The notes beneath the pieces are model-generated. The model was not told the origin of the DNA, did no database searches, and was given only the letters and a program-made list of their open reading frames with translations. Below are positions 1 to 24,797 of a stretch of 24,797 bases of DNA, piece by piece. How positions within the stretch are numbered: position 1 is the first letter of the stretch; each line of letters begins with the position of its first letter. The position numbers and the translations under genes are program-made. Source of the DNA: a virus (taxonomy: Duplodnaviria; Caudoviricetes); the IMG/VR virus record IMGVR_UViG_3300020042_000970, positions 1-24,797 of that record. One strand, 5' to 3'.

Positions 1-145
1 CAGTAGAAAATGTTTGCTGTGTACCATCATCTTTAGCACACGTAATATCGGCAATAGCCTGTTCTGCAAACGCACTGGTTGGTGAAGACACCATGAACAT
101 AGTCGCTATAAATAAAACAATCCCTATGCGGAATAGTTTATTCAA
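1..145 (-). CDS. Partial (runs off left edge) secreted/membrane protein with N-terminal signal peptide, lysis-region gene; not in ORF track
   Basis: TTG at 145 directly follows the TAA of the 77-aa gene. The frame is open to base 1: MNKLFRIGIVLFIATMFMVSSPTSAFAEQAIADITCAKDDGTQQTFST (basic n-region, hydrophobic h-region, AFA cleavage motif). Confidence 0.7.
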   Translation of the reverse strand, partial: MNKLFRIGIVLFIATMFMVSSPTSAFAEQAIADITCAKDDGTQQTFST

Positions 146-379
146 TTACTTCTTAGAACCTTTTTCGTATGATGCAAATACTTCGTCTACTTCAGCCTTA
201 GTTAATTTACCATCTTCAAGGTATGCACGGCATAACTTTTCAACAATAACTGCACAAGCACCGATACCTGCCATTGCTGCAGACTTCCATACCTCAACAC
301 CGAGGATAGAACCAGCACCAATAACACCAAGGCAAGCAACCGCAAAGGCTGCCACTATTTTCTTGCCGATCTCTAACAT
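146..379 (-). CDS. Putative holin / small membrane protein (77 aa)
   Basis: Two hydrophobic segments, a charged C-terminal tail (..EKGSKK), and a position after the tail genes. Confidence 0.65.
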   Translation of the reverse strand: MLEIGKKIVAAFAVACLGVIGAGSILGVEVWKSAAMAGIGACAVIVEKLCRAYLEDGKLTKAEVDEVFASYEKGSKK

Positions 380-691
380 TTATTCTCCACTCTCTTTCAC
401 ATGTTGTCTAAACTCACCCTTGAGTTCAGATACTTCTTTAGTAACTCCATCGAGTTTCTTATCCATACTGTTTATGTCGTATGAAATACGATTAACTGCT
501 TCACGCAGGCCACCGCCATTAGGTCCAAACTGAGATTCAATACGGTCAAGTCTTACTTCCAAAATGTTTGAGCGAGCTGCACTGTTTGCTTGATGTTGAT
601 CTATCTTGCGCCAGATCTTCCATAGTGCAAACAACAAGCCCCCTACGATGGATACTATTTGTGCCACACTTGCCCAGTACTGAACACCCAT
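380..691 (-). CDS. Single-TM + coiled-coil membrane protein, holin-associated (103 aa)
   Basis: N-terminal hydrophobic helix followed by KIWRK, an 'NGG.LR' motif and heptad-like C-terminus; TAATG overlap with the upstream gene. Confidence 0.65.
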   Translation of the reverse strand: MGVQYWASVAQIVSIVGGLLFALWKIWRKIDQHQANSAARSNILEVRLDRIESQFGPNGGGLREAVNRISYDINSMDKKLDGVTKEVSELKGEFRQHVKESGE

Positions 692-2595
692 TAGGTAGTT
701 CTAATCTGAACGTAAATAATTCCACCAAATCCCTGGAACCTGCGGTCGGGAGGAGAGATACGGTCAAAGGTTATTTTTTCGATAAGACCTTCAACTTGCT
801 CACCACTTGTAAAGTCTTGAATGGTTATGGTGTCACCATTAGATTCAATGTTTTCCAATGCGTTTAAGCGTAACCAGGAACGGCCATCCCAACCAACCAT
901 GATGTTGTTGCGATCCTGCTCAAAGTCATAGCACAGCAAGGGTACTGAAATGCTTCTAGTTCTTTTATTTGCAGGTAGTGCTTTAACTTGATAGCCAACA
1001 ATACCGCCACCCTCAGAGGTATCAGTAGAGCTGCGCCCTAGAGTAAATCTAAAGGCTAGTTGCTCTTGTGCTGTAGTTATATTGGTTGTAAAGTCTTGAT
1101 CTGCTGATGCCTCACTACCTACGGTAATAACGCTTACAACATTGCCATCTTTAGTAATAGTTGAAATTGCAACAGAGCCTTGGAATGGGGAAGCTATGCG
1201 AACCTTAACTAACTTAAAGTGCTTTTTCTCCATGGTGTTGTAACGTATTGCGCCAGTGTCTAAGTAACCAGATGCAACTAACTGAGTTGGGTGCTGGAAG
1301 AATAAACCAGTACCTTCAACAACAAAAGCAATGCGATTAGTTTCACCTATGAAAGCTACGGCATTACAGTTACCAGTTGCTGCTGAGGTAAGGTCATTAG
1401 CCCATGGGTACAACCCATCACTATTGGGTGTGGATAGATCAATGCGAATTAAACCAGATTTACCATCAATGTCTTGAGTTACAGTTGCATAAGCAAAGCG
1501 ATCCTGAAAAGTAAATCCAGTAATGTGGTCATTGGAACTTTGATCGTAGGTTAGACCGCCATAAGCTATGCTACCTGCAGCATCTATTAAACCTACACGC
1601 ACACCTTTATTACTTCCGATAAGCATGTACTTACCAAGGTATGTTCCAAGGCTAGTTACATGTTCCTCATCTGGAAAATCTGCTGCTGTTACGGCAGATG
1701 TTAATGTGGGTAAAGTTCCGTCTGCATCTAGGCTTACCTTGTAAATAGCTGAAGTTGTGCCAGCAAATCCCGAAGCATAGATTGCAGTTGGACCTTCAAC
1801 AATAGAGGTCCACTTCCAGTTTGAGTTTGGATGTGTATACAAAGCAGTCGGTAGGGTAGGACCAGTTCCAACCAATTCGTATAAGGATGCGCCAATGCCA
1901 GCAAACAAGCGCTGCTTAACCCACCCTGTAGATACACTGGCTGTGCCAGTATCCCAGATCTTAGAGCCAGTACCTGATCCAGTTAATAGACCCTTGTAGA
2001 TACCAGTGCTATTTGCTGCGTAGTAGTTTGTACCATCTTGAGCCAAGGAAACTATGTCGGATCCAGATCCACCGTAGGTTACGGTAGTAACACTTCCAGT
2101 AGAGCCAGTAGGAGCAACGCGCTTAAGAGCTGAACCGTCAGATACAAAAACACAGGACACATTGTTACCGTCAATGGCGCCAACAAGTTGGCTTTCAGTA
2201 GATACTGCAAGTACATTAACCACGTCAGACAATAAGGTTGCTTCACCTGGAGTCCATACGTTTACACCATTTGATTGATTGAATCGGTAGATAACATCAT
2301 CACCCTGCAATGGCTCAAGGTAGTTAATGCCTGCGCCTAAATGCCAAGAAGACTGGGACCGAAGCCACCAGCCTTCAAAGGTTTGCTCACCTGGTTGTTG
2401 GGTAAGATCCAACTGTTGTCGTTTATAGGACGCAGTTTCCCTGTGGTATGGGTACTTATCAGATGCACCCAAGAAGAATGGTTCACCACCAATAGCTACG
2501 TCATACACATTGTTTTGGTTTGTGTAGAGAACAGTAGTTTGTGATGGACGACCTATGGGATTGACTGGATCTTCTGTAATACTGTATTCAGCCAT
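691..2595 (-). CDS. Probable tail nozzle / tail tubular protein B-like beta-propeller (~634 aa)
   Basis: Long beta-rich ORF with propeller-like blades and a 'WHLGAG' motif, last of the tail genes. Start moved to ATG 2595 (MAEY), just after the upstream stop. Confidence 0.6.
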   Translation of the reverse strand: MAEYSITEDPVNPIGRPSQTTVLYTNQNNVYDVAIGGEPFFLGASDKYPYHRETASYKRQQLDLTQQPGEQTFEGWWLRSQSSWHLGAGINYLEPLQGDDVIYRFNQSNGVNVWTPGEATLLSDVVNVLAVSTESQLVGAIDGNNVSCVFVSDGSALKRVAPTGSTGSVTTVTYGGSGSDIVSLAQDGTNYYAANSTGIYKGLLTGSGTGSKIWDTGTASVSTGWVKQRLFAGIGASLYELVGTGPTLPTALYTHPNSNWKWTSIVEGPTAIYASGFAGTTSAIYKVSLDADGTLPTLTSAVTAADFPDEEHVTSLGTYLGKYMLIGSNKGVRVGLIDAAGSIAYGGLTYDQSSNDHITGFTFQDRFAYATVTQDIDGKSGLIRIDLSTPNSDGLYPWANDLTSAATGNCNAVAFIGETNRIAFVVEGTGLFFQHPTQLVASGYLDTGAIRYNTMEKKHFKLVKVRIASPFQGSVAISTITKDGNVVSVITVGSEASADQDFTTNITTAQEQLAFRFTLGRSSTDTSEGGGIVGYQVKALPANKRTRSISVPLLCYDFEQDRNNIMVGWDGRSWLRLNALENIESNGDTITIQDFTSGEQVEGLIEKITFDRISPPDRRFQGFGGIIYVQIRTT

Positions 2596-2597
2596 TA

Positions 2598-3485
2598 TTA
2601 CCAATTCACCGTACCTGTTCCTGCTGTAATGCTAGTTACTTTGAATCCACCTGAAGGTGCAGCAGTTGAACCAGTTAAACCTGCGCCGATAGTTATTGTA
2701 AAAGTATCTGGGTATTTTAATATGATAATGCCCGAACCGCCGTTGCCACCGTGAGGTCCTGATACACCTGCACCTCCGCCACCGCCTGAACCAGTATTAG
2801 TAGCACCAGCACCACCTTGTGTATTAACACCTCCAGTACCACCACCTCCAGCGCCTCCTGCTTGAGCAGTACCACCATTAGAGTTACCACCACCACCACC
2901 AGCACGTGTTACTGAAGTTCCAGTAATAGAGGATGCAACACCTCCACCACCTGTACCACCTGCATTACCATTTCCACCGATGCCACCGTTTCCACCAACA
3001 GCACCAGCACCTGCGCCACCAGCACCACCGATAAATGCACCCTCACCACCTGTGAAACCTTGTGAAGCAGTGCCTGAACCACCAGAACCACCAGCACCAG
3101 CATTACCACCAGAGCCACCACCACCAGAACCACCAGCAGCACCATTACCGCCAGTATCTGAACCACCTCTACCACCACCGATAGAAGTTATTGTTGAAAA
3201 AACACTATCTGCTCCATTTGTACCAGCGCCACTATTACCGCCAGTACCACCCTCACCTACAGTAACGGTATAAGTAACACCACTTGATAAATTTAATACT
3301 GATTCTGCACCAGCACCACCACCAGATGATTCACCAGTTACACTAGAGCGATAACCACCAGCTCCGCCACCACCACCTGGTCTATCTTGTAATCCAGAAC
3401 CACCGCCACCACCAGCAATAACTAAATAAATAACATCAAATTTTGGTTTTATTGATGATGCTATGATTCCTAAAGTTTTTCTCAT
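2598..3485 (-). CDS. Glycine-rich domain virion protein (~295 aa)
   Basis: YLVIAGGGGG..GGGGAGG, TVTVGEGG, NTGSGGGG, GGSGIIILKYP pattern of phage Gly-rich domain proteins. Start moved to ATG 3485 (ATGA overlap with upstream stop). Confidence 0.8.
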   Translation of the reverse strand: MRKTLGIIASSIKPKFDVIYLVIAGGGGGSGLQDRPGGGGGAGGYRSSVTGESSGGGAGAESVLNLSSGVTYTVTVGEGGTGGNSGAGTNGADSVFSTITSIGGGRGGSDTGGNGAAGGSGGGGSGGNAGAGGSGGSGTASQGFTGGEGAFIGGAGGAGAGAVGGNGGIGGNGNAGGTGGGGVASSITGTSVTRAGGGGGNSNGGTAQAGGAGGGGTGGVNTQGGAGATNTGSGGGGGAGVSGPHGGNGGSGIIILKYPDTFTITIGAGLTGSTAAPSGGFKVTSITAGTGTVNW

Positions 3486-4522
3486 GCTCCAAGGTCTCCA
3501 ACAATTACCCAAGTATTAGCAGCACGTTTAATAAAACTTGCACTTGACCATTGAGTACGGAGTTTAAGTCCAGGTGTTCCATTGAGTGTTACACCAGCAG
3601 CACCTGCTGTTGTAACTACTCCAGTTCCAATATTTATGATGTCTATAGTTGAACCAATAGGAAAACTGTAGGTTGAATCTAATGGGATTGTTACAGTAAA
3701 TGTTCCATTAAGTTCAGTTAAGTTAACTTCGTCTCCAGCAGTAAGGGTGTAAGCACCCGTTTTAGCAGCAGGAATTGTGTACAGTTTGGGAATCTTGCTA
3801 TCTATTTGTGTTTGAATAGCGGAAGTAACACCATCTACGTAACCAATTTCAGTTGCACTAACTGTTGAAGATACAGCTAACTTAGTCCAGTCAATAGCAG
3901 CGCTGGCATTGATGTCAGCATTAACAATGGTGCCATCGGCAATCATGTTTGAAGTAACTGCACCCGTTGCACCAGTTACACCCGTAGGTAAAGTAACCGT
4001 GCCAGTAAATGTTGGTCCAGCCAAAGGTGCCTTTAACGCAAGGTCACTTGTAAGGTTAGTTACAGCAGCTTGAGCAATAGTTACAGTGTTGTTTGTGCTG
4101 TTAATAGTTTTATTAGTTAGTGTCTGAGTGTCTGTTGTACCAACAAAGCTTCCAGTAATACCATGAGCACCAGACTCAGCGGCAATGTGGGACTGAGATT
4201 CAGTCATGTCACGTGCAGAAATAACGTGCTTAACTATTTCGCCAGCAACGTGAGCTTGGTCAGTTGTTCCATCTACGCCACGACCAGCAATGTTACCACC
4301 GCCAGCAACCGTTGCACCTACGGTAAGAATTGTACCAGACGCAGCAACAACGGTAACAAGTTCTTCACTACTTGAGTCGTATCCTATTGCGATTGTGTAT
4401 GGATAAGAGGTTGGAAAACCAGCTGTTGAATTTACTTCAAATGTAAGTTCTGTGCTTGTAATACCAAACTTAAGTGTTGTGTCAATGGCAACGGATGAAT
4501 AATAACGGTTAATTGCTGGCAT
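3482..4522 (-). CDS. Tail fibre-like protein (346 aa)
   Basis: Fibre shaft motifs TQTLTNKT, KAPLAGPTFTGTV, IADGTIVNADINASAAI and GVTSAIQTQID. C-terminal FPIGSTIDI..NTWVIVGDL domain is typical of phage fibres. Confidence 0.75.
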   Translation of the reverse strand: MPAINRYYSSVAIDTTLKFGITSTELTFEVNSTAGFPTSYPYTIAIGYDSSSEELVTVVAASGTILTVGATVAGGGNIAGRGVDGTTDQAHVAGEIVKHVISARDMTESQSHIAAESGAHGITGSFVGTTDTQTLTNKTINSTNNTVTIAQAAVTNLTSDLALKAPLAGPTFTGTVTLPTGVTGATGAVTSNMIADGTIVNADINASAAIDWTKLAVSSTVSATEIGYVDGVTSAIQTQIDSKIPKLYTIPAAKTGAYTLTAGDEVNLTELNGTFTVTIPLDSTYSFPIGSTIDIINIGTGVVTTAGAAGVTLNGTPGLKLRTQWSSASFIKRAANTWVIVGDLGA

Positions 4523-4529
4523 GGTTTAC

Positions 4530-5417
4530 CTATCGGGTGTAATGAACGCGGACTGGGAAGTATTCTTGCTGACGACGTATCTCAGCGTTTAAGCGATCTT
4601 TGTACTGAGCAAAGAGATAACGGGAAACTTGTGCGCCAGCACCTGATGGATTGGACTGGTCAATAGCATCTGCTTCTACGGACATACCTGTAACGCGAGC
4701 CTGATCTAGGTAAGCAGCTACGCGGTATGAAGCACCAAGAAGAATAACTTCTTCAGAGGAGGAAGTTAAACCTGAGTCTGTAAATTCATCTGAGTTAAGT
4801 ACAAGTTTGCTTGGTTGCTTAGAGTAAACTACGTTTACTGTACGGCCAGGAACAATGCCATCATAAATAGATAGCGACTTACCTGTGTTAAATGTTTGTG
4901 GGTTTGCTGTCTTATCAATGCGCCAACGGCGTACTGGTAACCATTCCTTTGTAGGACCTACGGTCTGCCAGGATACAGCAAGCACATCTATTGCATCTGA
5001 AGGTAATTGGTATGTAGATCGTGTAGCTACAAATGAGAACGTGGTGTAGAACGTACCAAATAGATCAGGGTACACACCAGCAATAGCGTTGTTAAGTGCT
5101 TTTTTAATTACCACTCTTGGGTATGCTGGGCTAATAACAACACGTGCACCAACAGAATGTGGTGCTACCGTTGAGTTACGAAATCCTCGGCCAGATGGTG
5201 CAATGTAAGCGATGCCACTGGTGCGGTCAAAGCGATCAACCCATACAAGTTCATCATCAATTTCTACAAGGCCACGGGATAAAACCGTACCATCTTGTAC
5301 TGTAAATTGAATGTCCGCCTCAACCATTGCTACCGTTAGGTACGTTGCTTGGTCCTGGCGTTGGGTATAACCAGCCACATTGATGAGAACTTCATCAACC
5401 ATGTCTCCAAAATTCAT
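4530..5417 (-). CDS. Probable head-tail adaptor / tail tubular protein A-like (295 aa)
   Basis: N-terminal helix, 'ALNNAI', 'YQLPSD' and C-terminal 'VILLGASYR' helices resemble podovirus adaptor proteins; position precedes fibre and nozzle genes. Confidence 0.55.
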   Translation of the reverse strand: MNFGDMVDEVLINVAGYTQRQDQATYLTVAMVEADIQFTVQDGTVLSRGLVEIDDELVWVDRFDRTSGIAYIAPSGRGFRNSTVAPHSVGARVVISPAYPRVVIKKALNNAIAGVYPDLFGTFYTTFSFVATRSTYQLPSDAIDVLAVSWQTVGPTKEWLPVRRWRIDKTANPQTFNTGKSLSIYDGIVPGRTVNVVYSKQPSKLVLNSDEFTDSGLTSSSEEVILLGASYRVAAYLDQARVTGMSVEADAIDQSNPSGAGAQVSRYLFAQYKDRLNAEIRRQQEYFPVRVHYTR

Positions 5418-5668
5418 GCTGTAATCCTCGCTGCAGCTTCGTTCTCACCAAGGCCAGAAGTACCAGCCAATTTGTTTAGTGCACCTTGAACAGCAAGACC
5501 AGATGTTCCAGCCTTGCGGTTCAAAGCACCTTGAAGAGCAAGACCACTGGTGCCAGCCCAAATGTTTGCAGCACCTTGAGCCTCGTAACGCGGGACATTA
5601 CTAGCGTCCAATGTTCCAGCTAAACGATTGAGGTGGTATTGCATTGTGCGTCCATCACCAGCAGCCAT
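5414..5668 (-). CDS. Small Ala/Gly-rich protein with three 15-aa repeats (84 aa)
   Basis: AGAAGGG purine tract upstream, ATGA overlap downstream; repeats QGA(A/L)NxxAGTSGL. Confidence 0.8.
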   Translation of the reverse strand: MAAGDGRTMQYHLNRLAGTLDASNVPRYEAQGAANIWAGTSGLALQGALNRKAGTSGLAVQGALNKLAGTSGLGENEAAARITA

Positions 5669-5694
5669 AATTACTTACCCTTCTTTTAGAATTA

Positions 5695-5808
5695 TTATTT
5701 AGAACCGCCAACGCCTTCGTAACCGCCACCTGGTTTGTCAGGCTTGCCAGTTAACTTGTCGTTGATTTTTCCAATTTGATTTCCATTACACTTACATTCA
5801 GCGCACAT
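5695..5808 (-). CDS. 37-aa Cys/Gly-rich mini-protein; not in ORF track
   Basis: ATG overlaps the upstream TAA (TAATG at 5806-5810). Translation MCAECKCNGNQIGKINDKLTGKPDKPGGGYEGVGGSK fills the gap. Confidence 0.7.
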   Translation of the reverse strand: MCAECKCNGNQIGKINDKLTGKPDKPGGGYEGVGGSK

Positions 5809-6125
5809 TACATTCCAACTTCTTTCATTGTTCTTGATGTTGCTTTATCTATGGTCTTTGCGGCTGGCATGGTACTTGCGTCATACGCCCTGCCCAAAGT
5901 TTCACTAGCTTTTTCAGCTTCAATGATCTGACCCATACGAGTGCCTGCTGGCTGTATACCCTGTGCTCTAGCGTTAGCGTAAGCATCAAGCTCGCCATTC
6001 CATTTAGCACTAGACATTGCTTTACCACTGGCTGCATCGCCAGCGTTCATTTGGATGTTAGAAGCACGTAAACAATCACCCCATGTGGCGTGGTCTTGTG
6101 TGCGACAACCTGTTCTACATGCCAT
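5808..6125 (-). CDS. Hypothetical protein with N-terminal CxxxC..H..C motif (105 aa)
   Basis: MACRTGCRTQDHATWGDC; GAAGGGA upstream; overlaps the glycosyltransferase stop. Confidence 0.8.
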   Translation of the reverse strand: MACRTGCRTQDHATWGDCLRASNIQMNAGDAASGKAMSSAKWNGELDAYANARAQGIQPAGTRMGQIIEAEKASETLGRAYDASTMPAAKTIDKATSRTMKEVGM

Positions 6126-6128
6126 TAG
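6109..6128. repeat. 20-nt direct repeat copy 1 (partner 7281-7300)
   Basis: cctgttctacatgccattag vs cctgttctacaagccattag, 19/20 identical. Confidence 0.85.
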
Positions 6129-7179
6129 TTTGTCCCTTCAGCATGAATTGGTAATTATCAATAAGGCGTTGATCTGCAGGGTTTCCCTCTACTGCTAATC
6201 GTGCCCATTTTTTAGCCGAACCCTTTTTACTTAGGTTCCAGGAAGCAATGGCTAAAAGATCGTATGCTCGCCACCTGTAGATTGAACTGTCAATTAAATA
6301 GTGGCTATCCATTTTAAGTTTATTTACTTTATTAGCTGCATCAAAACATTCTTGCCAGCGTTTCTGCGTATACATGAAATGCGCTAAGGCAAACCATGCT
6401 TCCATCTGGTCTGGAGCTAACTCAGTTCCTTTTAGGAACCAACCAACTGCCCGTTCTGGCTTGCCTAGTTCGACCAGACTATCGCCAGCACCGCGACAAG
6501 CGGCAGCAAGCTCAACAGGCCAGCTACCTTCCACTCGGCTTTCAGAGAATAATTGTTCTGTCTCACGAACTGCGTTCTCCCATTGTCTGTTAAAGTAGTA
6601 TTCTCGAATAAGGTAAAATCTAATGCGGGAATCTCTTGGATCTTCAGCTACACCCATTTGCAATAAATGCAAGTATTGTGACCTTGGTTTACTATCATCT
6701 GGCTTGTGATACACCATAGTTTCCACAATTATGTCTTGCTCTTTGCGTGGCGGGTAAGCCATTGTTACTTCGTGGCAAGGCTTAACCCATCGGTATCCAT
6801 GTCTAGCATGAATACGGTTATTGTTCATCCATTGCTGGCCAGTGTCCCACATAACCCATGCACGTTCCGTGCCTGGAACCCAAGCCTGTCTTAGCTTGTC
6901 AAAGAAGTCTGGGTCTGGAATCTCGTCCATGTCCAAGGAGACACACACATCCACGTCAGCAGGCACAAGGGCCAGTGCTGCATTGCGAGCATCATCAAAG
7001 CGAAAAGGGCTTACGTTGATTTCGTAGGTCTCTATGCGGTATTGGTTAAGTAGTTGTACTGTGTTGTCTGTTGACCCAGTATCTGCTACTATTCGTATGT
7101 CAGCACCTGCTGTAGCTTTGGCCCAGCGAGCTACATGTTTAGATTCATTAAGCGCAATGGCATAAACAGCAATCTTCAT
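6115..7179 (-). CDS. Family 2 (GT-A) glycosyltransferase with C-terminal TPR-like helices (354 aa)
   Basis: IAVYAIALNE, VADTGSTDNT, FDDARNAAL, DxD motif LDMDE and an HE motif, followed by TPR-like repeats (FYLIREYY, EAWFALAHFMY). Confidence 0.9.
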   Translation of the reverse strand: MKIAVYAIALNESKHVARWAKATAGADIRIVADTGSTDNTVQLLNQYRIETYEINVSPFRFDDARNAALALVPADVDVCVSLDMDEIPDPDFFDKLRQAWVPGTERAWVMWDTGQQWMNNNRIHARHGYRWVKPCHEVTMAYPPRKEQDIIVETMVYHKPDDSKPRSQYLHLLQMGVAEDPRDSRIRFYLIREYYFNRQWENAVRETEQLFSESRVEGSWPVELAAACRGAGDSLVELGKPERAVGWFLKGTELAPDQMEAWFALAHFMYTQKRWQECFDAANKVNKLKMDSHYLIDSSIYRWRAYDLLAIASWNLSKKGSAKKWARLAVEGNPADQRLIDNYQFMLKGQTNGM

Positions 7180-7194
7180 GCTATTATCCTAGCA
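7180..7194 (-). promoter_or_regulatory. Possible extended -10 promoter (leaderless) or RBS of the glycosyltransferase
   Basis: Minus strand reads TG-C-TAGGAT-AATAGC-ATG. AGGA within it could equally be a Shine-Dalgarno. Confidence 0.35.
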
Positions 7195-7201
7195 CACTAG
7201 C

Positions 7202-7297
7202 CTATGGGCGTAGTGAGGACTTATTAATTGCAACACCCTTACAGCACTCTGCGTATGATTCACAGTCCTGCGTTGGGCATCCTGTTCTACAAGCCAT
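7202..7297 (-). CDS. 31-aa Cys-rich mini-protein, paralogous to the N-terminus of the 105-aa gene; not in ORF track
   Basis: TAATG overlap with the upstream stop; MACRTGCPTQDCESYAECCKGVAINKSSLRP*. Confidence 0.75.
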   Translation of the reverse strand: MACRTGCPTQDCESYAECCKGVAINKSSLRP

Positions 7298-7300
7298 TAG
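7281..7300. repeat. 20-nt direct repeat copy 2 (partner 6109-6128)
   Basis: cctgttctacaagccattag, one mismatch to copy 1. Confidence 0.85.
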
Positions 7301-7860
7301 AACTCAATGACAGTGATGTTTGAAATTGTTCTGAAACTACTAGCAGCATCTCCGTCAGAGTTACTTCTGTTTACTACTATTGTTCCAGCGGCATTCTGAA
7401 AAACTTGTATTTTGTAAGTAGTGGCGCTTGTTGTGGCTGGACTGTCTAAAAATAACAATGGAATAGTAGCGTGTGTTGGACCGCCAGTTCCACCGATATT
7501 AAAATATCTACCACTGGTTGCGGATGTTCGTGACCCAGGAGTATCACCAATGCCTATTGGTGTTGCGCCTCGCATAAGTCGTAACGCCACAAGTACATCG
7601 GCGGTTACACCTACATCAACATTAGCCATAATAAGTATTTGCTTGGCACTTGTGCTTGGTGTAATTGTTACTGATAATCCAGTAATGTCTGTCCATGTTG
7701 AATTGGCGGTAGTTGTAAAAGTATCAGATTTTGTAGTGCTTAAGGCACGTGGTAGGGCAGTGTTCATCTGCGCTGTGGTGGAGTATGCAGTCAGGTCGGT
7801 CTGCGCTGAGGCAAGTTCTACAAACTCTGTACCAGTCCAGACTCTCGCTTTCTTAGCCAA
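7297..7860 (-). CDS. Fibre/receptor-binding-like beta-sandwich protein (187 aa)
   Basis: WTDITGLSVTITP, LDSPATTSATTYKIQ and SNITVIEF motifs are common in phage fibre tip domains. Confidence 0.75.
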   Translation of the reverse strand: MAKKARVWTGTEFVELASAQTDLTAYSTTAQMNTALPRALSTTKSDTFTTTANSTWTDITGLSVTITPSTSAKQILIMANVDVGVTADVLVALRLMRGATPIGIGDTPGSRTSATSGRYFNIGGTGGPTHATIPLLFLDSPATTSATTYKIQVFQNAAGTIVVNRSNSDGDAASSFRTISNITVIEF

Positions 7861-8071
7861 CTAAGGCACCTACTTCAGCATCGGTTAGTCCTAGCGCTGA
7901 TAGTTTTGCTAGCGCTGAGACACGGGCATCAGCCTTGGCATCTTGTTCTGCCTGTTGTGCTACTGCTTCTGCTTGCATGACTTCACGATCAGCAAGTTCT
8001 TCCGCTGTTAGTGGTCGTTCGTATGACTCACCTGTAGCGGCATCAACGATTAGTGCTTTTAGTTCTTCCAT
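7853..8071 (-). CDS. Small acidic helical protein, possible fibre assembly chaperone (72 aa)
   Basis: DAATGE..RPLTAEE and SALAKLSALGLTDAE pattern; lies between two fibre-like genes. Confidence 0.7.
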   Translation of the reverse strand: MEELKALIVDAATGESYERPLTAEELADREVMQAEAVAQQAEQDAKADARVSALAKLSALGLTDAEVGALVG

Positions 8072-8073
8072 GA

Positions 8074-8595
8074 TTAGTTCCTCATTCCGTAGATTCTTAA
8101 TGTGCCAGTTAAGTTAGCAGTTGCTACAATAGAAATTCCATCAAAACTACCTGTCACAACGTGACTACCATTTATCATTGTTCCAATTGCACTACCACCA
8201 TTGTATCTAACACCCTGTCCAAACCATGCGGCTCTACGAGTTGCAACTTGTGGGGCTGTAATAGTTGCAATGGCTGAAGTAGATTGTTGACTAGATGTGT
8301 AAGCGTAAGACCAGTTCCAACCTGTTGCAGTAGAACTTGAAATGCTAGTCCATGAAGGACCTACACCTTGATACCAACCATACCATTGGTGGTAATCAGT
8401 ATTTGTAACTCCACTTGAACGCAATTTGGTTGATATTTCCGTGTCTCCTGCGGCAGTGCAATTTAGTACAAGCATATAATTTTCGTATGCACTAGTAAAT
8501 ACACCATCAATATTTGTTGTGGCTGCACCAGAGATTGTTGTAGTATTAACTAACACCAATCCACCCTGACTGGCTACGTCTCTCGCTCTTGTCAT
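8074..8595 (-). CDS. Fibre/spike-like beta protein (173 aa)
   Basis: MTRARDVA start, FTSAYENY and C-terminal GTLRIYG; aromatic-rich; TAATG coupling. Confidence 0.75.
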   Translation of the reverse strand: MTRARDVASQGGLVLVNTTTISGAATTNIDGVFTSAYENYMLVLNCTAAGDTEISTKLRSSGVTNTDYHQWYGWYQGVGPSWTSISSSTATGWNWSYAYTSSQQSTSAIATITAPQVATRRAAWFGQGVRYNGGSAIGTMINGSHVVTGSFDGISIVATANLTGTLRIYGMRN

Positions 8596-9455
8596 TATGC
8601 CGCCTCGTATGTAAACGCAACTAAAATTTTATCAGTTGACTTCCAAGTAAAAGGAATGGTTGTGCTTGCATTAGCAGGAGCAACATAAGTACCACTCGCT
8701 GTCATAACATATGCGGCTACAACATCAGTAGTTTCGTATCTGTTAATTGCGGGCCAATCTCCAGCGCCTGTAGAAGTTAAGGTCCAAGCCGCATTAACAT
8801 AAGTTGTTGACGCTTGTTTAGCAACTGGTAAAGAAAGTTGTAAACCAGTCAGCGTAAAACTTGTACCAAGAGTTATGTGTACATAACCATGAACAGTCTT
8901 ACCAAGTTTGGCATAACGAGCGGTCATTGTTCCACCAGTTCCAAGTGTAAATCCTGTGAGTGTTGGTGTGTATGCAGTCCAAGCAGTAGCAGGAAAATCT
9001 AACTGCGTTGCAAACTTTCCATCCAATGTTGTCTGAGTGTAAGTATCACCAACGCTGTAGGCAATGATGGACTCAATCATTACTACATCACTGGCGGTTA
9101 GCGCTGTTAATCCTGTAACAGTTGTGCCAGTTGAAGCAACGTAGTCTGAGCCACGAACCTGTAAGACACCGTTGATGAATACGCTTTCGTACCCTGGTGT
9201 GTACTCCAGCGCTAGAGAGTTGTTGTCGGTACCACTTAAAGATGTTTCTCCACCAGACATTGTTTTAGTCCAGCGGTAGTAAAGAGTTGAATCAACGCTA
9301 GGTACATCTTCATCGCTATCAATCCAGATGTCACCTGTAGCTGGGGTTGATGGTTGTGAAGTCTGGTACTTGATAGGCGCTAGGACTGCAGCTTGGCCGA
9401 TCTCAACCCATTCGTTTGCAGCAGAATCCCATACATAACCTGGTCTAGTTGTCAT
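8595..9455 (-). CDS. Modular fibre protein (286 aa)
   Basis: GDIWIDSD motif, VFINGVLQVRGSDY domain and C-terminal WTAYTPTL..YAKLGKTV..FTYEAA receptor-binding-like domain. Confidence 0.75.
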   Translation of the reverse strand: MTTRPGYVWDSAANEWVEIGQAAVLAPIKYQTSQPSTPATGDIWIDSDEDVPSVDSTLYYRWTKTMSGGETSLSGTDNNSLALEYTPGYESVFINGVLQVRGSDYVASTGTTVTGLTALTASDVVMIESIIAYSVGDTYTQTTLDGKFATQLDFPATAWTAYTPTLTGFTLGTGGTMTARYAKLGKTVHGYVHITLGTSFTLTGLQLSLPVAKQASTTYVNAAWTLTSTGAGDWPAINRYETTDVVAAYVMTASGTYVAPANASTTIPFTWKSTDKILVAFTYEAA

Positions 9456-9693
9456 TAGTTTCCTCTATTACAGGTGCAACAAATACGTCATTAACTTCAT
9501 CATATGTAAGACCAATGCCAGCAAATACACCACGAATGTTTCCATTGTACGAAGTACGAACGCAACGTTGTCCACGCTCGTAAGCATAAAATGCTTCCCA
9601 GTCGGTAATACCTGCGACTACTTCATCTTCGTTGCGACCAACGATAACTTCAGTAACAATATTATTTTCATCCAAAAATGCGTAGTGTGCCAT
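9445..9693 (-). CDS. Hypothetical protein accompanying Gly-rich genes (~82 aa)
   Basis: Start moved to ATG 9693 (TAATG overlap): MAHYAFLDENNIVTEVIVG..RTSYNGNIRGVFAGIGLTYD. Confidence 0.8.
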   Translation of the reverse strand: MAHYAFLDENNIVTEVIVGRNEDEVVAGITDWEAFYAYERGQRCVRTSYNGNIRGVFAGIGLTYDEVNDVFVAPVIEETNDN

Positions 9694-9884
9694 TACCATT
9701 TTCCTATCGGACAGACTGCTGTTTGCAGTTTTACTTTTTGAACCATAATACATCCACAATGTTTACATATACCAGCAATTAAAGATGAGCATTTCTGACA
9801 AGTAGAAAGTCTGTCACTTGCAATTTCGTCAAGTGTTCTTGGATGTTTATTTTTATTGAATAAGTGCCATGGTTTACTTTTCAC
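9693..9884 (-). CDS. Small Cys-rich putative metal-binding protein (63 aa)
   Basis: RLSTCxxC..CxxCGC..CPIGKW; GTGA and TAATG overlaps on both sides. Confidence 0.75.
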   Translation of the reverse strand: MKSKPWHLFNKNKHPRTLDEIASDRLSTCQKCSSLIAGICKHCGCIMVQKVKLQTAVCPIGKW

Positions 9885-10756
9885 GAAAAAGTCACGCTTC
9901 CTGTACCTGCAGTAAATGATGTTACTTTATTGGCACCGACTGTTGCTGTAGTGCCAGTAAGTCCTGCACCAATAGTAAGCGTGCGTGCAGACGGGTAAGA
10001 TAAAACTACAATTCCAGAACCACCAGCACCGCCACTTGGGTCGGGAGAAGTACCATCCATATTACCGCTAGCACCACCACCACCACCAGTATTTACTGCA
10101 CCAGCAGTACCATTGGCTTTGTAGGCACCCGCATTACCGCCACCGCCGTTACCGCCGACACCGCTTGCTCCACCTCCACCACCACCAGCGTAAAAAACTG
10201 CTGAACCAGTACGAAGAGAGTTACTTAAACCAACACCACCAGTACCGCCACCAGCACCTCCGCCGTCACCTCCTGCCGCACCAGCACCTCCGCCGCCACC
10301 TCCAAGATAACCACCGCCAGCATTACCTTGACCAGCAGTACCAGCACTACCAGAGCCTGAACCGTAACCACCCCAGCCACCACCAGAGCCACCAGTGCTT
10401 CCAGAACTTTGGATAGCACCACCACCGCCACCACCAAGTGCTGTGATTGTGCTAAATACTGAATTGCTGCCATTATTTCCATTAGTAAAATTAGCAAATC
10501 CACTACCACCAGCACCTACGGTAACTGTGTAACTGGTTAATTCAAGGTCAATAGCACCAGTTAAAAATCCACCTGCGCCACCGCCACCAGGATAAACACC
10601 ACAGCAATGGGAACCAGCCCCACCGCCTCCGCCCGCAACTACTAAGTATTCTACGGAGGAAGCAACACGAGATGGAATGTTTAGGTTTCCAGTACCTTGA
10701 CCAAGCCAAGTACTTACTTGGCTAGATGAAACCATTCGGTGTAAAGGATTAGCCAT
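9881..10756 (-). CDS. Glycine-rich domain virion protein (291 aa), paralog of 2598-3485
   Basis: VEYLVVAGGGGG, TVTVGAGG, SVFSTITALGGG, NTGGGGG, GGSGIVVLSYP. Confidence 0.85.
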   Translation of the reverse strand: MANPLHRMVSSSQVSTWLGQGTGNLNIPSRVASSVEYLVVAGGGGGAGSHCCGVYPGGGGAGGFLTGAIDLELTSYTVTVGAGGSGFANFTNGNNGSNSVFSTITALGGGGGGAIQSSGSTGGSGGGWGGYGSGSGSAGTAGQGNAGGGYLGGGGGGAGAAGGDGGGAGGGTGGVGLSNSLRTGSAVFYAGGGGGGASGVGGNGGGGNAGAYKANGTAGAVNTGGGGGASGNMDGTSPDPSGGAGGSGIVVLSYPSARTLTIGAGLTGTTATVGANKVTSFTAGTGSVTFS

Positions 10757-11124
10757 TACGCAATCCTGTTTACATAACCTGAAATCGTAATTACGTTGGT
10801 AGTAGCAGCATAAGCAGCAACTGTGTTAGCGGCAGCACCAGTACCAGTCAAAATTAAACCTGGAACAACTAAGGTTAAACCAGAGGTAGCAGGGATTGAC
10901 AGTTTAATTTCATTATCAACCGCAGTTACTCCACCCCATTGAATTGTTAATACAACTGCAGATGCTGATGAGTTGTAGGCGTATAACCAAACTTCATCTT
11001 CTATTGTTGATGAAACACCAGTGGCGTGAATAGTCGTGCCAGCGCTACCAGAAGTAGTAGCAGCAACCTTAATTGCTTTACCTTGTGTTGAACCTGAAAG
11101 AAGAACCTTAGAGTAAGTTGCCAT
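10756..11124 (-). CDS. Beta-rich virion protein (122 aa)
   Basis: GGA RBS; DEVWLYAYN and ISGYVNRI motifs; coupled to the Gly-rich gene. Confidence 0.75.
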   Translation of the reverse strand: MATYSKVLLSGSTQGKAIKVAATTSGSAGTTIHATGVSSTIEDEVWLYAYNSSASAVVLTIQWGGVTAVDNEIKLSIPATSGLTLVVPGLILTGTGAAANTVAAYAATTNVITISGYVNRIA

Positions 11125-11132
11125 TTATATTC

Positions 11133-12547
<1,415 letters not shown>

Positions 12548-12548
<1 letters not shown>

Positions 12549-12895
12549 TATTGAGTTACCTCAGCAATTATTGCAAATCCGCCAGTTAAAATTTTAGTTA
12601 CTGTGCCACTAGGTGAAGTTACTTCAAGGTCATAGACATAGTTGCCTGGAGTTAAAGCTGCTGTTTGAACAGCAGTAAGAGCAAGGGTAAACTTACCGTC
12701 AGTAGTGCCAGTTACAATGCGACCATTAGCTGTAGAAAGTTGTACAATAATAGATGCAGAATCAACATCTTGGCGAACTTGCATGTCTGCGGTATAACCA
12801 GTTACGTTTACGTAAGCATCATTTATTTTCCAGGCAGGTGCAGTGCTAAAGGTGTCACCCTGATATATAGTAAAATTAAAGCGCCCAGGTTGCAC
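12548..12895 (-). CDS. Ig-like/BppU N-terminal-like virion protein (115 aa)
   Basis: [24 protein letters not shown] and KILTG pattern; GTG start overlapping the upstream TAG. Confidence 0.7.
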
Positions 12896-13155
12896 TATGC
12901 CTCCGTAATGTTAGGACCGTAGCCACCTGCAATTAGGCTTGTACGTTCTGCTGTTGTAAGTGGATAAATGTGTCCACCTTGGTAAAATTGAACTGCGGCT
13001 TCAAGTTCCTCGATACCAGGGGAGCGAAAATGTGAGTACGATCCGTCGCTGTTAAGTAAAACGGTATCTGCTTGGTTAAGACGGTAGCGCGAAAATAAAG
13101 GGCCACCGCCTGCAGGACCTTCTTCAACTGTGGGTGGGGTGAAGTAATAAGTCAC
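12895..13155 (-). CDS. Hypothetical virion protein (86 aa)
   Basis: GAAAGGA RBS 5 nt before GTG; first gene after the capsid hairpin. Confidence 0.8.
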   Translation of the reverse strand: MTYYFTPPTVEEGPAGGGPLFSRYRLNQADTVLLNSDGSYSHFRSPGIEELEAAVQFYQGGHIYPLTTAERTSLIAGGYGPNITEA

Positions 13156-13182
13156 TGCTGTCCTTTCAAAAGTTTTGGGGGT

Positions 13183-13220
13183 AGTGCAGTCCCCGCCCGT
13201 TATGTGACGGGGACCACACC
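13183..13220 (-). terminator. Strong hairpin after the major capsid gene (U-tract-less terminator or mRNA stabiliser)
   Basis: GGTGTGGTCCCCGTC-ACATAACG-GGCGGGGACTGCACT forms a 15-bp stem including G:U pairs, followed by ACCCCC rather than poly-U. Confidence 0.65.
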
Positions 13221-13238
13221 AAATTACCTAGAGTTTAA

Positions 13239-14198
13239 TTAGGTAAGGTTGATACTTGAACTTGATTCAATACGGTAAAGCGCAGCTTCACGGTAACGCT
13301 TCCAGCCAAGTACGCCATACCATCCGATTGGACGGAAGCGCATCAACTTGTCAACAACTGGGCCAATGATTACATGTGGCTCTTCTGCAATAGCTTCTGC
13401 AAGCGCTTGCTGACCAGCAAGGATGGTGCGGAATACGCGACCACTTGAAAGTCCATCAGTTGTGTTGTATAGACGAGGGGACTCAACGAACATTGCACCT
13501 TCGTAGGTACCGATGGAGCCTGGCCATAGTTGACCTGCACCTGAATCGTTGTATACGTGAGCCTCACGCCATCCACCTGCACCAGTCTCAGCACGAAGAT
13601 CGTGTGAAACTTCAGGGTGGATACCACACCAGTATAGTTCGCCCATACGTGGGACAGCCTTGCCAGCACGAAGCTTGGCTACTGCCTTACGAACGTCAGC
13701 GGACTTAAGGGTGTTTGTGGCACCAATGTAGACAGTGCCAGTTGCGGCAGTGCCTGTTGAGTTGGCTGAATAGATTACGTTAGTTCCACCGCGTAGTTCG
13801 GTCTGAGCTAGGTCATCTAGTGAGTCAGCCATGTTGAAAGCAATAATGTTTGCAATCGCTGGATCAACGTCAGAAAGCGAGAATAATTCAAGCTTACGAG
13901 TTGCCAATGCAGCATTACCGTATTCGTTTAGGGTTACTGATACAGATGTGGTGTTGCCAAGAGCAACTGCATCTGGATCTGTGGTTTCAGTTAATGCTGA
14001 GGTAATCTTAGACATGTCGCTGTAAAGCTGGAACACGACTGAGGAACCTGGCATTGCCTGTTGCGCTGGGCGCTTGTCTGCAACGTCGCGGATCAGTGGG
14101 ATCGAACGAAGGGCAAACTCTACATAACGGTCATAGGCCGCTTGTACCAAGCTGGTACCGAGCGAACTGCCGCCTGTATCTGTAAATGCGTTAGCCAT
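13239..14198 (-). CDS. Major capsid protein (N4-gp56-like family, 319 aa)
   Basis: VTLNEYGNA, IHPEVSHDLR, GSIGTYEGAMFVES and DKLMRFRPIGWYG; follows an acidic scaffold gene; AAGGAGG RBS. Confidence 0.9.
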   Translation of the reverse strand: MANAFTDTGGSSLGTSLVQAAYDRYVEFALRSIPLIRDVADKRPAQQAMPGSSVVFQLYSDMSKITSALTETTDPDAVALGNTTSVSVTLNEYGNAALATRKLELFSLSDVDPAIANIIAFNMADSLDDLAQTELRGGTNVIYSANSTGTAATGTVYIGATNTLKSADVRKAVAKLRAGKAVPRMGELYWCGIHPEVSHDLRAETGAGGWREAHVYNDSGAGQLWPGSIGTYEGAMFVESPRLYNTTDGLSSGRVFRTILAGQQALAEAIAEEPHVIIGPVVDKLMRFRPIGWYGVLGWKRYREAALYRIESSSSINLT

Positions 14199-14204
14199 TT
14201 AGTT

Positions 14205-14221
14205 ACCCCCTCCTTGGGGGT
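14205..14221 (-). promoter_or_regulatory. Capsid RBS embedded in a 6-bp hairpin
   Basis: ACCCCC-AAGGA-GGGGGT; AAGGAGG ends 10 nt before the ATG. Confidence 0.65.
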
Positions 14222-14242
14222 TAGGGTTTGTTGTAGTTGCTG

Positions 14243-14704
14243 TTAACGACCTGTGGACATACCAAAGATCAGTTGATCCAGCTCTTCCTTGCTATTAGTT
14301 GCGGCTAAACGAGAACTTAAATCCTCATCACGACCTGAACTTGTAGCAGTAGAAGTGGATTCCTGAATACGGCGAGCCGATTCTGGAGCCACAATGTCGT
14401 CTGATTGCCCATTGGTTTGATACCCAAATACATCTGAGTATTCATCAAGCCATAGAGCAACCTTTTCGGGTGTATCCGCATCTGCTGGAATGAACGCAGC
14501 AATCTTTGGATTAACGCCCTTGGTTTCCAGGACGTCCTTTACGGTTCTTGTACGGGACTCTGAACGCAACGAAGTAAGTTCATCTCGGAGTTGCTTTGAC
14601 TCTCGTTCAGCTTTCTTCAAAGCCTTGCGAAGGTTTGCAGGACCGCTTTCTTCTTCACTATCGAAGTCGTCGTCTTCGTCGTAATCGTTGTACTGGTTGG
14701 CCAT
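14243..14704 (-). CDS. Probable capsid scaffolding protein (~153 aa)
   Basis: Acidic N-terminus and coiled coil (LRKALKKAERESKQLRDEL), directly upstream of the capsid gene. Start moved to ATG 14704, 8 nt after AAAGGGAG. Confidence 0.75.
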   Translation of the reverse strand: MANQYNDYDEDDDFDSEEESGPANLRKALKKAERESKQLRDELTSLRSESRTRTVKDVLETKGVNPKIAAFIPADADTPEKVALWLDEYSDVFGYQTNGQSDDIVAPESARRIQESTSTATSSGRDEDLSSRLAATNSKEELDQLIFGMSTGR

Positions 14705-14735
14705 AGCAGCCACTCCCTTTCATTGTTAGGTTTAG

Positions 14736-14821
14736 CGCGAACCACAACACAAGCAGGGGAACCTGTATTGGCTTTCACTGTCGGACTTATATACGCTCAC
14801 ACGGGCCGATGGATCTGTGAG
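14736..14821 (-). ncRNA. Candidate structured leader RNA (pseudoknot + hairpin) upstream of scaffold
   Basis: CTCACA/TGTGAG stem whose loop TCGG can pair with downstream CCGA, then an irregular hairpin capped CAGG-TTCC-CCTG. Confidence 0.45.
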
Positions 14822-14824
14822 GAG

Positions 14825-14901
14825 TGGATGTGTGCGGAATCGAACCGCGTGCCGTATCTGTCCGTCATGCGGATTTAGATTCGGTCTAACCTTTCACACC
14901 C
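14825..14901 (-). ncRNA. 77-nt tRNA(Ala)-mimic resembling the tRNA-like domain of tmRNA, with no mRNA-like domain
   Basis: Acceptor GGGTGTG/CACATCC with G3:U70 and discriminator A; unpaired AAAGGTTAGA D-loop; CCGAATCT/AGATACGG + TCCG/CGGA long arm; GCGG-TTCGATT-CCGC T-arm. Confidence 0.75.
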
Positions 14902-14907
14902 TTAGGA

Positions 14908-15756
14908 CTAAAACTGTCCCGACTTGCCTGTCTTTAATGAACCAGCGGCTACGCCAGACTGTCCACTAAAAGTTGATGTTTCCATTTGTCCAAGCTTTTG
15001 ACGCTTGCGCTTTGCAGACTCAAGACCAGAGAAGACCTCTTGCTCTGCAGTAGTCTGGTCATAAGTCTGACCATAAACTTGACCAAGTTTTGAAGCGGTT
15101 GGAAGTATTCCAGCAATAGCGCCGTAACCTTGTTCTGCACTGTATCCAGTAGCAGGGCCACGTTGTGCAAATTGCTCTCCAAGGTTAGTTGCTTGTAGAC
15201 CTTGTTTAACAGCAGCAGTTCCAAACTCAACGGCCTTAGCTTGCCTCTCAACAAGAGGTAGTGCACGCTCTGGGTCTAACATAAATGCGGTCATCATGCC
15301 TTCGTCAATACCGTAGATATCCCGTAAAGCTTTTGTGTACGCTGGATCTGTATTGTTTACAGCGCGAGCTGCTGAATCTGCTCGTAGTTTAATTTCACTA
15401 GCAGAAACATCTTGGCCAATAAACCCAGAGAAATCATCTGGACTATCATAGAAACCAACGGGAAGCCCAGCATCTTTAAGAGTTGCTCGGTAAGCTTCTT
15501 CTGTTGCTAGGTACTGGGATGGACTCAAAGGAGCCAGCCCATTTTTAATGCGGGTTTCATTGGCAGAAAATCTTTGTTTGTACACTGTTGTGTTTGGCAA
15601 TAGATCTGAAACAATTTGAGCTGGTGTGTAAATTGCTTGCCATCCAGTAATTTGTGGAAGCAATTCGTTAATTTGAGAATTAGTAAACCCAAGGTCTTTA
15701 AGAGTTTTAGTAAAGACTTCACGGGCATCCATTGGTGGTACTACTGGTTCAGCCAT
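14908..15756 (-). CDS. Probable internal virion/ejection protein (282 aa)
   Basis: Ala/Gln-rich helical ORF coupled by TAATG; last of four large genes after the portal. Confidence 0.55.
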   Translation of the reverse strand: MAEPVVPPMDAREVFTKTLKDLGFTNSQINELLPQITGWQAIYTPAQIVSDLLPNTTVYKQRFSANETRIKNGLAPLSPSQYLATEEAYRATLKDAGLPVGFYDSPDDFSGFIGQDVSASEIKLRADSAARAVNNTDPAYTKALRDIYGIDEGMMTAFMLDPERALPLVERQAKAVEFGTAAVKQGLQATNLGEQFAQRGPATGYSAEQGYGAIAGILPTASKLGQVYGQTYDQTTAEQEVFSGLESAKRKRQKLGQMETSTFSGQSGVAAGSLKTGKSGQF

Positions 15757-16868
15757 TACATCTTTCCAAACTGTCGGGCAATTTCAGAAGCCAAACCAGT
15801 CATATCTTTAACTGCAGTGTTAGTTTTGAAATAGCGATCATCTTGCTTTAACTCACGTTCAAAAGCCCATACTGGTTTAGCAACTGGTTTGTTTTGTTCG
15901 TCAAAGCCCATCAAGGCTTGTGAAATTGTTGGATCATTTAAGTCAATGTCAGTAGGTGGTAACTCTAGGATCCTGGCCATACTCTGTACATACGGTGAAG
16001 CAATGGAGGTTACTGTTTGACCAGCATCAATTTGAGCAGCAAATGCTCCATACTTACTCTTGGCATCATCTTTAATTATTTTATCGTAGTAAGCCATATT
16101 GGATTGACCAGACAATGTGCCTTGAGCTGCATTGGTAAACCATTCATCACCATATTGCAAACCCATGTTAGTTGCTTGTTCTTTAAGTTTTTGTATAGTA
16201 GTAGCGGCTTCGCCACCTGTACCAGTTATGCGACCAGTAGCAGCAACGTGTTGTTTTAGTAATGCTTCATCTATACCTTTACCCCATGAAAGAAATAAGG
16301 TGTCATTGGCAAGTTTGTCAACGTCAGCAGGGTTTAACTCAAATCCCATGTCCCGTGCAGTTTGAGCAATCTTACCTTTAATTTCAGTTAGAGAAGCGTT
16401 CCATGCGCCAGGATCTGATAGGCGTGCAGTTTCCGCTAAACGCCATGTTGGTCCGTTAGACTTAAACCAACTTGAGTTTTGAAAAGCAGCTTGAAATTTA
16501 TCAGGAGACCACTTTTCTGCAACTGCCTGATTAAATAAACCTTGAAGCTCTGGGTTGCTATTAACTAAAGCAGCTTGCACACCATATTGTGCAGCAAAAT
16601 CTGGAGCAGATGCTTGGGAAGTATTTGCAATATCGGTAACCGAAGATCCCGATGTGTTAGCTTGGATTCTTTGGGCTAGAGATCCTAAAAATGCTTTTGG
16701 ATCAGTGGTTGCTGTAACTGATTTCAGGTTATTCATTATGTAAGTTAACTCATTGGCACTTACACCTTCGCCAGTCCTAGCGGCTTGATTGTAAATTTTT
16801 TGAGCTGCTGCTTTTTGAGATTTTGGAAGTGCATTAATAGCGGCTTGAACCTGTGCTTTAGTTGCCAT
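15756..16868 (-). CDS. Probable internal virion/ejection protein (370 aa)
   Basis: Ala/Gln-rich and helical; TAATG overlaps on both sides. Confidence 0.55.
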   Translation of the reverse strand: MATKAQVQAAINALPKSQKAAAQKIYNQAARTGEGVSANELTYIMNNLKSVTATTDPKAFLGSLAQRIQANTSGSSVTDIANTSQASAPDFAAQYGVQAALVNSNPELQGLFNQAVAEKWSPDKFQAAFQNSSWFKSNGPTWRLAETARLSDPGAWNASLTEIKGKIAQTARDMGFELNPADVDKLANDTLFLSWGKGIDEALLKQHVAATGRITGTGGEAATTIQKLKEQATNMGLQYGDEWFTNAAQGTLSGQSNMAYYDKIIKDDAKSKYGAFAAQIDAGQTVTSIASPYVQSMARILELPPTDIDLNDPTISQALMGFDEQNKPVAKPVWAFERELKQDDRYFKTNTAVKDMTGLASEIARQFGKM

Positions 16869-17896
16869 TAAATGCCACCTCCAACTGGGCCTTGTAGTGT
16901 GCTTAACATTGCATCAAAATAAGTAGTTGCTTTTTGGTAGGAAGCAAACTCTGGATTTGCTTCTGCTTGCTGTTGCATAAACCCACGCTCATCTACACCA
17001 CCAGTAATAACAGAATCACCTGTGGCAGATGTTTCAGTTATTGTAGGATTTTGTTTAAGAGTATTATTTAATGACTGATACAACATGCGTAATTCATCAT
17101 CATTAAGTGCACGGCCAACAGAATTTTGGTAAATACCATCTGCAGCAGAACGAACCTGTTGCATGGTATATTGAGTAGTTTGCCTGCGGGTAGAAGCCAT
17201 GCTTGTATTGCCAGTGCCATCAGGGTCAGTGCCAGGTAGCTTTGCTGTTGCCTCAGCAACTGATAACTGTATTCCATTTTTAGCAGCAGCGTTAATAATT
17301 GCTTGAACGTTTGGATCTGTTACTTGAGCAATTATTGGAGATGCTACATTAGGGCTAGATCCGCGTCTATCTTCGGCACCTTGCATTGAACCAGGGGTAA
17401 CAACAGGTTTTGTTGTTTCACCTTTTTGTTCCTTGGTGGGATCAGTAACCTTTGAAGGAACTACATTTGGTTTGTAGCCTGGAGGTTCAGTACCAAATAC
17501 TTTTACGTACTCAGCAACAATAGGATCAAGTGCAGCTTGTGCATTAAGTGCTGCTTGCTTATCCTTGGGATCTCCAGTCTTACGGTACTTGTCAATAAGA
17601 TCTTCACGTCTGCGATAAGCAACACCATACTTACTGGTAATACTAGACTTAGTATTATCCTCAGTGCGCTGGTCTTTGCGAGCGTTTTTACCAGCCTCTA
17701 CTTGTGGGCGAGGAGCATCAAGTGAAGCGCGTTGCATATTTTCTCTTGCAATGCGTTCTTCAATTTCTTTTTTGGCTGCATACTCAGCATCTGCCTTAGC
17801 TTCGGCAGCTTTTTTCTTTGCTCTGGCTTTTCTTTCAGCTTCTTTCTTGGCTTCAATTTCAGCCAAGCGCTCTTCGATTGTTTTATTTTCTGCCAT
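16868..17896 (-). CDS. Probable internal virion protein with charged N-terminal helix (342 aa)
   Basis: E/K/A/R-rich N-terminus, Pro/Thr linker and helical C-terminus; TAATG overlaps. Confidence 0.55.
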   Translation of the reverse strand: MAENKTIEERLAEIEAKKEAERKARAKKKAAEAKADAEYAAKKEIEERIARENMQRASLDAPRPQVEAGKNARKDQRTEDNTKSSITSKYGVAYRRREDLIDKYRKTGDPKDKQAALNAQAALDPIVAEYVKVFGTEPPGYKPNVVPSKVTDPTKEQKGETTKPVVTPGSMQGAEDRRGSSPNVASPIIAQVTDPNVQAIINAAAKNGIQLSVAEATAKLPGTDPDGTGNTSMASTRRQTTQYTMQQVRSAADGIYQNSVGRALNDDELRMLYQSLNNTLKQNPTITETSATGDSVITGGVDERGFMQQQAEANPEFASYQKATTYFDAMLSTLQGPVGGGI

Positions 17897-20800
17897 TACT
17901 GAGCAACTCCCTGTGAATAAACGGCATCATAAACCGAATCGTAAGATAACCAGCGGTCATACAAATCTCCAAAGCCAATGTCTTCCTGCTTTAATTTGTT
18001 GGCAACCGATTCAAATGCAAACTTAATGTCAGCATTTGTTTTAGCGTTAATGTTTTTAGACTCACGTGATGCGAGTGCAGCCTCTGTTGCTGTTCGTACT
18101 TCCAGGTACACCGCAATAGATTTGAATGTTGGATTGTCACCGTACTGGCTCATAAACTTTTCATTGTTTGTAATGGCTTCAAGACCACGAATAATCTTGT
18201 TAGTCTTTGATCCATCGGTATCTAAGTAATCGTCATACCAAGCTGCATTATCTTTACCTAGTTGAGCAACCATCTGCTTTTTCATTGAAGCTAGATCTGC
18301 GCCAGCTTTGGATTGAAGGTTAGTTAGCCCACGACGCTGCATCTCTGAATCAATGTTAGCCATAACATCTCGATATTTAATCCAACCAAGTGAACGCTCG
18401 TTATCTAGAGCAGCTTCTGCTGGATCCTTACGGGTACGGTAGAACTCACCTGAACTTGGAGAGATAGTATTAGTCTGTTGCCACATGTAAGCAGCCTGGG
18501 AAAAATCGTAAGCCTGGCCAGCATTAGTTACAATACCAATAAGTTTAGGATCAATCAATGACAAATCTGTAATTAAATCAGCGTGTGTTTTAGCGTTACT
18601 TACAGAACCAACAGATGCAAATGAACCAGTAGTATTCTTTGATAACGATTGAGTAAATTCAAAGAAGTCATCACCATAATCTTGCCAATATTTAGTTTGA
18701 GCATCCATGCCAAATTTTTCTTGATACTGTCTCCACTGGTCAATGTAGAACTTGTATGGTGTTTGGAATTGTGGAGCAAACGGCAAGATTAAGTTAGCAA
18801 CAGTACGCATGTTGTAATACGCATCAGTCATCTTCTCAACTTCAACAGCAGTAACTGCAGGCTGTCCCGCTTCACGACGCTTGTGCTGTTCCGTTGTCCA
18901 GATTAAAGCATAAGTGTTGGCGTACTGTTGGCTGCTTTGGCCATCTTCCTTAGTAAGCTGACGCTTAACCCAGGCTGGCAAGAAAGCACGAACTGCGTTA
19001 CGCTCTGGTCCAAATGGAATTGCCCACTTTAAGCTGTCTTCAAGTTCTGGTTTTTTCTTAACCATTTCTGAAATTGGAATAGCAACATAAGGACCAACAG
19101 GTATCTGTGCAATGTCTCCCTGGAATACAACATCAAGGGATCGCTTTTGAATACCCATCTGAGTTAGTGAGGTAAGACCCTTGCCAATAAAGGGAGCGTT
19201 CTGTAATGACTTAGGAACTTCAAGCCAGATGTAATCATTAACACTTGCTTGGTCTGCTGGAACTGGGTTACCGTTTTCATCAGTAGCAATACCTGCACGG
19301 TTAGGTGAAGTAAATATTAAGTTAGCGCGAGTAATTGTCTGCGGCTTTTCGTAAGCAATTCTAGCCCAGGTCTTAGCGGTGTTTTCAAACGCTGAAAAGA
19401 ATGGGGAAATAAATCTCATGTAATGAGCAAGATTGGTTTTACGGTCAATGGTAAACAACGTGGATTTTAGTTGACGCAAAGCAACTTTATGAGTTACGGA
19501 CATTGCTTCGTCCATCTCTTTGCTAGTTAAACGACGTGCGTTTGTACCCTCAAACATAGTTACGCGACGCTGTAACTCAGTACGGTAAAGAGAAATATAT
19601 AATGGGTGACGAGCTATTAGATCTTCTGGCATTGAGCCAATTAACCTAAACACTCCATTAACAATTTGCTTAGCGTGGCCGCGAGAAACAAGGTTTAAGT
19701 TTTCTTCAAGGATGTGTCCGTGAATTGTTGGCAATCCATCAGTACCAGTAAATGTACCACGTAGCATGTCAGGACTAATTGGCGCACTATCCGTTGAGTT
19801 AATTAGTAACTGGCGTAAGTCGCGGCTAGGAATGTAACTATCTACAAATCCTTTAACGGCAGCAACATGCCCATCAATTTCCCATGAGTCTAGGTTTAAG
19901 CGCTTTGCTGTGATGCGACCTTCTGGGTCTATTCTTAACCACTTGGCTACATCGGCAGGATCTGCACCGTCTTGCATTAATTTCATTGCTACAGCAGAAT
20001 TACGGAACTGGTAGTTTAGGGCTTGTGACCAAGCTTGGTAATAGTTTGCTGCATCTGGTTTAACTTCACCATAGCCAGTCTTTGTAAGACTGCGGGAGAA
20101 TAAACCAGCATTGTCATCAACCAAATTGTTCATTGAGTTTTCTGCGCTGGCATTAGTGCGGTGAATGTCAGCAAACTGACCACCTAAAGCATCGGAGAAC
20201 TCGTCGTAATTGTCACCAAATGCAGATTTTATTTTCCATTTGCCTTGGCCAACCTTACGTTTTTCTCCACGCTTTCCTGCTTTTTCTAATGCAGTAAGTT
20301 GGTTATTGTAATCTTCACGAACAGATTTTTTATCAGCAATGGCTTTTTCAATAACGCGCATGTCAGATTCTAGTTGAACATTTGGTGTAGTTGGGGAGTA
20401 AGTCTGTGATGCGTTCTCGCCATACCAAGCGTTAGCTTCGTCTGTGTATTCAGCAAGTGAACTTTCCAGCTTTGACGTTTCATAGTATGAATCAAACTGG
20501 GCAATGCCATCATTTACATACTCATCAAGAGTCTGTCTGCGCCATGGTGCTTCAATGTATTGCTGAGGTGATTTACCGTTGCGAACAGCCATGCCACGTA
20601 ATGATGATTCATCAAGGAACTGGTAAAATTCGCTACCAAATCCATCTACACTTGCTGCTGACAAACGACCAGTTGAAATAATAGCAGATAACTCATCTGC
20701 GTTTAATCGTCCATCTTTGTATGCTGCTAAGATTTTATTTAATGGAATTAAACCTTTGGTTTCAAGTAACTTGATATCACGTTTGTCTAATCCAAAAGCA

Positions 20801-23100
20801 CTTATTGCTTCTTCTTGCTTGGCAGCATAGTCCTCATCAATGACTACACGATGTTCGTCAGCTAAGCGCTTGGCTTCAACCTTAGAAGCTTTTAAGTATT
20901 CATCACCCTTAAACCCAAGGCGATCTGGAAGTATTCCCTGGTCTAGTAAGTTAACTTCTTCATCAGTGTATTTTGTGCTAGTAAAAATTGGATCTTCTGG
21001 TGGTACATAGCCATTGAACTCATCAAGTTGTTTGTTGTATTCATTGGCAATGCCTTGGTACTTTACTTGCAGTTCTCCAAGTTCACTATCAACTTTATCT
21101 AAGGAACGTTTAGTTGACTGGTATGTAACTGGCTTACCAGAAATTGATAAACGGTCTACGGTCCGAGCAGTAAGAGTATCTCTACTGTTAAGCGCAAGGT
21201 TCTTTATGCCAGGTCCAAGGTGACGCATAGATGCCATGGATCCAACAGATGCAGCAATACGAAGCTGTGCTTCAGTACCGTTACGGATTGTGTAACCAAG
21301 GCGCATAAGAACGCCAGCCTTAAACATAACTTGAAGTATGTCCATGGCTCCAATAAATTCGTTACCTATGCCATAGATTGTTGCAAGTGATTTGCTTTTT
21401 GTGGCAAGTTTATGTTGTCTAAGCACGGACTCTAAAAGATCTAGGTCCATCATAGGCAAATAGTTTGCAGTCTGAGATTCAAATACTGGCGCACTAATTA
21501 GGCCACCATCTTCGTCAATCATAAATCCGTTTTTGCGTAAAGACTCTTGAGCACCCATACGTGAGCGCCAGTGATTTTGATAAATTTTATTTGCATCTGC
21601 ACGGGAAATACCATATTTAGCAGCAATAGCTGAGAATCCTGCGTTTTCAATAATGGATAAAGAGACGGCGCGATCTTCAGGAGTTGTGGCTCTGTAGTAT
21701 CCAGCCATCATACCAGCAGCGCGTTCGTCCGTAACACCCTTGAATTGTTTTAATACATCTGAGTCAGGTGGAAGGAATGTGTACATGTCATCGCCAGCAA
21801 TGCGGTGAGCACGGTTAACAAATGCCATAACTTCAGCGCTTGATTCTGCTTCATTAAGATTAACAATTCCAGCTGGGCGCTCGTTACTTGGACTAGATAT
21901 AATCTGATACATGCGGTGAAATGGAGTTGGTTGCCATGCTTCAGCACGGGTTTCACCAGCAACAAATTTAGCCGAACGACCCTTAGCAAGAAAGTCATCT
22001 ACTGCTTGCATTGGCCGTGCACCTACGGTGCGGTTAATTACTCCACCAGGTGTTTTAGCCATTTGCTCCCATGAAGCAAACATTGCATCGCTGTTACGTA
22101 GATCTTCAAGTTCACGCAATGCGTCATTTACAACTTCTTGATCTGTATGTGGAAGTTCGTGAACAGTATTTTTTCCATCTTCCTTTTTAAGTAAAAACTT
22201 TTGAAAAGGATCTAAGATACCTTGCTGGCGAGCCATTGGATTACCAATGCTTGCACGTACATTCTGTAATTCATCTAATGCTCTAAAGTCTGCAAGACCA
22301 GCACGCATAACAAGTGCAACATCGTATGGGCTATTTGCCTGTCCTAAACCATAAGCAAGAGTGTCTCTCATTGGAGACTTGCGAATCATTGGATGATTGT
22401 AAGCATACTCTGCGCCGTTGGCAGTAAAATCATCAAGTACTTTACTGTACTTATTTGTTATTCCATTGGTAGGATCTGCTGCTTCTACAATATCGTTAAT
22501 TGCTTTAGCTGCTTTTTGAGAGTTGTTAATGTTGTTAGTTACAAGGGATGAGCGACGGGCAACTTGAGCCGCTTTACCACCAACAATAGTTACATCGCCA
22601 AAGATTTGAATACCAGTGTCACCAAAACCAGACCAAAAACGTGGAGCACCAGTAGCAAAGAACTTGTCTACAGCAGCAGCATCTTCGTAATTAATCTTAT
22701 CTACAGCCTGTTGACCTGGCAAAACAGCGCCAATTCCACCTACAAGGGCTTGACCAAAAGAAGTATCTTGTGCCATGTCATAGGCTTTATCCATGTCACC
22801 ACCCGTTTGAGTAGCAGCAAGTATGCCTGTAGTTAATGGTTCACGTACGTACTCACGGTTAAAGGCGTCTATCTTTTGCAGCCCCTGTTTAATTCCAGGT
22901 GTTTCAGCAACGTCAGATACTGGTTTAAGCATGGCTTGTGCCCAGCTTGTTCCAGCACTCTTAAAGGTGTTGGCAAAGCCATTAAAATCTTCATCATCAT
23001 TCCACGGAGCAGAAGCTATATCCCAAAGAAACTTTGGTTGTGCTACTACTGCGCCAGCGGTATCTTGGGCTAATGTGCCCAGACGATCCCAGAAGCTCAA
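17896..23100 (-). CDS. Giant helical internal virion/ejection protein (1734 aa)
   Basis: Uninterrupted 5.2-kb ORF with TTGA overlap at its start. LMRLGYTIRN and ISPFFSAFEN-type motifs and the size are typical of podovirus large ejection proteins. Confidence 0.7.
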   Translation of the reverse strand: MSFWDRLGTLAQDTAGAVVAQPKFLWDIASAPWNDDEDFNGFANTFKSAGTSWAQAMLKPVSDVAETPGIKQGLQKIDAFNREYVREPLTTGILAATQTGGDMDKAYDMAQDTSFGQALVGGIGAVLPGQQAVDKINYEDAAAVDKFFATGAPRFWSGFGDTGIQIFGDVTIVGGKAAQVARRSSLVTNNINNSQKAAKAINDIVEAADPTNGITNKYSKVLDDFTANGAEYAYNHPMIRKSPMRDTLAYGLGQANSPYDVALVMRAGLADFRALDELQNVRASIGNPMARQQGILDPFQKFLLKKEDGKNTVHELPHTDQEVVNDALRELEDLRNSDAMFASWEQMAKTPGGVINRTVGARPMQAVDDFLAKGRSAKFVAGETRAEAWQPTPFHRMYQIISSPSNERPAGIVNLNEAESSAEVMAFVNRAHRIAGDDMYTFLPPDSDVLKQFKGVTDERAAGMMAGYYRATTPEDRAVSLSIIENAGFSAIAAKYGISRADANKIYQNHWRSRMGAQESLRKNGFMIDEDGGLISAPVFESQTANYLPMMDLDLLESVLRQHKLATKSKSLATIYGIGNEFIGAMDILQVMFKAGVLMRLGYTIRNGTEAQLRIAASVGSMASMRHLGPGIKNLALNSRDTLTARTVDRLSISGKPVTYQSTKRSLDKVDSELGELQVKYQGIANEYNKQLDEFNGYVPPEDPIFTSTKYTDEEVNLLDQGILPDRLGFKGDEYLKASKVEAKRLADEHRVVIDEDYAAKQEEAISAFGLDKRDIKLLETKGLIPLNKILAAYKDGRLNADELSAIISTGRLSAASVDGFGSEFYQFLDESSLRGMAVRNGKSPQQYIEAPWRRQTLDEYVNDGIAQFDSYYETSKLESSLAEYTDEANAWYGENASQTYSPTTPNVQLESDMRVIEKAIADKKSVREDYNNQLTALEKAGKRGEKRKVGQGKWKIKSAFGDNYDEFSDALGGQFADIHRTNASAENSMNNLVDDNAGLFSRSLTKTGYGEVKPDAANYYQAWSQALNYQFRNSAVAMKLMQDGADPADVAKWLRIDPEGRITAKRLNLDSWEIDGHVAAVKGFVDSYIPSRDLRQLLINSTDSAPISPDMLRGTFTGTDGLPTIHGHILEENLNLVSRGHAKQIVNGVFRLIGSMPEDLIARHPLYISLYRTELQRRVTMFEGTNARRLTSKEMDEAMSVTHKVALRQLKSTLFTIDRKTNLAHYMRFISPFFSAFENTAKTWARIAYEKPQTITRANLIFTSPNRAGIATDENGNPVPADQASVNDYIWLEVPKSLQNAPFIGKGLTSLTQMGIQKRSLDVVFQGDIAQIPVGPYVAIPISEMVKKKPELEDSLKWAIPFGPERNAVRAFLPAWVKRQLTKEDGQSSQQYANTYALIWTTEQHKRREAGQPAVTAVEVEKMTDAYYNMRTVANLILPFAPQFQTPYKFYIDQWRQYQEKFGMDAQTKYWQDYGDDFFEFTQSLSKNTTGSFASVGSVSNAKTHADLITDLSLIDPKLIGIVTNAGQAYDFSQAAYMWQQTNTISPSSGEFYRTRKDPAEAALDNERSLGWIKYRDVMANIDSEMQRRGLTNLQSKAGADLASMKKQMVAQLGKDNAAWYDDYLDTDGSKTNKIIRGLEAITNNEKFMSQYGDNPTFKSIAVYLEVRTATEAALASRESKNINAKTNADIKFAFESVANKLKQEDIGFGDLYDRWLSYDSVYDAVYSQGVAQ

Positions 23101-23543
23101 ATCATCTCCCGCAACTGTCGGATGATGTTGCGTGTCTCTGGTGATGTACTGGAACGGGAAGCGACTTGCATAAGAACTGGCATGTATGAGGCTATTGTGG
23201 CCTTAAACTCTTTATCTGCCGCTACTTCTTTTGCACCTAAACCTAGAGAACTCATGCCTGGCCCAGGGCCAGCATCTGCACCAGAGGTTACAGGCTCATT
23301 AGGGCGCTGTGTTGGTGCGTTAAATGGTATGACGGGGGCAGACTCAGGCATCATGCCAGAGGCGGCCAAAGGCGCTGCCTGCTGTTGTGCCATGAAAGCC
23401 TGCCCCTCGCCATACGGAAGACCAGATACGTACTGTGCTGCTTGTGAGTCTGCTGGTCCACCATCGGTACGCTGCGACAATGCGCCTGGGCCTGAAGCTG
23501 GCGCTGGGTTTGCTGGGGCTTGATACCCACCTTTTCCTGCCAT
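23097..23543 (-). CDS. Pro/Gly/Ala-rich hypothetical virion-associated protein (148 aa)
   Basis: AAGGCGG RBS; GPGALSQRTDGGP and PTQRPNEPVTSG motifs. Confidence 0.8.
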   Translation of the reverse strand: MAGKGGYQAPANPAPASGPGALSQRTDGGPADSQAAQYVSGLPYGEGQAFMAQQQAAPLAASGMMPESAPVIPFNAPTQRPNEPVTSGADAGPGPGMSSLGLGAKEVAADKEFKATIASYMPVLMQVASRSSTSPETRNIIRQLREMI

Positions 23544-23613
23544 AATTCTACCGCCTTTTTAATTAAACCGAATGATTTTACTTGCAGACCAGAACACAGT
23601 TCTGGACGTTTAT

Positions 23614-23784
23614 TTACTTACAGCCTTTGCCTGAACCTTTGGTTCCACTTGGCTTTGCACTATGTAAAATTGTGCTTGCGCTTGGCTTAGCTGGGCTTGG
23701 TGTTCCACTTGTGTGTGGAGCATCGTAGTATACTTTACCCATTGAACCTTGGTTCGCTGGTTTCTTTCCTGATCCGAAAGCCAT
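23614..23784 (-). CDS. 56-aa basic Gly/Ser/Pro-rich protein; not in ORF track
   Basis: AAGGAG RBS 7 nt upstream; MAFGSGKKPANQGSMGKVYYDAPHTSGTPSPAKPSASTILHSAKPSGTKGSGKGCK*. Confidence 0.75.
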   Translation of the reverse strand: MAFGSGKKPANQGSMGKVYYDAPHTSGTPSPAKPSASTILHSAKPSGTKGSGKGCK

Positions 23785-23797
23785 TATATTTCTCCTT

Positions 23798-24797
23798 TTA
23801 TCCTGCTGGCATCATTCTTGTAACACTCGAAGAGAGTGTTGGATTTCCCCTGCCGTTAAGACCAGCAAGGAGATATTGAATTGGAGGCTTTCCGCCTACC
23901 CCTACCTGACCAGGAGCTACACCCGTAGGTGAACCCGTCAGTGGATTGAGTCCAGAAACACCACCGCCCGCAGCAGCGGCCGCTTCTTCTGGAGAGCCAG
24001 GGACTGCAGGCTGCGATCCAGGTGCGGACGGTGGTGGCTCTGGGGCGAATACTTGAGCAACGATAGTTTCAATAGCATCACCTTTGAGGCGACCATCTAT
24101 GATTGCTGCTAGTTTTCCAATAAATTGTGAGGGATCTTGCCCGCTTTGTACCAGTGCTGGTAGCGATTGGGCTAGACCAGAGACTGCAGCAAGTAGCGAA
24201 TCACGCATTTTCTCGACTTCAATCTTCTGTTCTTCTTGGGTTACGTTAATTTCCCATGGCATTTGACGGCGCAAGAAGTCGCGTGAGATCAGTTGATCTC
24301 CACGTGCTTGCAAACCAAAGACTAAAGCTTGATTAGGGTTAAGGCCAGCCATCAAACCGTAGGTAACATCTACTACGTATTCGCCTGCAATGTCCTTAGA
24401 TGGGGTGTATTCCACCTGGAAGGGTGCACCTGCATCCATACCCTGTACGGTTTTACGTACATTCTTAAAGATTTTTTCGTCAACCTTAAAGCAAAGGGAC
24501 ATAACCTGGGTCAATGCTTCAGCAAATACAGTCTGTGCTGTCTTAACCTGAGTATCAAATCCACCCATAAGGGCTTCTACGCCACGGCCTGTAACGATAG
24601 AACCAGACATGTTACCAAGGCGACCCTCTGGGTAACGCCCACCAACACGTAGCTCTTGGTCTAATGCTGCTGATTCCTGGAATAAACCAGGAGGAACATT
24701 AAGATCTACACGACGAATCTTTTCTGGGGAAGCCGAACGAATAGTGGCATCAGGGCCAATTTCCATTACGTTTACATCTGCTGGTAATGCGTATGGT
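23798..24797 (-). CDS. Portal protein, C-terminal part (5' end outside window)
   Basis: Frame open to the window edge; TGRGVEALMGGFDTQV helix, VDVTYGLMAG and a Pro/Gly-rich tail; first gene of the head module. Confidence 0.75.
   Translation of the reverse strand, partial: PYALPADVNVMEIGPDATIRSASPEKIRRVDLNVPPGLFQESAALDQELRVGGRYPEGRLGNMSGSIVTGRGVEALMGGFDTQVKTAQTVFAEALTQVMSLCFKVDEKIFKNVRKTVQGMDAGAPFQVEYTPSKDIAGEYVVDVTYGLMAGLNPNQALVFGLQARGDQLISRDFLRRQMPWEINVTQEEQKIEVEKMRDSLLAAVSGLAQSLPALVQSGQDPSQFIGKLAAIIDGRLKGDAIETIVAQVFAPEPPPSAPGSQPAVPGSPEEAAAAAGGGVSGLNPLTGSPTGVAPGQVGVGGKPPIQYLLAGLNGRGNPTLSSSVTRMMPAG

Follow-up and report, generated by a model that had tools for sequence, protein, structure and literature searches.

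Why should a phage carry, shortly before its capsid genes, an RNA that resembles the tRNA-like domain (TLD) of tmRNA and nothing else of that molecule? tmRNA is the bacterial RNA that frees stalled ribosomes and marks the unfinished protein for destruction. The question is raised by a 24.8-kb virus record (IMG/VR record IMGVR_UViG_3300020042_000970, 24,797 nucleotides), the whole of which is called the window here, and in which a preliminary description made from the letters alone had proposed such an RNA on the minus strand.

The element is set among virion genes (Table 1) and ends 120 nt before the gene of a protein that we call a putative scaffold from its position before the capsid gene; position likewise makes the product of the upstream gene a likely virion protein. 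The nearest named capsid proteins belong to Streptomyces phages and are 53-55% identical. The capsid match is split in two in Caudovirales sp. ct2KA10 (with about 240 extra bases) and in Streptomyces phage JXY1 (H1, H2, H30, H31), possibly by an intron or a frameshift. Elsewhere in the window, a glycosyltransferase family 2 gene with TPR repeats lies among the tail genes (6115-7179, minus strand). All five near-complete relatives (38-41 kb) carry one copy of the element each and encode WhiB, so the host is likely an actinobacterium; a search of these five for tyrosine integrases and resolvases (PF00589, PF00239) returned none, and the group likely consists of lytic phages of actinobacteria.

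Table 1. Features of the locus and of the alternative RNAs found in related loci (window coordinates unless a contig is named)
Feature	Position	Strand	Basis or remark
Tag-less mini-tmRNA (tRNA-like domain only)	14825..14901	minus	77 nt up to the discriminator; sequence, Rfam, fold, family models
Acceptor stem, 5' strand (G3 = 14899)	14895..14901	minus	sequence and fold
Stemless 10-nt D-loop with GG, ending GA	14885..14894	minus	fold; aligns to tmRNA D-loop
Long arm (P2 equivalent)	14852..14884	minus	fold, family covariation, DS6A cap
3-nt linker CAC and T-arm	14833..14851	minus	sequence and fold
Acceptor stem, 3' strand (U70 = 14828, discriminator A = 14825)	14825..14832	minus	sequence and fold
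Structured 5' leader of putative scaffold gene	14705..14824	minus	covariation
Upstream gene, 282 aa, phrog_8424 (unknown function)	14908..15756	minus	stop 6 nt before the RNA
Putative scaffold protein, 153 aa, phrog_7813 (unknown function)	14243..14704	minus	
Major capsid protein, 319 aa	13239..14198	minus	phrog_1357 E 9e-78, PF13252
45-51-nt armless tRNA-like RNAs	L002:1336-1380, L063:1038-1082, L067, L068, L069:1033-1079, L142:1033-1078		

The minus-strand sequence matched the first reading exactly (14901-14825), and fold prediction reproduced the structure drawn for it, a 7-bp acceptor stem with G3:U70, a stemless D-loop, an interrupted arm closed by a 5-nt loop and a T-arm, at -26 kcal/mol (z -2.8; 1 of 200 shuffles was equally stable). 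The long arm begins with an 8-position helix that includes one A-A mismatch, continues through an internal loop rich in A and ends in a cap, itself a 4-bp hairpin around the 5-nt loop. The T-arm combines a canonical 7-nt T-loop with a stem of only four standard pairs, followed by an extra, unpaired A (or a C-A pair). The discriminator A is directly followed by CTC and CCA is therefore not encoded, as had been stated.

The preliminary description had also foreseen that an RNA devoid of an anticodon arm could escape standard finders while giving a partial match to both ends of the tmRNA model, and this is what happened. ARAGORN called 0 genes over the whole window, and no Rfam family reached its gathering score there. 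Under the E-value threshold, the highest-ranking match is to RF00023, the tmRNA model (21.3 bits, E 2.3e-6, gathering 47; three lower-scoring overlaps of the same clan are hidden in this result), which covers both TLD halves, about 17 nt replacing 308 model positions. The RNA thus shares with standard tmRNA the 5' and 3' TLD segments with their G3:U70 acceptor and A discriminator, the stemless GG D-loop, P2, the NAC linker and a canonical T-arm, but it has no mRNA-like domain: the pseudoknot ring, the resume codon and the tag reading frame are absent, P2 is closed by the short cap, and 77 nt compare with 341-392 nt in the full-length tmRNAs examined. SmpB and AlaRS contact positions were transferred to the element on a numbering that we take to apply here. 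Recognition of G3:U70 and contacts of SmpB with the D-loop and linker are described in PMC8363625.

The element could in principle have come from an attachment site as a remnant, from a permuted tmRNA gene as one of its halves, or from an ordinary tRNA that broke, given that phages often carry tmRNA fragments at attP (here Gordonia phage Yeezy) or permuted tmRNA genes (S-CRM01) and that a real tRNA-Tyr sits at the same place in one relative. However, both gene ends are present in the RNA, and the two TLD halves are contiguous, paired and in standard order; the match to the permuted model RF04321 is at chance level (E 5.5); the near-complete relatives lack the integrases and resolvases searched for; and a D-stem and an anticodon arm are missing (ARAGORN, fold), ordinary tRNAs scoring at most 42.8 bits in the family model R2 introduced below. 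The family-wide covariation described further on largely refutes these three origins, which we regard as most improbable. Synechococcus phage S-CRM01 itself has an apparent permuted (two-piece) tmRNA gene after a tRNA-Leu, unannotated in its record (L473:1466-1660).

Tag-less mini-tmRNAs are a class already known: for mycobacteriophage DS6A, PMC4131195 records a tmRNA of 'TLD only' type, which we located at 28478-28557 of record JN698994 (tmRNA Website tmID 11587). Both RNAs are phage-encoded and about 80 nt long, with a G3:U70 acceptor, a stemless GG D-loop, a P2 with an A-rich internal loop and a short cap hairpin, the linker CAC and a T-arm; in both, CCA is not encoded, and neither phage has an SmpB gene. 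They differ in sequence and in the 5-bp T-stem and 13-nt D-loop of DS6A, whose copy lies between gp33 and gp34 of a 60-kb integrase-bearing phage, unlike the window copy, which occupies a swappable slot of the head module in a 38-41-kb, integrase-less phage group. Owing to its different T-stem, the DS6A RNA escaped our regular-expression search and was found with Rfam. The family model R2, whose 74 training hits include neither the window nor L223 (two of the 74 being ends of full tmRNAs) and whose alignment was fitted to a model R1 that had contained both, gave 60.0 bits to DS6A, 55.5 to the window and 42.8 to the best ordinary tRNA; R1, with the window in its training set, gave the window 59.5. 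The tag-less mini-tmRNA at 14825-14901 is thus real and conserved, and it joins the kind known from DS6A as a somewhat divergent member.

How common is this kind? A pattern of GGG, D-loop GG, AC linker, T-arm and UCCA end found 120 IMG/VR loci in 4 of the 64 parts of the collection, which corresponds to about 2,000 stretches overall. Of these loci, 84 (78 distinct) were TLD-like, having a perfect acceptor and T-stem, at least 5 of 6 arm pairs and no ARAGORN tRNA call, although three of them (L230, L246, L260) also overlap longer ARAGORN tmRNA calls. The other 36 comprise 9 with a weaker arm, 3 called as tRNA and 24 with an imperfect acceptor, 13 of which overlap ARAGORN tmRNA calls. This suggests roughly 1,400 IMG/VR stretches with tag-less mini-tmRNAs, a redundant and uncorrected figure from a pattern whose reach excludes the window's own 4-bp T-stem type. 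In one set of 68 distinct census elements, the next base is C in all and CCA follows in 23, a demand that the pattern did not make. The end of the D-loop is variable (GA in 34 of 68, in the script's register), and between GG and GA the window subfamily has 3 nt against a family norm of 4. At the far end of the arm, the A-rich loop with a CC...GG cap recurs in 41 of 81 distinct elements (3.7 in shuffles) and sits where full tmRNAs continue P2. Three shorter members (L215, L277, L293; 64-65 nt) have a plain hairpin arm and the size reported for CDS-less plastid tmRNAs.

The preliminary description had predicted compensatory changes and a conserved G3:U70 among homologues, and alignments, census and controls bear out both. 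A plain alignment of the window with 48 census elements chosen for similar length had 90.1% of cells paired (64.9% when shuffled) and 270 double changes (87 when shuffled, with 0 of 500 shuffles reaching this count), every variable helix covarying. In a model-fitted alignment of 70 sequences, 94.6% of cells were paired, and double changes occur across the family in each of the 6 modelled P2 pairs and each of the 3 cap pairs; the counts in both alignments lean upward because the sequences were chosen by a pairing filter. As the census pattern itself fixes G3:U70, controls were run with two other 3:70 pairs, G3:C70 and A3:U70. Over the whole collection, the G3:C70 pattern gave 108 hits, of which 66 are ordinary tRNAs and 5 are TLD-like. 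The A3:U70 pattern, sampled for 121 of about 550 hits, gave no TLD-like element, 11 tRNAs, 3 weak-armed elements and 44 G3:U70 elements caught again by chance. The alanine identity is thus under selection. The few TLD-like RNAs with G3:C70 include L389:151-230, L365:151-231 and L369:151-240; in L389, otherwise close to the G3:U70 element L264, the G-U pair has shifted to 4:69.

Members of the family occur in varied surroundings. None of the 34 carrier phage records searched, of which 16 reach a completeness of at least 90%, encodes SmpB. In the 72 of 80 viral loci that have a perfect acceptor, the direct neighbour is a head gene in 15 (13 of them probably one phage group) and a replication gene in 14, and 11 elements have a tRNA no more than 500 nt away. 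In GTDB genomes, 36 loci fitted a stricter pattern; the acceptor is perfect in 28 of them (script's register), and 5 are inside tRNA arrays; all five bacterial carrier genomes tested have a full tmRNA elsewhere. The arrays, of up to 20 genes (L456:6001-6079, L454, L461, L452, L460), belong to Streptomyces, Christensenella, Cellulosimicrobium and an acidobacterial bin. Like phage tRNAs, then, mini-tmRNAs can stand in tRNA arrays, and a tRNA-Tyr(GTA) can fill the slot of the window copy; unlike phage tRNAs, they cannot decode, having neither a D-stem nor an anticodon arm.

Could the window copy nevertheless be a weakened or decaying branch with little function left? Its D-loop is short, its T-stem has 4 bp, a private G-to-C change makes its linker CAC (GAC or AAC in the closest relatives), its Rfam score of 21.3 bits falls below the 38.9-43.2 of L043, L016 and DS6A, and a phage with a 96% identical scaffold (L002) has replaced it. 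Against decay, the 4-bp T-stem is common to all close relatives and recurs in L034, with a different arm and at 56% scaffold identity; CAC is also the linker of DS6A and of 5 of 68 census elements; and the acceptor stem with G3:U70 is intact in every close relative. We therefore judge decay very unlikely.

The gap before the scaffold gene was compared across related phages. The scaffold-homologue loci (207) reduce to 95 distinct upstream regions, and a scan based on the leader that follows the element gave 39 loci, 4 of which had no scaffold gene and were dropped as chance. Among the remaining 35, the slot holds a TLD RNA in 24 (counting L614, the contig of L034), and in the other 11 a 45-51-nt armless RNA (7 loci), a tRNA-Tyr(GTA) (1) or nothing (3). 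The mini-tmRNA is thus dispensable or replaceable in this group. All 24 TLD-type loci, which span 36-97% scaffold identity, keep G3:U70 and the capped arm while their stems change in pairs. In the armless RNAs, an acceptor-like stem that shows paired changes is combined with a single small hairpin and a T-like arm whose loop is non-canonical; they have no G3:U70 and match neither Rfam nor the family model. The tRNA-Tyr, in L064 (the same contig as L622:621-701), is an ordinary one. On a quick tree of scaffold and capsid (55 rows, restricted to loci with enough capsid and upstream sequence), 5 changes are required to account for the 5 armless rows and 7 for the TLD label, and in each case well-supported branches force at least 4; the sister of one armless row is the tRNA-Tyr row and that of another is a TLD row (support 99), and the slot is empty throughout a 28-row sister group. 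This scatter indicates that the content of the slot was swapped repeatedly. In three contigs (L041, L043/L629, L631), an insert with two predicted hairpins lies about 80 nt upstream of the mini-tmRNA, possibly another small RNA of the slot.

Whatever their kind, all slot RNAs have their ends precisely where one and the same leader starts. One may thus ask whether the slot requires just any RNA with an acceptor stem, whose excision by tRNA processing would cut free a scaffold-capsid mRNA with the leader at its 5' end. That three unrelated RNAs share this end point, that they are scattered over the scaffold-capsid tree and that a scan of 14100-15300 found no sigma-70-like site (actinophage promoters may differ) all fit such punctuation in cis. 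Yet the slot is empty in the 3 close loci and the sister group just mentioned, mere punctuation needs neither G3:U70 nor a capped arm, and the family lives elsewhere in tRNA arrays and replication modules, which makes this explanation quite unlikely in our opinion.

The leader is an RNA in its own right, separate from the mini-tmRNA, conserved and unannotated. It consists, in order, of a pseudoknot, an interrupted hairpin with a C-rich loop and the Shine-Dalgarno site. Across 31 sequences, 18 of 23 pairs show double changes and 92.4% of cells are paired, against 70.7%. The leader also stands in relatives with an empty slot and is kept down to about 36% scaffold identity; Rfam has no match for it. 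The C-rich loop complements the Shine-Dalgarno site in part, and the leader is a candidate element of translational autoregulation. When the whole 211-nt intergenic region was folded at once, an alternative structure resulted that was no better than shuffles (z -0.15), so that the modular fold of mini-tmRNA and leader rests on covariation. An HDV-like (theta) ribozyme behind the mini-tmRNA was considered and rejected: on inspection, the leader pseudoknot does not contain the nested P3 that we assume for this fold, and Rfam gave no match.

RNA libraries contributed little to the question of processing. Nine RNA runs were found, each with 4-6% of the stretch's words, and eight were compared. Their sequences are assembled contigs of relatives, mostly 90-95% alike, that may derive from DNA and do not display RNA ends. 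Three of them (X3, 14604-14938; X5, 14803-14915; X9, 14821-15048; depth 2-4) span the element with flanks and carry neither an added CCA nor a mature 5' end, and a fourth, X2, with a depth of 17, runs into an adapter at 14809 and ends there. We accordingly gave these data no weight on processing.

What, then, might the RNA do? We consider it fairly probable that the mini-tmRNA enters stalled ribosomes with the help of host SmpB and EF-Tu, in competition with host tmRNA, and adds a single alanine and no tag. The proposal builds on the sequence, fold, family membership and covariation of the RNA, on the selection for G3:U70, on the absence of SmpB from the carriers searched and on the position next to the capsid genes. 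The mini-tmRNA would be transcribed together with the virion genes from upstream, the 6-nt spacer leaving no room for a promoter. Host RNase P would cut its 5' end, host tRNA nucleases would trim the 3' end to the encoded C, CCA would be completed, and AlaRS would charge the product with alanine; the proposed pathway, up to the binding of SmpB and EF-Tu, follows established knowledge. Once bound by host SmpB and EF-Tu, the alanylated RNA would compete with host tmRNA for stalled ribosomes, and a single alanine, with no degradation tag, would be added to the nascent chain. The alanyl-peptide could then be released by a host route, either drop-off followed by peptidyl-tRNA hydrolase or an alternative rescue factor, and the phage would benefit from less tagging and destruction of its proteins at the peak of late translation. 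Peptidyl-mini-tmRNA might also block the ribosome rather than free it. Peptidyl transfer to a TLD-only tmRNA has been observed in vitro (PMC3895274).

A rival possibility is that the RNA never acts on the ribosome and is a sponge for host SmpB (and EF-Tu), or a decoy that absorbs the nucleases and sensors of defences directed against tmRNA or tRNA. According to PMC4131195, citing Mao 2009, tmRNA is strongly inhibited by a TLD-like molecule, chargeable or not, and titration of SmpB may be the reason (PMC11915505 attributes this inhibition to the DS6A form itself, PMC4131195 to a similar molecule); inhibition is thus no proof of ribosome entry. The RNA would be made in quantity beside the capsid genes. 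A head gene is the direct neighbour in 15 of 72 unrelated viral loci, yet 13 of these are probably one group and replication genes adjoin another 14. There are defence systems whose SmpB-like domains are predicted to bind tmRNA (PMC11090510), and a slot that also takes tRNA-Tyr and armless RNAs is what one would expect of a decoy locus under diversifying selection. However, a pure SmpB sponge would need neither the nearly invariant G3:U70 nor the conserved A-rich loop and cap. Because the alanine identity is kept although simple inhibition reportedly needs none, we favour ribosome entry and hold a sponge or decoy to be rather unlikely.

Forms of tmRNA without a CDS are also known from organelles. 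PMC11915505 describes them in mitochondria and plastids (jakobid and oomycete mitochondria, and genes of about 65 nt in Mallomonadaceae plastids), and reports that, of 97,179 sequences, 79 are phage tmRNAs and 9 are classed as 'standard, no CDS'. Compared by description, the organellar molecules share with the window RNA a TLD without tag frame and a separately encoded SmpB; they are, however, the sole tmRNA of their compartment and mostly permuted, whereas the phage RNA is an extra copy in a cell that likely has a full tmRNA. A BLAST search with one family member gave no full-length match among 210 records of named phages; two matches taken further proved to be the permuted tmRNA gene of S-CRM01 and the attP fragment of Yeezy. 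The accessible literature (PMC10690425, PMC10085705, PMC8012679, PMC3929946 and PMC11662646 included) does not describe the form as widespread in phages.

Specialists would find two things new here: how broad the family is, and the swappable slot together with its two further unannotated RNAs, the 45-51-nt armless tRNA mimic and the pseudoknot leader of the scaffold-capsid genes. The scale is of the order of a thousand IMG/VR stretches, against the nine curated-database entries without a CDS. We tentatively suggest, as a possibility rather than an expectation, that tag-less mini-tmRNAs are a common, overlooked class of phage RNAs that provide rescue with one alanine and no degron, and that the mini-tmRNA is here one allele of a swapped cassette whose other alleles, the armless tRNA mimic and tRNA-Tyr, counter different translation-level defences. 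If this is true, phages would routinely manipulate ribosome rescue through an RNA that ARAGORN and the Rfam thresholds miss. What a tmRNA lacking a tag frame does is a question raised for mitochondria, for some plastids and for DS6A alike (PMC11915505). With its size, its diversity and its near-invariant alanine identity, the phage family would offer many natural variants for probing that role, and the swappable slot would provide near-isogenic phages that differ in this RNA.
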